Source of the DNA: Sumerlaeia bacterium
GTDB taxonomy: Bacteria; Sumerlaeota; Sumerlaeia; SLMS01; JAHLLQ01
Length of the DNA stretch: 64,000 nucleotides
Direction of reading: 5' to 3'
Assembly: GCA_040219255.1 (NCBI GenBank)
Contig: JAVJSW010000049.1
Coordinates: forward strand, 176,893-240,892
Shown: piece after piece, positions 1 to 64,000 of the stretch
How the letters are laid out: each line of letters opens with the position of its first letter
Numbering within the stretch: the stretch's first letter is position 1
Made by a program: the position numbers and the translations under genes
The notes under the pieces: generated by a model
The model's input: only the letters and a program-made list of their open reading frames with translations
What the model was told of the DNA's origin: nothing
Databases searched by the model: none

Positions 1-32
1 GTGCCGATCCTTTTGGCGGAGGCGGAAAGTAG

Positions 33-449
<417 letters not shown>

Positions 450-482
450 TCGTTCTCTCAGCAAGGTTGACGACCCCCAATC

Positions 483-1316
483 ATGACGACTCTTTCCACG
501 GACAACCGGATCGAAGCGCTCTTTCGCCGCACCAGGGAGGAAAACCGCGCGGCTCTGATCCTGTATCTGACGTCGGGTTTTCCGAACGAGGAAACGACCC
601 GCAGGCTCCTGCCGGTGCTGGCGGAAGCGGGCTGCGACCTGATCGAGCTGGGCGTTCCCTTTAGCGATCCGATCGCCGACGGGCCGACGATCCAGAAGGC
701 GTCGAGCGTCGCGCTCGACAACGGCATGACGCTCTCGAAGACGCTGGAGATCGCCCGGGAATTCCGCGCCGCCCACGAGACGCCGCTGATTCTCTTCGGG
801 GCGCTCAATCCGTTTCTCAAGCGGGGTCTGGAGGCGAGCGCCAGGGCCGCCAGGGAAGCCGGTGCGGATGGGTTTCTGGCCGCCGATCTGCCCGCCGAAG
901 AAGCCGACGAGTTCGCCGAAATCTGCGAGCGCGAGAACCTGAAACTGGTCCTCCTCGCCGCCCCCACCAGCCCCGACGGGCGCCTGCGCGCCATCGCCGC
1001 GAAGTCCACCGGGTTTCTCTACTGTATCTCCAGCCGGGGCATCACCGGCGCCCGCGATACAATGGGTCCCAACGTGACCGAGTACCTGGGCCGCGTGCGC
1101 GCCCAGATCGAAGCCACCGGCAAGCCCCTGCCGCTGGCGGTCGGCTTTGGCATTTCCAAGCCCGAGCACGCCGCCCTGATGGCGCCGCACTGCGAAGCGG
1201 TCGTCGTCGGCAGCGCTCTGATCAACCTGATTCAGGAATGCGCCAACCGAGGCGAAGACCCGGCCGAGCCCGTGCGGGCCTTCGTCCGCGCCATGGCCGA
1301 CGCCACGAGGCGCTGA
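483..1316 (+). CDS. trpA: Tryptophan synthase alpha chain
   Basis: IELGVPFSDPIADGPTIQ, GITGAR, AVGFGIS, VVVGSA motifs. Confidence 0.97.
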   Translation: MTTLSTDNRIEALFRRTREENRAALILYLTSGFPNEETTRRLLPVLAEAGCDLIELGVPFSDPIADGPTIQKASSVALDNGMTLSKTLEIAREFRAAHETPLILFGALNPFLKRGLEASARAAREAGADGFLAADLPAEEADEFAEICERENLKLVLLAAPTSPDGRLRAIAAKSTGFLYCISSRGITGARDTMGPNVTEYLGRVRAQIEATGKPLPLAVGFGISKPEHAALMAPHCEAVVVGSALINLIQECANRGEDPAEPVRAFVRAMADATRR

Positions 1317-1360
1317 CGCTCGGTAGGCCTGGGTCCGATTCCCCCATCATGAAAAACGGA

Positions 1361-1396
1361 AGAAGCCGCCCGGCATGGTCGCGGGCGGCTTCTTTC
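1361..1396. terminator. Probable bidirectional intrinsic terminator
   Basis: AGAAGCCGCCC...GGGCGGCTTCT stem between convergent genes. Confidence 0.7.
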
Positions 1397-1425
1397 GTTG
1401 GTGCGATCGGAGAGTGTCGGAGGGC

Positions 1426-2628
1426 TTACGGAGCCGAGGTGTTGGGCTCGACCGGCGCCGGGGCGGCGGAGGTCGTGTAGGGTTCGCGCACGACCATGCT
1501 GAAGGGAACGGTCAGTTCCTGGGCGGCGCCGGCGGCGTTGCCCTTGACGACGAGAGTGCCGCGATAGGCGCCGATTTCATCGGGAGCGGTGACGCTGGCG
1601 CGCAGGCGCGGCGTGGGGGTGTCTTCCCCAACGAGTTCCAGGCCGAAGCCGATCTTTTCCGCGTCCACCACTTCCTGGCTGGTGCCAAAGGTGGTATTGG
1701 TGAGTTCGTAGCCGGTGAGTTCGAAGGTCTTGCCGGGGCGGACCTTCATGGTCAGGGCCTGGGTCTTGGAGTCGCCGGGGGAAACGACGCCAAACCAGAG
1801 GGTGTTTTGAATGATTTCCACATCGCCGCTGATCTGGCCGGTGATGAGGGCGGAGAACATGGGGTAGTCGGCGTAATCGGTGCGGAGCGTCAGGTTTCCC
1901 GCGAGCCGCTTGGCCGTGGAATTCTCCGGCACCGTCAGGGTCACAGGCGTCCGGGTGCCGGTGCGGCCCCCTTCTTCGGTGTACTCTTCCGGCTCGCCGA
2001 CGGATGTCTCGACGGGGATGTTGTCGGGGCTGATGCTGACGTTGAGGATCTTGACCTCCACATCGGGTTCGAAGTCGTAGAGGTAGATCGTCTGGGTGGC
2101 GCCTTCGTTGGCATCCACATCGCCGAAGTTCACGGTGCGGTCGGACAGTTCGACCTTGCGAACCACATCGCCCGCCAGATTGAGGGCGACGGTGGGCTGC
2201 CGCTCATAATCGGTCATCAGCGTGATGGTCTTGCGCTGGGCGCCGCTGCGGCCGCGGGAGTTGAAGGTGGCGCGGACCGCGTCGCCTTCGCCGGGCTGGA
2301 AGGTGCGGCCGATCAGTTCGTCCTTATTGCCAGCGGTGCAGCCGCAGGACGTGCGCAGATCGGTGATCTTGATGGGTTTGTCACTGGTGTTGACGAAGGG
2401 GAATTCAACCTTGGCTTCCGCGCCTTCGTCAATGGTGCCGAAGTTCACCGTTTGGGTGGTGAAGGCCAGACCGGGCGAGGACTCCGCGGCGGGACGGGCT
2501 TCCGGGGCTTCCTTCATGTCGACGGTGCCGGGCAGGGGCTCGGCCTGTTGACCATAAGCCATGGTCAGTGGAAGCGCCAGAAAGCCGGAGAGAAGAAGAT
2601 GGCTGGCGCGGAATTTCAGAGGCATCAT
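1426..2628 (-). CDS. Secreted DUF1573-type Ig-like domain protein
   Basis: Signal peptide; NFGTI...FPFVNTSDKPIKI...TSCGCT motif followed by repeated Ig-like segments. Confidence 0.8.
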   Translation of the reverse strand: MMPLKFRASHLLLSGFLALPLTMAYGQQAEPLPGTVDMKEAPEARPAAESSPGLAFTTQTVNFGTIDEGAEAKVEFPFVNTSDKPIKITDLRTSCGCTAGNKDELIGRTFQPGEGDAVRATFNSRGRSGAQRKTITLMTDYERQPTVALNLAGDVVRKVELSDRTVNFGDVDANEGATQTIYLYDFEPDVEVKILNVSISPDNIPVETSVGEPEEYTEEGGRTGTRTPVTLTVPENSTAKRLAGNLTLRTDYADYPMFSALITGQISGDVEIIQNTLWFGVVSPGDSKTQALTMKVRPGKTFELTGYELTNTTFGTSQEVVDAEKIGFGLELVGEDTPTPRLRASVTAPDEIGAYRGTLVVKGNAAGAAQELTVPFSMVVREPYTTSAAPAPVEPNTSAP

Positions 2629-2688
2629 GGATGCGATTCTCCTCGTGATTGCGATACGTTTCGGGACGGTCCCGAAGATGAGACGAGA

Positions 2689-3576
2689 TTATCCCGTGGG
2701 AGGTTTGTCGTCGGACAGAACCGCGTTCAAGCCCCCACTGGCGAACCCGGCCAAATCGAGCGTGATCCAGCGGAATCCGAGTCGCCGGTATTCCCGCACG
2801 AGGCGGTCACGGTGCGCAAGGAGGATTGGAAACGCCTCCGGTTCGACCTCGATGCGGGCCACTTCGCCATGATGGCGGCAGCGCAGGTTCCCCGTGACGC
2901 CGAGACCCCGCAGGTACTTCTCCGCCAGGGCGACCTGCGTCAATTTGTCCTCCGTGATGCGCTCGCCGTAGGGCACCCGGCTCGACAGACAAGGCGCCGC
3001 CGGTTTGTCGTGGTTCGGCAAGCCCCAGCGCTTGGCGATGGCGCGCACTTCGGCTTTGGTGATGCCGCAATCGCGCAGCGGCGACAGCACGCCCCGCTCC
3101 GCCACGGCCTTCAGTCCCGGGCGGTAATCGCCGCCGTCGTCGGCGTTCGTGCCGTCGCACACGGCGCCAAAACCCTCGGCCCGGGCCACCGCTGTCAGTC
3201 GGTCGTACAGCTCGGACTTACAGTAATAGCAACGGTTGGCCGGGTTGCTGGCGTAGTTGGGGATGGCGAGTTCGCTGTACTCTATGACGCGCAGGGCGAA
3301 GCCGTGCTCCGCGGCGAGGCCCTCGCACAGCGCCACATCGTCGGTGGTGTTCGATTCGCTCTTGGCCACGACGCCCAGCGCCCCCGCCTCGAGCGCTCGG
3401 TGGGCCGCCGCCATGACGACGGTGCTGTCGACTCCGCCGCTGAACGCCACCAGCACCCGCGGCCCCAGGGCCCGCAGCCGGGCAAGGAGGGCGTCGATTT
3501 TCTCGTCGAGGGTCAAATCCGGGGTGGTGATGGCCAGGGCAGACAAAGGGGAACTCCGCGCAGGGGGTAGGGGCAT
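2689..3576 (-). CDS. larE: ATP-dependent sacrificial sulfur transferase LarE-like (PP-loop)
   Basis: VAFSGGVDS PP-loop, RCYYCK, DGTNADD..DYRPG, CLSSRVPYG; start codon uncertain. Confidence 0.88.
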   Translation of the reverse strand: MPLPPARSSPLSALAITTPDLTLDEKIDALLARLRALGPRVLVAFSGGVDSTVVMAAAHRALEAGALGVVAKSESNTTDDVALCEGLAAEHGFALRVIEYSELAIPNYASNPANRCYYCKSELYDRLTAVARAEGFGAVCDGTNADDGGDYRPGLKAVAERGVLSPLRDCGITKAEVRAIAKRWGLPNHDKPAAPCLSSRVPYGERITEDKLTQVALAEKYLRGLGVTGNLRCRHHGEVARIEVEPEAFPILLAHRDRLVREYRRLGFRWITLDLAGFASGGLNAVLSDDKPPTG

Positions 3577-3820
3577 CGCCTGCAAAGGGCGCGCCGCCGA
3601 GAACTTTTTAGAGGTTGGGGGCGGGTTCTGGCAATGGGGAGTGCTTGGAGGCTTCACAAATCTTTGGGAGAGCGGGGCGGGCGGGGGGAGACGGAGAGCG
3701 CGGAGGGAATGTCGTGACGCAACGGCCTCATCCCGCCGTTGCGTCCGCCGCGCCGCTGTGGCATCGGTGCGCGGCTGATTTGGCCCCGGGGGGCTGGTGG
3801 AGGTTCGTTTGCCGATGCGC

Positions 3821-4648
3821 ATGAGGGTGATTGTGACGGGGTCTGGGACCTCGACGGGGGTGCCTCCCATCGGGTGCGAGGCGCCGGTGTGCCTGTCCGG
3901 CGACCCGCGCAACAAGCGCCTGCGGTCGGGGCTGTACTTTCAGGAACTCGGCGGCCAGAGCAGCCCCCACGCCCCCGGCGAGCACCCGCTGGCCTTTATC
4001 GTGGATTGCAGCCCGGATTATCGCCAGCAGGCCCTGACCCACAAAATCAACCGCATCGATGGGGTTTTGCTGACGCATTCGCATTTCGACCACGTGGCGG
4101 GTCTGGATGATTTGCGGATTTATAATTTCCGGCAAAAACACGCCCTGCCGCTCTATGGCCCGGCGTGGACGCTGGACGATGTGCGGCGGCGCTGCGATTA
4201 TTTCTTCAACCCGCCGCAGGAAGGCGGCGGCGTGGCCAGTTTCGACCTGCGCCCCGTGGACCCGGCGGTGCCTTTTGTCTTTCTCGACCGCCTCGCTGTC
4301 GAGCCGGTGCCGGTGAAGCACGGCATCGCGGACGTGTTCGGTTACCGGTTCGGCGATTTCGCCCACATCACGGACGCGAGCGAAATCCCGGCGTCGTCTC
4401 TGGAGAGACTGCGAGGCTGCCGCGTGCTGATCCTGAACGCGCTGCGCAGCCGTCCCCACTCGACGCACCTGAGCCTCGACGAGGCGGTCGAGGTGGCGCG
4501 GGATCTCGCCCCCGAGCAGACCTACTTCGTCCACATGAACCACGAACTCGATCATGAGGAAACGAACGCCAAGCTGCCGCGCGGAATGGCGCTGGCGTAC
4601 GATGGCCTGGCCTTCGAGATCGAGGCGCGCGAGGCCACCGCCGAATAA
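3821..4648 (+). CDS. MBL-fold metallo-hydrolase (PhnP-like phosphodiesterase)
   Basis: GSGTSTGVP.IGC, THSHFDHVAGLDDLR, H.NH motifs. Confidence 0.9.
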   Translation: MRVIVTGSGTSTGVPPIGCEAPVCLSGDPRNKRLRSGLYFQELGGQSSPHAPGEHPLAFIVDCSPDYRQQALTHKINRIDGVLLTHSHFDHVAGLDDLRIYNFRQKHALPLYGPAWTLDDVRRRCDYFFNPPQEGGGVASFDLRPVDPAVPFVFLDRLAVEPVPVKHGIADVFGYRFGDFAHITDASEIPASSLERLRGCRVLILNALRSRPHSTHLSLDEAVEVARDLAPEQTYFVHMNHELDHEETNAKLPRGMALAYDGLAFEIEAREATAE

Positions 4649-5046
4649 TGGCCCGCAAACCGACCTACTATGAGGTGCTGCAAGTCGCCCCCGACGCCGA
4701 CCGCGAGGTGATCCTGGCGGCGTACCGGACGCTGCAGAAGAAGCACCATCCGGATAGTGGCGGTTCGGAGGAGATGGCGCGGCTGCTGAACGAGGCGAAG
4801 GGCATCTTGCTGGATCCGGCGCGGCGGCGGGCCTATGACGAGTATCTGACCAGCCGCAACCGCCCGCGCCCGGCGGCGGCTTCCGGGCAAGACTGGGAGG
4901 AAGGCTCGGGCCGCCTGCCCCGGGTCATCCACAACCACGAGGCGGAGGAGGAAGACGGGGCGGAGCCGATCGTGTGGATTCTGGTGGGGCTGGTGGGGGG
5001 GCTGATCGGAGTGGCATTGCTGGCGTACGCGACAACAGTAAATTAA
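4648..5046 (+). CDS. J-domain protein with C-terminal membrane anchor
   Basis: YYEVLQV...AYR...HHPD...LNEAKGILLDP..RRAYD; C-terminal hydrophobic helix. Confidence 0.9.
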   Translation: MARKPTYYEVLQVAPDADREVILAAYRTLQKKHHPDSGGSEEMARLLNEAKGILLDPARRRAYDEYLTSRNRPRPAAASGQDWEEGSGRLPRVIHNHEAEEEDGAEPIVWILVGLVGGLIGVALLAYATTVN

Positions 5047-5193
5047 TGGTACCTGTCAAAAATTAACTTCCGGGGCCCAAAATTGGCCCGCTCCAATGCA
5101 ACAATTTGCTTGATTGTGGCTGCCTGGGGGAAGCAGGCTCGGCATTGTGTCTACGACATGGAGTTCAAGTTTATTTTCTGCAAGGAGTGCCTC

Positions 5194-6738
5194 ATGAAGC
5201 ATTCTCATCTTTTGGCCATGCTGGCTGGGTTCGCGGCCGTTCCCGTTCTGGCCCCGGCTGCCACCGCCTTCGTCGACGGCGTGACCACCACGACCATTGA
5301 AGCGGCTTACGCCTCTCTGAACCGCGCCGACGGCGAAGCGGACGTGATCGACATCGTGGGCGACGCGACCTCCGCGGGTCTCTACATTGACAGCAACGGC
5401 GCCACGAGCGACTCGCTGACGATCGAAGGCAACGGCAACCGGATCACCTTCACCGGTGAACTGGCGAACTTTTCAGCTGGTACCGGCTCTCTGATCGACG
5501 TCGACGTCGCGGCGGGGCAGGAAGTCCGTTTCCAGAACTTCACCATGGTGATCGACTGGGCATCGAGCGGCACGATCGGCCGGACAAACGGCATCCTTGT
5601 GGACGAAGCCGACGGCGTCGGCCCGAACGGCGCCATCGTGGAATTGAACAACGTTCAGCTCCGTATGGTGGACAGCGCCAACAACCTGATTCCGCTGGGT
5701 GACAACCCGGTCGGTTCCTACGGCATCGCGTTTGGCGGCGGGTGGTTCTCGACGCCGGCCAGCACAGCGCAATTCAACTTGGTGGACTGCGTGATTCAGA
5801 CCAAGCACGTGGAAACCGGTGGTTTCGCCAGCGGCTGGGAGTTCTACCTGGACGACATGGCTGCCCTGGTCGACAATTGCTCCTTCTACACTTACGGCCC
5901 GGACGATGGTTCCGGCGGTGGCGATTCGCTGTTCTTCAGCGCCGCTAACGGCGCCGATATCACCGTGCAGAATACCTATCTGACGGCGGAATCGCAGGGC
6001 ATCAACAACAGCAGCAGCAGCGGAATCGGCACTGCGTCGACCACGCTGTTGCTGGACACGATCGTTGTCGAAAACTGCGGCGACTTCGGCGTCGAACTTG
6101 ACGAGGGCGTCGTCACCATCGTGAACTCGAGCTTCCTGAACAACGGCCAGGAAGGCCTCAAAGTCGTCGACGGCACCACGGTCGTCACCGGCATCACCGA
6201 CTCGGTCTTCTGCAACAACGCGTTCTACGGCATCGAGTTCAACGAAATCGACCTGAGCGTCGATCCGATCATCTCGGGCTGCCTGTTCGTGAACAACGGC
6301 AGCGATTCGGGCCACCAGGGCCAGTTCCGCATCGGCGACACGAACGCCACGACGGCGACGCTGACGATCGTGAACAGCACGTTCCACGACGCGGCCACGA
6401 CCTACGCGATCCGCATCAACTCGGCGCTGACCAATGCCGACATCGACGGCTGCATCTTCACCGGCGACGCCGCCGAGCAGGCCGTGGAAGTGACCGGCTC
6501 CGGTTCCTCCGCCACCATCGACGACAGCGCGGTCGTCCTGATGGCGCAGGGCGATGGCACCTTCACCAACATCACCACGGTCGATCCGTCCTACACGAAC
6601 ACGAACTGCCCGCCGGACGCGGACAGCTTCGACATCAACGACCCGGCCTACTTCACCGCCGGCCCCGGCGGCGCGCAGCTGACCGGCTTCGGCGATCCGA
6701 ACCCGGCCAAGGTCGGTTCGTGGCGCATGCTCGACTAA
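5194..6738 (+). CDS. Secreted right-handed parallel beta-helix protein
   Basis: AAGGAG RBS before ATG 5194; signal peptide; repeated (I/V)xNSxFxNN / GI motifs; acidic composition. Confidence 0.75.
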   Translation: MKHSHLLAMLAGFAAVPVLAPAATAFVDGVTTTTIEAAYASLNRADGEADVIDIVGDATSAGLYIDSNGATSDSLTIEGNGNRITFTGELANFSAGTGSLIDVDVAAGQEVRFQNFTMVIDWASSGTIGRTNGILVDEADGVGPNGAIVELNNVQLRMVDSANNLIPLGDNPVGSYGIAFGGGWFSTPASTAQFNLVDCVIQTKHVETGGFASGWEFYLDDMAALVDNCSFYTYGPDDGSGGGDSLFFSAANGADITVQNTYLTAESQGINNSSSSGIGTASTTLLLDTIVVENCGDFGVELDEGVVTIVNSSFLNNGQEGLKVVDGTTVVTGITDSVFCNNAFYGIEFNEIDLSVDPIISGCLFVNNGSDSGHQGQFRIGDTNATTATLTIVNSTFHDAATTYAIRINSALTNADIDGCIFTGDAAEQAVEVTGSGSSATIDDSAVVLMAQGDGTFTNITTVDPSYTNTNCPPDADSFDINDPAYFTAGPGGAQLTGFGDPNPAKVGSWRMLD

Positions 6739-6788
6739 GCGTAGTGGGCGCAACCTCCTCCTGGATGTGCTAAGTTGAGAGAAGAACT

Positions 6789-6824
6789 GGGCTCCTTCCT
6801 TCACCGGAGGGGGCCCTTTTTCTT
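6789..6824 (+). terminator. Intrinsic terminator
   Basis: GGGCTCCTTCC-loop-GGAGGGGGCCC followed by TTTTTCTT. Confidence 0.75.
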
Positions 6825-6892
6825 ATGGCGGCGCCCGCCTCCAGGCGGGCACCATGGCGGCGAATTTTGCCCATGGAAGAGAATGCCGCGAC

Positions 6893-7537
6893 ATGTCCGA
6901 ACTGAGAGTGGAAACCCTGCCTGTGGGGCCGATGCAGGCCAATTGCTATCTCCTGCGCGACGCGGCGCGAAAGGCCTGCGTCGTGGTCGATCCGGGGGGC
7001 GACGCGGACGACATCGTGGAGGCCATCGGAGATGACCGCGTCGAAGCGATCTGGCTGACGCACGCCCATTGCGATCACATCGGCGGTCTGGAGGCGGTGC
7101 GGCTTAAGACTGGCGCGCCGGTGTGGCTGCACGCGGCGGAGGCCGATTGGCTTTCCGACGACACCAAGAACCTGGGCGCTTTCATTGGCCTGGAAATCGA
7201 GCCGAGCCGCGCCGATCATCATTGGGGCGACGGCGAGGAGTTGGAAGGGCTGGGGCGGACGTGGCGGATTCTGCACACGCCGGGCCATTCGCCCGGCTGC
7301 GTGGTGATTCATTGCGCGGCGGAAGCGGCGGCCATGGTGGGCGACCTGATCATGCGGGGCAGCATGGGGCGGGTCGATTTTCCCGGCAGCGACCCCGCCG
7401 CGATGGACGAGAGCCTGAAGCGCGCGGCCCGCGAGCTGCCGCCGGAGACGCGGCTTTTTTCCGGCCATGGCCCCGGCACCACGATGGCGGCGGAATTGGC
7501 CTCGAATCCTTTTCTGTTGCAGTTGATGCGCGGTTAG
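6893..7537 (+). CDS. MBL-fold hydrolase (glyoxalase II/YcbL-like)
   Basis: NCYL..VDPG, THAHCDHIGG, HTPGHSPG, GRVDFPG, GHGPGTT. Confidence 0.92.
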   Translation: MSELRVETLPVGPMQANCYLLRDAARKACVVVDPGGDADDIVEAIGDDRVEAIWLTHAHCDHIGGLEAVRLKTGAPVWLHAAEADWLSDDTKNLGAFIGLEIEPSRADHHWGDGEELEGLGRTWRILHTPGHSPGCVVIHCAAEAAAMVGDLIMRGSMGRVDFPGSDPAAMDESLKRAARELPPETRLFSGHGPGTTMAAELASNPFLLQLMRG

Positions 7538-7578
7538 GGAACTTCGATAATTCAGAAGCAAAGTAGAGGATTCGCCCG

Positions 7579-8601
7579 ATGCCTCTCCAAGCCGGTCAGT
7601 ACGATGAGCGCCGCGGTGTCCTGAAGGTCCTGCTGGACGAGCACGGCGAGTTGGAGCGGCTGGGCTGGAGCGAGGGCTATTGGCGCAACCCGCTGGTCTT
7701 GTGCGTCACGGGGGTCCGGGGGGCGCGTTTTCGGGGCGAGGACGCGCTGGCTTACCTGCCGTGGTTCTTTGTCACCGTGCTGGAAATCGCCGCGATCCAC
7801 GCGGCGATTCATTCCTTCGTGCCACCGGGGGTGATGGTGTGGTTGGGGCTGCCGCTGATGGTGGCGGTGATGCTGCTGGGCGGCTTTTGCGGCGCGGTGT
7901 GCCAGACGCTCCACGCCCGTCAGGTGATGCGGCGCTGGAATCTATCCGAACTGCTGCTGACAAACCTGACGGCGCCTGAAATTGCCTATGGCTTTTCGGC
8001 CCGGCCCTTGGCGATTCAGAAGCGGGCCATTTGGGTGAACAGCGCCGTGGCGCTTGTGCTGTGGACGGTGTTCCTTGCCGCCGCGCTCAGCACAGTGCTC
8101 GGTGTGGGCGAGGCCGTCATGCTGCTGATCGTTTACACGGTCTGGCAGTTCCTCATCCGCGTGATTGTGGCCTATGGAGCTGTGGGGGCCGGCAGCGCCC
8201 TGGCGCTGCGCGAGATTCTGCTGCGCGGCGGCGAAGGCGCGGGCTGGCGCGCAGCGGGAACCTGGACCCTGATGGCCTTTTTGATTCTGTTCGCCTTCGA
8301 ACTGCTGGTGTTCGTCTATCCGATGACAGTCGGCCAGGCCTCCGCGTCCAATGGCTTTGCCATTCTCAGCGCGATCGCTAGCGTTGTCGTGGGCGGACCG
8401 ATCCTGATGATTTCCGTCGGCGTGGGTTTCTACCATTGGGAGGAAGCCATCCAGAAGGAAATCCTGGCGCGGCGCGGGGAATGGCGCCACACGGCTGACC
8501 GGCGCGCGCCCGCTTCCTCCCGCGAGGCCGCGCTGACCATGGCCCGCGATGTCCTCGAAGGGTTGCGCCTGAGCCTCTGCAAACGGGTGGTCCGAGGGTG
8601 A
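7579..8601 (+). CDS. Multi-pass membrane protein (ABC-2 permease-like), paralog of the next gene
   Basis: Several hydrophobic helices; RNPLVL..TG.R, LSELLLTNL.APEIAYG. Confidence 0.6.
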   Translation: MPLQAGQYDERRGVLKVLLDEHGELERLGWSEGYWRNPLVLCVTGVRGARFRGEDALAYLPWFFVTVLEIAAIHAAIHSFVPPGVMVWLGLPLMVAVMLLGGFCGAVCQTLHARQVMRRWNLSELLLTNLTAPEIAYGFSARPLAIQKRAIWVNSAVALVLWTVFLAAALSTVLGVGEAVMLLIVYTVWQFLIRVIVAYGAVGAGSALALREILLRGGEGAGWRAAGTWTLMAFLILFAFELLVFVYPMTVGQASASNGFAILSAIASVVVGGPILMISVGVGFYHWEEAIQKEILARRGEWRHTADRRAPASSREAALTMARDVLEGLRLSLCKRVVRG

Positions 8602-9572
8602 AGACAATGGCGACCTCCACCTCCCAATCCTCCCCGGCTCCCATCCGCCGCCGGCACGGCCCCGCCTTCTGGCTGCGCGCCTGCGCGTTTCTGCGGCTGC
8701 CGGGCACGGAAAAGCTGCTGCGCAACCCGGTGGTTCTGCATATCACGGGTCGGCGGCGGGGCTTCCTGGCGGAGGATGTGGTGGCGCTGACGCCGTGGGT
8801 GCTGCTGAGCATTGTCGAGGTCGTTTACATTCTGGCCAACTGGGGATTCCAGAGCCCGATGGCGTTACTGCCGCTGGCGTTGGCGGAGGGCTTCCTGGCC
8901 CCGCCGTTGGCCGGATTCGCGGCGGGTTTCGCCCAGGTGTTCCATGCGCGGAACGTGCGCGGCATCGTACCGCTGGAGCAATTGGCGGTCACAAAAATCC
9001 GGGGCGAGGAATTGACCGACGGCCTCGCCGCGCGGCCGGTGCAGCTTCAGACGCTGGCGCTCCTGGCGAATACCCAGATCATCCTGTTGCTGTTCCTGGT
9101 GAATGTCCTCTCGGGCGGCGGTTTCTGGGTGATGTGGCCGACGCTGCTGTGGGTGGTGGGATTCCTGGTGCTGCGGTGGCTGTTCGCCCAGGGCAGCTTG
9201 CACGTCGGCTCGGCGCTGGCGTTGCGGGTGTGCCTGCTGGAAGGCGAGGAGGCGGTATGGATGGCGCAGGCGGTCAAGGTGCTGCTGCGGCACTATGCAA
9301 TGTATCTGACCTTCGTGGCGGGGGCCGGGCTGAGCCTTCTATTTGCGGGGCGCTTCGGCCTGCCGCCGGTGCTGGTGGTGATGTTCTGGGTGCTGGCGCT
9401 GTTCCGGCTGATCGCCGAGAGCGCGGACGAAGCGGGCCGCATCCGCCGGGGCATCGCCGCCGACCGCGATTATTGGTGGCTGGCCCGGGGCGCGGACCGC
9501 ACGGACTGGGATTTCCGGCCCAGCCTCTACCGCCACCAGAAGCGCGCGCGCATCGTGGTGCGGGATCGGTGA
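8598..9572 (+). CDS. Multi-pass membrane protein (ABC-2 permease-like), paralog of the previous gene
   Basis: RNPVVL..TG.R, LEQLAVTKI.GEELTDG; overlaps the upstream stop (GTGA). Confidence 0.6.
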   Translation: MKTMATSTSQSSPAPIRRRHGPAFWLRACAFLRLPGTEKLLRNPVVLHITGRRRGFLAEDVVALTPWVLLSIVEVVYILANWGFQSPMALLPLALAEGFLAPPLAGFAAGFAQVFHARNVRGIVPLEQLAVTKIRGEELTDGLAARPVQLQTLALLANTQIILLLFLVNVLSGGGFWVMWPTLLWVVGFLVLRWLFAQGSLHVGSALALRVCLLEGEEAVWMAQAVKVLLRHYAMYLTFVAGAGLSLLFAGRFGLPPVLVVMFWVLALFRLIAESADEAGRIRRGIAADRDYWWLARGADRTDWDFRPSLYRHQKRARIVVRDR

Positions 9573-9576
9573 GGGC

Positions 9577-11007
<1,431 letters not shown>

Positions 11008-11074
11008 AGTGCGGCTCCTGGGGGAACGGTGAGGGGAGAAGGATAGCGACCTTCGCACCAAGGCAAGAATGGGA

Positions 11075-11143
11075 CACGGAATTCACAGAGATCGGAGTTT
11101 CGCGAAGGGGAAACTTTCTGTGTTCATCCGTGCAATCTGTGGC
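11075..11143. repeat. REP-like imperfect palindrome (CACGGA/CACAGA...TCTGTG/TCCGTG)
   Basis: Intergenic stem-loop built from short CACAGA/ATCTGTG units; a related CTCCGTG-rich tract lies at 13381-13412. Confidence 0.45.
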
Positions 11144-11148
11144 AAGAA

Positions 11149-12912
11149 TCAAAACCGCCAGTCGCTCTCCTCTGGCACGTCCGCGCCCTGCGGCACGAAG
11201 AGGCCGAGTTGGGTGTTGCGGGATTGGAAGGGGCTGCCGGGCAATTCGACGTAGTGGCGCGCGACGGCGTCGGCGATCACCGGTACGCGGCCGGTCTGGC
11301 GCAGGTCGAGGAGCAGAAGAGGGATCTCGCGCCGGCGCAGCATGGCGGCGACTTCCTGCATTTTCAGCATGCCCTCGCCTTCCTCGCCGGTGCCCTTGGT
11401 GACGTAGAACTGCTCGTTCATCCACTTGATCTGCCAAAGGTAGTTCTCCGCCAGCTCGCCCGCCACCTTGCGATCCGTGGCCCAGGCGTAGAACGGCGGC
11501 GCCAGGATCGGATCGCCGGGCTGGGTGGTTTGATCGATCAGGCGCATCATCTGGCGCACGCCCGGTTCAGGCAGTTCGGACTGAAGGCCCTCCGTCGTCA
11601 GCCACAGGTTCGTGGCGAAGTTGTGGGGGATCTGGCCTTTGAGAGCCGTCTGCGTATTCTGGAACACGAGCCACCCCGTGAAAATCCCGAACGCGACCGC
11701 CAACACCAGGAACAGCGGCCGCAGAAAGCCGAGCGTCGCGCCGAAGCGGATGCTCTTCATGTCGGCCAGCAGATCGGGCCAGAAGGCGGGCGCGGGCTCG
11801 GCGGGTTCCGCTTTCTCGCGCCGGATCAGGCGCGCCAGCGTCCGCCGCCCCCGCACCAGCCCGTCCGCCGCGAAGAGCGCCACGGCGGGCTCGCCCAGCA
11901 CGAAGATGTAGTTCGCGGTGCCGCCCTTGGCCGTGAAGCCGATGGAGAGCCACATGCCCAGCGCGCTCCAGGCGGCGAATTCCCAGCGCCGGTAGCCGTC
12001 CGCGTTCGGGTCGTCGCCGAACTCCCGCAGGCGCTCGCGGGTGCCGAGGGCGAGGCTGAGCGCTGCGAGAAGCAGGAAGGGGGCTTCGAGGACGAGGACT
12101 TCGAAGCCTTGGCTGCGCCATTTCCCCCAGACGTATTCCGGCAGCGAACTGCCCGACGCCGCCAGGATTTCCGGGTTGGGAAAGCTGCCGACCTGATTCA
12201 GCACCACGTTGTCCAGGTACGGAAAGCCCGCCCACGCGTACGCCAACGCCGCCCCCAGCCCCCACACGCCGAGCGCCGCCGTGATGTACGGCACCGCCAG
12301 CCGGGGCCGCCGGCAGAGCAGGAACAGCGCGTTCACCAGGAAATACGGAACGCCCGTCATATTGCAGTGCATCGCCAGGGCGCTCGCCACCCCGGCCCAC
12401 ACCACCCACCGCGTCCTCAACGTCAGCAGGCCGCAGAAGGCCGCCATCAGGAACACGATCTCGATGTTTTCGCTCTGCAAGCACAACCCCCACCAGAACC
12501 CGATCGGCAGGAACAGGTACACGCCCGCCGCCATGATCGCACGCGCCATGCAGCCAAAGACCTGACGCGCCGCCACATAGATCAACGCCGCCTGGGCCAG
12601 CCGCACCAGCAGGCAATACAACCGCGCGCCGATCAACTGGCTGTCCGCGACCAGCACCCCCACCTTCTGGGCCAGCGCCGCGAGCGCCAGATGCAGCGGG
12701 GGCTGAGGCGCCAGAATATCCCGGTACGGCACCAGCCCGTCGTTCATCCGCGCCCCTACATACAGGTAATTCCCATCGCCGAAATCCCAATACGTCAAAT
12801 CCCACAGGGGAATGTTAACCAGGGCGTAGAGCAGAAACAGGGCGCCGAGGAGGGCGAGTTGGAGGGGGAGGGCGTGGGGGTTGAGGCCTCTTCGGATCAT
12901 ATCGTGGGGCAT
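11149..12912 (-). CDS. GT-C fold membrane glycosyltransferase (ArnT/GT39-like)
   Basis: DGNYLY.G..M..G.VPYRD...QPPL N-terminal motif; many TM helices. Confidence 0.75.
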   Translation of the reverse strand: MPHDMIRRGLNPHALPLQLALLGALFLLYALVNIPLWDLTYWDFGDGNYLYVGARMNDGLVPYRDILAPQPPLHLALAALAQKVGVLVADSQLIGARLYCLLVRLAQAALIYVAARQVFGCMARAIMAAGVYLFLPIGFWWGLCLQSENIEIVFLMAAFCGLLTLRTRWVVWAGVASALAMHCNMTGVPYFLVNALFLLCRRPRLAVPYITAALGVWGLGAALAYAWAGFPYLDNVVLNQVGSFPNPEILAASGSSLPEYVWGKWRSQGFEVLVLEAPFLLLAALSLALGTRERLREFGDDPNADGYRRWEFAAWSALGMWLSIGFTAKGGTANYIFVLGEPAVALFAADGLVRGRRTLARLIRREKAEPAEPAPAFWPDLLADMKSIRFGATLGFLRPLFLVLAVAFGIFTGWLVFQNTQTALKGQIPHNFATNLWLTTEGLQSELPEPGVRQMMRLIDQTTQPGDPILAPPFYAWATDRKVAGELAENYLWQIKWMNEQFYVTKGTGEEGEGMLKMQEVAAMLRRREIPLLLLDLRQTGRVPVIADAVARHYVELPGSPFQSRNTQLGLFVPQGADVPEESDWRF

Positions 12913-12916
12913 GGGC

Positions 12917-13360
12917 TCAAATCCCTCGTTCTGAGGGAAGCCTTTCTGGAGAAACGGGAGCCCCGTAGAGGCTCAGAATCTTGGCCAACTCGGTGTTTCG
13001 GACATGAAGTGCCAGGTCCAGCGGTGTTCGTCCAAAGCTTGATCGTTGTTCCAGCATGAGCTTGCTCCGTGAACAGAGCAGATGAACGACGTCCGACGCA
13101 CTTCCCATCACCGCGTGGTGCAGAGCGTTCCGGTCCGCGTTGTCTCCACAGAGGAGATCCGCTCCCTGATCGAGGAGATACTCGATGGTCAGAGGTTGCC
13201 GTTTTCTTGCGGCGCGCATCAGTGCGGTTTCTCCCGAATCGATGGGCGAATCGATCGCCATTCCTGCCGCCAGCGCGGCCCTGACCGCACCAATGTCGCC
13301 TTCACCAGCGGCTTCGACGAACTCCTTGATATCCGCAGCTTCTCGTTCGTACTTCGGCAT
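12917..13360 (-). CDS. Ankyrin repeat protein
   Basis: GETALMRAA, DRNALHHAV, GRTPLDLA. Confidence 0.9.
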   Translation of the reverse strand: MPKYEREAADIKEFVEAAGEGDIGAVRAALAAGMAIDSPIDSGETALMRAARKRQPLTIEYLLDQGADLLCGDNADRNALHHAVMGSASDVVHLLCSRSKLMLEQRSSFGRTPLDLALHVRNTELAKILSLYGAPVSPERLPSERGI

Positions 13361-13413
13361 GTCTCTTGCCCCGCCAACCGCCTCTCCGTGTCTCCGCTTC
13401 TCCGTGGTGATTC

Positions 13414-14391
13414 CTAAACCACCCCCGCCACGTCATCCACAATATCCTCGATCCCCCGCTGAGGCGCATAGCCAATCAACTCAGCGATCCGCGTCATGTC
13501 TGGTTTGCGGCGCTGCATGTCTTCGAAGTCCTCGTCGTAGGCTTCCTCGAAGGGAATCGTCTGGATTTCGGAGCGCGAGTCGGTGCGTGCGACGATCAGC
13601 CGCGCCAGGTCCATGATGGTGATTTCTTCCATGCCGCCGACGTTGAAGACGCGGCCCATGGCGCCGGGGGTTTCGAGGAGACCCGCCAGCGCCCCGACCG
13701 CGTCGGCCACGTGGCAGAAGGTGCGGCTTTGCGAGCCATCGCCGTACACCGTCAGCGGTTCGCCGGCTTTGGCCTGGGCCACAAAGCGCGGGATCACCAT
13801 GCCGTAGCGCCCCGTCTGGCGCGGGCCGACGGTGTTGAACAGCCGAGCCACCACGACCGGCAGTTTCTTCTCGCGCGCGTAGGCCAGCGCCAGGAATTCA
13901 TCGATCAGCTTCGAACACGCATAGGCCCACCGGGGCCGGCGCGACGCGCCCAGGACCACGTCGTCTTCCTCGGCGAAGGGCAGCTTGGGCGACTTGCCGT
14001 AGACCTCGCTGGTGCTCGCGATCAGGACCCGCTTGCCTTTGCGGGCGCAGGCCTGGAGCACGTTCTCCGTCCCGGCGATGTTGGTTTCGATGGTGTGGAC
14101 GGGACGTTCCACGATCAGCCGCACGCCGACCGCCGCGGCCAGGTGATAGACGGCGTCGGCGCGATCCACCGCCTCCGCCAGATCGCGGGGCTCGCGGACG
14201 GTGCCGAAGGTGAAGCGGAAGCGTTCGTTGCCTCGCAGGTGATCGATGTTCGTGATCGAACCGGTGGAAAGATCGTCCAGCACTTCGACCCGGCACCCGG
14301 CCTCGATCAGCAAATCCGCTAGGTGCGACCCGATGAAACCGGCGCCTCCGGTGATGAGAACGTTGTGCGGGGTGATCGGTGGGGATGGCAT
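13414..14391 (-). CDS. NAD-dependent nucleotide-sugar epimerase/dehydratase
   Basis: ITGGAGFIGSHL, STSEVYG, YACSK, RLFNTVGPRQ. Confidence 0.93.
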   Translation of the reverse strand: MPSPPITPHNVLITGGAGFIGSHLADLLIEAGCRVEVLDDLSTGSITNIDHLRGNERFRFTFGTVREPRDLAEAVDRADAVYHLAAAVGVRLIVERPVHTIETNIAGTENVLQACARKGKRVLIASTSEVYGKSPKLPFAEEDDVVLGASRRPRWAYACSKLIDEFLALAYAREKKLPVVVARLFNTVGPRQTGRYGMVIPRFVAQAKAGEPLTVYGDGSQSRTFCHVADAVGALAGLLETPGAMGRVFNVGGMEEITIMDLARLIVARTDSRSEIQTIPFEEAYDEDFEDMQRRKPDMTRIAELIGYAPQRGIEDIVDDVAGVV

Positions 14392-14576
14392 GGTGGCTCC
14401 GGGGCGAGGGAGGATGAAGGGCTGAAAGCCTTGGGGAGCGGAAGGGTTTGGGGCAAGGGGAAGGGTTGGGTCCGCCGAGTCGCGACAGGACCCGGCGGCG
14501 CCCTCGGCCTCGTCGAAGGGGTGTAGGAAACCGTGACGAAGCCTTCGGGGGCTCGATCGAATTCGCCGGGTCGAGC

Positions 14577-15641
14577 CTACAGCGTGACCCAAACGAGTGC
14601 CGCCAGGAGCGCGATCAACGTCAGCCAAATGCCAAGGGCCGTGCGGGTCATTCGCACGGCGGAGTCTTTCTCCCAATAGGAACGCGGCCCGATGCCCTTG
14701 ATCGCGAAGGTGCCTACCGCGGCCAGATTGACGGCGATCACGTTCACCGCCGTCAGCAGCGCGGCGTGGGCCGCTCCGGAAAAGTCGCCCGCGCCGAAGA
14801 GCAGGCCCGTCGTCACGAGCGGCGGCATCAGTGCGACGGCGACCATGACGCCGACAAGCGCCGCGGGGACTCCGGTGGTGACCGCGATGGCGCCGGCCAC
14901 TCCAGAGGCGAGGGCGAGGGCGATGTCCGTGTAACCGACCTCGGTGCGACTCAAGATTTCCGCCGTGGAAACGTCCAGACCCGGCACCAAGCCGAGGAGC
15001 ATGGCCAAGGTCAGCGCCAAGAACAATCCGATGGCGTTGGTGCGAAGGGCTCCGCGGATCAGCGACCACTTTCCCAGGGTGGTTCCCAGAGCCAGGGCCA
15101 TGTTCGGGCCCAGGAGGGGGGCGATCACCATGGCTCCGATGACAACGGCGGTGTTATTTCGGCTCAATCCCAGGGCGGCCACGATGGCGGAGAGAAGCAC
15201 GGTGATCATAAAGGTCCCGGTGGGGGCCGCGTCGCCCCGCAGTCTTTCCTCCAGTTCCTCGATGGCCACGCGGCTGCGCGTCCGGCTTTCCTGCTCCTGC
15301 TCCTCGTCGTTCGGCTCTTCCCGCCCGGTTTCTTCCGGTGCGCCGGTGGCGTCCTCCGCCGCCGGCTCGTCGTCCACCTCGGTCATTTCGGTGGGCCGGG
15401 GATAGGTCGCCATCGCCTCCGCCAGGACCAATCGAAAATGCTCCTCGCCCGCGAACAGCTCCATCAGGCCATGAACCACCGGGTCCACTTCGAAGGCGTC
15501 GAGCACCAGAATCGTCATCAGGCCCCAGCCCGGTTCGTCCACGCCGCACCAGAGAACCGGCAGTTTCTTACCTTCCAGAAACTCGTCCATTTCTTCTTTG
15601 CGCGAAATGGGAAGGTGGATCTGCAGTTGGCGAAGAGGCAT
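14577..15641 (-). CDS. TIGR00341/DUF389 family membrane protein
   Basis: AVVIGAMVIAPLLGP, EILSRT, LVGVMVAVALMPP. Confidence 0.9.
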   Translation of the reverse strand: MPLRQLQIHLPISRKEEMDEFLEGKKLPVLWCGVDEPGWGLMTILVLDAFEVDPVVHGLMELFAGEEHFRLVLAEAMATYPRPTEMTEVDDEPAAEDATGAPEETGREEPNDEEQEQESRTRSRVAIEELEERLRGDAAPTGTFMITVLLSAIVAALGLSRNNTAVVIGAMVIAPLLGPNMALALGTTLGKWSLIRGALRTNAIGLFLALTLAMLLGLVPGLDVSTAEILSRTEVGYTDIALALASGVAGAIAVTTGVPAALVGVMVAVALMPPLVTTGLLFGAGDFSGAAHAALLTAVNVIAVNLAAVGTFAIKGIGPRSYWEKDSAVRMTRTALGIWLTLIALLAALVWVTL

Positions 15642-15899
15642 GGCGGAGGCGTTCCGAGGGGGGAATTCGTGCAAGCCCGGCGAGGCTGTCATCGGCCGAG
15701 AAGAGCCGCCAAGAAGGACGGGGAGGTCAAAGACTATTCGCCCGTCCGGGGTGGCCTCGGCCGCGGCCAGAGAGTGTCACCCACAGGGCCATGCGCTGCG
15801 CAGCCGGAGCAGTGGACGGCACAGCGAATCCTGTGGCGCGCCTCTGGCTTACGGTCGGTTTCGGCGGAATGCCGATCGTTACTTCAAGAGGGACGCAGC

Positions 15900-16856
15900 A
15901 TGCTTCAGGATCAGGAAAAACGGGGAGTCTTGGCCATCGCGTTGATGGCGGCCTTTGCCGATGGCGCAAAGGATGAAGCCGAGCGTGAATCGGTGCGTTC
16001 GGTGGCCGAGTCGTTGGATGCCGCCGGGGGCGAGGGAGTCTCCGGCGTGCTGAGCGATGTGATGCTGCGGCGGATCGATGTGGAGGACGCCGCGAATTTG
16101 CTGCAAAACCCCGAGTCGCGGCAGCTCGCCTTTGAGGTGGCCGTGCAGGTCTGCGATGCGGACGGTTTGCGCAACGAGGCGGAGAACAGCTTCTTGGATC
16201 GCCTGAAGGTGGCGCTGTCGATCAGCGCGGCGGAAGCCGGCGAAGCCACCGCCGCACCCGATGCGCTGGCAACGGCGGCTCCGGATCAAGGCCTGCTTCC
16301 TCCCGCCTTGGCGGCGGTTCCTCAGGAGGCGGAGACGGCAAAGCTGGAAGCTATGATCCTGAACTATGCGATTCTGTGTGGTGCGCTGGAACTGCTTCCC
16401 CAATCGATCGCCGGAATGGCGGTCATTCCGATGCAGATCAAAATGGTGCATCGAATTGGCGCAGCGCACGGCATGACCCTGGGCACGGAGCAGATCAAGG
16501 ACTTCCTGGGTACGTTGGGGGTGGGGTTGACCTCGCAATACCTGGAGACCTTTGGGCGGAAGATGTTGGGAGGATTTCTGAAGCGCCAGGTGGGAAGTCT
16601 TGGCGGGAAGCTCGGAAAGGGTGCGACCAGCGTGGCGATGAGCTTCACGACCACTTATGCCCTGGGCCATGTGGCGTTGCAGTATTATGCGGGCGGCCGG
16701 CGGATGAATACGGAGACACTTCGCTCAGCGTTCCAGTCGGCGCTCGGCGAAGCGCGGTCGCTCCAGACCCAATACATGCCCGCAATCCAGCAGCAGGCGG
16801 CGGGTTTGGACATGGCGAGCGTCATGAACATGGTGCGGGGCCATCGGACTCCTTAG
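15900..16856 (+). CDS. TerB-like N-terminal domain plus DUF697/YcjF-like domain protein
   Basis: ALMAAFADG.KDEAER, VCDADG, GALELLPQS.A.MAVIPMQIKMV..IG. Confidence 0.7.
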   Translation: MLQDQEKRGVLAIALMAAFADGAKDEAERESVRSVAESLDAAGGEGVSGVLSDVMLRRIDVEDAANLLQNPESRQLAFEVAVQVCDADGLRNEAENSFLDRLKVALSISAAEAGEATAAPDALATAAPDQGLLPPALAAVPQEAETAKLEAMILNYAILCGALELLPQSIAGMAVIPMQIKMVHRIGAAHGMTLGTEQIKDFLGTLGVGLTSQYLETFGRKMLGGFLKRQVGSLGGKLGKGATSVAMSFTTTYALGHVALQYYAGGRRMNTETLRSAFQSALGEARSLQTQYMPAIQQQAAGLDMASVMNMVRGHRTP

Positions 16857-17035
16857 CGCGGGCTGACTGCTTCGTTGCCCGCGATTCTCTAACTGGCGCT
16901 GGCTTCCGAGGCTGCGCGGCAGCAAGTCGAGTTCTTACCCTCATGGTTGACGCGCGGCGCGCGGCGTCATGAGATGGCGCATCGAATTCGCCATGAGGGG
17001 TCTGGAACGATGACCTTCGAAGTGCAGGTGCCAAC

Positions 17036-18130
17036 GTGAGCCAGAAAACGCCAGAGCAAACCACGGCGGAAGACTTGACCACCCAGGACCCGGGCCAATT
17101 CACCCCGGCGTTGCTCACCGACCTGCGCGGGCTGATCGCGGAAACCCGCGAACGGGTTGCCGCCGCGGTCAACGCGGGGATGACACTGCTGTATTGGCGC
17201 ATAGGCGAACGGATTCAGCGGGAAATCCTGAAGGGAGAGCGCGCGGAGTACGGGAAGGAGATTGTCGCAGCAGTGGCGCGACAATTGACGGAGGAGTTCG
17301 GGAGCAGCTTTTCCGCCAAGCATCTGCGGCGAATGGTCCAGTTCGCCGAGGTCTTCCCCGACCCAGAGATTGTCGCACCACTGGCGCGACAATTGTCCTG
17401 GTCTCATTTCACGATACTTATCCCCATCGACGAGCCCATCAAGCGGGACTTCTACGCGGAAATGTGCCGGGTGGAACGCTGGAGCCGCCGCACACTCCGC
17501 GCCAAAATCGACTCCATGCTTTTCGAACGCACCGCCATCTCGCGCAAGCCGGATCAGGTCGCTAAGGCGGAGCTGGAAGCCCTGCGCCTGGAAGACCGCC
17601 TGTCGCCCAGCATGGTCTTCAAAGACCCTTACGTTCTCGACTTCCTCGGGCTTCAGGACCGCTATCTGGAGAAGGATCTGGAAGACGCGATCCTTCGCGA
17701 GATCGAGCGTTTCCTCCTGGAGCTTGGCGAGGGATTCGCCTTTGTCGCCCGCCAGAAACGCCTCGTGATCGACGGCGAGGATTTCACCCTCGACCTGCTA
17801 TTTTATCATCGCCGACTGCGCCGGCTCATCGCCATCGAACTCAAGCTCGGCCGCTTCAAAGCGGGATACAAGAGCCAGATGGAGCTTTATCTGCGGTGGC
17901 TGGAGAAACACGAAACCCAGCCCGGCGAAGAATCGCCCCTGGGCATCATCCTCTGCGCCGAGACGGGCCACGAGCAGCTCGAACTCCTACAGCTCGATCA
18001 GGCCGGAATCCACGTCGCCCAGTACCTGACCGGGCTGCCTCCCAAGGAAGTACTGCTACGGCGCCTTCGAATCGCCATCGAAGAGTCGCGCGAACGGTTC
18101 GGCGCGGGCGGGGGTGGGGAGGCCGAGTAG
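17036..18130 (+). CDS. YhcG/DUF1016 PD-(D/E)XK nuclease family protein
   Basis: LYWRIG..I, RAEYG, LSWSHF, FKDPYVLDFL, ELGEGFAFVARQKR, DLLFYH..L..LIAIELK. Confidence 0.95.
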   Translation: MSQKTPEQTTAEDLTTQDPGQFTPALLTDLRGLIAETRERVAAAVNAGMTLLYWRIGERIQREILKGERAEYGKEIVAAVARQLTEEFGSSFSAKHLRRMVQFAEVFPDPEIVAPLARQLSWSHFTILIPIDEPIKRDFYAEMCRVERWSRRTLRAKIDSMLFERTAISRKPDQVAKAELEALRLEDRLSPSMVFKDPYVLDFLGLQDRYLEKDLEDAILREIERFLLELGEGFAFVARQKRLVIDGEDFTLDLLFYHRRLRRLIAIELKLGRFKAGYKSQMELYLRWLEKHETQPGEESPLGIILCAETGHEQLELLQLDQAGIHVAQYLTGLPPKEVLLRRLRIAIEESRERFGAGGGGEAE

Positions 18131-18151
18131 GCGGCGCGAAGGCACCGATTC

Positions 18152-18850
18152 ATGATCGTCTTCAAGTTTCTGCTGATCTGCGCGATGGCCGCCTGGGCCG
18201 CATGGGAGGTCGATGGCTGGGTTGCGCGATTGCTGCTTTGCTGGTCGGCGTTCGCGTTTTTCTGGCTGGCGCTGGCCTATGCGGCGCGGCGGCCCGGGTG
18301 GCTTTTCAAAGATCCGGCCTCGGGGCGGTTGCGATGGCCGAGTTGGTTGTTGCTCGGGCCGTACCACACGCTCAACTTCGTGCTGATGGAGACGGTCGTG
18401 CGGTTTTCGCGCGAGAACCCCTGCGACGAGATCGTGCCGGGGCTTTGGCTGGGGCGGCGGCTGGTGGCGCGGGACCGGGCGATGGCTTGCGAGCGCGATT
18501 GGGCGGCGGTGCTGGATTGCACGGCGGAATTCCGCGAGCCGGATTTTCTCCACCCTGGCGACGGCTTACGCTACTTGAACCTGCGTATTCTGGACACCGG
18601 CGCCCCCACCGCCGGGGACATCGAGGCGGCGGTGCGGTTTCTCTGCGAGCGCCAGCAGAGCGGTCCGCTCTATGTCCACTGCGCCGCCGGCCACGGCCGC
18701 AGCGCCACGCTGGTGGCGGCGTACCTGATGCGGCGTGGGCTGGCGGCGACGATGGAGGACGCCGAAGCCCTGATCCGCGAGAAACGCCCCGGGGCGCGGC
18801 TGCACGGGAATCAGCGGCGGGCCTTGCGGGCGTGGGCGGGCGGTGGCTGA
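18152..18850 (+). CDS. Membrane-anchored dual-specificity protein phosphatase
   Basis: VHCAAGHGRSAT (HCx5R) plus N-terminal TM helices. Confidence 0.9.
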   Translation: MIVFKFLLICAMAAWAAWEVDGWVARLLLCWSAFAFFWLALAYAARRPGWLFKDPASGRLRWPSWLLLGPYHTLNFVLMETVVRFSRENPCDEIVPGLWLGRRLVARDRAMACERDWAAVLDCTAEFREPDFLHPGDGLRYLNLRILDTGAPTAGDIEAAVRFLCERQQSGPLYVHCAAGHGRSATLVAAYLMRRGLAATMEDAEALIREKRPGARLHGNQRRALRAWAGGG

Positions 18851-18855
18851 GGCTC

Positions 18856-20019
18856 TCAGCTCAAACGCCGCCGCCTAAGCACCGCCGCCGCCCCACCGCC
18901 CAAGACTCCCAGCGCGGCCAACGCCGCGATCCAGATGGGGAAGCGCCTTGGCCTGCCGGGCTCCGGCGAAGGACCCGCAGTTCGCGCGGTGCGCGGTGAT
19001 ACCTGCCTGTTTGCCGGAGGCTCCGCGGCTTGTTCGACGGCCCCAGCCGCCGCGTCCTCAGGCGCCGGGCGCGGGGCAAGCTCACCCGCCAGCGCAGCGA
19101 TTTTCTCCAGATCTTCCCGCCGGGGCGAATCGAGGCGGTGTTGCGACACCGTGCCATCCGGAGCGGACCGGTGGTGCGTGATGACCGTTCCCGGCAGAGG
19201 CTCCGGTGCCTGCGCCCAATGCGCGGCGAAGTCTGGGTTCACGATAACCCGCTCGAAACGATGGATGATCGTTTGGTTCTCCCCCTCGTCATAGTGGGTG
19301 ACCGTGCTTCGCTGCGGAACCAGGAGAACCGGCTCCCCCTCCGACGGGAAAAATTCGGCGTTCTGGATCGTCTTGAACAGTTTGCCCTGGCGGTAGAACT
19401 CGATCCGGCCAAAAGGTCCGTCCTTTCCATCGAGCGGATAAACCCGGCAGGACGCGACGGGCTCGAGCGAGCCCAAGTCATGGACCACGATATCGTGATA
19501 GGTTTCCCCGCCCGGCGCGGTCTCGAAGGCGGGAGGAGAGCCCCCCAAATTCTCGCCCGATTCCTGAGCCATCTTCTGAAGCCAAGGCATAATGCCATAA
19601 CCGGTCAATTCGTAGAAGCTTGTGCTTTCAAATTGTGAGTCTTCATAATAATCGAGTTGGTTTGCACCCCCGCCCAAATGGAAGATCGCGTCTTGCCCGG
19701 AGGAGAGGAAGAAGTAGCTCAATTGTGCATCGTGCTGAGACACATCTGCCAAGGAGACGGTTTGGCTTGGGTCTACTTCCAAGATGGATGCTAGGGACTC
19801 AGGATAAGAGAGGACAGTTGCCCACTCCATCGTATGCAGCGCCATGTTTTTCTCGGTGTAAGACTCGCCGGAGGGATTGGACACCTCCACGCGAGAGATA
19901 GCGAAGACGGCGGGGGCGCGGCCGATGCCCTGACCAAAGGAGAGAGCGGCGGGGGCCAGCAGTGCCAAGCACACCAGCGCTCCATGGCATGCTGTGGAGT
20001 TGCCCAAGCATCTCTTCAT
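18856..20019 (-). CDS. Hypothetical exported protein with C-terminal TM anchor
   Basis: Signal-like N-terminus; Pro/Ala linker; C-terminal hydrophobic helix followed by RRRR. Confidence 0.55.
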   Translation of the reverse strand: MKRCLGNSTACHGALVCLALLAPAALSFGQGIGRAPAVFAISRVEVSNPSGESYTEKNMALHTMEWATVLSYPESLASILEVDPSQTVSLADVSQHDAQLSYFFLSSGQDAIFHLGGGANQLDYYEDSQFESTSFYELTGYGIMPWLQKMAQESGENLGGSPPAFETAPGGETYHDIVVHDLGSLEPVASCRVYPLDGKDGPFGRIEFYRQGKLFKTIQNAEFFPSEGEPVLLVPQRSTVTHYDEGENQTIIHRFERVIVNPDFAAHWAQAPEPLPGTVITHHRSAPDGTVSQHRLDSPRREDLEKIAALAGELAPRPAPEDAAAGAVEQAAEPPANRQVSPRTARTAGPSPEPGRPRRFPIWIAALAALGVLGGGAAAVLRRRRLS

Positions 20020-20077
20020 CGCAAGTCTGGTCCTGAGCGGCGGTTAGTCGAAGACTAAGAAGTTCTGCGGCCTTCCC

Positions 20078-23000
20078 TCAAGGCCAATCGAACGACACCA
20101 CGCGCACGTTCTCGATGTACAGCTCGGCGTCGCGCACGGTGGACGTGCCGAAGTAGAAGATTTCATCGAGCGCCACAACGAGTTGCTCGCCGCCGTCGAA
20201 GCCCTCGCCCTCGGGGACCGCGAGGTAAACCGAGTAGGTTTTCGCTCCGGCGCTCGAGGGGCCAATGTCGCCAATCAGGGAGGCGTTGATGACGGTGGTG
20301 TGCGAGAGGCGGAAGCCGGTCTCGTTCACGCGGGGGCGGATGGTGGGAACCATCGACGACGCGGGCATGTCGGTGCCGAGGGTGAAGTCGGCGCGGTAAA
20401 GTCGCCCCGGCTCGATGGCGACGCGGTCGGCGAGGGCGGGTTCCCACCAGCGGAAGACGACCTGGGGCGGTGAGCCGAGTTCGCCGCCGTCGCCCTTGGC
20501 CGAAAGCACCAGGACGCCATCGCGCCAGGCCGCACCGGGGCCGAAGTAGGGGCCGAACGCGGTGAAGGAACTCCAGCCCTGGGTGCCGTCCTCAAAAGTC
20601 CATTCGCGCTCGAGCCGCTCGGGGCCAAAGGCGCCCTGGCGGGCGATATCGACTTCCCAGCGGTCGAGACCGAGCGTCGCCCGGGGCGCGTCCACGCCGC
20701 CGCCGTTGACGACATCGAAGGCGAAGTTGAAGAGCGGCAGCGCCCCGCCCGCCGGGATCACAACGGTGTAGTCGCGGGCGTGGGTCAATGTCGGCGAGAA
20801 GGCGCCAGCGCCGCTGCTGTCGACGGCGAAGTCGGTGCCGAACTGCACGCCTTCGCGCAGGGTGCGCAGGCGGAAGCGGGGAACGAGGGCGCTGTCCATC
20901 TGGTCGCTCATGACGCGGGCGCGCAGGATGTAAGCTTCCACGTCGGCGAAGTCCTCGGGCACAATGGGGTCGGCGAGAGGCCGAGGGCCCGAGTCCCAGA
21001 AGCCGAAAGCGCTCAGGTTGCTCGTGGTGCGCAGAGCCAGCACGCCGCGATCCGACGCCAGCTCGACGCCCTCCAGATCGCCAAGCGGGCCCTCTTCCGG
21101 AACCCATCCATGGCCGGATTCGAGAAAGTCGTAGGCTAGGTCCGGCAGCGGGCTCTCGCCGTCCGTGGCCGCCGCGGGGGCGGGGCCGGCGGCGATGCGG
21201 GTGTGGCTGGAGGTGCTGGTGAGAACGTATTCAGACAGTTCGCGAATGGCGGCAGGGATGCCGGAGGCGAAGGCGTCGACGGCGCCCGAAGCGAGGTCCA
21301 CCCGCGCGATGTGGCTGGCTCCATTCTGAGCCAGAAAAACTGCGCCTTCATCCGTGGAAAGGACAACGTCGGAGGTCTGGTTCAGGTCGAACTCAGGAAA
21401 AGGGGCGGTATCGTAGGTCAGCGGGTTCACGTCTTGGCTGGCGGGGTCGTAGGTGACGAGTTGGGCGGGGAAGGTTTCGTGGAGGAGATAGGTCTCGCCC
21501 GGTCCGGCGGTGGCGTAGGCGGTCTTGCGGGCGAACTGGGGAACGAGGGCCAGGTCGCGCAGCACCATGTAGGTCTCGAAACCGGGCGGTACGGGCGGCG
21601 TGACTTGCAGATAGCGCACCTCGCCCGAGGCCAACTGGCGCGAGGGAAGGGGGATAATCGATTCGAAGATTGCGTAATAGTCGCGGAAGTCGCGCGAACT
21701 CTCCATGCGTTCCAGATCGAACGTCAGGGTGGCATCCGGATCGATTCCGCTGATAATGGCCTGGACTGGCAGCCTGAAGGCGCGATCGTTCAGATCGATG
21801 GTGGCCCGCAACAGGACGTGGCTCGCCCGCAGGTCTTCCTCGATTTCGACGGTCGCTTCGGCAAGCGAGAGGGGCGATTCCGGCTGCCTGATCAGGGTCT
21901 GGGTCGTCATGGAAATGGGAGCATGAGCGAAATTCTCGTAGTTCCCTTCCCGATCCGCCAGCAAGAGCGGGTTCTCATTCGTCTGATTGGCGACCACCAG
22001 GTACTTCCCGTCCGTCGCGACGTCGACGGAGCGGGGATAACCCAGCATCGGAATGGCCGGGCTGACAGTCGGAGTCGTGCCGGGATCGTCGGCCGGGATT
22101 GTGATGAACCGGAATTCTTCGCCTTGGACGGTCGCCACGAGCACGATTTCGCCCGTCTCGGTCACATCAATGAAGGGGGCGATGTTCGACCGTTGGACGT
22201 ACTGCCCGGCGCTCGTGAAATGATTCGGGAGAATCCGATCCAGCGCCGGCACGACTTCCTCCCGGTCGCCGCTGATCGGATCGACCCGCATGACGCGGGG
22301 GCGGTCGTAGCCGCCATCGAGCACATACAGTTGGCCATCGGGGGCGATGTCGAGGTCGAGCAGGTCCGCGAATGCCGGCCCCTCGCCGCGCTGAACCAGC
22401 AGGCGGGGCTCGGGGAAATCGGCGAGGGCTTCGATGGAAGCCGCGCCGAGATCTGGCGTGGTCGTGAACCAGAGCCCGGGGGCGCGCTCGCGGATGTCGA
22501 GGGCTCCGGTGGGGTCGGCCAAGCTGGATTTGGGCGTGGAAGGACCTCCCCATCGGCGGTAGACGAGTTCACTGGTTGCAGGACCGCTCTCGGGAATCTG
22601 GGCGATCCTCAGTCCATCGCCCGTGATGGTGGAAATTGGTAGCGAACCTGTGTCGGCCCAATGGCTGGCGGAATAAGGCAGGTGCTGAACTAGCTCTAAG
22701 AATCGCAAGCTGCCATCTTCGTTCAAGACTTCTTCGGCCACGGTTCCATCCGGCGAAAAATAGACCGCCGAGGCATCGATTTCTTCGTTGTAGGGGATTT
22801 CTCCCGCTCGTGTTACCAGAAGGGTCTCTTCTGGCGTCACAACCGCCATGACCTGCTCCTGAGCGAAGTCGAAGTCCGTCAAAGAGAGAACGCCGGCCTC
22901 GCCGAGGATCGCCAGTTCTTCGTCCCTATGGTAGGGTATACCACTTCTCGCTATCCGCCAGTCACGGAGCAACCCCACGCTCCCCCCGAACACATGCAAC

Positions 23001-23521
23001 TGGCGCGCGAAGCGGAAGCTGTCGGGCAAGCCGTTCAGGCCGGTGAAATCGTTCAGGTCGGTGGCGAGGCGTTCGAACATCCAGGCGCCGTCTTGCCTTT
23101 GACCTTTGAAGAGGACGAAAGAGTGTCGCCAATTCTCAGTAGCCTCGTCCCCCAGAACGTAAGCCGTCCCACCATCGCGCGACACGCCGACGAGCAAGAA
23201 AGTAACGGATTCCGGGCTTTCGGCCACTTTCTCAACGTTGCCGAAATCCATGTTGTAGTGCACGATGGAGCGCCGGCCGGGCGGAATGAAAAGGGCTTCC
23301 GAGGGATTGATGAAGGCGAAGCTCTCGCACTCGATGGGGATGGTGGCACTGACGATGCGGGGTTCGCGGCCGGGGCTGTCTTCCTCGACGGCGTAAATGG
23401 CCGAGGTGCGCGGATCGGCGATGTAGAGGATGGCGCCCGCCGAAGCGGGCGGCGGCGCCAAGGCCAACAGACCTCCAGCGAAGAACAGGCTCGTCAGGAA
23501 ACGGTGGGGCTGGGCGGTCAT
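20078..23521 (-). CDS. Large secreted beta-propeller-like protein with duplicated C-terminal domain
   Basis: Signal peptide; NHL/SGL-like blades (DLDIAPDGQLYVLD, RVMRVDPISGDRE); two related C-terminal modules. Confidence 0.65.
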   Translation of the reverse strand: MTAQPHRFLTSLFFAGGLLALAPPPASAGAILYIADPRTSAIYAVEEDSPGREPRIVSATIPIECESFAFINPSEALFIPPGRRSIVHYNMDFGNVEKVAESPESVTFLLVGVSRDGGTAYVLGDEATENWRHSFVLFKGQRQDGAWMFERLATDLNDFTGLNGLPDSFRFARQLHVFGGSVGLLRDWRIARSGIPYHRDEELAILGEAGVLSLTDFDFAQEQVMAVVTPEETLLVTRAGEIPYNEEIDASAVYFSPDGTVAEEVLNEDGSLRFLELVQHLPYSASHWADTGSLPISTITGDGLRIAQIPESGPATSELVYRRWGGPSTPKSSLADPTGALDIRERAPGLWFTTTPDLGAASIEALADFPEPRLLVQRGEGPAFADLLDLDIAPDGQLYVLDGGYDRPRVMRVDPISGDREEVVPALDRILPNHFTSAGQYVQRSNIAPFIDVTETGEIVLVATVQGEEFRFITIPADDPGTTPTVSPAIPMLGYPRSVDVATDGKYLVVANQTNENPLLLADREGNYENFAHAPISMTTQTLIRQPESPLSLAEATVEIEEDLRASHVLLRATIDLNDRAFRLPVQAIISGIDPDATLTFDLERMESSRDFRDYYAIFESIIPLPSRQLASGEVRYLQVTPPVPPGFETYMVLRDLALVPQFARKTAYATAGPGETYLLHETFPAQLVTYDPASQDVNPLTYDTAPFPEFDLNQTSDVVLSTDEGAVFLAQNGASHIARVDLASGAVDAFASGIPAAIRELSEYVLTSTSSHTRIAAGPAPAAATDGESPLPDLAYDFLESGHGWVPEEGPLGDLEGVELASDRGVLALRTTSNLSAFGFWDSGPRPLADPIVPEDFADVEAYILRARVMSDQMDSALVPRFRLRTLREGVQFGTDFAVDSSGAGAFSPTLTHARDYTVVIPAGGALPLFNFAFDVVNGGGVDAPRATLGLDRWEVDIARQGAFGPERLEREWTFEDGTQGWSSFTAFGPYFGPGAAWRDGVLVLSAKGDGGELGSPPQVVFRWWEPALADRVAIEPGRLYRADFTLGTDMPASSMVPTIRPRVNETGFRLSHTTVINASLIGDIGPSSAGAKTYSVYLAVPEGEGFDGGEQLVVALDEIFYFGTSTVRDAELYIENVRVVSFDWP

Positions 23522-23790
23522 GCGGAGAGTGCTCCCGGTCAGGAGGTGGAATTTGGATTCAAAGAAAGAATTCGAGAGAATCGTTGAGCCTGGAGTGAAC
23601 GGTTGGCAAGAGAAAGTTTGATTTTGAATTTAGGGGACGAAGGAAGGGCCACCGTTCCCGTGCGATTGGGGGCCTTGCAATCGCCTTCTGCAATCACATC
23701 CTGTATTGACGAGGCCCGTCGTTGCTGTCAGTCTCGCGGGACTTTATCACGCACCTTTTTGGACCGCGAAAGGCCGGGCGGCAAGAGCTT

Positions 23791-26700
23791 ATGGGCGCGG
23801 AGCTTCTGACCCAAATCTATCTCTCCACCATTTACGTGGTGGCGCTCGTGGCGTTTTTATACCTGCACCTGATTTTGCGGCGCACGTATTTTCTGCTGTG
23901 GGCGGGTGCGTGGTCCTGCGTCCTGCTGCGTTCGCTGTTGCGCATCCATGTGATCGAGAACAGCATGGACGGCGCCACCGAGGCGGAGGTTTTCATTTTC
24001 GAAGCCATCGGGAACCTGGTGCTGTACCTGGGGTTGTTGTCCTCGGCGGCGGGCGTGTATCTGTTTTTCCGGCGAAAAGTGCCCGAGCACATCATCTACG
24101 TGGTCGGTCTCGGGGGTGTGGTGCTGGGCGCGATGCCGCTGGCGCTGGTGGATGGGCGCCTGTTCCTCAAGGCCTTGCTGGCCGGGGTGCTGGTCGGCGG
24201 GGCCACCATCGCCAACGGCCTGCTGTTTTTCCTGATCCATAAGGGGCCGAAGTCGATCAGCGTGACGCTGACAGGCGCGCTGCTGATTCTGGGCGGGACC
24301 TATCGGATCCTGCTGCCGTTTCTCTCTCCGGTTTACTATTTGCCCGAGGTATCGGGTTACGGCGATTCGCTCTTGCTGCCGATCTTCGAGGTCTTCATCA
24401 CGCTGCTGGTACTCTGCCTTTCCGTGGTGATCGCGCTCGAGCAAGTGCGCGGCGATCTGATCGACAGCGAACGGCGATTCCGGCACTTTTTCGAAGGCGC
24501 CAGCGATCCGATTTTCTTGGTCGATCCGGAAGACGGACGCATCCACAATGTGAACCCGCGATGCAGCGACTTGCTCGGCTACGAGCAGAGCCAGCTCCTG
24601 ACGATGAGGATTCAGGACTTGGCGGCGCCGGAGCAGGGAACCTCCCCCGCCGGGCTGCTGAGCAAACTGCGCTACAAAGGCACCGGGCCCGACGTGGTGC
24701 AGACGCACCACCGCCATCGCGACGGCCGGCTCATTCCCATTAGCCTGACCCGCGCGCCCATTCGCGTGGATGGACGCGACATGCTGATCGTCCACACCCG
24801 CGACATCAGCGACCTGCGCGCCCAGGAGCGGGCCCTGGCCAGCCGCATCAGCCAGCTCCAGGCCGTCCAGCGCATCGCCACGGTGCTGACGCGAACCCTC
24901 TCGGTGCAGGACATCGGTCCGGTGCTGTTCGAGAGTTTGCAGCGCCTTCTCGACCTGGATTTCTTCGCCGTGGACCGCCTGGCGGGGACGCCCGAGAACC
25001 CCATCCCCCTGCCCATTTCCGCCATGAAGGTGGTCAACGGCGTCATGACGCGCATGCCCACCACGGGCGAGACGGGTCTGCGCCACGCGGGGGGCGGGTT
25101 GACCCTGGAAGAGTTGCAGCCGCTGATCGAGGACCGCCACGCGCGGCTCGTGCGCCGCACGCAGGAAGAGGCCGATATCGCCTCCGATTATCCCGGCGCC
25201 TGCCGCACGCTCATTGTGCTTCCTATGATCGCGGGCGACGAAGTCATCGGCCTGCTCTCCCTCGGGTCGAGCCAGCCCCACGCGTTCGACGGCGGCCAGA
25301 TCGATCTGCTGCAACACACCGCCTCCATCGCCGCCATCGCGCTGCGCAACGCCATGCTCTATGAAACGCAGCAGGCGCAGACGCTTCGCCAGAAAACCAT
25401 CGCCGATCTGGGCCCGCGGCTGATCACCGAGCACGATTCGGTGCAGGTGGCGGCCGTGGTGGCCGAAGCGCTGCGCGAGTTCCTGGATTTGCAGGGGGTC
25501 GAGATTTGGCTGTGCAGCGAAGATCCCCACGTCAGCCACCTGACGCTCCAGTACCCGGTGCGCGAGGCTAACCCGATCGCGTTGGCGGGCGGGGCCGAAG
25601 CCCAAACCATCGACATGAACGCCATCCGCGCGTGCTTCGCGGCGGGGCGCGAATTCGTCATCAACAATTGCTCGAAATCGCCGCTCATTCCCCGCTCCTG
25701 GCGCGAGGAACTGGGTCTGCTGTCATGCCTCGCGGCGCCAATCCTGGTGGGCCAGCGCGCCATCGGCGTCATCCGCCTCGATTGCACCACCCGTTACAAC
25801 CGGTTCCAGGACGAAGACGTGGAATTCGTCCGCCTCGTCACCCAGATCGCGGCGGCGGCGCTGGAAAGCTCGCGCCTCTTCCAACGCGTCCAGGCCAGCG
25901 AGCAGCGCTTCAGCCAACTGATCCAGGCCAGCAGCATCGGCATCGCCATCCTGCGCGACGACCGGCTGGAATTCGCCAACGCCACCTTCCAGGACATGCT
26001 CGATCTGGCGGACCTGCCGATCACGGCCCTGTCCATTTTCGAGATGGTGCCCGAGGAAAACGAGGCCGCCTGGCAACGCATGCTCGAGCTGGCCGCCAAG
26101 GGCCGCGAGGGCCACATCGAGGGATGGATGCAGCGCCCCGACGGCAACCGCATCTGGGCCGAGGTCAGCGCCGGCCTGATCAATTACGGTGGCGTCCGGG
26201 CGATCCAGCTCCTGGTGGAAGACGTGACCGAAAAGCGCGCCGCCGAAGCTCAGCGCGCCAGCGATCTGCGCGTGCGCTCGATCGGCACGCTGACCGCCGG
26301 CATCGGCCAGGATTTCCAGGAATTGTTCAGCGCCATGCTGGGCCACATCGGCTACCTGAAGATGCAGATCGGCAGCCCCTTCGGCAGTTCCGGCATGGAC
26401 ACCGAGCCGCTCGAAAGCAGCATCCTGGCCGTCGAAGGCGCCATCATGCGGGCGCTCGATTTCACGCGCCAGCTCATGTCCTTCGCCGAGACCAGCGAAG
26501 GCGGCGTCGCCATCCTCGACATCAACGGCGTCGTGATGTCGGCTTCCAAGCTCTACGAGAACCTGCCGAGCGAACGCCCCCGCATGAAGTTTGCCCTCGC
26601 CCCCGATACGCCGCGCCTGCGCGGCAGCGAAGACCAACTGCGCCAGGCCCTGCTGAACCTGATGGTGGCGCTGGGCGAGCGCGCTGGCGAGAACAACACG

Positions 26701-27051
26701 CTGCTGGTCGAGAGCGGCGGCGAAATCCTCGACGAAGAACGCGCCATGGCGCTCGGCGAACTCAATCCCGGGCTCTACGCCTGCATTTCCTTCAGCGAAC
26801 GGCGCGGCGTCATCGATGAAAGCCTCGCCGAACTGCTCCTCTCCTCCACCGGGTCGAGCCTGGGCCGCGGCAGCCTCGGCATGAGCGTCATGCTCTCCAC
26901 CATCCGCAACCACCAAGGCGCCATCGAAGTCCGCGGCGGCACCGCCACCCGCATCGTGCTGCTCCTGCCGGCCGACCAATCGATGCCCCTCAGCAGCGGC
27001 CAACGCCTCCTCAGCGGCGAAGGCTCCTCCATCGCGGCGGCTGGCGGCTAA
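23791..27051 (+). CDS. Membrane PAS/GAF/GAF/PAS sensor with degenerate histidine kinase core (pseudokinase)
   Basis: About 7 TM helices; PAS (SERRFRHFFEGASDPIF), two GAFs, second PAS; H-box reads LTAGIGQDFQELF. Confidence 0.85.
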   Translation: MGAELLTQIYLSTIYVVALVAFLYLHLILRRTYFLLWAGAWSCVLLRSLLRIHVIENSMDGATEAEVFIFEAIGNLVLYLGLLSSAAGVYLFFRRKVPEHIIYVVGLGGVVLGAMPLALVDGRLFLKALLAGVLVGGATIANGLLFFLIHKGPKSISVTLTGALLILGGTYRILLPFLSPVYYLPEVSGYGDSLLLPIFEVFITLLVLCLSVVIALEQVRGDLIDSERRFRHFFEGASDPIFLVDPEDGRIHNVNPRCSDLLGYEQSQLLTMRIQDLAAPEQGTSPAGLLSKLRYKGTGPDVVQTHHRHRDGRLIPISLTRAPIRVDGRDMLIVHTRDISDLRAQERALASRISQLQAVQRIATVLTRTLSVQDIGPVLFESLQRLLDLDFFAVDRLAGTPENPIPLPISAMKVVNGVMTRMPTTGETGLRHAGGGLTLEELQPLIEDRHARLVRRTQEEADIASDYPGACRTLIVLPMIAGDEVIGLLSLGSSQPHAFDGGQIDLLQHTASIAAIALRNAMLYETQQAQTLRQKTIADLGPRLITEHDSVQVAAVVAEALREFLDLQGVEIWLCSEDPHVSHLTLQYPVREANPIALAGGAEAQTIDMNAIRACFAAGREFVINNCSKSPLIPRSWREELGLLSCLAAPILVGQRAIGVIRLDCTTRYNRFQDEDVEFVRLVTQIAAAALESSRLFQRVQASEQRFSQLIQASSIGIAILRDDRLEFANATFQDMLDLADLPITALSIFEMVPEENEAAWQRMLELAAKGREGHIEGWMQRPDGNRIWAEVSAGLINYGGVRAIQLLVEDVTEKRAAEAQRASDLRVRSIGTLTAGIGQDFQELFSAMLGHIGYLKMQIGSPFGSSGMDTEPLESSILAVEGAIMRALDFTRQLMSFAETSEGGVAILDINGVVMSASKLYENLPSERPRMKFALAPDTPRLRGSEDQLRQALLNLMVALGERAGENNTLLVESGGEILDEERAMALGELNPGLYACISFSERRGVIDESLAELLLSSTGSSLGRGSLGMSVMLSTIRNHQGAIEVRGGTATRIVLLLPADQSMPLSSGQRLLSGEGSSIAAAGG

Positions 27052-29069
27052 GGCGTCTTGTCCGCGGCGATCTCCGCGAACACCTCCTCGAAAATCGGCC
27101 CCAGGTACTTCTCCGCACCATAGCGCGTCAGATGGTTGTCGTCGCGGTAGTGTGAGCGTTCGGAGTAGATCTCCAGCCGGCCCTCGGAATTGTCGAAGAA
27201 TGCCAGGGTTGGATCGATGACGGTCAGGTTGGGGTGATCGCCCAGGTTTTTCAGGACACTCTCGAAACAGGCCTGCCGCTTCTCGTGCTCGGCTCGTGTG
27301 GTGGTGTAGCGTTCCATACTGTTGAAGAGCGGGTAGCGGAACGTGTAGGAAAAATGCCGCGCGGTGTGATAGTTGTCCGTCTCGGGAACCTGCTTCAGGA
27401 GCCAGACGCGCACTCCAGCATCCTCCAGAGTCACGATCATCCCTCGCAGGTGTTCCTCCAGAACGGCCTCCGCGTGGCTTTCCGTAATGCGATCCAGGCT
27501 CATCTTTGGGTCATCGGTGACAAGGGTGCCCTTGGGCGACTTGCCCAGTTCGACGCGCAGTTGGCTCTGTCCGGAACAGGAGACGGACCATCGTTTCACC
27601 AGGATGACGTCCGATACACCTCGTTCGAAGATTCCCGTTAAGGTCGCGGCGTTCGTCTCAAGCGCCCAGGCACGCTCCTTTGGCGTGGAATCGACTCGCC
27701 AGAGGCCGGGAATAGGCGTTGAGCCTCCTTCAAGATAGGCCTCCCCCCGCAAGCCCGCTTCGGCTGCTTTGCGGTCAACCATGTCGGAAATGGCGAGCGC
27801 GTGGCTGTCGCCCCAAAACACGAAGTCCGGCGGGGCGTTGGCCGTGGAGGCCTCGGCGCCGATGGGGACGGGCTCGCCGTCCTCGCCCATGCTGAACTCG
27901 CGGCCTCTCCAGTCGATGTCCTCACGATAGATGGCAAACCGGTCGTCGAGTCCCGGTCTTTTCGAATACCCCAACACCCCCACTGCCGCCACCAGCAACC
28001 CCGCCGTGACGGCGCCTCCGAAGGCGAAAGCGCTCTTCCGGGTCTTCAGCACCGTCTTGCGGCGGAACGGGTTTTCGATGAACTTCCACGATAGCACCGA
28101 CATCCCGAACGACAGCGCCAGGATCGCCGCCAGCGCCACCCCGTCACGCTCGATCAGGACGTAGTTTCCGAACACCAGCAGCGGCCAGTGCCACAGATAG
28201 AGCGAGTACGAAATCAGACCCACAAAGACCATAGGCCTCCACGCCAGAAGCCGCCCCGACCAGGTCAGCCCCTGCGTATTCGCCCCCATCACCAGAACGG
28301 CCCCCAGGACCGGCACGACGGCGTAGGCGCCGGGGAAGGGCAGGGACTCATCGAACACCAGCATCGACAGTACAATCAGCCCCAGGCCTGCCGCCGAGAG
28401 CAATTCCCGCACGTCGCCGCGCCATCGCAGGTCCCGCTGCTTGACACTCAAGAGCGCCCCCGCCAGCAGCTCCCACGCGCGGAACGGCAGCCACAAGAAA
28501 GCCAGTTTCTGGTGCGAATCGGTCATCAGGATGGACAGGAGCAGACTCGCCGCCAGCAGTCCCCCGAACACCGGCAGCAGCCATCGCCGCCCCGCCCGGA
28601 AGCAACCCAAGGTCAGCAGCGGAAAGAGCAGATAGAACTGCTCCTCCACCGCCAGCGACCACGTGTGCAGCAGCAACTTCATCTCCGCTTCCTGAGCGAA
28701 ATAGCCATCATCGGCGGCGAAATAAAAGTTCGCCCCCATCACCGACTGCGCGATGGCCGACTCGGCCAGCAGGCGCAGGTCCTCCGAGTCCAGAAGCCAA
28801 AGCCCCGCACCCAGCACACACAACACCATCGCCGCCAGGGCAGGCAAAATCCGCCGGATGCGCCGCACCCAGAAATTCGCTAGAGAAAAATCGCCGCGTT
28901 CCAGGTCCCGCAAAATGATCGACGTGATCAGGAATCCCGAAATCACAAAGAACACATCCACACCCACGTACCCGCCCCGAAACCCCAGGTCCGCGTGAAA
29001 CAGCACCACACCCAGCACGGCCACGGCCCGCAGACCGTCGATATCGGGGCGATAGGCGATGTTCGACAT
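27048..29069 (-). CDS. Acyltransferase-3 plus SGNH domain O-acetyltransferase (OafA/OatA-like)
   Basis: YRPDIDGLRAVAV, GVDVFFVISGFLIT, HTWSLAVEEQFY, GDSHA, YRDDNHL. Confidence 0.93.
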   Translation of the reverse strand: MSNIAYRPDIDGLRAVAVLGVVLFHADLGFRGGYVGVDVFFVISGFLITSIILRDLERGDFSLANFWVRRIRRILPALAAMVLCVLGAGLWLLDSEDLRLLAESAIAQSVMGANFYFAADDGYFAQEAEMKLLLHTWSLAVEEQFYLLFPLLTLGCFRAGRRWLLPVFGGLLAASLLLSILMTDSHQKLAFLWLPFRAWELLAGALLSVKQRDLRWRGDVRELLSAAGLGLIVLSMLVFDESLPFPGAYAVVPVLGAVLVMGANTQGLTWSGRLLAWRPMVFVGLISYSLYLWHWPLLVFGNYVLIERDGVALAAILALSFGMSVLSWKFIENPFRRKTVLKTRKSAFAFGGAVTAGLLVAAVGVLGYSKRPGLDDRFAIYREDIDWRGREFSMGEDGEPVPIGAEASTANAPPDFVFWGDSHALAISDMVDRKAAEAGLRGEAYLEGGSTPIPGLWRVDSTPKERAWALETNAATLTGIFERGVSDVILVKRWSVSCSGQSQLRVELGKSPKGTLVTDDPKMSLDRITESHAEAVLEEHLRGMIVTLEDAGVRVWLLKQVPETDNYHTARHFSYTFRYPLFNSMERYTTTRAEHEKRQACFESVLKNLGDHPNLTVIDPTLAFFDNSEGRLEIYSERSHYRDDNHLTRYGAEKYLGPIFEEVFAEIAADKTP

Positions 29070-29266
29070 GGACAGGGCGCGACTCTCTAGGGTGGGCAAC
29101 GGATCGTTTCTCGCTTGTAAGCCCCCACGCCCCGTTCAGTGCAACCGCGAACCGCCCCCGCGCCCACGGAAATCGCCCCGCGCGCCATTCCCCCTTGCGC
29201 CCCGGCGCCCCGCGTCCGCTATGACAGGTCGCAACAATTCGGACTACGTGAGGATACGATCGGCTC

Positions 29267-30148
29267 ATGGCCATTCTTGTCACAGAAAACACCCGCCTGA
29301 TGATCCAGGGCATTACCGGCCGCGAAGGCCAGTTCCACGGCCGGCAAATGCTCGACTACGGCACCAAGGTCGTCGCCGGCGTCACCCCCGGCAAAGGCGG
29401 CCAGACCGCCCTCGGCACCGTCCCCGTCTTCAACACCGTCCAGGCCGCCGTCGACGAAACCGGCGCCAACACCACCATCATCTACGTCCCCCCGGCCTTC
29501 GCCGCCGACGCCGCCCTCGAAGCCATCGAAGCCAACCTCGACCTCGTCATCATCATCACCGAAGGCATCCCCACGCTCCAGATGATGACCGTCTATCATG
29601 AAGCCAAGCGCCGCGGCGTCGTCGTCATCGGCCCCAACTGCCCCGGCGTCATCAGCCCCGGCATCGCCAAAATCGGCATCATGCCCGGCCACATCCACAA
29701 ACCCGGCCGCGTCGGCCTCATCAGCCGCTCCGGCACCCTGACCTACGAAGTCGTCGACGCCCTCACCAAAGCCGGCGTCGGCCAGAGCACCTGCGTCGGC
29801 ATTGGCGGCGACCCCATCATCGGCTCCACCTTCGTGGATATCCTCGCCCACTTTGAAAAAGACCCCGACACCGACGCCGTCGTCGTCATCGGCGAAATCG
29901 GCGGCACCGACGAACAAGACGCCGCCCGCTTTGCCAAAGAGCACATGACCAAGCCCTGCGTCGGCTTCATCGCCGGCCGCACCGCCCCCCCCGGCAAACG
30001 CATGGGCCACGCCGGCGCCATCATCAGCGGCGGCGAAGGCACCGCCCAGGAAAAACTCCAGGTCATGCGCGACAACGGCGTCGCCACCTGCGACCTCCCC
30101 AGCGAAGTCCCCGCCCGCATCCAGGAAGTCCTCGCAGCGCGGGTGTAA
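29267..30148 (+). CDS. sucD: Succinate-CoA ligase alpha subunit
   Basis: [41 protein letters not shown]. Confidence 0.98.
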
Positions 30149-30204
30149 GGCTCCGCCGCCCGTTCGTAGTCCCGCCGCCCGGCGGAAGAAAGTCACTCCA
30201 TCGC

Positions 30205-30250
30205 AAGCCGCCGCATTCTCCTTCAAGGCAGAGTGCGGCGGCTTTCTTTT
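30205..30250 (+). terminator. Intrinsic terminator of sucD
   Basis: AAGCCGCCGCATTCT...AGAGTGCGGCGGCTT stem plus T-rich tail. Confidence 0.85.
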
Positions 30251-30325
30251 CGTTCTTTCATCTTTACCTCTTGAGCAGATAGGCCGCATCGTTCGTCCAC
30301 CAGTTCAAGCCAAGAGGACGATCCG

Positions 30326-31708
30326 ATGTCCGACGAGAAGTTGCTCAGTAAGACGCTCACTTTCGGTGTGGGCTTCCCCTACGCTTTCAATGTCAGGAAG
30401 GGCACCATTGAACCCCTTCAGGATGATGTGCGGAAAGCGGTCTATGAACACATGCGGCGCGCATCCTGTGCGGTTGCCCAAGCCTGCAACATCGAAACCG
30501 CCAAACGGTACGTTCAGGTAACCCTCGGGATCGACAAGTCCCAGGAGGAAATTAAACCATCCAACCCCGCCCTGCGCAAGCGCGTTGCCGATTGTGACTG
30601 GATTGCCGGGGGAACTCTTTCCCAGTCCTATAAGCTGACGGACCCACACTTCGCGGGTGACCATGGTAAGGAGCTTATCACAGTCGGTTCGCGCCAACTC
30701 CCAACCCATCGCACCGACGGCTCCCATCCAATCCCTTTTCGCCATGATGGCACACGCCTTTTCCTGCATGAGAAGGCCTACTGGCTTTGCGTTCAATTGC
30801 TTGAAGTCAAGTACGCAAAAACCAACAATCTGCCCAATTGGCTGGCCTTTCCCATCATCGCCAAGAAACGGGACAAGACACTCAATGGTCAACTCCAGCG
30901 GCTGACCACCGGGGAATGGATGCTACGCAATTCGCGCCTCGCCCGGAACATGCGCCGCAAAGGCCCCCGGTGGAATGGCCAGGTCGTCCTGCAGTACAAA
31001 CCCGAACCGTACAAGACCCTCAATCCCGGCGTCGTGATGGGGATCGACCTGGGGGTCAATGCGCCGGCCGCCATCCATATTCGCCCCCAGGGCTCGGAAG
31101 CCGGTGAGCATTGGGCCATGATCGTCGGCAACGGTCGCCAACTTCTTGCCTCGCGCAATGTCATCCGGTCGGAAATCCGAACTATCGTCCGCGGCCTCCG
31201 CGCCAAAGACAGCGGCCTCATCGGGGGCGCCCGCGCTCAGGCCCAGGAACGACTCCGTGACCTTCGCAAAAAGGAAAAAGCCATCATCAAGACCGGCTCT
31301 CAGCGAATCGCCAAACAAATCGCCGAGGCCGCCCGCCGCAATGGCGCTGGGACGTGGCAACTGGAAGACCTGAAGCTCAAGGGTGGGCTCAAGGAAGACA
31401 GTTGGCTGGCCCGCAATTGGGCGCCGGGGACCCTGATCGACGCCATTCGATGGAACGCGCAGAAACTTGGCGTGAGCCTCGTGCTCGTCAATCCGGCTTA
31501 CACGTCCCAGCGCTGCGCCAAGTGTGGCCACATTTCCCGGGCGAATCGCCCCAAGGCCAGCAAAGGGCAGGAGCACTTTCAATGTGTCGCCTGTGGCCGC
31601 AAAGAAAACGCCGACAAGAACGCCGCCAGAAATCTGTCCATCACCGGCATTCAGGACTTGATCGCTGCCACGGTTCCGCCTAAAGAAGAGTCCAATGGCT
31701 CTGAATAG
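30326..31708 (+). CDS. cas12f: Compact type V CRISPR effector, Cas12f1/TnpB-like RNA-guided nuclease (460 aa)
   Basis: RuvC-I MGIDLG (D241), RuvC-II GTWQLEDL (E347), zinc ribbon YTSQRCAKCG..FQCVACG, RuvC-III NADKNAARNL (D430); directly upstream of a CRISPR array; no tnpA adjacent. Confidence 0.88.
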   Translation: MSDEKLLSKTLTFGVGFPYAFNVRKGTIEPLQDDVRKAVYEHMRRASCAVAQACNIETAKRYVQVTLGIDKSQEEIKPSNPALRKRVADCDWIAGGTLSQSYKLTDPHFAGDHGKELITVGSRQLPTHRTDGSHPIPFRHDGTRLFLHEKAYWLCVQLLEVKYAKTNNLPNWLAFPIIAKKRDKTLNGQLQRLTTGEWMLRNSRLARNMRRKGPRWNGQVVLQYKPEPYKTLNPGVVMGIDLGVNAPAAIHIRPQGSEAGEHWAMIVGNGRQLLASRNVIRSEIRTIVRGLRAKDSGLIGGARAQAQERLRDLRKKEKAIIKTGSQRIAKQIAEAARRNGAGTWQLEDLKLKGGLKEDSWLARNWAPGTLIDAIRWNAQKLGVSLVLVNPAYTSQRCAKCGHISRANRPKASKGQEHFQCVACGRKENADKNAARNLSITGIQDLIAATVPPKEESNGSE

Positions 31709-32046
31709 AGCAGTTCGCCTGGGTGAATTGGAATCTCGCGATTCCTCTTCGGCTGGACGTGTGGCCTTCTCGCAGGCCAATCGGACCGGACCACTCCGGA
31801 GAGTGAATCCGGATCCGGAAGTCGCTTCTCGCAAGCGATGGCTGTCCCGATATCGGGACATGATACCTCGATTTCTTCCGCCAACCCCAAGCCAACAGGC
31901 TAAACCGGGGAGGACGGCGAAAACTGAAATCGTTGAGCTTAGGCGAAATTCTGAGCCCTGTGCATGGCGTCGGAAGGAGGGTCAAGGCGAGGTCGGCGAT
32001 GCCGCTAATCTTCGCCCCTGAGTTTGTTGACTTTGAGACATGGGCG
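31709..32046 (+). ncRNA. Putative tracrRNA plus short leader
   Basis: Nearly continuous hairpins; 31949-31970 complementary to the repeat; CCTCT at 31744-31748 complementary to the repeat 3' end AGAGG; boundaries unknown. Confidence 0.65.
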
Positions 32047-32877
32047 GTCGCAACTCGCGCTTAGGCAGGGATCAGAGGGGAAAGCTCCAGCACCGCCGGA
32101 CCGCCCCCGTCGCCCGTCGCAACTCGCGCTTAGGCAGGGATCAGAGGGAGTACACGCTGCTCGATCCGCCGCTGAACATCAAGTCGCAACTCGCGCTTAG
32201 GCAGGGATCAGAGGTGTAAGCAACTACTCAGAGACGCAGAGGAGAAAGAGTCGCAACTCGCGCTTAGGCAGGGATCAGAGGAACGTTTTGCCACACGGTT
32301 CGCAGTTCGGCATCCGTCGCAACTCGCGCTTAGGCAGGGATCAGAGGTTTTCTTCGACCCTTGGCATCATGAGCGAGAAATGTCGCAACTCGCGCTTAGG
32401 CAGGGATCAGAGGAACGGCTGGGTCAAATAACGTCAAGCGGTACGCGTCGCAACTCGCGCTTAGGCAGGGATCAGAGGCTCTTCTCCCGGAAGGAAATCA
32501 CCGAATTGCGAGGTCGCAACTCGCGCTTAGGCAGGGATCAGAGGAACGTCGACCCGGATGGGCACGAGAAGCACGTCCGTCGCAACTCGCGCTTAGGCAG
32601 GGATCAGAGGGAGATGCCAACGGGCGAGACCACCCCAAGACGATAGAGTCGCAACTCGCGCTTAGGCAGGGATCAGAGGACCATCACGGCGGTGGCGGCA
32701 TAATGGCTGAGCGTCGCAACTCGCGCTTAGGCAGGGATCAGAGGGGTGTCCAGGTAGGTGTTGTGCAGCCCGGCCCCCGTCGCAACTCGCGCTTAGGCAG
32801 GGATCAGAGGACGGCTCGCCGGTTCGTACGCGCAACCAGCGCCAGGTCGCAACTTGCGCCCAGGCAGGCATCAGCCC
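32047..32877 (+). CRISPR. CRISPR array: 12 identical 32-bp repeats plus 1 degenerate terminal repeat, 12 unique spacers of 33-37 bp
   Basis: Repeat GTCGCAACTCGCGCTTAGGCAGGGATCAGAGG at 32047, 32116, 32183, 32250, 32316, 32382, 32447, 32513, 32579, 32648, 32713, 32779; degenerate copy at 32846 implies + orientation. Confidence 0.99.
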
Positions 32878-32928
32878 CCCCCACACCGTTAAAACCCACA
32901 AGTTTAACCGCCCTTTGTCACGCGACAG
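32875..32928 (+). repeat. Left copy of ~54-bp inverted repeat flanking acnA
   Basis: C8-ACACCGTTAAAACCCACAAGTTTAACCGCCCT-ttg-TCACGCGACAG; reverse complement of 36003-36056. Confidence 0.9.
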
Positions 32929-33177
32929 GCCCGGCCGTTTCTCGTAGCTTGCTCTCCAGTTCGCTGCGAAGGAGAGGGCCCCATGCTCAGGAACCCGTTC
33001 ACCCGATCCAGGTGCCGCCGTGGGGCGGCGTGCGCGCGGGCGCCAACACCCGCTTGCGTCCGCCGCACGGTTCTCGCTAAAGCCTTGTGTCATCGGCGGC
33101 GCCCGTTCGCGGGCGAGCAGGCCCTGTGCGCCGCGCGGTGAACTCAACACGTGTACCCTAAGATCAAGGATCGTCCC

Positions 33178-35868
<2,691 letters not shown>

Positions 35869-36002
35869 GAACCGCCGTGCGGCGTGCTGCGTTCCGCGTG
35901 CTTCGTAGAGGGCGCGGGGCGGAGTTGCGAGTGAGACGGACATGATGGGCGCTGCCTTTCCCGGGGTGGATTAGAGAGGGAGGCTAAGGGAAAGGCGGCG
36001 CG

Positions 36003-36057
36003 CTGTCGCGTGAGTTAGGGCGGTTAAACTTGTGGGTTTTAACGGTGTGGGGGGGGG
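36003..36057 (-). repeat. Right copy of ~54-bp inverted repeat flanking acnA
   Basis: CTGTCGCGTGA-gtt-AGGGCGGTTAAACTTGTGGGTTTTAACGGTGT-G9. Confidence 0.9.
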
Positions 36058-36250
36058 CGCAAGAGCAAGACAATGGTGGGGACGTCAGGATTCACCTTAG
36101 GCCAGCATTCTCTTCGATTCAGCTCGGATTGACAGGCGCACTCCGTAGCGATACGATGTCATTTGTGGTCGATTGCAATCTAGTCAATTGAACCACATAT
36201 GATTTGATTGTGCCTAGGAGATTGATCCACATCGAGAAAGATTGTCCTCT

Positions 36251-37318
36251 ATGAAAACTTCTCAACCAATTCAGAAGACCGAGTCCTTTGTCGCGATTGC
36301 CCATTCAATCTACGTATCTAGGGGAGGAGCTTGGCCAAGCAAATCCGAATTACCTATGGGACTTGGAAATGGCTTGTTCATCGCTGATAAGGAGTATCTG
36401 ATGGGAATGGTTGACGTCGGTTGGCGCAGGCATGCTGATAGAGAAGTGAATAGACTCAAGCAATCTAACTTTGTCATTCTCAAGACAGGAAACTCGCACA
36501 GCCCCTTCGATTTTGATAAGAGCATCGAACTTCTAGCACATTGCGACCGTTTTTTTTGCGCTCTAGCTATGTGTGGAGTCGGATTCGGCGTTCAATCATT
36601 AAATTCTGGAGTTGAAATTATTGGAGAGTATTCAGGAGAGTCACCAGAGATCAGGAGCATGAGCTACATCCCAACATTCTACGGTCCTTGGAAAGGTTCT
36701 GAGTCTTCGTGGGAAGCAATTTCCCCTATTGATATATCAGAAAATGTCATCTTTAGAGCCCAAGCAATCACTTCCGGACTTGAGCGAATTGCCATGGCAG
36801 AGGGCGATTATGAGAGGCTTAATAAGGCATACTACATGTGGGGCATTGGGATGAAGACGTGGGACTGCCAAGAAAGATTAATACAGTTCGTACGCACAAT
36901 TGAATGTCTCTTCCCAGAGAAAGATTATGGAAAGAATAAATTTTGCGAGAATGGAAGAAAGAGCTTTTTCGTGTCGGCAGAAGCAGGTGGTGAAAAAAAA
37001 TCTATCCTATGGCGTTTGTATGAGATCAGGAATAAGCTGCAACACAATGCAAGCCTTTGTAGCGTCATTGAAGATTTCGGACCAAATGACGAGTCTAAGC
37101 ATCGTGTCATGGAACATTCCCTCCAGGCGGAGCTACTGGCATCTAATGCTCTTAGAAGGGTTCTTTCCAGCCCCAGCATAATACGTCATTATATAAATAA
37201 TGATGCGGTCGAAAGTCTATTCGCAGAGTTGCCGAATTCTAAGTATGCTTGTTTAGGCCAAGACTTTGATGTCTTGCACGAAATTGACAGCCGCCGCTCC
37301 ACTCAGACCGAAGTCTAG
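36251..37318 (+). CDS. Low-GC hypothetical protein with C-terminal HEPN-like RxxxxH motif
   Basis: Markedly AT-rich compared with its flanks; RLIQFVRTIECLF...LYEIRNKLQHN. Confidence 0.7.
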   Translation: MKTSQPIQKTESFVAIAHSIYVSRGGAWPSKSELPMGLGNGLFIADKEYLMGMVDVGWRRHADREVNRLKQSNFVILKTGNSHSPFDFDKSIELLAHCDRFFCALAMCGVGFGVQSLNSGVEIIGEYSGESPEIRSMSYIPTFYGPWKGSESSWEAISPIDISENVIFRAQAITSGLERIAMAEGDYERLNKAYYMWGIGMKTWDCQERLIQFVRTIECLFPEKDYGKNKFCENGRKSFFVSAEAGGEKKSILWRLYEIRNKLQHNASLCSVIEDFGPNDESKHRVMEHSLQAELLASNALRRVLSSPSIIRHYINNDAVESLFAELPNSKYACLGQDFDVLHEIDSRRSTQTEV

Positions 37319-37363
37319 GGGGTTTGCCGCTTAGTGAAGCCAAATATGTAGGTATCGAAGCCT

Positions 37364-38056
37364 TCACCACGGCCTCGGCGCATCCATCGCGAAAAACGGC
37401 AGGAACTCGCCGCTGGCTTCGCTGATGAGGATGTCGCGGTTGGCTTCGATTTCCGATTGCCAGGCGTGGGAGAGGTCGCGGGGGAAGCCTCGGACGATTT
37501 TCTCGCTGTAGCGCCGCGCCTGCTGCCAGACGGGGTGCGAGTGCGGTGCGGTGTCGAGGAGCCATGAGACCAAAGCCAATGCCCAATCGGGGGATTTGCT
37601 TAAATCATGGCACACCCGGGCGAGTTCGTAAACGCTTAAAAGAAAGCGGTTGTAATCTTCTTCTTCCTCGACGGCGGATTGCATCAGGGCGCGGGCGTAG
37701 ATGAGGGCGCGTTTGTTCTCGGCGCGCAGCAGGAGGGCGATGTCGAGGAACTTCATGAAGGCGAAGTTGCGGACGGCGACGGGCAGGTGGGGGTCGTCGG
37801 TGGCGATGTTGATGGCGCGGTCGATTTGATTGAGGGCGTCGCCGGCGCGGCCGCAAACGGCGTTCATCTGGGCGAGGTTGGCGCGGCAGATGAGGAGCGG
37901 CCGCTTGTCGTCGAGTTCCTCGGCGAGGCGCACGGCGCGGTGCATTTTGGGCAGGGCGGGGTCGAGATCGGGCGGGTTCTTGCCGCTGAACAAGGTGGCA
38001 GCCTCGCGCATCAGGGCGCTGATTCGCTGGCGCTTGAGCTTGTCGTCGTAATCCAT
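37364..38056 (-). CDS. Hypothetical all-alpha (TPR-like) protein
   Basis: Host-like codon usage; helical pattern such as NLAQMNAVCGRAGDALNQIDRAI. Confidence 0.6.
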   Translation of the reverse strand: MDYDDKLKRQRISALMREAATLFSGKNPPDLDPALPKMHRAVRLAEELDDKRPLLICRANLAQMNAVCGRAGDALNQIDRAINIATDDPHLPVAVRNFAFMKFLDIALLLRAENKRALIYARALMQSAVEEEEDYNRFLLSVYELARVCHDLSKSPDWALALVSWLLDTAPHSHPVWQQARRYSEKIVRGFPRDLSHAWQSEIEANRDILISEASGEFLPFFAMDAPRPW

Positions 38057-38166
38057 CGGCCTGGCTTTCCGGCGCGGGCGGGGGAGGAAATCGCCTGCCA
38101 AAACGGCTCCCGCACTGGTGAGCATGGCGGAAATCGCCGCCACGATCAATGGGAAACACTTTGGCG

Positions 38167-39003
38167 TTAGTTGCCCTTTGATAAAAGTCGAGACACCAAC
38201 CGCCCCCCGAACCCTCGCCTCCCCCCCGCCTCCGGCACCTCCCCAAACACATCCCACCCGTTCGCCTCCAGCGCATCCAACCGGCCGTGATAATATCCGG
38301 TGGTGGCTTTGAGGAGGTTGCGCGGCGGGCCGGGGGCAAGGAGCGCGGCGCCGGCTTCGCCTTGGGTCAGGAGTTTGCGGGCGCGTTCGGCCTCGAAGGC
38401 CACGAGGTCGCGCAGGGCGGGGGTGGGTTGGCGGGTGGTGAAGATGGATTCTTCGACCCCGAAGTTGGCCAGATCGTCGAGGGGCAACGCGATGACGCCG
38501 CGTTCGAGATCGGCGGGCACGCTGGTGAGGAGTTGGGCGAGGCGGACACCATTGCCCCCGGCCAAGGCAGGCCCCCGGGCGGCGGCCGGATCGGCGCCGA
38601 GGACCTGGGCGAGGAGCAGGGCGAGGGTGCCGCCGGTTTGCTGGAGCTGGCCTTCGAGCTGGCGCCAGTCGCGCACCGACCGGCGGAAGACCTCCGCGCC
38701 GAGGCCGTCCATCAGCATGGTCAGGCGCAGGCGCGGGATGGCGTGGCGGGCGGCGATGGCGGCGGCGGTACGAAAGGGCTCGGGCGTGGCGGCGGGGTCC
38801 GCGAAGGCCTCGGCGAGGCGGGCGTGGGCGGTGGCCTGGATGTCGGCGAAGGCGCCGCCGCTGGCGCGGTGGGCGGTGTGGAACTGATGGCGGATTTCGT
38901 GGGCGAAGGCAAGCAGGCCGCGGACGTCCTGGCGCTGCGGTTTCGGCAGACGGCCCAGGGCAGAGGCGATGGGCGGTGGCGGGTCGGGGGATGAGAGGGG
39001 CAT
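38167..39003 (-). CDS. Squalene/phytoene synthase family protein, degenerate active site
   Basis: DLERG.I.LP.DDL..FGV, L.DLVAFE.ERAR, Y..RLD.LE..GWDVF; Asp-rich motifs missing. Confidence 0.75.
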   Translation of the reverse strand: MPLSSPDPPPPIASALGRLPKPQRQDVRGLLAFAHEIRHQFHTAHRASGGAFADIQATAHARLAEAFADPAATPEPFRTAAAIAARHAIPRLRLTMLMDGLGAEVFRRSVRDWRQLEGQLQQTGGTLALLLAQVLGADPAAARGPALAGGNGVRLAQLLTSVPADLERGVIALPLDDLANFGVEESIFTTRQPTPALRDLVAFEAERARKLLTQGEAGAALLAPGPPRNLLKATTGYYHGRLDALEANGWDVFGEVPEAGGRRGFGGRLVSRLLSKGN

Positions 39004-39175
39004 GGGTTGGGTGACGGGCCGCGTTCGGCTGGCTGTGAGTCTGGTCAGAGCATGCGGCGTGCCGTGTTCGGTGCGCAACGTGATTGGGCTGGGCCTCGCG
39101 GCGGGAGAGCGAGAACTGTTACCGATGTCTCCGGTGTCGAGCGTCAGGCCTATGCCTGGTCGAACGAAATGCCGT

Positions 39176-40357
39176 TCAGGCCGCGCCCCCTGCCAGTAAT
39201 GCCACCGCGCCTGGAATCAGGTTCCGCAGCGCCATGGCGAACCCCCATCCGGTCAGGAGCCCGCAGGCCAGGATCATGGCGTACTCGTAGCCGTAGAGCC
39301 GGGCGAGGGTCCAGCGGCTGGCGCCGAGAGCGACCATGGTGCGGCGCTCCGCCGCCCGCAGCCGCAGCGACAGCAGGCCGATCAGCACGAGGAACAGCAG
39401 GCCGCTGAGGGTGACGAAGGCGACGTTGGCGTCGAAGAGGCGCTTGGCGCGCAGAATGAGCGCCATGGTTTCCTCGACGACTCGCAGGGGAACGACGATC
39501 TGGGCGCTTTGGCCTTTGCCGAGATAGCGGCCGCGCAGGAGGGCCTCGGCCTTTTCGCTCTTCGGCACGGCGATCAGCGCCGTGATAGGCAGCGCCTCGG
39601 GCTCGGCGTGAAAGTGGAACGTCCCGCGGTTCTCGTCGGTGATGACCGTATAGGGCACCACGGCGGCGTTGGCGGTCACGTTGCCGGTGGCGTCGCGGTC
39701 GAGGACGAGGGCTTCGTTCCGCGCCACGTCCTCATGACCGTGGCCGATGCCATCGATGATCCATGCGGTCTTGGTATCGACGAAGACGGCTTCGTCGTCT
39801 GCTGTGCGAGCGGGCGCCAGAACGCCCCGGACGTTGAGCTGCAGCGGCTTGGCCCCCGCCAGATCGAACAGGTTGGCGGTGTCCGTGACCAGCGTGTCGC
39901 CCGGCTCGAGGCCGAGCGTCTGCGCCGCCACCGCGCCGAGCACGCAGTCGCCGATGACCAGCAGCGGCGCACCGGCGGCGAGTTCGAGGCCGCGGAAGCC
40001 AAAGTAGTCGGGGCTTGTGCCCACCACGGGGAAATCGCCGGCCGTGTAGCGCACGTGGAGAGGAATGGCCAGGGCGTAGCCGCTGTCGCGGACGCGATGA
40101 GCTTCCGCCAGCGAGATTTCCTCCGCCGCTTGGCCCTTGAAATAGAGCGTGTGTAAGACGAGATCGAGTTCGCTGCCTTTGGGCCCGATCACCAGCGGCG
40201 TGGCGCGGGCGCGGGCGAGCCATTGGCTCTCGAATTCGATCAGCAGTCCGTTCAGCGCCACCGGCATCGCCACCATGAGCGCGATCGCCACCATCAGAAT
40301 CATGCTGCGGGGCCAATGGTAGGTAAGCGAACGGAGCGCGAGGCGGAAAACGGTCAT
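39176..40357 (-). CDS. ABC transporter permease (FtsX/MacB-like)
   Basis: LALRSL..H..RS, PLVIGPKGS.LDLVL..LYF, PVVGT..DYF, ER.TM.ALGASR. Confidence 0.8.
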   Translation of the reverse strand: MTVFRLALRSLTYHWPRSMILMVAIALMVAMPVALNGLLIEFESQWLARARATPLVIGPKGSELDLVLHTLYFKGQAAEEISLAEAHRVRDSGYALAIPLHVRYTAGDFPVVGTSPDYFGFRGLELAAGAPLLVIGDCVLGAVAAQTLGLEPGDTLVTDTANLFDLAGAKPLQLNVRGVLAPARTADDEAVFVDTKTAWIIDGIGHGHEDVARNEALVLDRDATGNVTANAAVVPYTVITDENRGTFHFHAEPEALPITALIAVPKSEKAEALLRGRYLGKGQSAQIVVPLRVVEETMALILRAKRLFDANVAFVTLSGLLFLVLIGLLSLRLRAAERRTMVALGASRWTLARLYGYEYAMILACGLLTGWGFAMALRNLIPGAVALLAGGAA

Positions 40358-40396
40358 GGTCCGAGGCGGGCGCGGAGGGCGGCCAGCGTTGAAGCC

Positions 40397-43300
40397 CTAA
40401 CGGCTCCCGCGGCGGGTCTCAAGGCGCTTCCACTCGACGCGCACCGTTTCCTTTTCTCCCGCTTCCGTTTCGAGGAGCACGGTGCCTTCCGCACCACCCC
40501 GGCGAATGCGCGAGGCGTCGACGATGAACCGAACGGTCTGCACCGCATCGCCCCAGAGTTCGCCACTCTCGGGCTCGACCCTCAGCCAGCGGTCGCGGCT
40601 CTCGGCCCGCCACCGCATGACACCGCCCCCGGCGTTGCGGATCGCGAGAGAACCTTCCGTCTCGGCATTGTCTTCGCCATAGAGGAGCAGGCTCCGCGCC
40701 GGTTCGATGGCGAGCGCCGGCCGGCCGCCAGCGACAACCTGGACGTCGTCGAGGCGGAACCCGGCTCCGTCCTTTCGGTCTTCGCCCGGGTTGGCGAAAT
40801 GGACGAATCGAACGCGGAATTCCCCGTCCAGGCTCAGGCCCCGCCTACGCCGGGCCAAGGCCGTCAGATCGATTTCGCCGCGCCGCCAATCGCCATCCTC
40901 GGGAAAGGCCCCGGCAAACCACCAGCGCTGGCCATCGGAGCTGACGAAGACGCCATCGGCGGGGGCGAGGGACGCGCCGAAATCCGCCCCGGCCTTAGCG
41001 CTCTGCACCGTTTCGCCAGGCAGGGTTTGGCTGCGAAAGGACAGCACGAGCGGATCGCGGGACCTGTGAGCCGAGGCATCCAGCCGGAGTTCGAGGATGC
41101 TGCTCCAGGGCCCTTCGGCCTTGCCCGTGCCCCGGCCGATGAGAGCTTCGCCCTTGAACGAGCCGACAAGCCCCGGGGACCCAGGAGCCGCCAGCGCCAG
41201 CCAACCCGGGCCGAAGCCCTCGCCGGAGAAATCGTCACCAAAGGGCACTGGCTGGCTCGGCAGGCGATCCGCCACGGCGAGCACCACTCGGACACCGGCC
41301 ACCTCGCCATCGGGTGAAACGACCCACAGATCGCCAGAGTAGGAGCCCTCCGGCAAACCGGAGGCGTCGGCGGTCAGGGCGAGTTGGGCCTCGGCACCAT
41401 GGGGGCCGAGAGGCGGCTGCTCTCCGGGGCGGCCCTGCGCGAGCCGCATCCAGCCCCGGCCCCTATCGTCCAATTCCACATACCAGCCCCGCGCGGCCTG
41501 GTCCCCCACGTTTCGGACCGCGAATTCGATGGGCGCCGCGGCTTCGCCGGGGGTCGCCACCAATAGGGCCTCCGTCCGTGCCGGGATCAATTTCGCCCGT
41601 CCCGATTCCGCCAGGACCCGAACGTCGTCGATGCCGATGCCGCCGCGCTGGCGCTTGTCGTCGTGGGCGCCGGAGGTGGACACGTTGAAGCGCAGGAAGA
41701 GCGGGGCCTGGGCATCGAGGGCTCCTGGAGCGTAGCTTTCGATTTCACGCAGCCGTTCGCTCAGGTCGACCCGGTACGGCGCCCATTTATTGGTCAGCAT
41801 GCAGCCGCGCAAGGGCTGGATCTCGAACCACTGGCGGCGGTCCGTGCTGACCGCGATGCCGTCGAATGGCAAGCCGGTGCCATCGCCGGGATAGGCGAAG
41901 GGGCCGGCGTGGGGGAAGCAGGACACCAGTTTGCCAAGCGGGCTTTCCTCTTCCGAAAAGCCGATCGCCGCGTACTCGAGAGTGAGTTCCCGCCCGCGCA
42001 ACGCACCTCGCTCCAGCCGCAGTTCGAGGGCCGGATTGGCGAGGGATTCGTCCCCCGGTTCGGCGTTGTCGAGGACCACGAAGTACGCGCCTCCGTCCGG
42101 GTTCGTCTTCGTCTTGGCGACGCGTTCGATGCGCGCGCGGGCGCCGGGCTCCGCGCCTCCCGCTCGTGTCCAGGAAGGTCCCGGAAAGACCCCGTCCTCG
42201 AAGCTGTCCTCGAAGACTGGGCCGATGGAGGATTCGCGTTCGCGGATGGGCGCGCGGATGGGGGTGGCCAGGGCCGCGCGGGCTTGGGCGGGGCGGGGGG
42301 CGGGGGCGCTTTCCCCGAGAACGCGGAGCCGGAATTCCCGGCCGCCGCTCTCGATCCGGAGGAGGCCGCTGGCGGTGGCGCTTTCCGCGATCAGCCGCAC
42401 CCGGCCGGGCCGCTCGCCATCCGGTGGCACAAAGACCGGCAGGAACCCTTCGCCCTCGCGAAGGAGGCGCGGCGGGTCGGCGGTTCCTTCACCCAGGGCC
42501 GCCAATTCGACTTCCGTGAAGGTGCCCGGGGCTCCAAGACGAACGGAGGCCTGAAGGGGTTTGTAGGCGGGCGCGTCGCCAGCGGCGGGACTTGCCGTAC
42601 CGGCGAAGCTGGCGGCGCTCGCCGCCCCGGCCCGGGAGTTGGTCCGCGGAGCCACCTGATTCCGCAAGAACAGATCGCGGGCATCCGGCGCCGTGGCGCG
42701 GGCCGGCTCTGGCTCGGCGAGGCGGGCGAGCGGTTGCTGGCCCTGGACGGAGCGCAGGCGCAGGCCTTGGAACAGGTTGCCCGCCGCCATGGGTCCGATC
42801 AGGCCCGCGCTGTAATCGCGATAGGTCTTGGTGCCCAACTGGTGAAAACCTTCTCCGGCGAAGGACGCGGTGCAATCCACGAAGGCGTTCCCCAATGCCA
42901 GCGGCCCCAGGTTCGGCACCACTCCGGGTCCCCAATCCATCTGGAATGCGCGCGCCCGGCCGGTGAAGGACAGATAGACGTCGCGCGTCTCGGGGCGCCG
43001 GAAATCGAGGGAGGGAACATCGACCCGTATGGTCTGCTCGCAGCCGTAGAGCGGCACGTCGACCCGCGCCACCGGCTCCGAGCCGAGGCTATCGAGATGC
43101 ACGTTGAGTGTTCCGCCATCGTGCGAGAACCGGGTATCGGCGCGCAGTTCAACGCTTCCTCGCCCACTCAACGGCACGGCCCGAAAGACGGCGAAGCCAA
43201 GGTGGGCGGCCTCGACAAGCTGGTCGTGCTCCGCCCCAGCCACCTGGACGCCATCGGTGGCGTCTGGCGCGCCAAGGGGTTGTCCATTGACCGCCAGGCC

Positions 43301-45619
43301 GCTGAGGTTGAACAGCGCGGGCCGGAACCAGCGAAGCCGGTCCTCTCCGCAGAGTTCGCGCTCCGGCGGCAGCTTGAGAGCCAACAGGAATCCATCGCCC
43401 AACACGTCCTCGGCCGCTTCGCCGCGCATCACGTTCCAGTAATTCGGCGCGTCCATGTCTGCCGCGATGGTGCGGGCCGAGGCGGTACCCCAACTGCGGT
43501 TGCCTTCGGCGATGTTGCCAAAGCAATTCCCATCGAGCCGGATGGCGGTGCTGGCGCTCTTGCGCGGGTTCAGGCGCGCGCGCACGTTCTCTGGAATGCC
43601 GCGCAGCCGGTTGCGGTATTGGACCTGATCGCCGTAGGCCTCCAGGAGCAGAAACGCGCTCGTCTGGTCTGGCGCCACGCGCCAGGGCTCGGCCACCGTG
43701 ATCGTGTTGGCCTCCGGGTCCATGCGCTCCACCGCGCGGTACTGGCCCAGGCCGCGTCCGTGGGTGATGACCAGAGTGAGGCCGCGGGCGTTTTCCGGGA
43801 GGATCCCAAAGCGCTCGAGTCCCCGCCGCACCGTATTCATCGGCCGGGCGCGGGGGTCGCGCAGCCAGAGGTCCTCACCGAGCACCAGCCCGTCGCCGCG
43901 CGGAACGATGGTCCGGCCGCCATCGCGCACGGAAGCCACCTGGCCAAAGGTGCTGTCGAGAACGTGGTAGAGAATGATCTCGCCTTTGTTGCCGGGGAAG
44001 TACGTATCCCAGGCGTCGTTGTCCGCGATGTAGGCGTGCCATGGCAGCACGTCCGGGTGCTTGGCGGAACTCAGCATCCGCTTGGCGGTCATGGCTTGCG
44101 GGGTGAAGTCCTCGAAGGCCACAGAGGTCCGGACTGTCGCCTCCTCCATCACGAACCGGGAAGGCGTCACGGAAATGGGGGCTTCGGCCCCCCAATTGCG
44201 GTCGTCGTGCTTACCGCCGTGGAACAGGTTCTCGCCGTGCAGCCAATGATCGCTGCCGATCAGGACGAGTTGGCCTTCCAGTTCCAGGTTTTCGATTTCG
44301 ACCCGGTGGGCGTTCAGGCGAATGTGGAAATCCTGGCCGTCGCGGGCGCGCTCGGCGAAGCTCCGGTCCGGGTAGCCGGTGAAGCCGCTGCGGCGGGCTT
44401 TCACATCGCGGATCACGACGTCCGTCGCGAAATGATCAGCCGAGGCGATGGGGCCGGTCACCACGCCACGCGATGGGGCGAAGATGTTCGCGTTCCCTCC
44501 CACCGCCAGGGTCACGTTCTCCACGGCGATGCCGCTGGCCTTGGCGGGGACGGAAATAAAGGCCTCGCCGCGTTTCTTCGTCACTTGAAAAGTCAGCACC
44601 GTCTGCGCGCCAGGAGCTGCACCCATCAGCCGCGTGTTCGAATCCAGCATGATCGGTTCGCTGATGGTGAAGCGCGAGCCCGCGAACAGCAACGTGCCGC
44701 CGCCGGCTGCGCTCAAGGCCCGCGTCGCCGCGTCGAGCACGGGCGGACAGGGCGGCGTCGTGCAATCGTCCACGGCACAGACGCCGCCATCACAGGTCCA
44801 GACGCCGAGAACCCGGGGAGTATCGCCCACGCGCGCCAGACCCGGAATTTCCGAGGCGCGCTCGCGGTACTTGGCCGCCTCGCGGGCGTTGTCCGTCAAC
44901 ACGGCGACGGCGCGGGTGTAGGCGGGCGCTTGCGGCGCGAGGATTTCCAGGGCGTCCTCCAGCCGCCCCCGCCCCGCTTCGCCGCCCACGCCGGTATCCA
45001 CCGCCACGGTGTAGCGCCCCCCCGCTTCGGCCTGCGGCGGCACGCGAAACCAGACGGCGTAAGGATTGGCGCGCAGGACCTCGCAGCGCAGGGGCTCGGC
45101 GCCCGGCCGCTCCAGCGTCACCGCCGCCAAGTCCCGCGCGGCCGGTGCGCCCGCGTCCTCCGAGTCCCGGTGGCCGCGCGTCAGGTTGACGCCAAAGGCA
45201 CGCTTCATCGCACCCGGCTCGGCCATGTCGCCCAGAGGCCCGATCCAGCGCACTTCGGGCTGATTGACGGCGACCGGCTCGCTCTCGCCCGCGTCCGTTT
45301 CCACCCAAAGCCAGAAGGGATCGAAGGGGGTTCCGGGGAGGTCCTCAGGAACTCCAGCGACGATCAGGTCGTCTGCGGTTTCCCAGATGGCGGCAGCGGT
45401 GCCCCGCTCCGGATCGGCCGCGGGTGCCACCCAGACGCGGGTGTCCGTCCCGGCCAAGTCGCCCCCGTGCGCCGTGAAGTCCACGCCGCTCAGCGTCATG
45501 GCCTCGCCGCGCGCCACGGTGCGGTGGAACTCGGCGAGGGCGGGCTCCTGGGCGGGCAGGGTGCCCGGGCGCAACATGAACAGAATCAGGCAAACAAGGG
45601 ACAAGACGGCAAGACGCAT
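40397..45619 (-). CDS. Very large secreted modular protein (pectin lyase-like beta-helix, CBM-like and BACON-like domains)
   Basis: Signal peptide; AAGGGTLLF..SRFTIS.PI.L.SNTRL.G beta-helix start; CBM6-like GGTLNVHLDS...RDVYLSF; C-terminal IRNAGGG.MRW...WLRVEP.SG. Confidence 0.7.
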   Translation of the reverse strand: MRLAVLSLVCLILFMLRPGTLPAQEPALAEFHRTVARGEAMTLSGVDFTAHGGDLAGTDTRVWVAPAADPERGTAAAIWETADDLIVAGVPEDLPGTPFDPFWLWVETDAGESEPVAVNQPEVRWIGPLGDMAEPGAMKRAFGVNLTRGHRDSEDAGAPAARDLAAVTLERPGAEPLRCEVLRANPYAVWFRVPPQAEAGGRYTVAVDTGVGGEAGRGRLEDALEILAPQAPAYTRAVAVLTDNAREAAKYRERASEIPGLARVGDTPRVLGVWTCDGGVCAVDDCTTPPCPPVLDAATRALSAAGGGTLLFAGSRFTISEPIMLDSNTRLMGAAPGAQTVLTFQVTKKRGEAFISVPAKASGIAVENVTLAVGGNANIFAPSRGVVTGPIASADHFATDVVIRDVKARRSGFTGYPDRSFAERARDGQDFHIRLNAHRVEIENLELEGQLVLIGSDHWLHGENLFHGGKHDDRNWGAEAPISVTPSRFVMEEATVRTSVAFEDFTPQAMTAKRMLSSAKHPDVLPWHAYIADNDAWDTYFPGNKGEIILYHVLDSTFGQVASVRDGGRTIVPRGDGLVLGEDLWLRDPRARPMNTVRRGLERFGILPENARGLTLVITHGRGLGQYRAVERMDPEANTITVAEPWRVAPDQTSAFLLLEAYGDQVQYRNRLRGIPENVRARLNPRKSASTAIRLDGNCFGNIAEGNRSWGTASARTIAADMDAPNYWNVMRGEAAEDVLGDGFLLALKLPPERELCGEDRLRWFRPALFNLSGLAVNGQPLGAPDATDGVQVAGAEHDQLVEAAHLGFAVFRAVPLSGRGSVELRADTRFSHDGGTLNVHLDSLGSEPVARVDVPLYGCEQTIRVDVPSLDFRRPETRDVYLSFTGRARAFQMDWGPGVVPNLGPLALGNAFVDCTASFAGEGFHQLGTKTYRDYSAGLIGPMAAGNLFQGLRLRSVQGQQPLARLAEPEPARATAPDARDLFLRNQVAPRTNSRAGAASAASFAGTASPAAGDAPAYKPLQASVRLGAPGTFTEVELAALGEGTADPPRLLREGEGFLPVFVPPDGERPGRVRLIAESATASGLLRIESGGREFRLRVLGESAPAPRPAQARAALATPIRAPIRERESSIGPVFEDSFEDGVFPGPSWTRAGGAEPGARARIERVAKTKTNPDGGAYFVVLDNAEPGDESLANPALELRLERGALRGRELTLEYAAIGFSEEESPLGKLVSCFPHAGPFAYPGDGTGLPFDGIAVSTDRRQWFEIQPLRGCMLTNKWAPYRVDLSERLREIESYAPGALDAQAPLFLRFNVSTSGAHDDKRQRGGIGIDDVRVLAESGRAKLIPARTEALLVATPGEAAAPIEFAVRNVGDQAARGWYVELDDRGRGWMRLAQGRPGEQPPLGPHGAEAQLALTADASGLPEGSYSGDLWVVSPDGEVAGVRVVLAVADRLPSQPVPFGDDFSGEGFGPGWLALAAPGSPGLVGSFKGEALIGRGTGKAEGPWSSILELRLDASAHRSRDPLVLSFRSQTLPGETVQSAKAGADFGASLAPADGVFVSSDGQRWWFAGAFPEDGDWRRGEIDLTALARRRRGLSLDGEFRVRFVHFANPGEDRKDGAGFRLDDVQVVAGGRPALAIEPARSLLLYGEDNAETEGSLAIRNAGGGVMRWRAESRDRWLRVEPESGELWGDAVQTVRFIVDASRIRRGGAEGTVLLETEAGEKETVRVEWKRLETRRGSR

Positions 45620-45748
45620 GAGAATCGGCGGGGGCTCCGGGACTTCGAATTGGGCTGAGTGACAAACGAGAGCCATGCCGGGTTCGCCCGAGGGGATCGA
45701 GGCGGAATTGTTTCGCGGCGAAAAAAAGGGCTTGCCAGCCGCGCCCAT

Positions 45749-45771
45749 CTGTCCTAGTCAAATTAGGACAG
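45749..45771. promoter_or_regulatory. Probable YtrA/GntR operator palindrome
   Basis: CTGTCCTAGT-CAA-ATTAGGACAG, 25 bp upstream of the gntR ATG; TTGCCA -35-like hexamer at 45732. Confidence 0.75.
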
Positions 45772-45795
45772 TTAGAACAGTGGAGGCATAACGCC

Positions 45796-46197
45796 ATGTT
45801 CTTCGAGGTAGACCTGCAGGGCGGCAAACCCGTCTATCAGCAGATGATCGATCAAGCCAAGTACGCCATCGCCAGCGGGCGGCTGCGGGCGGGCGACCGC
45901 TTGCCCAGCGTGCGCGAGGCGGCGGTCGCGTTGCGCGTGAACCGCAACACCGTCTCGCGCGTGTACAGCGAACTGGAACGCGAGGGCCTCGTCTACTCCC
46001 GGCCCGGCCAAGGCAGTTTCGTATCGGAACGCGCCACCGGCTCGGACCTGAGCGCGGCGTTTCGCCGCGAGCAACTCGCCGCGCGAGCCGACGACCTTTT
46101 AGCACAGGCTAAGTTGTTTCACTTCAACCGCGACGAAACCATGGAACTCATCTCCGCGCGCGCCGAAATCGTCTTCGGCTCCGCTCCCCACCGCTAA
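45796..46197 (+). CDS. GntR family regulator, YtrA subfamily
   Basis: PVYQQ...I.SG.L..GDRLPSVRE.A..L.VN.NTV.R.Y.ELE.EG..GQGSFV; short C-terminal domain. Confidence 0.95.
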   Translation: MFFEVDLQGGKPVYQQMIDQAKYAIASGRLRAGDRLPSVREAAVALRVNRNTVSRVYSELEREGLVYSRPGQGSFVSERATGSDLSAAFRREQLAARADDLLAQAKLFHFNRDETMELISARAEIVFGSAPHR

Positions 46198-46211
46198 GGA
46201 GACTTTCGAAA

Positions 46212-47156
46212 ATGAAAACGGACTACGCGATTCAGACAGACAGTTTAGGACGCCGCTTTGGCCGCCAATGGGCGGTGCGCCATCTCGGCCTGGAAGTCCC
46301 CCGCGGCAGCGTGTACGGCTTCCTGGGCCTGAACGGCGCCGGCAAATCGACCACCATGCGGATGCTGATGGGGCTCCTCGAGCCGCACGAGGGCGAGGCC
46401 AGCGTACTCGGCCTCGACCCCTCGCGCGAGCCCCTGCCGGTGCGCCGCCGCGTCGGCTACGTGGCCGACCGCGCCTATATGTACGAGTGGATGACGATCC
46501 GCGAGATCATCGCCTTCGTGGCCCACTACCGGCGCGAGCACTGGGACCGCGCCATGGCCGACCACTTGGCCAAGGTGTTCAAACTGCCCCTCGACCAGAA
46601 GATCAAGACCCTCTCGAAAGGTCAGGCGGCCAAGGTCTCGCTGCTGCTGGCGATGGGGTTCGATCCGGAGATGCTGATCCTGGACGAACCGACCGGCGGC
46701 CTGGACCCGGTGGTGCGGCGCGAGTTCGTCGAAAATCTGCTGGCCGAGTACATGGAAAGCGGCCGCACGGTTTTCATCAGCTCGCACCTGGTCAATGAAA
46801 TCGCCGGGCTGGTGGACCGCGTCGGGATTATCAAGGACGGCGAACTGATCCGCCAGGCGCCGGTGGATGACTTGCGCAATGAAATCAAGCGCGCCCGCCT
46901 GGTTTTCCCGGAATTCGTGCCGGTGAAACTCGACGGCGTCGAAGGCGTCTTGAGCATCCGAGCCCGTGATCGCGAGGCGGCCGTGCTGCTCGAGCGCTTC
47001 AACCCGGAAACGACGCCCAAGGCGCTGGAAAGCTGCGGCGCGGAATCGGTGCGCATCGAGGACCTGAGCCTGGAAGACATCTTTGTGGCGCTCGCGGAAG
47101 AGCGGCCGGATGCGGTGGCCTCCGCCCCCGGCACCAACCAGGAGGACGCGGCATGA
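46212..47156 (+). CDS. ABC transporter ATP-binding protein (YtrB-like)
   Basis: GLNGAGKST, LSKGQ, LILDEPT, SSH. Confidence 0.95.
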   Translation: MKTDYAIQTDSLGRRFGRQWAVRHLGLEVPRGSVYGFLGLNGAGKSTTMRMLMGLLEPHEGEASVLGLDPSREPLPVRRRVGYVADRAYMYEWMTIREIIAFVAHYRREHWDRAMADHLAKVFKLPLDQKIKTLSKGQAAKVSLLLAMGFDPEMLILDEPTGGLDPVVRREFVENLLAEYMESGRTVFISSHLVNEIAGLVDRVGIIKDGELIRQAPVDDLRNEIKRARLVFPEFVPVKLDGVEGVLSIRARDREAAVLLERFNPETTPKALESCGAESVRIEDLSLEDIFVALAEERPDAVASAPGTNQEDAA

Positions 47157-48886
47157 TGACCGAAACGACCGCCCGCCCATCCGGGGCGGAAGAGAGCTTC
47201 TGGAAGAAGAAAATCCCTCTGGGCCAAACGGCCAGCCGCGCTTCGCTGGCGCTGATCGGCCGGGGAGTCTATGGCCGCGACCTCTGGCAGTTGGGCAAGG
47301 GCTTCGGCGCCCTGCTGCTGCTGACGCTCGGGTTCGTGTTTCTGTCAAAACTCGATCAGGCAATGGATCTGGACGTGCTGCCCCATGTGGACGGGGAGGA
47401 CTGTGGCCGGCTCATCGTGTCCTTCGCCTTCGTCACGGCGTTCGTTTTGGGACTCATCTCGACCGCCGAGGAAGAAGATTCGGAAACGCGCTTTTTCGCC
47501 GACCGACTGCCGATCGGCCGCTGGCGCCTCGCGGGCGAGAAAATCGGCGCCCTCATCACCCTTGTCGTGGCGTGGCCCTTCGTGGCGCTGGTGCTGATGT
47601 TCGTGATGCTGGCGCTGATCGAAATCTTCACCTTCGGGGTTCTCGATGCGTTCCACATCGGCGCGGATACGAGCCGCTTCTTCCTCTTCTCGCTGTTCGC
47701 GCTCGATGGCGGCGAGTTGCTGCGCCTCGTGCCGGTTGTGATCGCCGTGGCGATGACGGGCATGCTGGCGGGGGCCTGGGTGACGAACGGCGTGGTCCAG
47801 GCGGCGCTGGCCGGCACGGGGCTGCTGCTGGTCTTCAAGTTCGTGGCCGCCCACCTGGACGGGCCGAACAGCGTCTCCCAGAATCTGCTCGGCTCCTACT
47901 TCATGGCGGCCCCGTCCGCCACCCCCGGCGCGGCCATCGTAGCCGTGGTCTGGGCGCCCATCGCGGCGGTGCTGACGGGCTGGCGCTTCGCCATCCGCCA
48001 CGAAGCCGAGGAAGGCTGGCGCCTGCCCCGGTTCCAGTTCTGGACCGATACCTTCGCGCCGCCGCTCGATGTGCCCTACCCGCACCGCATGCCGCATCGC
48101 CACGCGACGCGCTGGCCGCTGATCGCGGGGGTCGTCGTGGCGTTTCTCTCCATCCCCTTTCGCCAGGCAAACAATCCCCTCAGCACGCTCGGAACCGATG
48201 TCTTCGACATTGGGTTCTGGATCGGCAACGGCATTTTCTTCGCCGTTCTGGGGGCTTTCCTCGGCACCGCGTGCGTCAAGCCCCGGGAGCGCGATGGGGC
48301 CCGCTTCTTCGGCGCCGCCCTACCCGTCCCGCTCGGCCGCCAGTTCCTCAGCCGCTGCGCCGCCTCAGGGCGTATGGCGCTGATCCTGGCGGCGGTCCAC
48401 GCCATCGTCACGGCCTACGCCACGCACGAGATGGCGGGCCGCGAACTGAGAGCATCGGCCACCGGGGGCCTCGACGGCGGAGTGCTCTATTTCGCCTTCG
48501 CTATGATGGCGTTCGTGATGCTGCTCAACGGCGCCCTGTTTGGCATTCTGGCGCGACTCTTCCTGCGGGCCTACCTGATCGCCGTCATTCCCGCCGCCCT
48601 CTGCGCCCTGTTCTGGGGCTTCTATGGGAGCGCGCGGACACTGGGAAGCCTCGGCGGCTCCAGTAGCACCCATCTCCCCACACTCGCCCAGGGCTGGTGG
48701 CCGGCGCTCGTGCTGATCGGGCTGCCCATGCTCGCCATCTGGATCGCGGTGGAAAAATCCCCGCTCCTGGAGGCCGGCGAAGGCCGCCGCGCCCTGGCCA
48801 TGCTGGCCGTGCTGCCGGTGTTGACCATCTGGGGGCTGTTCCTCATCGGCACCTCGCCCATCGATCTACTGATAATCCTCTTCTAA
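47153..48886 (+). CDS. ABC transporter membrane protein
   Basis: Many TM helices; two EE..T.FF..LP / ERDG..FF..LP permease motifs; operonic with the ATPase. Confidence 0.75.
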   Translation: MMTETTARPSGAEESFWKKKIPLGQTASRASLALIGRGVYGRDLWQLGKGFGALLLLTLGFVFLSKLDQAMDLDVLPHVDGEDCGRLIVSFAFVTAFVLGLISTAEEEDSETRFFADRLPIGRWRLAGEKIGALITLVVAWPFVALVLMFVMLALIEIFTFGVLDAFHIGADTSRFFLFSLFALDGGELLRLVPVVIAVAMTGMLAGAWVTNGVVQAALAGTGLLLVFKFVAAHLDGPNSVSQNLLGSYFMAAPSATPGAAIVAVVWAPIAAVLTGWRFAIRHEAEEGWRLPRFQFWTDTFAPPLDVPYPHRMPHRHATRWPLIAGVVVAFLSIPFRQANNPLSTLGTDVFDIGFWIGNGIFFAVLGAFLGTACVKPRERDGARFFGAALPVPLGRQFLSRCAASGRMALILAAVHAIVTAYATHEMAGRELRASATGGLDGGVLYFAFAMMAFVMLLNGALFGILARLFLRAYLIAVIPAALCALFWGFYGSARTLGSLGGSSSTHLPTLAQGWWPALVLIGLPMLAIWIAVEKSPLLEAGEGRRALAMLAVLPVLTIWGLFLIGTSPIDLLIILF

Positions 48887-48916
48887 GTTCGCGAACCGCG
48901 AAAGGAGCTTTCGATC

Positions 48917-50884
48917 ATGAATCGAGCAAAACGCGTTTGGAGAAAATGGCCCGTCTGGGTCGGCCTCTGCGCCTCGCCCGTGGTGGCGCTGGGTGCGGTG
49001 CTGTGGATCGGGCGCCTGCCGGAAACGGATTATGACGACCGGGTGCAGGAATGGGTGACCGCGGAAATCCGCCAGGAAGCCGGCCAGCCCCTGGCCGAGG
49101 AGTTCAAGCGAATCGAGGAAGCGGCCTGGCAAAGCGGCGCCCCCAACCACAAGCCTGGCCCGCTGAACATCCACATGATCCAATCCTACACCGACGCTCC
49201 CGCCGTGTGGTCGGCGCCCGTGGCCCGCGACGAACTGATCGCCTTCATGGAAAAGCACGGCCATCACCTGGACGAATGGGCGGCGCTCGCCGAAACCGGG
49301 TCCTACTACACCACAGAACCGGGCCAGTACTTTTACGTCCCCGATTTCCTGATGCTGCAATCGTGGTGCAAGCTGCACCGCGCCGCCGCCAACGCCTATG
49401 CCGGGGCGGGCGACTGGGACCGAGCCATCGCCCATGCCCGCGGCGCCGCCACCATCGCCGATCCGGCAAAGCACTCCACCTTTATCGGGCAACTCATCGC
49501 CATCGCGGCGCGCGGCATCGGCTACGCGACCTTCGAGGACCTGCTGCGCCTCGCCCCCGACGCCGAGACTTGCCGCCGCATCGCCGCGCAAGTGGAAAGC
49601 CTGCGCGCCAGCGACCCCCGCATCACGAACAAGACGGCTATTCTGGAAGCCCTTGCCTATCGAGGACGGTACGAGAACCGCACGTCGGTTCCCGGGCACC
49701 CGGAGAAACAGCGCTCTTGGCTGGCCATGATGCTCGAACGGCGTGCCATGGCCAACTACATGACCAGCTATGGGATTCAAAATCTGGACCCGGAAGCAGC
49801 CGAACAGGACGGCCCGCTCAGTGGCCTGAACCAGAGCTGGCTCCACCAGGCCGCCCGCCGCCATCCCGGTAGCCAGGCTCGATGGACCCACGCCCGCGTG
49901 GTCTATGAACGGCTCAACGACCTCAGCCGCGAACACCCCGAACTGGTCGAATACCTGACCAGCGTCCCGGACGACGTGGCCCAGGACGCCCCCTTCGCCG
50001 AGCGCTTCTTCCTGGAAAACTACTACGGCGGCGCCAACTACCGCGAGGCCGTGACGCGGGCCCGGGTGGCGGCGACGCGCGGGGCGCTGGTTCAGGCCGC
50101 TGCCCTCGCCCGCGCCCAGGCCATCGAGGCAGGCGCCGCTCCCCGCGATTTCTCCGCCCTCGCCATGGATCCGGACGTTGGACCCGCCGTGCCAATCAGC
50201 GACAGCACCAGCCTGCCCGCGCAAACCATCGAAACCGTTTCTTCCGGCGCCATCGGCGACTTCCATCTTGGGCCGGTGCGGCTGACAGGCGACAACGTGG
50301 GGACGTTCCTGGCGCCCGTCCTGGCCCAAAACCAAGTCACCCAGGGAACGTGGAACTTGGCCATTCCTGGGGATTGGGCCGAAGCGACCGCTATCACCTC
50401 GATCGCCACCGGTATCAACGCCCCGGCCCTGCCGATGCAGGCCATGGCCTGGCAGCAGACCGCCGTCCATTTCCCTCCCACGAGAGACGCCTCCGTCCGC
50501 TATGCCACGGAGACCAAGCTGTCATGGAGCAATCGAGAGTATGAACACGTCCTGACGCCGGAAATCGCCCGCGAAACATTCGACGAGTATCGGTCCGAAG
50601 TAAAACGGCTTCATCGCGAGAACGTCCAGACCCCCAGCTACCGCGTCAACATCGGCCGGCCCGACATCGACACCACCGGCGACTACCCCGCCTTCCTGCG
50701 CCTTCGCGCCGATTTCGTCCTGCCGCCCGCCCCGCAAGCCGTCTGGTCCGACGGCCCGGACGGCGAGAACGACGGCGCCGCCATCGCCTACGACCCCACG
50801 AACGGCACCATAAGCCGCGGCGACATCGTAACCTGGCTGCCGTTGGCCAAGCGCGGCAGCGCCGCACCGCAAGACGCGGAGTGA
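48917..50884 (+). CDS. Membrane-anchored protein with GspG-like C-terminal motif
   Basis: N-terminal TM helix; FIGQLIAIA; C-terminal WSDGPDG..D....YDPTNGTISRGDI. Confidence 0.65.
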   Translation: MNRAKRVWRKWPVWVGLCASPVVALGAVLWIGRLPETDYDDRVQEWVTAEIRQEAGQPLAEEFKRIEEAAWQSGAPNHKPGPLNIHMIQSYTDAPAVWSAPVARDELIAFMEKHGHHLDEWAALAETGSYYTTEPGQYFYVPDFLMLQSWCKLHRAAANAYAGAGDWDRAIAHARGAATIADPAKHSTFIGQLIAIAARGIGYATFEDLLRLAPDAETCRRIAAQVESLRASDPRITNKTAILEALAYRGRYENRTSVPGHPEKQRSWLAMMLERRAMANYMTSYGIQNLDPEAAEQDGPLSGLNQSWLHQAARRHPGSQARWTHARVVYERLNDLSREHPELVEYLTSVPDDVAQDAPFAERFFLENYYGGANYREAVTRARVAATRGALVQAAALARAQAIEAGAAPRDFSALAMDPDVGPAVPISDSTSLPAQTIETVSSGAIGDFHLGPVRLTGDNVGTFLAPVLAQNQVTQGTWNLAIPGDWAEATAITSIATGINAPALPMQAMAWQQTAVHFPPTRDASVRYATETKLSWSNREYEHVLTPEIARETFDEYRSEVKRLHRENVQTPSYRVNIGRPDIDTTGDYPAFLRLRADFVLPPAPQAVWSDGPDGENDGAAIAYDPTNGTISRGDIVTWLPLAKRGSAAPQDAE

Positions 50885-50923
50885 GATTCCACGCGGCGCC
50901 AACCACGCCAGACGCCGCGTGGT

Positions 50924-51466
50924 CTACCCTCTGGCGCGAAGCTGCTCCTTGAGAAGCGTTCCCGCCTGCGCCAGCAGCGCCTCGGCGGTCTTTGTAGGCA
51001 GAGCGCAGGTCATGGCCGCCGCCGAGGCGAAGGTCACCAGCTCGCTTTCCGGAGTGCCCGGCCGGGGAGCGAGGCGCTGGCGCAAGCGCACGAGCGCTTC
51101 GTTCGCCGCTTTCGAATCCCGGACCCGGCCGGCGATGGCGAATTCGTGCTGACCCAGCCGCCCCACCAGGAAACCCGCCGGGGCCGCCATCATGACTTCC
51201 AAAGACGCATGATCGAGAAGGCGGCTGGTGCCATCCCGGCGCCTATCGAAGGCAGGCCTAGTGGGGCATTCCACCAGGATCGCGATGGCCACCACGGACT
51301 CGTTGCGGTCGTTGGCTTCAAGCACCATCGCTTCCAACTCCGCCAGCAACCCCTGCCGATTCAGAAACCCCGTGGGATCGTCGTACGGAGACCCGCCGCC
51401 GGGGCCTTCCGGCGGAGAAGAGTGGACGTTGGCACGTTGGGCGGCTTGGGGGTCATAGGGCGGCAT
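50924..51466 (-). CDS. Degenerate stand-alone GGDEF-domain protein
   Basis: DDPTGFLNR..L, GRLGQHEFAI in place of RxGGDEF, AEALLAQA. Confidence 0.7.
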   Translation of the reverse strand: MPPYDPQAAQRANVHSSPPEGPGGGSPYDDPTGFLNRQGLLAELEAMVLEANDRNESVVAIAILVECPTRPAFDRRRDGTSRLLDHASLEVMMAAPAGFLVGRLGQHEFAIAGRVRDSKAANEALVRLRQRLAPRPGTPESELVTFASAAAMTCALPTKTAEALLAQAGTLLKEQLRARG

Positions 51467-51615
51467 GGGAGGGCGGGTCTCGAAAAAAACAAAGCGGCAT
51501 CAGACAACTTGGCCGCGGTCTCTACAAGGAAAGTTGCAACCCATCAACGGCAAATATTCCCCACCGCCCGAAAAAAGATTGTACCGTCCCTAGATCAGGC
51601 GCCCCCCTCCGCACA

Positions 51616-53226
51616 CTACGGCGCCCGCAGGAACCATCCCGTCGCGATCACGGGAATCGGCACGCTCGGGTCCAGGGGCAGGGCGTAGAGCGCCAGCGGG
51701 TCGGCCGTATCGTTTGGATTTTTCACCTGGAGCACAGCCCGCAGGTCGTCCGCCGTCACCGCGAAGGCCCGAATGCGGCGCTGATTCGTAAAGGTGCGCG
51801 CGGCGATCTGGAGCGGATTGGGATTCGCCAGGCTGGTCCGGTAAAGCCTCTGGGTGCCGCTGACGGAGGGAACGGTTGCGGCGAACAGCAGTTCGGGTTG
51901 GGTGATCGAACCGAGGAATTCGAGGCCGTCCGTCAGACCGCCACTGTCCAGGTCGGCGATTGCCACAGCGCTGCCTCCCGCGGTGGGCAGGGCCACCAGG
52001 GCGTCGCTGAATTCAATGAGCACCTGGGTCCCGCTGGGCGAGAAGTGGAACGAGCGCGGATTGACGCCGCCGCCGAGGACGACCGCCGTACCCCCCGCGA
52101 TGGGGACGCTGACCGCTTCCACGGGGGCGCTGGCGTTGAGTCCGCGCCGGGCATAGATCACGCGCCCGCCGTCGGGCGAGATGGCGAAGGGCGGGTCGAA
52201 GGCGATACGCGAGCCCTCGAGCGTGGCCGCGATTCCGCCCTCCAGAGGGGCGCTCCGCAGCGACCCCGGCGAGGAAATGCCCGTCAGGGGATCGCGCACT
52301 TGCGTCTCGAAGACCACGCGGGCGCTGCCGGGGCCGATGCGGAACCGGTTGACTGACTGATTGTTCGAGGCGGCGGGACCGAGGCGGACCGGTTCGTCCG
52401 AACCGTCCACCGGCGCGGAGTAGAGCGCCGTGTTGCTCTCCGTCAGGGTCCGGGCCTTGTACACGGCCCGCTGCGAATCGGGGGAAACGGCGAAGTCGGA
52501 CACGCCCGGAAAGAGATTCGTCCGGCCATCCACCGTGGCGACTTCCCCGCCACCGACCGGCACGCTGTAGACGCGGGTCCCGCTGTCGCTGAAGACGGCC
52601 CGCTGACCGTTCGGCGTGACAGTGAACGCGGCGGCAAAGGCGTCGCCGCTGATCTCCGTGGGCGCGCTCGATCCGTCCGCGGGAACGCGGTAGAGGTTCC
52701 GCCCGCCAACGGTCGATTGCGCGCGAAAGAGCACCTGCTCCGAATCGGCGGTGAAGCGGAAATCGTCAGCCGTGTCGCCGAATCCCGGATCCACTCGCAC
52801 CGGCGTCGTGCTGGCGTCCACCGGCACCGTCAGCAGCGCCACATCGCCAGTCAGCAAGTCCCGCCGCAGATAGGCGGCGCGCCGGCCATCGGGCGAAAGC
52901 CGGAACGAAGAGACCAGCGAAGTGGTCGTGTTGACGTTCTCGCTCAGCAAAACGGGGTTTTCGCCGCCGGAGACCGCTACGGCGTAGAGGCGAAAGATCT
53001 GAGGGTTGTCCGGGTTGGACAGAAAGAGAACCGTTCCGCTGTCCGGACCGAGAACCGGCGAAGCGGTGCTGCTGCCCGGCTCGCTCAGCAGGATGGCTTG
53101 CGGCTGGGCGCGAAGCGACAGAGGAGCGGTGAGCAGAGCGATGGCAAGGAGGATCGAGAGGCGCACGATGGACGAAGGGGGTCCTTTCCCGGAAACTCGG
53201 AGGAGTTGGGACAAAGAGAACCGCAT
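51616..53226 (-). CDS. Secreted TolB/PD40-like beta-propeller protein
   Basis: Repeated F..SPD...VY...LYS.PV.G blades; signal peptide; start uncertain. Confidence 0.75.
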   Translation of the reverse strand: MRFSLSQLLRVSGKGPPSSIVRLSILLAIALLTAPLSLRAQPQAILLSEPGSSTASPVLGPDSGTVLFLSNPDNPQIFRLYAVAVSGGENPVLLSENVNTTTSLVSSFRLSPDGRRAAYLRRDLLTGDVALLTVPVDASTTPVRVDPGFGDTADDFRFTADSEQVLFRAQSTVGGRNLYRVPADGSSAPTEISGDAFAAAFTVTPNGQRAVFSDSGTRVYSVPVGGGEVATVDGRTNLFPGVSDFAVSPDSQRAVYKARTLTESNTALYSAPVDGSDEPVRLGPAASNNQSVNRFRIGPGSARVVFETQVRDPLTGISSPGSLRSAPLEGGIAATLEGSRIAFDPPFAISPDGGRVIYARRGLNASAPVEAVSVPIAGGTAVVLGGGVNPRSFHFSPSGTQVLIEFSDALVALPTAGGSAVAIADLDSGGLTDGLEFLGSITQPELLFAATVPSVSGTQRLYRTSLANPNPLQIAARTFTNQRRIRAFAVTADDLRAVLQVKNPNDTADPLALYALPLDPSVPIPVIATGWFLRAP

Positions 53227-53261
53227 GACCGTCCGGGTGCGCAAGAAGAGGTCCGGCTTCC

Positions 53262-53777
53262 TTAGCCCCCCATCGTCATCTGCGGCTCGTCACTTGTGGG
53301 TCCGTAGCTCTGCGGAACGGGCACGTCGAGCAGCCTCAGGTACAGGCCGAGCTGGGCGCGGTGATGATAGCAGTGGTTGAGAACGAAGCTGCGCATGACC
53401 ACCACCCGCGGCATGGTGAAGATCACCGAACCATCGGTGCCCTTCATCGTCCACATCGCCATCATTTCGTCGTCCGTGGCGTTGGCGAGGGCGGACTTCA
53501 GCTCCGCCGAGTGCTTGTCGTAAGTGTCCAGCAGGTCCTCCATATCCTTGGCGATCCAGGGTTTATAGATCGCCATGTCCATCACGAACTCCGGCTCCTT
53601 GATCGTGGTGATGCCCCAGGTGAGGGACTCCACGATATGGGAAGCGAGCTGGATCAGGGTCATGCACTTGTCGTGCGGTTTGTAATCGAAGCGATGGGCG
53701 GGAACGCGTTCCAGGTGCTTGCGGGTGGCGGCGGATTCGTGATCCATTTCCGCGATCAGGGAGTGAGCGATGGCCAT
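53262..53777 (-). CDS. DinB family protein
   Basis: E...TRK.LERVP, KPH.K.MTL..LASH, NH.YHHRAQL..YLR...VPVP..YGP. Confidence 0.92.
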   Translation of the reverse strand: MAIAHSLIAEMDHESAATRKHLERVPAHRFDYKPHDKCMTLIQLASHIVESLTWGITTIKEPEFVMDMAIYKPWIAKDMEDLLDTYDKHSAELKSALANATDDEMMAMWTMKGTDGSVIFTMPRVVVMRSFVLNHCYHHRAQLGLYLRLLDVPVPQSYGPTSDEPQMTMGG

Positions 53778-54144
53778 AAGCCATGGGCTCCTTTCAAAGC
53801 AGGCGAGTGCCGATTGGAATAGGTATAAATAATCCAAGGGGACAATCTCTCCGCCCAGAGAAAGAGTGCAAGCTGATTGTCATTTGAGGGAGGGGGGTTA
53901 AAAACAAATCGGGAGGGAAGGTGAATTTCCGGGGAAATCCAGACCCGCCCTCACGTCAGCGAAGAATCGGATGTCTCTGAGAAGCGAGGGGACCCGTAAG
54001 AGGGACCCGAAACTCTCAAGCCTAGTCTTAATGCACGTGTTGAGTTTCTTGAGTTGACCGAAACGAAAGGATACCGAACTTTGGGGAGCACGGTGGCCGG
54101 ATCGGATCGGAGCCGTCAAAAAACCGAACTGTGATCAGTCGGTC

Positions 54145-54345
54145 TTAAACCAGCTCGACGTTGCGAGCGGCCAGTCCCTTTTGGCCCTGGAAGGCCTCGA
54201 ACTGCACTTGATTGCCAACGGCGGGTTGATCCGCCGGCTGCCAATTGGAAATGTGGAAGAAGACGTCAGTGCCTTCAGGAGTCTGGATGAAACCAAATCC
54301 CCGCTCTGAAATCCACGTCCGGATGGTACCACTTTGAATGCTCAC
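54145..54345 (-). CDS. Cold-shock domain protein
   Basis: GTIRTW..ERGFGFI, DVFFHIS, GQKGLAARNV; GTG start, 66 aa. Confidence 0.92.
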   Translation of the reverse strand: MSIQSGTIRTWISERGFGFIQTPEGTDVFFHISNWQPADQPAVGNQVQFEAFQGQKGLAARNVELV

Positions 54346-54584
54346 TTCTGTCCTTTCGGGCGCTCTACGCCCACGTGCCTCTTTGATCTTGTTTTGTTGG
54401 CACGATGGGGCTATCAATCCCCAGCTTCGTTTCCCCCGTCAATTGGATTCCGACCTGGAATCTTACAAAAAGTTAACCGCCCCTCCCCTCGCGCCTTTCC
54501 TTGCCCCCTCCATCGCTGCCCTTTTCATTGGTCCCCGCGCCTCTCATACGCCCATCGACTCCGCCCCGAAGGACCCACAGATTC

Positions 54585-55601
54585 ATGGCGAAACGACCCC
54601 TCCTCCGCTGCTGCCAAAGCGCCGCCCTGGCCGCAGCCATCGGCTTGATGGCCTGCTCGCGGGAATCCGAGACCGCCACCCCGGTGGCCCCCGGCGGCAC
54701 CGCCCAGACCTCCACCGCCAAAACCACCACCTCCCCCGCCCAGCCATCGCCGGAGGGGGCCTCCCAGCCCGTCGTTTATGTCACAAACTATCCGCTGCTC
54801 TACTTCTCCCAGCGGATCGCCCCCGGCGAGTTCGAACTGCGTTTCCCCGCCCCCGCCGACGAAGACCCCGCCTACTGGCAACCGCCCGCCGAGACCGTCG
54901 CCGCCATGCAGAACGCGACCCTGCTCCTCTTCAACGGCGCCACCTACGAAAAATTCGCCGGCACTGTCACCCTGCCCGACTCCAAAATCGTCCGCACCGC
55001 CGCTCCCTTCTCCGATCGATTCCTCGAACTCGAGCACGCCACCACCCACAGCCACGGCCCCGGCGGCGAACACAGCCACACCGGGACGGACTTCAATACC
55101 TGGCTCGATCCCCGCCTCGCCACCCGTCAGGCCCGCCAGATCGCCGAATCCTTCGCCGAACTCGTTCCCGCCAAAGCCGACGAATTCCTCGCCAACTGGA
55201 ACGCGCTGGACCAAGACCTGGCCGAGTTGGACCGCACCTTCAAGGGCATGACGATGCCTTATCGGGGCGAGCGCACACTGATGGCCTCCCATCCCGTTTA
55301 CGCCTACTGGGGCGAGCGCTACGGCATCGGCATCGAAGCCATGCTGTGGGAACCCGGCGAAATGCCGGACCCGGAGCAGTGGGCCGCCTTCGAAGCCATC
55401 CTGGCGGAGCGCCCCGCCCAATACATGCTCTGGGAAGACGAACCGCTCGACGAAATCAAAGCGAAACTCCGCGAACTCGGCGTCACTCCGATCGTTTTCC
55501 TCACGGCGAACAATGTTCGCGATGAAGGCGATTATCTGGAGATCATGCGGGCGAACGCGGCGCGCCTCGAACAGGCGTTCCCCCAGCCCGAAGTGAAGTG
55601 A
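54585..55601 (+). CDS. Zn/Mn ABC transporter substrate-binding lipoprotein (ZnuA-like)
   Basis: Lipobox LMAC; NGATYE, THSHGPGGEHSH, NTWLDP, SHPVY.Y. Confidence 0.88.
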   Translation: MAKRPLLRCCQSAALAAAIGLMACSRESETATPVAPGGTAQTSTAKTTTSPAQPSPEGASQPVVYVTNYPLLYFSQRIAPGEFELRFPAPADEDPAYWQPPAETVAAMQNATLLLFNGATYEKFAGTVTLPDSKIVRTAAPFSDRFLELEHATTHSHGPGGEHSHTGTDFNTWLDPRLATRQARQIAESFAELVPAKADEFLANWNALDQDLAELDRTFKGMTMPYRGERTLMASHPVYAYWGERYGIGIEAMLWEPGEMPDPEQWAAFEAILAERPAQYMLWEDEPLDEIKAKLRELGVTPIVFLTANNVRDEGDYLEIMRANAARLEQAFPQPEVK

Positions 55602-55816
55602 ATCAAAGGGCCCGCGAGACGAAATTCCAGCCAGCCCCGACGGGCCCGACTGGCGCTTGGAGCGGTTTTGTGGCACAAAAAGCAGTTGTGTTACAAATTC
55701 CACTTGTAATCAGCGGATACTTGTCATAGTCAGAGCAATCCCGTTCCAGAAATGGCTCTCACGGCACGCCTTTCTGAGCCCCTGAAACCTGTCGCATTGG
55801 GAGTTCGTCCGTCACC

Positions 55817-57157
55817 ATGAAGCGCTCACTTATAGCCACCACGCTGGGATGGCTCTGCCTCGCCTCCACGCTTTCCGCCGATGTCACCTTCACCTATCCG
55901 GGAAGCGGCACCGAAGTGGCCCCCGACAAAATCTGCATCGCCGGATCCTTCAACGAATGGAACGAAACCGCCTGGGCCATGCAACCCGACGATCGAGGCG
56001 GCTGGTCCTACACCGCCGACATCGCGGACGGCGAGTACGAGTACAAGTTCGTGCTCTATCGCCCCGGCCACGAGGTGGAGTGGACCTACGACCCCACCAA
56101 TAACGCCTACACGCCAAGCGGGATCGGCGGCTACAACTCGTATCTGAAAGTCCTCAACGGCGATGTCGCCCTCTTCGGCGAAGACGAAGTGGAAGTCTTC
56201 ACCTGGGACGACAAGGTCCATGCCTTCGCCGAACTGGTCGGCGATTTCAACGACTGGAACGTGGGCGGCCTGCCCCTTCGTCAAGAACCCGACGGCGCAT
56301 GGCGCATCCGATTGAACGTCGAACCCCCGATTTCCTACAAGTTCTACGTGGATCAAGTGTGGGAGCACGACCCCAGTTCGCCCAAAGTCTCGGACGGCTA
56401 CGGCGGCTTCAATAGCCTGCGCGTGCCGGCGGCCGATGGCGACCCGGGAATCACCGCTTCGAGCACCGACGACGACGTGATCGCTGCGGCGAAGTCCGGC
56501 AAGATCACTCAAGAGATGCTGCGCGATCACGCCGAGAACATCTCGCGCGAAGGCCACTACGAACGCTCGATCCGCATTCTCGGCGATGGCTCCGCCCAGG
56601 CCGACCCGGCCAATCGGGCGCGCGCCTGCCTGCAGGCCGCCGAAACGCACCGGCGCTTCGGCAATCTGGCGCTGGCGGGTCAAGCCTGGGAGTACGCGCT
56701 GCGCAACGGCGCCACGGGCGGCGAGCGCCGCCACGCCCTTTGCGAATTGGGCAAGTATCGCCTCTACACGGAAAAGAACCCGCGAGGAGCCCGCAACATC
56801 TACCTCGAGGTCCTGCAAATGGCCGCCGACAGCCGCGAGCGCGCCTCGGCCCACTACGATCTCGGCCGCACCTACGCCCTCGAGCAGAACTGGTCCGGTG
56901 CCCTCACCGAGTTTCAGCGCTCCCTCGATGAAGCCCCTTCTCCCCAGGGCTCCGACTTGAAATGGATGCAATTCTGCATGGACCTGCGCATGGCCCATGG
57001 CGAAGCCCTCTACAACGTCGGTCAGTACGGCCGGGCCCGGAAGTCGTTCCAGGACGCGATCGCCTCCAACCCTTGGGAAGACAACCAATACAGCCAGGCG
57101 GCGCAGGATTGGATTTCCCGCTGCGATACGGCGCTGCGCCAGTCCAAGGGCGGCTGA
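55817..57157 (+). CDS. Secreted protein with two CBM48/AMPK-beta-like glycogen-binding domains and TPRs
   Basis: AGSFNEWN...YEYKF...W.YDP..GGYNS and GDFNDWN...YKFYVD..W.HDP..GGFNS; C-terminal TPR helices. Confidence 0.8.
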   Translation: MKRSLIATTLGWLCLASTLSADVTFTYPGSGTEVAPDKICIAGSFNEWNETAWAMQPDDRGGWSYTADIADGEYEYKFVLYRPGHEVEWTYDPTNNAYTPSGIGGYNSYLKVLNGDVALFGEDEVEVFTWDDKVHAFAELVGDFNDWNVGGLPLRQEPDGAWRIRLNVEPPISYKFYVDQVWEHDPSSPKVSDGYGGFNSLRVPAADGDPGITASSTDDDVIAAAKSGKITQEMLRDHAENISREGHYERSIRILGDGSAQADPANRARACLQAAETHRRFGNLALAGQAWEYALRNGATGGERRHALCELGKYRLYTEKNPRGARNIYLEVLQMAADSRERASAHYDLGRTYALEQNWSGALTEFQRSLDEAPSPQGSDLKWMQFCMDLRMAHGEALYNVGQYGRARKSFQDAIASNPWEDNQYSQAAQDWISRCDTALRQSKGG

Positions 57158-57191
57158 GCCACCACCCGCTTCCCCGCCCCCCTTCTCGAAC

Positions 57192-57551
57192 CTACAGGAG
57201 CTTCAGCGCCCCCGTCACTTCCTCCAGGCGCTCGGGCCGGTCCGGCCCGATGGCGCAACAGGTGGCCGTGGGCAAGCCCTTGAACTCCGTCTTCCCGCTA
57301 TCGACGATCAGGTGCGATTCGAGGCCGTGCTCCAGCGCCCGCGCGTGAATCGCCTGCAAGGCTTCCTCGCTCTCCACACGCACACAAACCTTCGTGAAGG
57401 CCCCGTCGATCCAGGCCCGCTGCTCGTCCGTCAGCGGCGCCGAGGACCGGACCCGATGCGCCAGAAACGCCATCGCCGCATGCGCTCCCTGGGCGATCAT
57501 CTTGCCCTTTCGCATGTTCAGATCGGTGCGCATCACGATGATTTGTTTCAT
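57192..57551 (-). CDS. pth2: Peptidyl-tRNA hydrolase Pth2 family
   Basis: KQIIVMRTDLNMRKGKMIAQGAHA, KVCVRV, IVDSGKTEF, TCCAIGP. Confidence 0.93.
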   Translation of the reverse strand: MKQIIVMRTDLNMRKGKMIAQGAHAAMAFLAHRVRSSAPLTDEQRAWIDGAFTKVCVRVESEEALQAIHARALEHGLESHLIVDSGKTEFKGLPTATCCAIGPDRPERLEEVTGALKLL

Positions 57552-57721
57552 GGCTGTCACATTCGGCGATCGCATTGGGACTCCGCCCGGAGCGTGCGGA
57601 AGGGTTTTCGCATAGCGGAGGATTCTCCCGGGGGACAAGCGCTCCTTGCTCCCCGATTCCCGTGGCGATAGAACTTCGGCTCTGCCGCGCGAATATCACC
57701 GACGAAGGACACCCCCTGCCC

Positions 57722-58858
57722 ATGACCACCGACCCCCGCGACGTCCAGCTTGCCGAAATGCTGGTGGCCTACTCGGTCGCCGCCAAACCTGGCGAACTCG
57801 TCTTCATCCAGTGCATCGGCGCCGACACGCTGGCCCTCGGCCACGCCTGCCAGAAAGCCGCCGCCGCCGCCGGGGCCGCTCCCTTCCTGCATTTTCAGGA
57901 CCCCGCCGCCCATCGCGAATACCTGATGACCTGCGACGATGAAGGCCTGCGCCGCCTCGCCCGCTTCGAAACCGTGCAGATGAAGGACGCCGACTGCTAC
58001 ATCGGCATCCGCGGCGCCGGCAATATCTTCGAAACCAGCGATGTGCCCCAGGATCGCATGAAGGCCTACATGGACATCGTTTACAAGCCCGTCCACCTGC
58101 AACACCGGGTCAAGGGCACGCGCTGGTGCGTGCTGCGCTATCCGAACCCGGGCATGGCCCAACTGGCCCAGAAATCGACGGCCGCCTTCGCCGGCTTCTA
58201 TTACGATGTGTGCCTGGTGGATTATGCGCGGATGGCCAAGGCCGTGCAGCCCCTCAAGGACCTCATGCTCCGCACCGACCGCCTCGAAATCACGGGACCC
58301 GGCGAAACGAACCTGACCATGAGCATCAAGGACATCGGCGTGGTGCCGTGCTGTGGAAACCACAACATCCCCGACGGCGAGTGCTTCAGCGCCCCCGTCC
58401 GCGACAGCGTCAACGGCGTCATCCAGTTCAACACCCCGACGGTGTATCAGGGCATGCCCTTCGACAACGTCCGCCTGGAATTCCGCGAGGGCAAAGTGGT
58501 GGACGCCCGAGCCGCCAACCCCAAGCAGACCAAAGCCCTGAACGAAATCCTGGACCGCGACGAGGGCGCCCGCTACCTGGGCGAAGTGAGCGTCGGTTTC
58601 AACCCGGCGGTGCGCGAAGCGATGCGCGATATCCTGTTCGACGAGAAAATCGGCGGCAGTCTCCACATGGCCCTCGGCGAGTGCTACGACGAAGCCCCCA
58701 ACGGCAACCAGTCGGGCATTCACTGGGACCTGGTTCTGATCCAGCGCGAGGAGTACGGTGGCGGCGAAATCCGTTTCGACGGCCGCCTGATCCGCAAGGA
58801 CGGCGTGTTCGTCGTCGACGAGTTGAAAGGCCTGAACCCGGAGGCGTTCGGGAAGTGA
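57722..58858 (+). CDS. Aminopeptidase, M29 family
   Basis: NIPDGECFSAP, RYLGE, LFDEKIGG.LHMALG, SGIHWDLV. Confidence 0.93.
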   Translation: MTTDPRDVQLAEMLVAYSVAAKPGELVFIQCIGADTLALGHACQKAAAAAGAAPFLHFQDPAAHREYLMTCDDEGLRRLARFETVQMKDADCYIGIRGAGNIFETSDVPQDRMKAYMDIVYKPVHLQHRVKGTRWCVLRYPNPGMAQLAQKSTAAFAGFYYDVCLVDYARMAKAVQPLKDLMLRTDRLEITGPGETNLTMSIKDIGVVPCCGNHNIPDGECFSAPVRDSVNGVIQFNTPTVYQGMPFDNVRLEFREGKVVDARAANPKQTKALNEILDRDEGARYLGEVSVGFNPAVREAMRDILFDEKIGGSLHMALGECYDEAPNGNQSGIHWDLVLIQREEYGGGEIRFDGRLIRKDGVFVVDELKGLNPEAFGK

Positions 58859-59031
58859 CGGGTCCGGCCGCGCACGATCGCGGTCAGGCACAGCCCTCGC
58901 TTTTCTTCTGGCAGACGAGAGACGTTCCCGTCATACTCGGCAGCGCCTGGCATCCGCGGCCTTCGCCAAAGGGCGGATTCCGGAGAGGCGTATCCAATCC
59001 CAAGATGTCTTCGGAAAGGAATCCCAACACA

Positions 59032-59436
59032 ATGAACCACAATCAGAAAGCCGCCATCATCGTTGTCATCGCCATTATGGCGTTGATGTTCCTGTTCCCG
59101 CCCTTCTCGAGGCGGGCCAATATCGAGGAGTTCGTCGTCGAACCGAGCCGCGACGGCGCCATGCAGGTCGTTCGCGAAAAGACCGATTTCCAGGGCCGCG
59201 TGCCCATGGGTTATGGTTTCATTCTCTTCCCGCCGACCCATGGGGAAGCGGTGCGCGTGAACTTCGGCCGGTTGTTCTTGCAGTATTTCGTGCTGGCCGG
59301 CGTTTCCCTGCCGGTGATTTTTCTGCTGCGCCGCCGCGTGCCTCGCCGTGTTTTCGCCGAACCGCACGAAAAGGTGAATGCGCCGCAGGAAACGCACAAT
59401 CCTCCTGGCGGCCGCACCACTCTTAACGCTAGCTAA
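59032..59436 (+). CDS. Small two-TM hypothetical protein
   Basis: LMFLFPPF...GYGFILFPP...VNFGRLFLQ. Confidence 0.65.
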   Translation: MNHNQKAAIIVVIAIMALMFLFPPFSRRANIEEFVVEPSRDGAMQVVREKTDFQGRVPMGYGFILFPPTHGEAVRVNFGRLFLQYFVLAGVSLPVIFLLRRRVPRRVFAEPHEKVNAPQETHNPPGGRTTLNAS

Positions 59437-59475
59437 AGCACTCGCCTTCGCTCCGGGAGCCACCGTCGACCCCCT

Positions 59476-60441
59476 ATGCCGCCCGCCGCAGTGCCCTTCG
59501 AACGTCTGTTTGAACTCCGTCCCGGCCTGACCGCCGCCAATGCCTGCGGGTTTCATCGCCTCGAACCGGGCGAGACGGTGGCGAGCCACGCGCACGCGGC
59601 CGCCGAAGTGCTGCTCTGTCTGACGGGCGGCGCCCGGATCGATGCGGGCGGCGAGTCGGCGGACCTGTCCAGCGGCCAAGTGCTCGTCATCGAAACGGGC
59701 ACTCCCCACGCGATCACGCAAGTCCACCAGCCCACAATCCTGATGTGGGTTCGCGAGGGTGGGCAGGGCCCGGTGCCGGAAACCGCCCCAGGCCGGGCGA
59801 TGGCCTCGCCGGGGCGACAGGGCCATTCGCTGGCGCTGGATTCGGCGAAGACGTTCGTTCCGGCGCTGTTGTCGCGGCGGCCGGGGGATCTGATGGTTCG
59901 CCTGCCGGGCGCGCGCGCGCTGAACGATCTGCAAGCCCGCGAAGTCCGCAAGTGCTGCGTTCAGAACCGCCAAGCCCTCGCCGTTCTGTGCCTCCACGCC
60001 GAACCCGCGCACATCGAAGCCAAAGCCTTCGACAAGGAACTGCGTGCCAATACGCGCCACCTGCGGCCCCATGTGGTCAGTCTTTGCCTCGATCCGGTGG
60101 ACGACCTTTTCCCCGAAGTCTTCCAGGCCGTTCGCGAGTACTGGCTACCTTGGGCCCGAGTTGACAATTTTCAACTGGCTTTCCAATTCGCCTTCCGATC
60201 GTGGAGCGAGGCCGAATGGGCCGACTTGAGCGCCTGGCTCGATCCGCTGGCTCCGGCCCATTGGGGCGTGGTTCTCGAATGGAATCAGGACCTCCACCTC
60301 GCCGATCAGGCTTTGGGGCGGGCGCGGCTCCTGGCTCTTCTGCCTTGGCTCAAGGCCGTCGTTTGCCTGCCCGAGGAAGCGCAAGCCCTGGGGGATTTTC
60401 TGAACCCGTTGGGTTGGCAGGGATGGATCGTTGTCGACTAG
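59476..60441 (+). CDS. Cupin domain protein with uncharacterised C-terminal domain
   Basis: LEPGETVASHAH..AEV, G..L..GQVLVIE.GTPH. Confidence 0.7.
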   Translation: MPPAAVPFERLFELRPGLTAANACGFHRLEPGETVASHAHAAAEVLLCLTGGARIDAGGESADLSSGQVLVIETGTPHAITQVHQPTILMWVREGGQGPVPETAPGRAMASPGRQGHSLALDSAKTFVPALLSRRPGDLMVRLPGARALNDLQAREVRKCCVQNRQALAVLCLHAEPAHIEAKAFDKELRANTRHLRPHVVSLCLDPVDDLFPEVFQAVREYWLPWARVDNFQLAFQFAFRSWSEAEWADLSAWLDPLAPAHWGVVLEWNQDLHLADQALGRARLLALLPWLKAVVCLPEEAQALGDFLNPLGWQGWIVVD

Positions 60442-60468
60442 CCTCCACCCCCAATCCGTTTCTTTCTG

Positions 60469-61980
60469 ATGCCCGCCGAGGTGGACGCCGCCATGGCCCC
60501 CGCCGCGCGACCCTTCATTTCGGAAAGGGGCGCCGCCCGGGCCGTTGCCTTGGCCGCCACGCTTTGGCTCTTGGCCTACTGGGGCTGGGCCCACGCGACA
60601 GGACGGGCCTGGATTTTCGAAGACGACGCCATCCGCATCAACTTCGTGCAGGTGATGGGCAACGGTCAATGGCCCCACGAATGGGGTTATGGATGGTTGC
60701 CACTGCCAACGTTATGGGGCGGGCTTTGGGCCTCGTTCCTGGGCGAACCGGTCGCGGGGGCGGTCAGCGCCGGTTGCCTCGCCGCGATGGTGGCGGCGCT
60801 GTGGCTGACGTGGGCGCTGGCTCGGCGGCTGGCTCCGCGGCAGCCTTTGGCGGCGGCGCTGGTGGTGGCGGCCTACGCCGCCAGCCCCATCGTGGCGCGG
60901 CTGGCCGCGTCGGCCCTCAGCGAGCCCCTCTTTCTCGCCCTCGCCCTGGGGGCCGGTTGGCTGCTGGGCGAGGCGGCGGCGGGCCGGCGCTGGGCGCTGG
61001 CCGGCGGACTGGCGCTGCTCGTGGGAACGCAGGCGGTGCGCTACGAAGCCTGGGCGGCGTCGCTGCTGACCGGCGGAGCCATGATCGCCCTCTTCCAGGC
61101 CCGCGCCCGCGGAGGGGCGATGCTGGCCGCGATGGCGGGGATGGCGGCGCTGGCGGCCTTTCCCGCGCTCTGGAGCCTCGGCTCCTGGATTCAGCGCGGC
61201 GATCCTTTCGCCTACATCAACGACTTCCGGGCCGTTCACTACGGCTATCACGCGGACCTGACCGTCGCGCGACGTCTCGCGCGCCTCGGCCCCGGATTCC
61301 AGGCCACCGCCGCGGGCTGGGGAGTGCTCGTGCTGACGGGGGCCGCCTGGGCCTTCGCCGAGCGCCGGGAGCGGGATGAATTTTCGCCCATTCCCTTGGC
61401 CGTTCTTGGCTTAGCCACCCTGGCCTTTCTTCTCCTGAGCGCCATCCGGGGCGAGTTCGCCCACGTCGCCCTCGACCGCTTCGTCGCCATCCCGATGCTG
61501 CTGCTGCTGCCGCTGGCGGCGCGGCCGGCCGGTTGGGTGCTCGATCACCTCCAAGGCTGGCGGCGCTTCGCATTCGCCGCGCTGGGGATTCTCGCCGCCG
61601 CCGGCGGATTCTTGGCGTTCGACAAGGGCTACGCCCTGACGCGGCTCGAGTTGCGCGAAAACCTCATGGACCTCCTGGCACCCGCCGATGTCGTCTGGTT
61701 CGTCTTGCCGGAGGGCCAGGAAGACGTCTTGCCGAACAGCCTCTCCGCCATCGGGCCGCCGAGCGTGGCTATGACCACCCGGCGCTTACCCGCCGAGGCC
61801 AGCGCGCGCCAACTGCTGGCCCTGATGAACGAAGGCCCCGGCTGGATCGTCCTCGATCCGCGTTTCGAGGCGGCGCCCGAACTGATCCGCCAGGCCCGGA
61901 CCGGCTGGCGGGTGCTTGGACCCGTCGATGAACTGTTGCTTTTCTTGAGGCGCCCGGACGATTCTTCTTCTGGACCGTAA
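60469..61980 (+). CDS. GT-C-like membrane protein (glycosyltransferase 39-like)
   Basis: EDD..R, WLPL, ALSEPLF, RYEAW; many TM helices. Confidence 0.65.
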   Translation: MPAEVDAAMAPAARPFISERGAARAVALAATLWLLAYWGWAHATGRAWIFEDDAIRINFVQVMGNGQWPHEWGYGWLPLPTLWGGLWASFLGEPVAGAVSAGCLAAMVAALWLTWALARRLAPRQPLAAALVVAAYAASPIVARLAASALSEPLFLALALGAGWLLGEAAAGRRWALAGGLALLVGTQAVRYEAWAASLLTGGAMIALFQARARGGAMLAAMAGMAALAAFPALWSLGSWIQRGDPFAYINDFRAVHYGYHADLTVARRLARLGPGFQATAAGWGVLVLTGAAWAFAERRERDEFSPIPLAVLGLATLAFLLLSAIRGEFAHVALDRFVAIPMLLLLPLAARPAGWVLDHLQGWRRFAFAALGILAAAGGFLAFDKGYALTRLELRENLMDLLAPADVVWFVLPEGQEDVLPNSLSAIGPPSVAMTTRRLPAEASARQLLALMNEGPGWIVLDPRFEAAPELIRQARTGWRVLGPVDELLLFLRRPDDSSSGP

Positions 61981-62073
61981 CCGGTTGGTCTGCTCCTTGC
62001 ACCTCGTCCCCTGTGCGACGGTGCGCGAGCAGCGCTCCACCACCGCGCCGCCCCCAGGAGTTGTGAACATCGA

Positions 62074-63210
62074 ATGCTGACCCGCTTTGGTTTTCCCATT
62101 GGCAAATTGTTTGGTATCCAGGTCCGTGTCGATCTGACGTGGATTCTGCTCTTCGGCCTGATCGTGTCGGTCCTGACCACCGACATCTTCGGCGACTTCG
62201 GCCTGGACCGGGGCGCTGCCATCATGCTGTCGGTGGCGACCGCGCTCTTGTTCTTCGCGAGCCTGCTGGCCCACGAATTCGGCCACGCGCTCACCGCCCG
62301 CGCCTTTGGTATCAAAACGCGCCAGATCGTGTTATTCCTCTTCGGCGGCGTCGCCCAGATCGAATCGGACCCGCGCAAAGCCCTCCACGAATTCCTCATC
62401 GCCGTCGCCGGACCCGCCGTCTCCGTGGCTCTGGCCGTGGTCTTCGGCGCGTTGTGGTGGCTCACTTCCGAGACCATCGCCCCCCCACTCTCCCAGGCCC
62501 TCTACTATCTCGGCTCGATCAACCTGATCCTGGCGATTTTCAACTTCATTCCCGGCTTTCCGATGGACGGCGGCCGGGTGCTCCGCGCGGCGATCTGGGG
62601 CGTCACAGGCAATTACCTGACCGCCACCCGCATCGCCTCCTGGTTCGGCCAGGGCTTCGGCTTCTTCCTTATGGGCCTGGGCGCCATCGGCATGCTGCTC
62701 GGCTGGTTCGATCTCGGCAGCGCCGTGCTCTACGGCTTCATGGGCTGGTTCCTGGCGGGCCTGGCGCGCCAGTCCTACCGCCAGGCGCAGATCACCGACG
62801 CCCTGCACCCCTACCTCGTGCGAGACCTCATGCGCCCCATCAACGTCGTGGTGCCCTCGACCCTCGATCTCGAAGACATCGTCGAACTCTACTTCCGCCG
62901 CGTCCGCACCGACACCTTCCCGGTGGTAGAAGGCGAACGGCTGCTCGGCTACATCTCCAACACCGACGCCGAACGCCACGAGCAGCGCCAGTGGCCCTGG
63001 ATCCAGGCCAAGGAAATCGCCCGCCCCTATCGCCGCGAAGACGGCGTGGACCCCGACATGGACGCCTTCGCCGCGCTCCAGAAAATCGCCGCCGGCCCCA
63101 CCCCCCGAGCCTCCATCCCGGTCTTCAAAGGCACCCGCCTGCTGGGCCACATCTTCGCCCAGGACCTCGCCGCCCTGATCGCCCGAGGGCGCGCGGGGCA
63201 GGGGGGATAG
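62074..63210 (+). CDS. Site-2 protease (M50) with CBS domains
   Basis: HEFGH, IAVAGP, FNFIPGFPMDGGR, CBS pair. Confidence 0.95.
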   Translation: MLTRFGFPIGKLFGIQVRVDLTWILLFGLIVSVLTTDIFGDFGLDRGAAIMLSVATALLFFASLLAHEFGHALTARAFGIKTRQIVLFLFGGVAQIESDPRKALHEFLIAVAGPAVSVALAVVFGALWWLTSETIAPPLSQALYYLGSINLILAIFNFIPGFPMDGGRVLRAAIWGVTGNYLTATRIASWFGQGFGFFLMGLGAIGMLLGWFDLGSAVLYGFMGWFLAGLARQSYRQAQITDALHPYLVRDLMRPINVVVPSTLDLEDIVELYFRRVRTDTFPVVEGERLLGYISNTDAERHEQRQWPWIQAKEIARPYRREDGVDPDMDAFAALQKIAAGPTPRASIPVFKGTRLLGHIFAQDLAALIARGRAGQGG

Positions 63211-63404
63211 CGCTAGCCCGCTCCCAAAACTACTTTTAAAAGATTTAGCTTGTCATGCGCTTGTTTTTCGCCAATCATTACAAATTGGCGGGACTGCGGT
63301 CATGGAATTTAGAAATCGAGAAAAAGTAAGACTCCACCGCCCAGGGGCATCGGCAGTCTAGCGAGAGGGCGCCCCGGCAAGTTCGGGGCACTGGAAGAAG
63401 AGAG

Positions 63405-63456
63405 AACCGACGCGATGCCGGCCCTTTCGCGCTTCCGGATCGCGTCGGTTTTTCTT
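63405..63456 (+). terminator. Intrinsic terminator
   Basis: AACCGACGCGAT...ATCGCGTCGGTT plus TTTCTT. Confidence 0.7.
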
Positions 63457-63695
63457 GTTCGGCGGCACGGAGAATGTTCAGGATGAAGAATCACCTATGA
63501 TTTCCTAAGAGCCCGCAATCCAGCGGCAAAGCCAATCTGTCCGTTCGCGGTGCCCTCTGCCGCGGAGCGAGAGGCAGACCCTGGCGTCACGCGTACCGAT
63601 GGCCGATCGAATCGGAATGCCATCGCAACCAGAACGATTTCCCGTACTCCGGCGCGGGAGCGTTCCCACTTCTCCTAATGGAAAGGCAAATCATC

Positions 63696-63845
63696 GTGCT
63701 TTATACGATCGCCATCATTCTTATCATCCTCTGGCTCCTCGGCCTCGTTTCCTCCGTCACCATGAACGGATTGATCCACATCCTGCTGGTGATCGCCATC
63801 GTGGTGATTCTTCTTCGCGTCATCAACGGACGCAGGGCGATTTAG
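63696..63845 (+). CDS. lmo0937-family small membrane protein (49 aa; absent from the ORF track)
   Basis: GTG start after GAAAGG; MLYTIAIILIILWLLGLVSSVTMNGLIHILLVIAIVVILLRVINGRRAI. Confidence 0.88.
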   Translation: MLYTIAIILIILWLLGLVSSVTMNGLIHILLVIAIVVILLRVINGRRAI

Positions 63846-64000
63846 CCCAACTTCGACAGCAATCACCATTTTCCGAGGTTTGGACCGGACGCTTCGGTTT
63901 GATTCTCCCTGTTTGCAGGGTTTTTCAGTTTCAAAACCCCTTGTAGTGGCGACCACCCCCTTGCGGATGGGTGGGGTTGTGTGCGAGAGAATCGGGCGAT

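Follow-up and report, generated by a model that had tools for sequence, protein, structure and literature searches.

A type V-F CRISPR locus with a type I-C leader in a Sumerlaeota bacterium and a proposed supply of its spacers in trans

Organization of the locus

A Cas12f1-like gene, a tracrRNA and a CRISPR array preceded by a type I-C leader were found in the window, the whole 64,000-nucleotide stretch of Sumerlaeia bacterium contig C49 that was analysed. The explanation that accounts best for the whole, and which is probably correct, is that of a type V-F locus carrying a type I-C leader and supplied with spacers in trans. That the V-F effector, tracrRNA and array form one functional unit is very likely.

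The cas12f-like gene encodes 460 aa from an ATG start (30326..31708, + strand, from the ORF list) and is separated from an array of 13 direct repeats on the same strand (32047..32877) by 338 nt, counted from the stop codon to the first repeat (31709-32046) and comprising a tracrRNA part and a leader part. This arrangement agrees with the original prediction of a 460-aa ORF, a gap of about 340 nt and a same-strand 13-repeat array, as does the position between TCA-cycle genes, with a succinyl-CoA ligase alpha-type gene (29267-30148) flanking the cas12f-like gene and an aconitase gene (33151-35868) flanking the array. Within the host's family sucD was present in 11/11 genomes, and aconitase lay within approximately 7 kb downstream of sucD in none of the eight relatives examined; this lack of conserved synteny left no definable insertion site for an empty-site test. 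Also as predicted for the 64 kb, neither Cas1/Cas2 nor an IS transposase was detected, with no Y1 transposase and no serine recombinase (resolvase) on the window's stretch of contig C49.

The type V-F effector

Judged by its sequence the locus is type V-F (Cas12f1-like, in the style of the former V-U3) and not a transposon TnpB. The predicted RuvC acidic triad (D241, E347 and D430) and CxxC..CxxC zinc ribbon (C397, C400, C420 and C423) are intact and invariant in 59/59 family sequences; the triad aligns with the GIDLGV, QxEDL and NADxNAARN motifs of AsCas12f, and the zinc-ribbon cysteines align too. Residues 369-437 matched Pfam PF07282 with 64 bits, above the cut-off of 26.3 (E 1.5e-17). Among solved structures AsCas12f chains ranked first (E 1.8e-29 over residues 95-450, and E 1.7e-52 with the family profile), bearing out the Cas12f1-like C-terminal pattern noted earlier, and the 13 best PDB matches are all Cas12f/Cas14 chains, some of them deposited under transposase or TnpB names. 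Assignment to Cas12f2 (NCBIfam NF049972) was rejected at 95.5 bits against a cut-off of 450.

The subfamily comprises 58 full-length relatives with 40-64% identity to the 460-aa protein. In a FastTree phylogeny of 86 rows, with support values that are local and not bootstrap, the 21 rows of the subfamily (support 100) form the sister group of 37 rows of CRISPR-associated Cas12f1 proteins, and the two clades together are split from 28 TnpB-like rows with support 97. Arrays were present within 1.5 kb downstream of 16 of the 37 sister-clade rows versus 2 of the 28 TnpB-like rows. This placement by profile and tree, proposed originally as a check, and an identity of approximately 30% to AsCas12f over residues 95-450 uphold the suggestion of a new subfamily, with a clade of its own. 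The N-terminal half had been described as unmatched; this holds only for the first ~90 residues in comparison with AsCas12f, and not for all solved Cas12f chains, since the family profile aligns from position 31 (9nzp), 40 (9i8y), 67 (9nzq) or 91 (AsCas12f).

AsCas12f1 from Acidibacillus sulfuroxidans (422 aa; PDB 8j12, 8j3r, 7wju and 8dzj; V-F1/former V-U3) shares with the window's locus the same RuvC and zinc-ribbon residues, the order gene, tracrRNA, array and the lack of cas1, cas2 and cas4. The window protein differs in being 38 aa longer and in its non-aligning first ~90 residues, the stretch that in AsCas12f holds H72 and Y76, two of four residues reported to contact the PAM (10.1101/2023.07.03.547593). 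By homology, the 460-aa protein would be an RNA-guided, RuvC-dependent dsDNA nuclease and, by analogy with AsCas12f, it is expected to act as a dimer on one tracrRNA:crRNA pair and to recognize a 5' PAM; a homodimer prediction (score 0.18, mark 0.42) gave no call either way. Un1Cas12f1/Cas14a (PDB 7l48 and 7c7l) belongs to the same effector family and is more distant (E 1.2e-14, from residue 225 on), and Cas14a loci are equipped with cas1, cas2 and cas4 genes of their own. Un1Cas12f1 has been described as a dimeric, tracrRNA-dependent dsDNA nuclease (PMC8053092).

The gene might instead be a transposon-type TnpB acting with an omega-RNA in transposon maintenance rather than immunity, the repeats being a by-product. 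A RuvC/zinc-ribbon core of common ancestry is shared with TnpB of IS200/IS605 elements such as ISDra2, the broad NCBIfam 'guided_TnpB' subfamily model is passed (106.2 against a cut-off of 100 bits), relatives are named 'transposase' in the databases and one family member, in assembly G072, lies 640 nt upstream of an ORF with a Y1_Tnp domain (E 6.8e-8) and has no array, only a solo repeat-like stretch. However, the family-specific models score far under their cut-offs (IS200_TnpB 28.6 of 425, IS607_TnpB 46.4 of 350), the cas12f-like gene is the sole PF07282 gene in the 5.35-Mb assembly, and, unlike IS200/IS605 TnpB, it has no accompanying transposase in the window and is followed by a separate, covarying tracrRNA and an array with 12 different spacers. 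Together with the grouping in the tree these data largely refute a transposon TnpB, which is a most improbable reading, and favour the type V-F assignment.

The tracrRNA

The first part of the gap was shown in silico to encode a tracrRNA. A consensus fold from five loci places its core at 31757..31873 on the + strand, with five helices and an internal anti-repeat; the hairpins comprise the region 31763-31780, a long bulged hairpin and two further hairpins ending at 31860, and the 5' end of the RNA may lie as early as about 31709. Helices 1-5 contain 31 pairs, 17 of which show changes on both sides (compensatory) among the five loci. Over the whole structure 92.3% of cells were paired, compared with 24.6-47.1% when slid, and 0/500 shuffles reached the observed value. 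The G-U pairs of the fold occur on the + strand. A covariance model matched the window at 31757-31932 and also matched, at 110 bits, the locus of genome G033, which was absent from training. A sixth helix included in the first model was withdrawn, its inverted pair being present in type I-C leaders as well.

The internal anti-repeat (about 31861-31868, + strand) was located from suboptimal duplexes with half-repeats and from the alignment. It pairs with repeat positions ~17-28 of 32, beside the guide, and covaries with the repeat, the cognate anti-repeat:repeat duplex being the most stable in 5/5 rows. When the whole repeat was compared with the whole gap using RNAduplex, the places of pairing differed between loci. 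The scaffold of AsCas12f likewise has multiple stems, six including two repeat:anti-repeat duplexes (10.1101/2023.07.03.547593), against five helices plus an anti-repeat here.

The order of gene, gap and array is kept in four loci with full genes. In the related loci L014, L094 and L095 the array begins 321-361 nt downstream of the gene and in G033 at a comparable distance as read from the sequence, all four with related 32-nt repeats; the L014 array, in assembly G075, has at least six repeats. A family member on phage contig L179 has no downstream array.

A type I-C leader before the array

The original prediction of a structured gap was right as regards the tracrRNA with its covarying helices and missed that half of the gap is a leader. 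Sequence comparison identified the last ~170 nt before the array (31874..32046, + strand) as a type I-C leader and not tracrRNA. An nhmmer profile built from 23 type I-C leaders alone was used to search the whole 5.35-Mb genome and matched C49:208766-208933 (window 31874-32041) over profile positions 5-181 with E 7.4e-4, the next match having E = 1. Four other V-F leaders matched the same profile with E values of 1.1e-8 to 5e-6, the window's leader being the weakest of the five, and 5/5 matched at full length and in register.

Three motifs were recognized on the + strand of the window's leader: CCGCCAACCCCAAGCC (31878-31893), GGACGGCGA (31912-31920) and GGTCGGCGAT (31991-32000), the last followed by exactly 46 nt to the first repeat. 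The pattern T[TC][CGT]GCG, with a background of 0.0128 for three given positions, starts at -53/-54 in 10/10 I-C leaders of the phylum and 5/5 V-F leaders. A second copy lies at -131..-145 (9/10 I-C and 4/5 V-F leaders) and has an inverted partner at -166..-180 (8/10 and 5/5, respectively). In Planctomycetota the strict -54 motif was present in only 8/14 I-C leaders. The window's leader has a 14-mer and a 10-mer motif variant in common with the C10 I-C leader from the same genome, the 46-nt distance being shared too, while whole-leader identity is 61-65% for all pairs and reveals no special similarity to the I-C leader of that genome; local leader alignments were unremarkable against shuffles, 13/300 to 291/300 of which reached the observed score. 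In I-C leaders, motifs specific to the subtype have been reported as far as 100-200 bp upstream, and their spacing is critical when spacers are integrated (10.1101/2023.05.26.542337); for a type I-F integrase the same source reports guidance by the folding of the leader and by the length of the repeat rather than its sequence.

The sister clade, with OsCas12f1, RhCas12f1, Cas12f-MG119 (PDB 9nzo-9nzt) and the Firmicutes-type loci L016-L024, differs in these respects. Its members have 24-32% identity to the window protein, and gaps of only 150-190 nt; they lack the I-C motif at -54, and their matches to the I-C leader profile are confined to about its first 50 positions (E 5e-5 to 0.5). A point in common is that the tracrRNA model gives weak matches in them, at 22 bits in an Oscillibacter locus. 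The window's gap is twice that of the sister-clade loci examined because an I-C leader lies between tracrRNA and array.

Repeats and spacers

The repeat unit is 32 nt and occurs as 12 identical copies followed by a degenerate last copy at 32846-32877, which, being at the gene-distal end, places the leader on the gene side; the array would be read from that side into repeat-spacer crRNAs. Repeats start 65-69 nt apart and enclose 12 spacers of 33-37 nt (mean 34.5 nt), all different. The repeat is confined to this array in the 5.35-Mb assembly, where 12/12 matches with up to three mismatches fell, and a reversed-pattern control gave 0. In line with an I-C source of spacers, the three I-C arrays of the comparison repeat every 65-69 nt and their spacers average 34.5-34.8 nt, much as in the V-F array, and the V-F repeat is identical to the C10 I-C repeat at 19/32 positions, a value reached by 5/20000 shuffles. 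Such geometry alone is not diagnostic, since the sister clade, with repeats of 32-33 nt beginning GTTGCAA, shares these repeat and spacer lengths without an I-C leader.

Given its leader, the array might be thought to serve type I-C, Cascade using the crRNAs and the Cas12f-like gene being a mere neighbour, and in G033 an array of 64 repeats is kept although only the last 94 codons of cas12f remain. All I-C repeats extracted (32-33 nt) end in GGATTGAAAC, whereas the V-F repeat ends in GGGATCAGAGG and shares only the 32-nt length, and so the array is not an I-C array. The covariation of the adjoining anti-repeat with the repeats and the conserved gene-gap-array order also speak against ownership by type I-C, which is extremely unlikely, and for an array used by the V-F effector.

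No spacer is common to the V-F and I-C arrays. Searches for targets gave one match in 50,697 phage records (E 0.8) and 13 matches in 72,556 plasmids, all with E >= 0.8; three 22-nt spacer heads each gave 0 matches in IMG/VR, and 99 spacers of five arrays matched the collected loci and genome only up to 20 nt. No protospacer emerged from the phage, plasmid, IMG/VR, locus or genome searches, and consequently no PAM was derived. The window's spacers had no match beyond 19 nt in their own genome. This bears on a further alternative, that the nuclease was taken over for regulation or self-targeting, as were nuclease-dead Cas12f relatives; exaptations near Cas12f1 have been reported (PMC10691335; 10.1101/2025.06.10.658865), but the invariant catalytic triad and an array of many spacers rather than a single guide also argue against such a role, which is very unlikely.

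Proposed acquisition of spacers in trans

The search of the remaining genome for cas1/cas2 that had been proposed as a check found them twice, the sole two genome matches being at C49:1-2.5 kb and C10:1-2.5 kb, both of type I-C. Each belongs to a full cas3-cas5c-cas8c-cas7-cas4-cas1c-cas2 set, one of them on C49 approximately 198 kb upstream of the V-F locus. With two complete I-C systems in the genome, the original description of the locus as adaptation-less is true only in cis, and in the greater Cas12f branch the absence of adaptation genes is reported to be the rule (PMC10691335). The source assembly is a draft (92% complete, 3.3% contamination), so that short contig C10 could in principle stem from another organism; contig C49 itself holds both the V-F locus and one I-C system.

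We propose that Cas4-Cas1-Cas2 of the co-resident I-C systems would integrate new spacers into the V-F array in trans, although whether such I-C-dependent acquisition occurs at the present day is evenly balanced on the sequence evidence. In both type I and type V the PAM-proximal spacer end is the leader-side (5') end, and the I-C PAM is 5'-TTC. Spacers chosen by I-C would thereby be usable by a Cas12f with a T-rich PAM, and a TTC-compatible effector PAM is predicted from this. A broader proposal, that the whole subfamily put an I-C leader before its array and is fed I-C-PAM spacers by I-C Cas4-Cas1-Cas2, is plausible while falling a little short of probable. G033, a genome of the same family, holds its 64-repeat V-F array together with an I-C Cas1 with its own array. 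In contrast, no Cas1 was found at E <= 0.001 in G075, a 5.7-Mb Pirellulales assembly, nor in G072, so that I-C does not go with the subfamily in every assembly examined, and no I-C genes lie within 6 kb of L014, L094 or L095.

The array without Cas1 in G075 would also fit a static array, in which the I-C-type leader and I-C-like repeat record ancestry only and no spacers are acquired today. Such an array could have been captured from, or recombined with, an I-C array when a TnpB/Cas12f ancestor settled beside it, and Altae-Tran et al. (PMC10691335) name two ways in which type V arrays may have arisen, insertion beside a pre-existing array being one. The window's array is short, with 12 spacers, and I-C-like repeat ends and lengths recur in the sister clade, where the leader is missing. 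Nevertheless, 5/5 V-F loci, which come from at least two phyla, preserve the leader motifs and their spacing despite divergence of the intervening sequence to 61-65%, which argues for selection on the motifs, and the motif variants seen in the window agree with those in the C10 leader of the same genome. Moreover, 12 repeats in the window and 64 in G033 are all identical, as in growing arrays, and two spacers of G033 overlap on a shared 23-nt stretch of target, with one mismatch, suggesting repeated sampling of one invader. A static array left by capture or recombination is rather unlikely; supply of spacers in trans by type I-C is the preferred reading.

Acquisition across types has been described for type IV-A3 with I-E and type VI-B with II-C (10.1101/2023.06.23.546257; PMC8092290). 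As in those cases a locus lacking adaptation genes would use the co-resident integrase of another type, here suggested by leader homology, and the pair differs in being V-F with I-C. A literature search, with patents outside its scope, found no paper on V-F with I-C adaptation, on this subfamily or on Cas12f of Sumerlaeota; the subfamily is uncharacterized, although sequence lists of Cas12f mining papers could include a member. If correct, the proposal would represent a class 1 to class 2 adaptation partnership so far undescribed for type V-F, would explain the growth of 'adaptation-less' Cas12f arrays such as the 64 repeats of G033 and would predict a TTC-compatible effector PAM ahead of experiment. 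Leader typing could then predict the donor adaptation system and PAM of other orphan arrays. For the many type V arrays without cas1/cas2 the leader offers a concrete answer as to the source of spacers, testable through the I-C integrase, the motifs at 31878-31893 and 31991-32000 and the predicted PAM. Very small genome editors are being looked for among Cas12f nucleases, and with guide scaffold and repeat now delimited this natural 460-aa member of an uncharacterized subfamily is directly testable.

Other features of the locus

A scan for promoter-like sites gave 0, and terminator-like sites were no more frequent than expected by chance and fell on the opposite strand. No Rfam match reached its gathering score; a sub-threshold match to Ocean-VII (E 0.25) lies inside the array. 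The G+C content of 30001-32000 is 59.7% versus 63-65% on either side. Near full-length complementarity to the repeat occurs inside the leader at 31948..32001 on the + strand (RNAduplex -33.9 kcal/mol); its position is not conserved in L014 or L095, and a similar stretch is present in L094.

Organisation of the type V-F locus

The cas12f-like gene (30326..31708, + strand, 460 aa) is followed, after a gap of 338 nt, by a CRISPR array at 32047-32877 comprising 13 direct repeats with periods of 65-69 nt, confirming the ORF, structured gap and 13-repeat array described in the original prediction. The repeat unit of 32 nt is identical in 12 copies and degenerate in the last, and the 12 spacers are 33-37 nt in length with a G+C content of 44-78% and no two alike. 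Three of these spacers (at 32282, 32414 and 32545) start with AACG, and across the spacers of five arrays the first base is most often A (35/99). The locus is flanked by a succinyl-CoA-ligase alpha-type gene on one side and aconitase on the other, and G+C at 30001-32000 (59.7%) is lower than in the surroundings (63-65%). Within the draft genome assembly (83 contigs, 5.35 Mb; completeness 92%, contamination 3.3%) the repeat and the Cas12f-like protein each occur once, and the cas12f gene is the sole carrier of a PF07282 domain. Neither a Y1 transposase nor a serine recombinase was found when these were searched for on the window. Directly after the aconitase gene G+C drops to 51% (36001-38000); an ORF of 358 aa after this gene (36242-37318, + strand) matched no Pfam family, and no Rfam match was found in the low-G+C stretch.

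According to PMC10691335, loci of the greater Cas12f branch as a rule lack cas1, cas2 and cas4 and have an array downstream of the gene, and other Cas12f loci with the same layout appear in the uCas preprint (10.1101/2023.02.03.527072). The original prediction was right as to the kind of system and overstated its rarity.

The effector represents an uncharacterised Cas12f subfamily

The only Pfam family found on the 460 aa protein was PF07282 (Cas12f1-like TNB), and the broad 'guided_TnpB' was the sole NCBIfam model to exceed its cut-off, with scores for the Cas12f2, IS200-TnpB and IS607-TnpB models far below theirs. When all PDB chains were searched the 13 best matches were Cas12f/Cas14, headed by AsCas12f (E 1.8e-29; window residues 95-450 against 98-431). 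The sequences GIDLGV, QLEDL and NADKNAARN align with AsCas12f catalytic motifs, and the zinc ribbon of AsCas12f aligns with the two CxxC pairs. Among the matches seen, identity to published or solved orthologues (AsCas12f, OsCas12f, RhCas12f, MG119-28, Un1Cas12f and SpaCas12f) is at most about 30%. A word-based search identified 58 full-length relatives (40-64% identity, 444-515 aa, coverage at least 94%), below which came fragments and then a fall to 85 bits or less; an exhaustive HMMER search returned 5718 representatives at E <= 0.001, of which 20 reached E <= 1e-30. Residues D241, E347, D430, C397, C400, C420 and C423 are invariant in the alignment of the window protein with these relatives (59 sequences). 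The profile of this alignment matched AsCas12f over positions 91-447 (E 1.7e-52), and its matches to other solved Cas12f chains began at position 31, 40 or 67, so that only the first approximately 90 residues are unmatched in AsCas12f. The suggestion that the N-terminal half lacks a counterpart in characterised orthologues therefore holds for these 90 residues with respect to AsCas12f, but not for the whole of that half. Two of the four residues with which AsCas12f reads its PAM, H72 and Y76, lie in that N-terminal stretch (10.1101/2023.07.03.547593). Judged from these matches, the effector is a new member of Cas12f belonging to an uncharacterised subfamily.

For phylogenetic placement, 162 loci with a tblastn match yielded 143 complete ORFs of 330-620 aa. 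All 44 ORFs with a match beginning at query residue 175 or earlier were taken in, together with a random 22 of the 47 with a match start at 176-240 (the 52 later-starting ORFs being omitted), 12 family proteins, nine representatives and the protein from genome G072. In the FastTree phylogeny of 86 rows, which carries local support values only, the family formed one clade (21 rows, support 100) whose sister (support 93) consisted of 37 Cas12f1-type rows from Bacillota and others. Arrays were present within 1.5 kb downstream in 16 of these 37 rows; of the remainder, six had none in a flank of 1 kb or more, 10 had no flank and five were context-free representatives. TnpB-like rows (28, two of them with an array) were separated from the family and its sister clade with support of 97; the protein thus does not nest among transposon TnpBs, the placement named beforehand as counting against the original prediction. 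The family is rare among sampled genomes: within the window's phylum, three genomes out of 75 carry it at E <= 1e-40 (full length in the window's own genome and G072, a fragment in G033), and a single genome among 401 sampled was positive in the phylum of G075, a Pirellulales assembly. A record named 'Candidatus Sumerlaeota bacterium' has the same sequence as the G072 protein.

A predicted tracrRNA in the first part of the gap

In L014, the locus of the Pirellulales assembly, and in the metagenomic loci L094 and L095 an array of related 32-nt repeats lies 321-361 nt downstream of the gene, and the gaps of these three loci and of G072 could be aligned with that of the window. RNAalifold analysis of five gap sequences produced a structure of 40 pairs with compensatory changes in 19. 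On this structure 92.3% of cells were paired, compared with 24.6-47.1% when 3' partners were slid by 1-3 columns, and none of 500 shuffles matched any of five structure measures. Helices 1-5 comprise 31 pairs, 17 of them changed on both sides, and transcription of the + strand fits because G-U pairs occur on that strand. A covariance model generated from the gap alignment recovered this element from G033, absent from the training set, with a score of 110 bits; matches in sister-clade loci were weak, either full-length or partial, an Oscillibacter locus scoring 22 bits.

Helix 5 is followed immediately on its 3' side by a short anti-repeat, which pairs with the repeat in its 3' half, near the guide. 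Pairing involves repeat positions of approximately 17-29 in L094 and L095, 15-31 in L014 and 22-29 in G033, and positions 20-32 in the window, or 21-28 in the register of the other loci. In a duplex-energy matrix the cognate anti-repeat:repeat combination was the most stable in 5/5 rows and 4/5 columns. The AsCas12f scaffold contains two repeat:anti-repeat duplexes and four stems (10.1101/2023.07.03.547593), and by analogy the anti-repeat 3' of helix 5 would form the guide-proximal duplex. From this conserved folding and pairing, a tracrRNA is predicted to occupy the first part of the gap. With the guide parts mapped, the window protein is a useful candidate small editor.

Two relatives were seen without an array. 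The G072 locus (L174; G072:C143:1-2421, minus strand) encodes a full-length family member with a conserved tracrRNA region and has a single repeat-like stretch at the usual distance, the 3' part of which pairs with the anti-repeat of this locus; the stop codon is followed, about 640 nt on, by an ORF carrying a Y1_Tnp (IS200-like) domain, and no Cas1 was found in the G072 assembly. Locus L179, on a 35.5 kb contig called viral, encodes a family member (P0123, 41% identical) downstream of which no tracrRNA-model match and no array were found; one stretch resembling the family CRISPR repeat lies just ahead of the start codon, and a 49-nt tandem repeat (2.5 copies) lies upstream at the contig end.

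A type I-C-like leader ahead of the V-F array

Cas1 and Cas2 are encoded at two places in the window's genome, each within a complete type I-C operon (cas3-cas5c-cas8c-cas7-cas4-cas1c-cas2) followed by an array. The first (C49:1-9612) shares its contig with the window and lies some 198 kb upstream of cas12f; the second is at C10:1-9421. Both are outside the window, as is a third I-C-type array (C78:53-1084). All three loci sit at contig ends, and the inverted-orientation repeats in the first 185 nt of C49 are probably an assembly artefact. The description 'adaptation-less' consequently applies to the V-F locus, which has no adaptation genes, but not to the genome, which carries two I-C cas4-cas1-cas2 sets elsewhere. 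The I-C arrays and the V-F array agree in repeat length (32 nt) and periods (65-69), with mean spacers of 34.5-34.8 nt in the former and 34.5 nt in the latter.

When leaders were lined up at the first repeat a common motif was visible. Cas1c was above cut-off in 15 of the 75 genomes of the phylum, giving 16 I-C loci of which 10 included the array start and six did not. The motif T[TC][CGT]GCG starts at -53/-54 in all of these I-C leaders (10/10) and in all V-F leaders (5/5), a second copy is found at -131..-145 (9/10 and 4/5, respectively) and an inverted partner (GCGCGAACCnnAAGC-like) at -166..-180 (8/10 and 5/5); the chance of the motif at three given positions in the window's genome is 0.0128. 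The window leader and the C10 I-C leader have in common a 14-mer variant, CGCCAACCCCAAGC, and the 10-mer GGTCGGCGAT, after which exactly 46 nt follow in both. From 18 I-C loci of Planctomycetota (one, L230, mis-extracted) 14 arrays were obtained, with the strict -54 motif in 8/14; in most of the others near variants of it and the upstream pair can be seen. The I-C leaders of the two phyla (L197-L209, L220, L222-L239) have one common architecture, in which GCGCGAACCnnAAGC ... GGTTCGCG form an inverted pair between about -180 and -135, and a third motif, resembling GGTTCGCG, starts at -53/-54. Forward copies are spaced 78-79 nt apart in the window's genome and in every V-F leader with both copies, and 87-91 nt apart in the seven remaining I-C leaders from the phylum that have both.

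An nhmmer profile built from 23 I-C leaders only was searched against the whole genome and 44 loci. Both training leaders from the window's genome were recovered, and V-F leaders were matched in L094 (E 1.1e-8), G033 (2.8e-8), L095 (9.4e-8), L014 (5e-6) and the window (C49:208766-208933, window 31874-32041; 7.4e-4), the next-best match in the genome having E = 1. These matches cover the profile largely or completely and stop 5-20 nt short of the first repeat (4/5 within 13 nt). Comparison of whole-leader identity was uninformative on the I-C link. Because of the matches to an I-C-only profile and the motif distances, the gap of the subfamily consists of a predicted tracrRNA plus a type I-C leader. 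A candidate 'helix 6' belongs to this I-C-type leader and was dropped as an RNA helix.

In contrast to the 338-nt gap of the window, the gaps of sister-clade Cas12f1 loci measure only 150-190 nt, lack the -54 motif and matched the I-C leader profile weakly, over its first approximately 50 positions only. Their repeats (L016-L024, L100, L106) are 32-33 nt, GTTGCAAC...TTGAAGG, and repeats and spacer lengths resemble those of type I-C. The weak profile match sits right after the stop codon (GGTTCGCAC), and at the same place the window (31709-31719) and G033 have AGCAGTTCGCC.

Possible spacer acquisition in trans

According to 10.1101/2023.05.26.542337, I-C leaders contain several subtype-specific motifs as far as 100-200 bp upstream, motif-to-repeat spacings are critical and vary by subtype, and integration by the I-F integrase was guided by a folded leader, with repeat length rather than repeat sequence being of importance. 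Given its I-C motifs at I-C distances and its 32-nt repeat, the I-C integrase could plausibly act on the V-F array. Spacers acquired by I-C would have their PAM-proximal end facing the leader, which is the polarity required by a type V crRNA. The PAM of type I-C is TTC. Whether the I-C systems supply spacers in trans at the present day is, judged from these leaders, evenly balanced. The array in G075 occurs without Cas1, the related loci have no I-C gene within 6 kb and V-F and I-C arrays have no spacers in common, all of which speak against such a supply. The alternative of a leader that is only a trace of the array's origin is considered rather unlikely. Adaptation in trans is an established theme, and the I-C leader ahead of a V-F array would be, as far as literature searches reach, an undescribed variant of it; the leader offers a concrete, testable lead on the spacer supply of adaptation-less Cas12f arrays.

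G033, from the taxonomic family of the window's genome, has a V-F array of 64 identical repeats, one part of which reads N (L190/L195, C32:2133-7100). Its cas12f is shortened to the final 94 codons (69% identical) and directly adjoins a divergent phage-integrase-family gene (PF00589, E 7.5e-22), with tracrRNA, leader and array intact. The genome also encodes an I-C Cas1, accompanied by a separate array of at least 33 repeats. Spacers 23 and 25 of the V-F array have a 23-nt stretch in common, with one mismatch and a 3-nt offset, as if sampled twice from the same target region.

What the first reader, a model, noticed from the sequence alone, without database searches (positions are those of the whole stretch)
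31709..31980. Candidate long tracrRNA with two-part repeat pairing
Seen: back-to-back stems from 3 nt after the stop codon. These are CAGTTCGC/GTGAATTG (31711-31730), GAATC/GATTC, GGCCT/AGGCC, CACTC/GAGTG within CCGGA/TCCGG, TCGCTT/AAGCGA, a perfect 18-bp palindrome TGTCCCGATATCGGGACA (31843-31860), and nested CGATTTC..CGCC..CCCC..AGCC/GGCT..GGGG..GGCG..GAAATCG. TTCTGAGCCCTGT (31949-31961) pairs with repeat GCAGGGATCAGAG at 12 of 13 positions (G-U allowed), and GGCGT (31966-31970) extends the pairing to repeat GCGCT. CCTCT (31744-31748) complements the final AGAGG. Known: Cas12f and Cas12k guides use a repeat:anti-repeat duplex plus a short long-range pairing with the repeat 3' end. Inference: this is the scaffold needed to build an sgRNA. 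Caveats: a 5-nt match can arise by chance, and the anti-repeat can alternatively fold with GCTTAGG at 31937.
Basis: partly seen in the sequence, partly recalled or inferred. Interest (0 to 1): 0.8.

Follow-up and report, generated by a model that had tools for sequence, protein, structure and literature searches.

The report
Cas12f tracrRNA overlapping borrowed CRISPR leader

Summary
A 460-aa Cas12f1-type gene (30326-31708, +; best solved relatives AsCas12f) is followed by 338 nt of non-coding DNA and a 13-repeat array (32047-32877). The non-coding stretch is a conserved structured RNA. Four hairpins (31762-31860) and hairpin E covary in six related array-bearing loci: 94.6% of cells paired, 24 of 43 pairs compensatory, slid controls 30-44%. 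So "tracrRNA with two-part repeat pairing" holds as a concept.

The named contacts fare worse:
- CCTCT (31744-48) is not conserved even in the closest relative, which has the same repeat end.
- The 31949-31970 anti-repeat is real complementarity, but it is not conserved in position and depends on the chance control used.
- The supported contacts are the 8 nt directly after the palindrome (31861-68 with repeat nt 21-28, strong covariation) and GCTTAGGCG (31937-45 with nt 12-20, moderate support). They flank hairpin E.

Unexpectedly, 31879-32046 has the layout of type I-C CRISPR leaders, including the one in this genome. This suggests spacer uptake in trans.

No RNA data exist. It is a new member of a known kind. 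This scan has already noted split-anti-repeat Cas12f tracrRNAs in other genomes.

The parts
30326..31708 (+). cas12f1-type effector gene (460 aa, P0001). RuvC D241/E347/D430 and the CCCC zinc finger (C397, C400, C420, C423) are invariant in the family.
   Evidence: PDB phmmer best hits are AsCas12f 8j3r/8j12/7wju, E 2e-29 to 3e-27 over residues 95-450. Pfam Cas12f1-like_TNB 1.5e-17. NCBIfam guided_TnpB 106 bits, above its cut-off of 100; Cas12f2 95 bits, below its cut-off of 450. Invariant columns from 59 homologues.
31711..31744 (+). Two small hairpins just after the stop codon. They are window-specific and not part of the conserved core. CCTCT (31744-48) follows.
   Evidence: Sequence. The region upstream of stem A varies in length and sequence. 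CCTCT is not kept in L184.
31762..31779 (+). Stem A (TGGCCT / AGGCCA, 6 bp)
   Evidence: 100% of cells paired, 2 of 6 pairs compensatory. Recovered independently by RNAalifold.
31782..31817 (+). Stem B, a long imperfect hairpin (CGGA-CCGG ... CCGG-A-TCCG with inner CACTC/GAGTG)
   Evidence: 87.5% of cells paired, 5 of 8 tested pairs compensatory. RNAalifold.
31821..31839 (+). Stem C (GTCGCTT / AAGCGAT)
   Evidence: 100% of cells paired, 6 of 7 pairs compensatory. The stem is completely re-written in L184.
31843..31860 (+). Stem D (the 18-nt palindrome)
   Evidence: 97.6% of cells paired, 4 of 7 pairs compensatory.
31861..31868 (+). Short anti-repeat (AR-2), TGATACCT, pairing with repeat nt 28-21 (AGGGATCA). 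It abuts stem D. A window-specific alternative register is CCTCGATTTCT (31866-76) with nt 21-32.
   Evidence: 8 column pairs, 6 of them with changes on both sides, 91.7% of cells paired in six loci. The cognate assignment ranks 1 of 120 permutations. Unconstrained cofold places the repeat's 3' part here in 6 of 6 loci.
31869..31932 (+). Hairpin E (outer stem CGATTTC/GAAATCG; core CGCCAAC...GACGGCG, 31879-31919). The core is also the first element of a type I-C-style CRISPR leader.
   Evidence: Covariance-model hits to the hairpin alone lie in leaders of arrays with I-C-type repeats, including this genome's own I-C locus. There is a 14-nt identity with the own I-C leader.
31937..31945 (+). Long anti-repeat, part a (AR-1): GCTTAGGCG pairing with repeat nt 20-12
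   Evidence: 9 bp in the unconstrained cofold, ensemble probability 0.62. L184 has GTGTTTACAC at the same distance (about 110-102 nt before the first repeat), with 2 compensatory changes, continued by AGTTGCGAC pairing with nt 1-9. As aligned, 74.1% of cells pair against 22-54% when slid.
31949..31975 (+). On its own it folds into a 9-bp local hairpin. Its status is open.
31879..32046 (+). CRISPR leader of type I-C layout (168 nt), with a second copy of the hairpin's 3' arm (GTCGGCG, 31992-98) 55 nt before the first repeat
   Evidence: Same spacings in 6 of 6 Cas12f-family loci and in 9 I-C leaders. Collinear alignment with the own I-C leader.
32047..32877 (+). CRISPR array: 12 identical 32-nt repeats plus one degenerate terminal repeat (32846-77). 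Spacers are 33-37 nt.
   Evidence: The repeat occurs nowhere else in the genome.

Best explanation
31762 to about 31946 (possibly to about 31975), + strand, encodes the tracrRNA of a type V-F1 (Cas12f1, AsCas12f-like) CRISPR system.

Proposed anatomy:
- Four hairpins A-D (31762-31860) form the protein-binding scaffold.
- The 8 nt directly after stem D (31861-68) pair with the guide-proximal part of the crRNA repeat (nt 21-28, leaving GAGG before the guide). This duplex probably stacks on stem D.
- Hairpin E follows (31869-31932).
- GCTTAGGCG (31937-45) then pairs with repeat nt 12-20.

The repeat therefore lies across the base of hairpin E as a split anti-repeat (a three-way junction). This corresponds to the long and short repeat:anti-repeat duplexes described for AsCas12f1.

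The part from hairpin E onward (31879-32046) is at the same time a CRISPR leader of the kind that precedes type I-C arrays.

Shown: conserved structure, covariation, complementarity and layout.
Inferred: transcription, RNA ends, binding by Cas12f, and stacking.
For: 1. Locus context. The Cas12f1-type gene has intact catalytic and zinc residues. The array lies on the same strand, with its degenerate repeat at the far end.

2. The same gene - about 320-360 nt - array layout, with homologous 32-nt repeats, is found in L001, L164, L081 and L082. L184 has the scaffold and array but only a gene remnant.

3. RNAalifold on six sequences recovers stems A-E without guidance. It predicts 41 pairs, 20 of them compensatory, and leaves the post-D segment single-stranded.

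4. Counting my structure on six array-bearing loci gives 94.6% of 258 cells paired, against 29.5-43.7% when slid. 24 of 43 pairs have changes on both sides, and 0 of 500 shuffles reach this (the five-locus version is).

5. The post-D:repeat helix has 6 of 8 pairs changed on both sides. W and L184 have TGAT:ATCA where the other four loci have CAAC or CGAT paired with GTTG. Cognate tracr-repeat pairing is the best of 120 permutations.

6. Unconstrained RNAcofold of scaffold plus bare repeat gives a split anti-repeat anchored right after stem D in 6 of 6 loci.

7. For AsCas12f1 and SpCas12f1, the tracrRNA (169 and 153 nt) is encoded between gene and array (PMC8548392, passages seen). AsCas12f1 has R:AR-1 and R:AR-2, with R:AR-2 coaxial with a stem (bioRxiv 10.1101/2023.07.03.547593, passages). 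A 5-7 bp short R/AR pseudoknot is described for Cas12f1 (PMC11246509, passages).
Against: - No RNA evidence. No sequencing run holding this DNA could be listed, so transcription, strand and ends are inferred.
- Folding energy favours neither strand. G-U against A-C cells give only a weak preference for the + strand (15 against 6).
- Only six array-bearing loci are available. I drew the structure from the same sequences on which I counted it.
- L184's effector gene is reduced to a C-terminal remnant, so its RNA may no longer be under selection.
- AR-1 support is modest: 44 of 500 shuffles reach its pairing level, and the cognate test ranks 7 of 120.
- In W the three pairing schemes lie within 1.5 kcal/mol of one another.
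- Hairpin E and everything after it also occur in I-C leaders that have no tracrRNA. Their conservation therefore cannot be credited to tracrRNA function.
- No promoter-like or terminator-like site was found on the + strand around the region.
Confidence: 0.8

Rival explanations
1. The main anti-repeat is 31949-61 (plus 31966-70), pairing with repeat nt 19-31 and 11-15. CCTCT at 31744-48 pairs with the final AGAGG.
For: - Complementarity is 12 of 13 plus 5 of 5.
- It is the strongest duplex within the intergenic region (-27.3 kcal/mol).
- Only 1 of 200 mononucleotide shuffles of the 72-nt interval does as well.
- Its ensemble probability in W is about 0.36.
- L184 and L081 each hold a second repeat-complementary segment just downstream of their AR-1 (GAATCCGCGTTG with nt 11-28; CCTTCAACC with nt 24-32). 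In a gapped hand alignment, the L184 segment shows two compensatory changes at repeat nt 21-22.
Against: - 12-14% of the wider controls do as well.
- As aligned, 53.8% of cells pair against 37-49% when slid.
- The cognate test ranks 22 of 120.
- It uses the same repeat bases as the covarying post-D segment.
- It is absent from the unconstrained MFE with a bare repeat. It appeared only together with chance pairing to the spacer.
- In the free RNA it is locked in a local 9-bp hairpin.
- It lies inside the leader-type region.
- CCTCT is not conserved in L184, although the repeat end there is identical.
Confidence: 0.15
2. A short tracrRNA. The RNA ends at or before hairpin E (about 31762-31878) and contacts the repeat only through the post-D segment. 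Everything from 31879 on is purely a DNA-level leader (integration and promoter signals), and its complementarities to the repeat are incidental.
For: - Hairpin E, the second arm copy and their fixed spacing are shared with I-C leaders that have no tracrRNA.
- In L001, L164 and L082, the post-D segment alone is collinear with repeat nt 10/13-28, giving 13-16 bp.
- I-C leaders also show chance-level complementarity to their own repeats.
Against: - In W and L184 the post-D contact is only 6-8 bp (11 bp in W's alternative register).
- L184, L081 and L164 carry strong anti-repeats to the 5' two-thirds of their repeats inside the leader interval. The energies are -25.8, -20.4 and -24.5 kcal/mol (L081's strongest duplex in that interval, -23.6, is a second site pairing with nt 9-32). 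The best duplex of each interval was matched by 0, 3.5% and 2.5% of 200 shuffles.
- Known Cas12f1 tracrRNAs are 153-169 nt and carry a long anti-repeat at their 3' end (PMC8548392, passages).
Confidence: 0.15
3. Not a guide-scaffold RNA at all. It would be a structured 3' UTR or terminator region of cas12f, or a decayed relic with no current function.
For: No expression data. No cas1/cas2 next to the locus. One relative (L162) has gene and scaffold but no array within 1 kb. Another (L184) has array and scaffold but only a gene remnant.
Against: - Covariation spans loci whose proteins share 42-53% identity with the window's protein.
- Intermolecular covariation with the repeat cannot be explained by a UTR or a terminator.
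- The effector is intact and the 12 repeats are identical.
Confidence: 0.04

Closest known systems
tracrRNA of AsCas12f1 / SpCas12f1 (type V-F1, former V-U3 group)
   Same: - Encoded between a roughly 420-500-aa cas12f1 gene and its array on the same strand.
- Long and multi-stem.
- Contacts the repeat through a long and a short anti-repeat, the short one stacking on a stem.
- No adaptation genes at the locus.
- The effector is the closest solved relative by sequence.
   Different: - The protein is a distant relative: phmmer E about 1e-28, in a separate clade of about 59 metagenomic proteins at 40-64% identity.
- No Rfam family matches.
- I could not compare RNA sequences, because the AsCas12f RNA was not available from any tool.
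- Here four stems precede the short anti-repeat, and the long anti-repeat sits inside a leader of type I-C layout.
Cas12f loci of Clostridia (for example locus L010 from an Oscillibacter MAG). That these belong to the group of published OsCas12f1/RhCas12f1 editors is my recollection, not a tool result.
   Same: The 32-nt repeat is homologous to the family's (GTTGCAAC... at the 5' end...TTGAAGG at the 3' end). A hairpin-E-like element (TGCGAACC...GGTTCGCA) lies between gene and array.
   Different: Protein identity is only 24-31%. The covariance model matches only hairpin E with confidence, not stems A-D. The hairpin overlaps the end of the gene.
TnpB omega-RNA (ISDra2 type)
   Same: A structured RNA starts at the 3' end of a TnpB-fold nuclease gene and carries the guide-proximal scaffold. 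NCBIfam guided_TnpB scores just above its cut-off.
   Different: Here guide and scaffold are split between an array-derived crRNA and a separate anti-repeat-bearing RNA. There are no transposon ends, and the copy is single in the genome.
Type IV-A3 systems that acquire spacers in trans through a co-resident type I-E adaptation module (bioRxiv 10.1101/2023.06.23.546257; search listing and abstract only)
   Same: An effector-plus-array locus without cas1/cas2, whose leader and repeat resemble those of a co-resident type I system.
   Different: A different effector class. For the present locus, uptake in trans is inferred only from leader and repeat similarity.

Membership tests
tracrRNA of type V-F1 (Cas12f1) systems | Encoded next to a cas12f gene and its CRISPR array | tested here: met
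   Gene 30326-31708, RNA region 31762-31975, array 32047-32877, all on the + strand.
tracrRNA of type V-F1 (Cas12f1) systems | Anti-repeat complementary to the cognate repeat, co-varying with it | tested here: met
   Post-D segment with repeat nt 21-28: 6 of 8 pairs changed on both sides, 91.7% of cells paired. The cognate assignment is the best of 120 permutations.
tracrRNA of type V-F1 (Cas12f1) systems | Two-part repeat contact (long R:AR-1 plus short R:AR-2) | tested here: inconclusive
A split contact is predicted in 6 of 6 loci. The long part is supported only moderately in the window: 74% paired against 22-54% when slid.
tracrRNA of type V-F1 (Cas12f1) systems | Conserved multi-stem scaffold | tested here: met
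   RNAalifold: 41 pairs, 20 compensatory. Structure count: 24 of 43 pairs compensatory.
tracrRNA of type V-F1 (Cas12f1) systems | Expressed as a discrete small RNA bound by the Cas12f dimer | not testable with these tools
   No sequencing run was listed. No complex prediction was attempted.
Cas12f1 effector (for the neighbouring gene) | 400-700 aa, TnpB-like RuvC with D-E-D and a CCCC zinc finger, homology to characterised Cas12f1 | tested here: met
   460 aa. AsCas12f chains at E 2e-29 over residues 95-450. D241, E347, D430 and four Cys are invariant in 59 homologues. The NCBIfam Cas12f2 model scores below its cut-off (95 against 450 bits), so subtype naming rests on the PDB relatives.
Type I-C-style CRISPR leader | Hairpin CGCGAACC...GGTTCGCG, a second GTTCGCG copy 54-55 nt before the first repeat, and fixed overall length | tested here: met
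   - W: hairpin start 168 nt, and GTCGGCG 55 nt, before the repeat.
- The 6 Cas12f loci: 166-168 nt and 54-55 nt.
- The 9 I-C leaders: 167-177 nt, with a matching copy at 54-55 nt in 7 of 9.
- The own-genome I-C leader carries the same sequence variant (CGCCAACC, GGTCGGCGAT).
Type I-C-style CRISPR leader | Lies directly downstream of cas2 of a type I-C operon | tested here: not met
   Here it follows cas12f and the scaffold. I-C cas1, cas2, cas4 and cas7 lie on contig C10, with a second cas1 about 205 kb away on the window's contig.

The most novel reading that the evidence does not exclude
This Cas12f clade has no adaptation genes of its own. It keeps its arrays supplied by carrying a complete type I-C-style leader and an I-C-like 32-nt repeat, so that the host's I-C Cas1-Cas2-Cas4 inserts spacers in trans.

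The tracrRNA gene has been built into that leader. The leader's first hairpin doubles as a tracrRNA stem, and the long anti-repeat sits in the leader's variable interval.

Within this genome, the leader motif variant (CGCCAACC / GGTCGGCG) is shared by the I-C and the Cas12f leaders. That would reflect a common trans-acting reader or gene conversion.
Probability: 0.4. Interest if true: 0.6.

Novelty: new member of a known kind. Interest (0 to 1): 0.45.

Why it matters
Miniature Cas12f nucleases are sought as genome-editing tools. Their usefulness depends on knowing the exact guide scaffold.

For a so far uncharacterised 445-515-aa clade, this work gives a covariation-backed map of which stems and which repeat contacts to keep in a single-guide design. 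It also warns that the thermodynamically most obvious anti-repeat is probably not the conserved one.

The side result suggests how adaptation-less type V-F loci stay supplied with spacers: the array uses a leader and repeat of type I-C style, matching the co-resident I-C system down to a genome-specific motif variant. This is testable.

Tried and rejected
- Sequencing runs: none was listed and no RNA holder was listed.
- Rfam on 29000-34000 at E up to 1: only a sub-threshold Ocean-VII match inside the array.
- The search for related loci:
  - With the single protein in genome contigs: no relative.
Only L001, L081 and L082 of 160 loci belong to the family.
  - In viral contigs: L175 has the same sequence as L081, and L176 has no scaffold downstream.
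- Protein searches of whole genomes found few further members: 2 of 75 (own phylum), 2 of 401 (order of G075), 1 of 401 (phylum of G075) and 2 of 276 (family of G075), the query genomes included.
- Weak full-length and partial covariance-model hits in G043 and G047 turned out to be unrelated hairpins without arrays.
- The array against the phage collection (megablast): no protospacer, so no PAM could be read.
- Promoter and terminator scan: nothing on the + strand near the region.
- My first attempt to force the split model used AR-1 one base out of register and gave a misleading -85.6 kcal/mol. This was corrected.
- A possible solitary repeat in L162 (GGAGTCG complementary to its post-D segment) lies among REP-like palindromes beside a RAYT-like gene. 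I did not count it as evidence.
- Literature searches for Cas12f with Planctomycetota/Sumerlaeota/Pirellulales, and for Cas12f with I-C leader or adaptation in trans, listed nothing on this clade or on I-C leaders at Cas12f arrays. This is not proof that none is in print. Supplements were not seen.

Full report
**What is there.** The window holds a 460-aa open reading frame (30326-31708, +). Its best solved relatives are AsCas12f chains: 8j3r, 8j12 and 7wju, E 2e-29 to 3e-27 over residues 95-450. It also has a Cas12f1-like TNB domain. NCBIfam's guided_TnpB model scores just above its cut-off, and its Cas12f2 model scores far below.

The gene lies between sucD-like and aconitase-like genes, with no cas1, cas2 or cas4 beside it. 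After 338 non-coding bases comes a CRISPR array: 12 identical 32-nt repeats and one degenerate terminal repeat, with spacers of 33-37 nt. Gene and repeat are each single in the 5.35-Mb assembly.

**The observation.** The stretch folds better than 200 of 200 shuffles, but so does its complement.

The 12-of-13 complementarity of 31949-61 to repeat nt 19-31, and that of GGCGT to nt 11-15, are real. Their significance depends on the control:
- 12% of dinucleotide shuffles of 31935-32046, and 14% of random 112-nt pieces of this 64%-GC window, do as well.
- Only 1 of 200 mononucleotide shuffles of the 72-nt interval does.

**Relatives.** The protein belongs to a tight family of about 59 metagenomic proteins (40-64% identity, 445-515 aa). 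A wide gap separates this family from ordinary TnpBs. Where sources name organisms, the names include Sumerlaeota, Sedimentisphaerales and Pirellulales.

I obtained DNA for the following loci:
- L001 (a Pirellulales MAG), L164, L081 and L082.
- L162, from the window's phylum: gene and scaffold are present, but no array within 1 kb.
- L184, found later through the RNA model, from the window's own taxonomic family. It holds a scaffold and an array of at least 19 repeats, but only the last 95 codons or so of the gene.

All array-bearing loci share the layout gene (or remnant) - about 320-360 nt - array, with homologous 32-nt repeats.

**The scaffold.** RNAalifold on six sequences, with no input from me, returns five helices. 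These are A (31762-79), B (31782-817), C (31821-39), D (31843-60) and the core of E (31879-919). It predicts 41 pairs, 20 of which keep pairing through changes on both sides, and it leaves the stretch after D unpaired.

I counted these helices, plus the pairing described below, on the six array-bearing loci:
- 94.6% of 258 cells are standard pairs, against 29.5-43.7% when the partners are slid by 1-3 columns.
- 24 of 43 pairs have double changes.
- No shuffle in 500 reaches these values (five loci).
- Stem C is entirely re-written between the window and L184, yet stays a hairpin.

Caveat: I drew the structure from the same few sequences, and kin are not independent.

**Where the repeat docks.** In every locus, the bases immediately 3' of stem D are complementary to repeat nt 20/21-28:

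| Locus | Post-D segment | Repeat segment |
|---|---|---|
| W | TGATACCT | AGGGATCA |
| L184 | TGATCC | GGATCA |
| L001 | CAACATGCA | TGCAGGTTG |
| L164 | CAACATAC | GTACGTTG |
| L081 | CGATCTGCAT | GTGCAGGTTG |
| L082 | CAACCCAT | ATGGGTTG |

- Six of eight column pairs change on both sides.
- The true tracr-repeat assignment is the best of 120 permutations.

The window and L184 differ from the rest in the repeat (ATCA in place of GTTG) and, correspondingly, in this segment (TGAT in place of CAAC or CGAT). I take this as the short, guide-proximal anti-repeat (AR-2). It abuts stem D, as R:AR-2 stacks on a stem in AsCas12f1 (passages).

The window also allows a private alternative register: CCTCGATTTCT with nt 21-32, 11 bp. 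L184 cannot form it.

The rest of the repeat pairs downstream of hairpin E. Unconstrained RNAcofold of scaffold plus bare repeat gives this split arrangement in 6 of 6 loci. In the window, GCTTAGGCG (31937-45) pairs with nt 12-20.
- L184 has GTGTTTACAC at the same distance from the array, about 110-102 nt. It carries two compensatory differences at repeat nt 14 and 15, and is continued by AGTTGCGAC pairing with nt 1-9.
- L164 and L081 have comparable sites.
- L001 and L082 are weak there, and instead extend the post-D pairing collinearly into the 5' arm of hairpin E.
- As aligned, the AR-1 columns pair in 74.1% of cells against 22-54% when slid. However, 44 of 500 shuffles reach that level, and the cognate test ranks 7 of 120.

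This contact is plausible, not proven.

CCTCT (31744-48) lies in the variable stretch before stem A. In L184, whose repeat ends identically, the aligned bases are GATGA.

For the 31949-70 site:
- It pairs in 53.8% of aligned cells against 37-49% when slid, and ranks 22 of 120 in the cognate test.
- It targets the same repeat bases as AR-2.
- In the free RNA it is folded into a 9-bp hairpin.
- It is not negligible. In the window, forcing it costs only 1.5 kcal/mol relative to the MFE (-103.9 against -105.4; AR-2 in the homologous register gives -104.8). It holds about 0.36 of the ensemble, against 0.62 for AR-1.
- L184 and L081 also carry a second repeat-complementary segment just after their AR-1.

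It may be a competing or processing-stage pairing, or chance.

**An unexpected layer: the leader.** Searching the window's own genome with the covariance model hit a second copy of hairpin E. It lies in the leader of an array that follows cas7-cas4-cas1-cas2 genes. Cas1 scores above NCBIfam's type I-C cut-off (486 against 385 bits), and Cas7/Csd2 sits at its cut-off.

Across the 75 genomes of the phylum, the model found hairpin-E-only or partial matches in eleven further genomes.
- Of ten hairpin-E loci examined (the own genome's I-C locus and nine from other genomes), nine show an array of I-C-type repeats 126-136 nt after the hairpin. The tenth contig ends too early.
- Weak hits in two further genomes (G043, G047) were examined separately and are unrelated hairpins without arrays.

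The layout is shared to the base:
- The hairpin starts 166-168 nt before the first repeat in all six Cas12f-family loci, and 167-177 nt before it in the nine I-C leaders.
- A second copy of its 3' arm (GTTCGCG) starts 54-55 nt before the repeat in 6 of 6 Cas12f-family loci and in 7 of 9 I-C leaders.

This genome's I-C leader and the window share a private variant: CGCCAACCCCAAGC, and GGTCGGCGAT at the second site. The two repeats are both 32 nt and 19 of 32 identical (3 of 20,000 shuffles reach this), with the same spacer lengths.

Type I-C cas1 was found in G000 (twice) and in G033, which holds L184's large array. It was not found in G072 (no array), G075 or G453; these are incomplete MAGs.

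So 31879-32046 is a CRISPR leader of I-C type. The conservation of hairpin E cannot be credited to the tracrRNA alone. I infer, but have not shown, that these Cas12f arrays are filled by I-C adaptation proteins in trans. The published analogue is type IV-A3 with I-E (listing and abstract only).

Hairpin-E-like elements and homologous repeats also occur at more distant Clostridial Cas12f loci.

**Comparison with the known.** Position, length, multi-stem build and two-part repeat contact match the tracrRNAs of AsCas12f1 and SpCas12f1 (PMC8548392; bioRxiv 10.1101/2023.07.03.547593; PMC11246509; passages only, supplements not seen).
- I could not compare RNA sequences with those systems.
- No Rfam family exists for it.
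- The scan has reported split-anti-repeat Cas12f tracrRNAs in other genomes, one of them with repeats resembling another CRISPR type. I did not test those notes.

**Verdict.** This is a real, conserved tracrRNA-type scaffold (confidence about 0.8) of a new Cas12f1 clade, and so a new member of a known kind. One of its two named contacts fails and the other is doubtful. The leader sharing is the most interesting by-product.

Noticed in passing
window 31879-32046; own genome contig C10 (locus L180, 823-1075, minus strand): The Cas12f array's upstream 168 nt and the leader of the genome's type I-C array are collinear. They share a genome-specific motif variant (CGCCAACCCCAAGC hairpin arm; GGTCGGCGAT 55 nt before the repeat). 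Both repeats are 32 nt and 19 of 32 identical, with the same spacer lengths.
   Followed up: yes
loci L185-L188 and L190-L193 (genomes of the window's phylum) and L195: Arrays with I-C-type repeats in this phylum have a very uniform leader. A hairpin CGCGAACC..GGTTCGCG starts 2-30 nt after the cas2 stop. A second GTTCGCG copy lies 54-55 nt before the first repeat. Total length is fixed at 167 or 176-177 nt. This gives three copies of one 7-8-mer (one inverted), which looks like a protein-binding layout. I know of no description of it.
   Followed up: partly
L184 (G033:C32), minus strand: The closest relative of the window's locus keeps the scaffold and an array of at least 19 identical repeats. 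The cas12f gene, however, is reduced to its last 95 codons or so (68% identical). No other match to the protein was found in that genome.
   Followed up: partly
L162 (G072:C143), minus strand, about 400 nt after the cas12f stop: This locus has gene and scaffold but no array within 1 kb. Instead there are REP-like palindromes, a RAYT/IS200-like ORF and a 26-nt tandem repeat. One palindrome-flanked 7-mer (GGAGTCG) is complementary to the locus's post-D segment. It could be a solitary repeat relic or chance.
   Followed up: no
own genome: G000:C49:1322-2335 (minus strand) and G000:C10:1492-2520 (minus strand): There are two type I-C cas1 genes, each near a contig end and each scoring about 486 bits. 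The one on the window's contig sits in a 565-codon open frame. This could be two I-C loci or one locus split by assembly.
   Followed up: no
L010 3949-4300 (Oscillibacter MAG); also L004, L093, L002, L084: Distant Cas12f loci of Clostridia carry a hairpin-E-like element (TGCGAACC..GGTTCGCA) at or overlapping the end of the gene. L010 has a 32-nt repeat homologous to the family's. The leader-type hairpin may therefore be widespread at Cas12f1 arrays.
   Followed up: partly
window 18296-18350 (+): This is the strongest chance-level duplex with the repeat in the whole window (-37 kcal/mol). It lies far from the locus and shows how easily GC-rich sequence mimics an anti-repeat.
   Followed up: no
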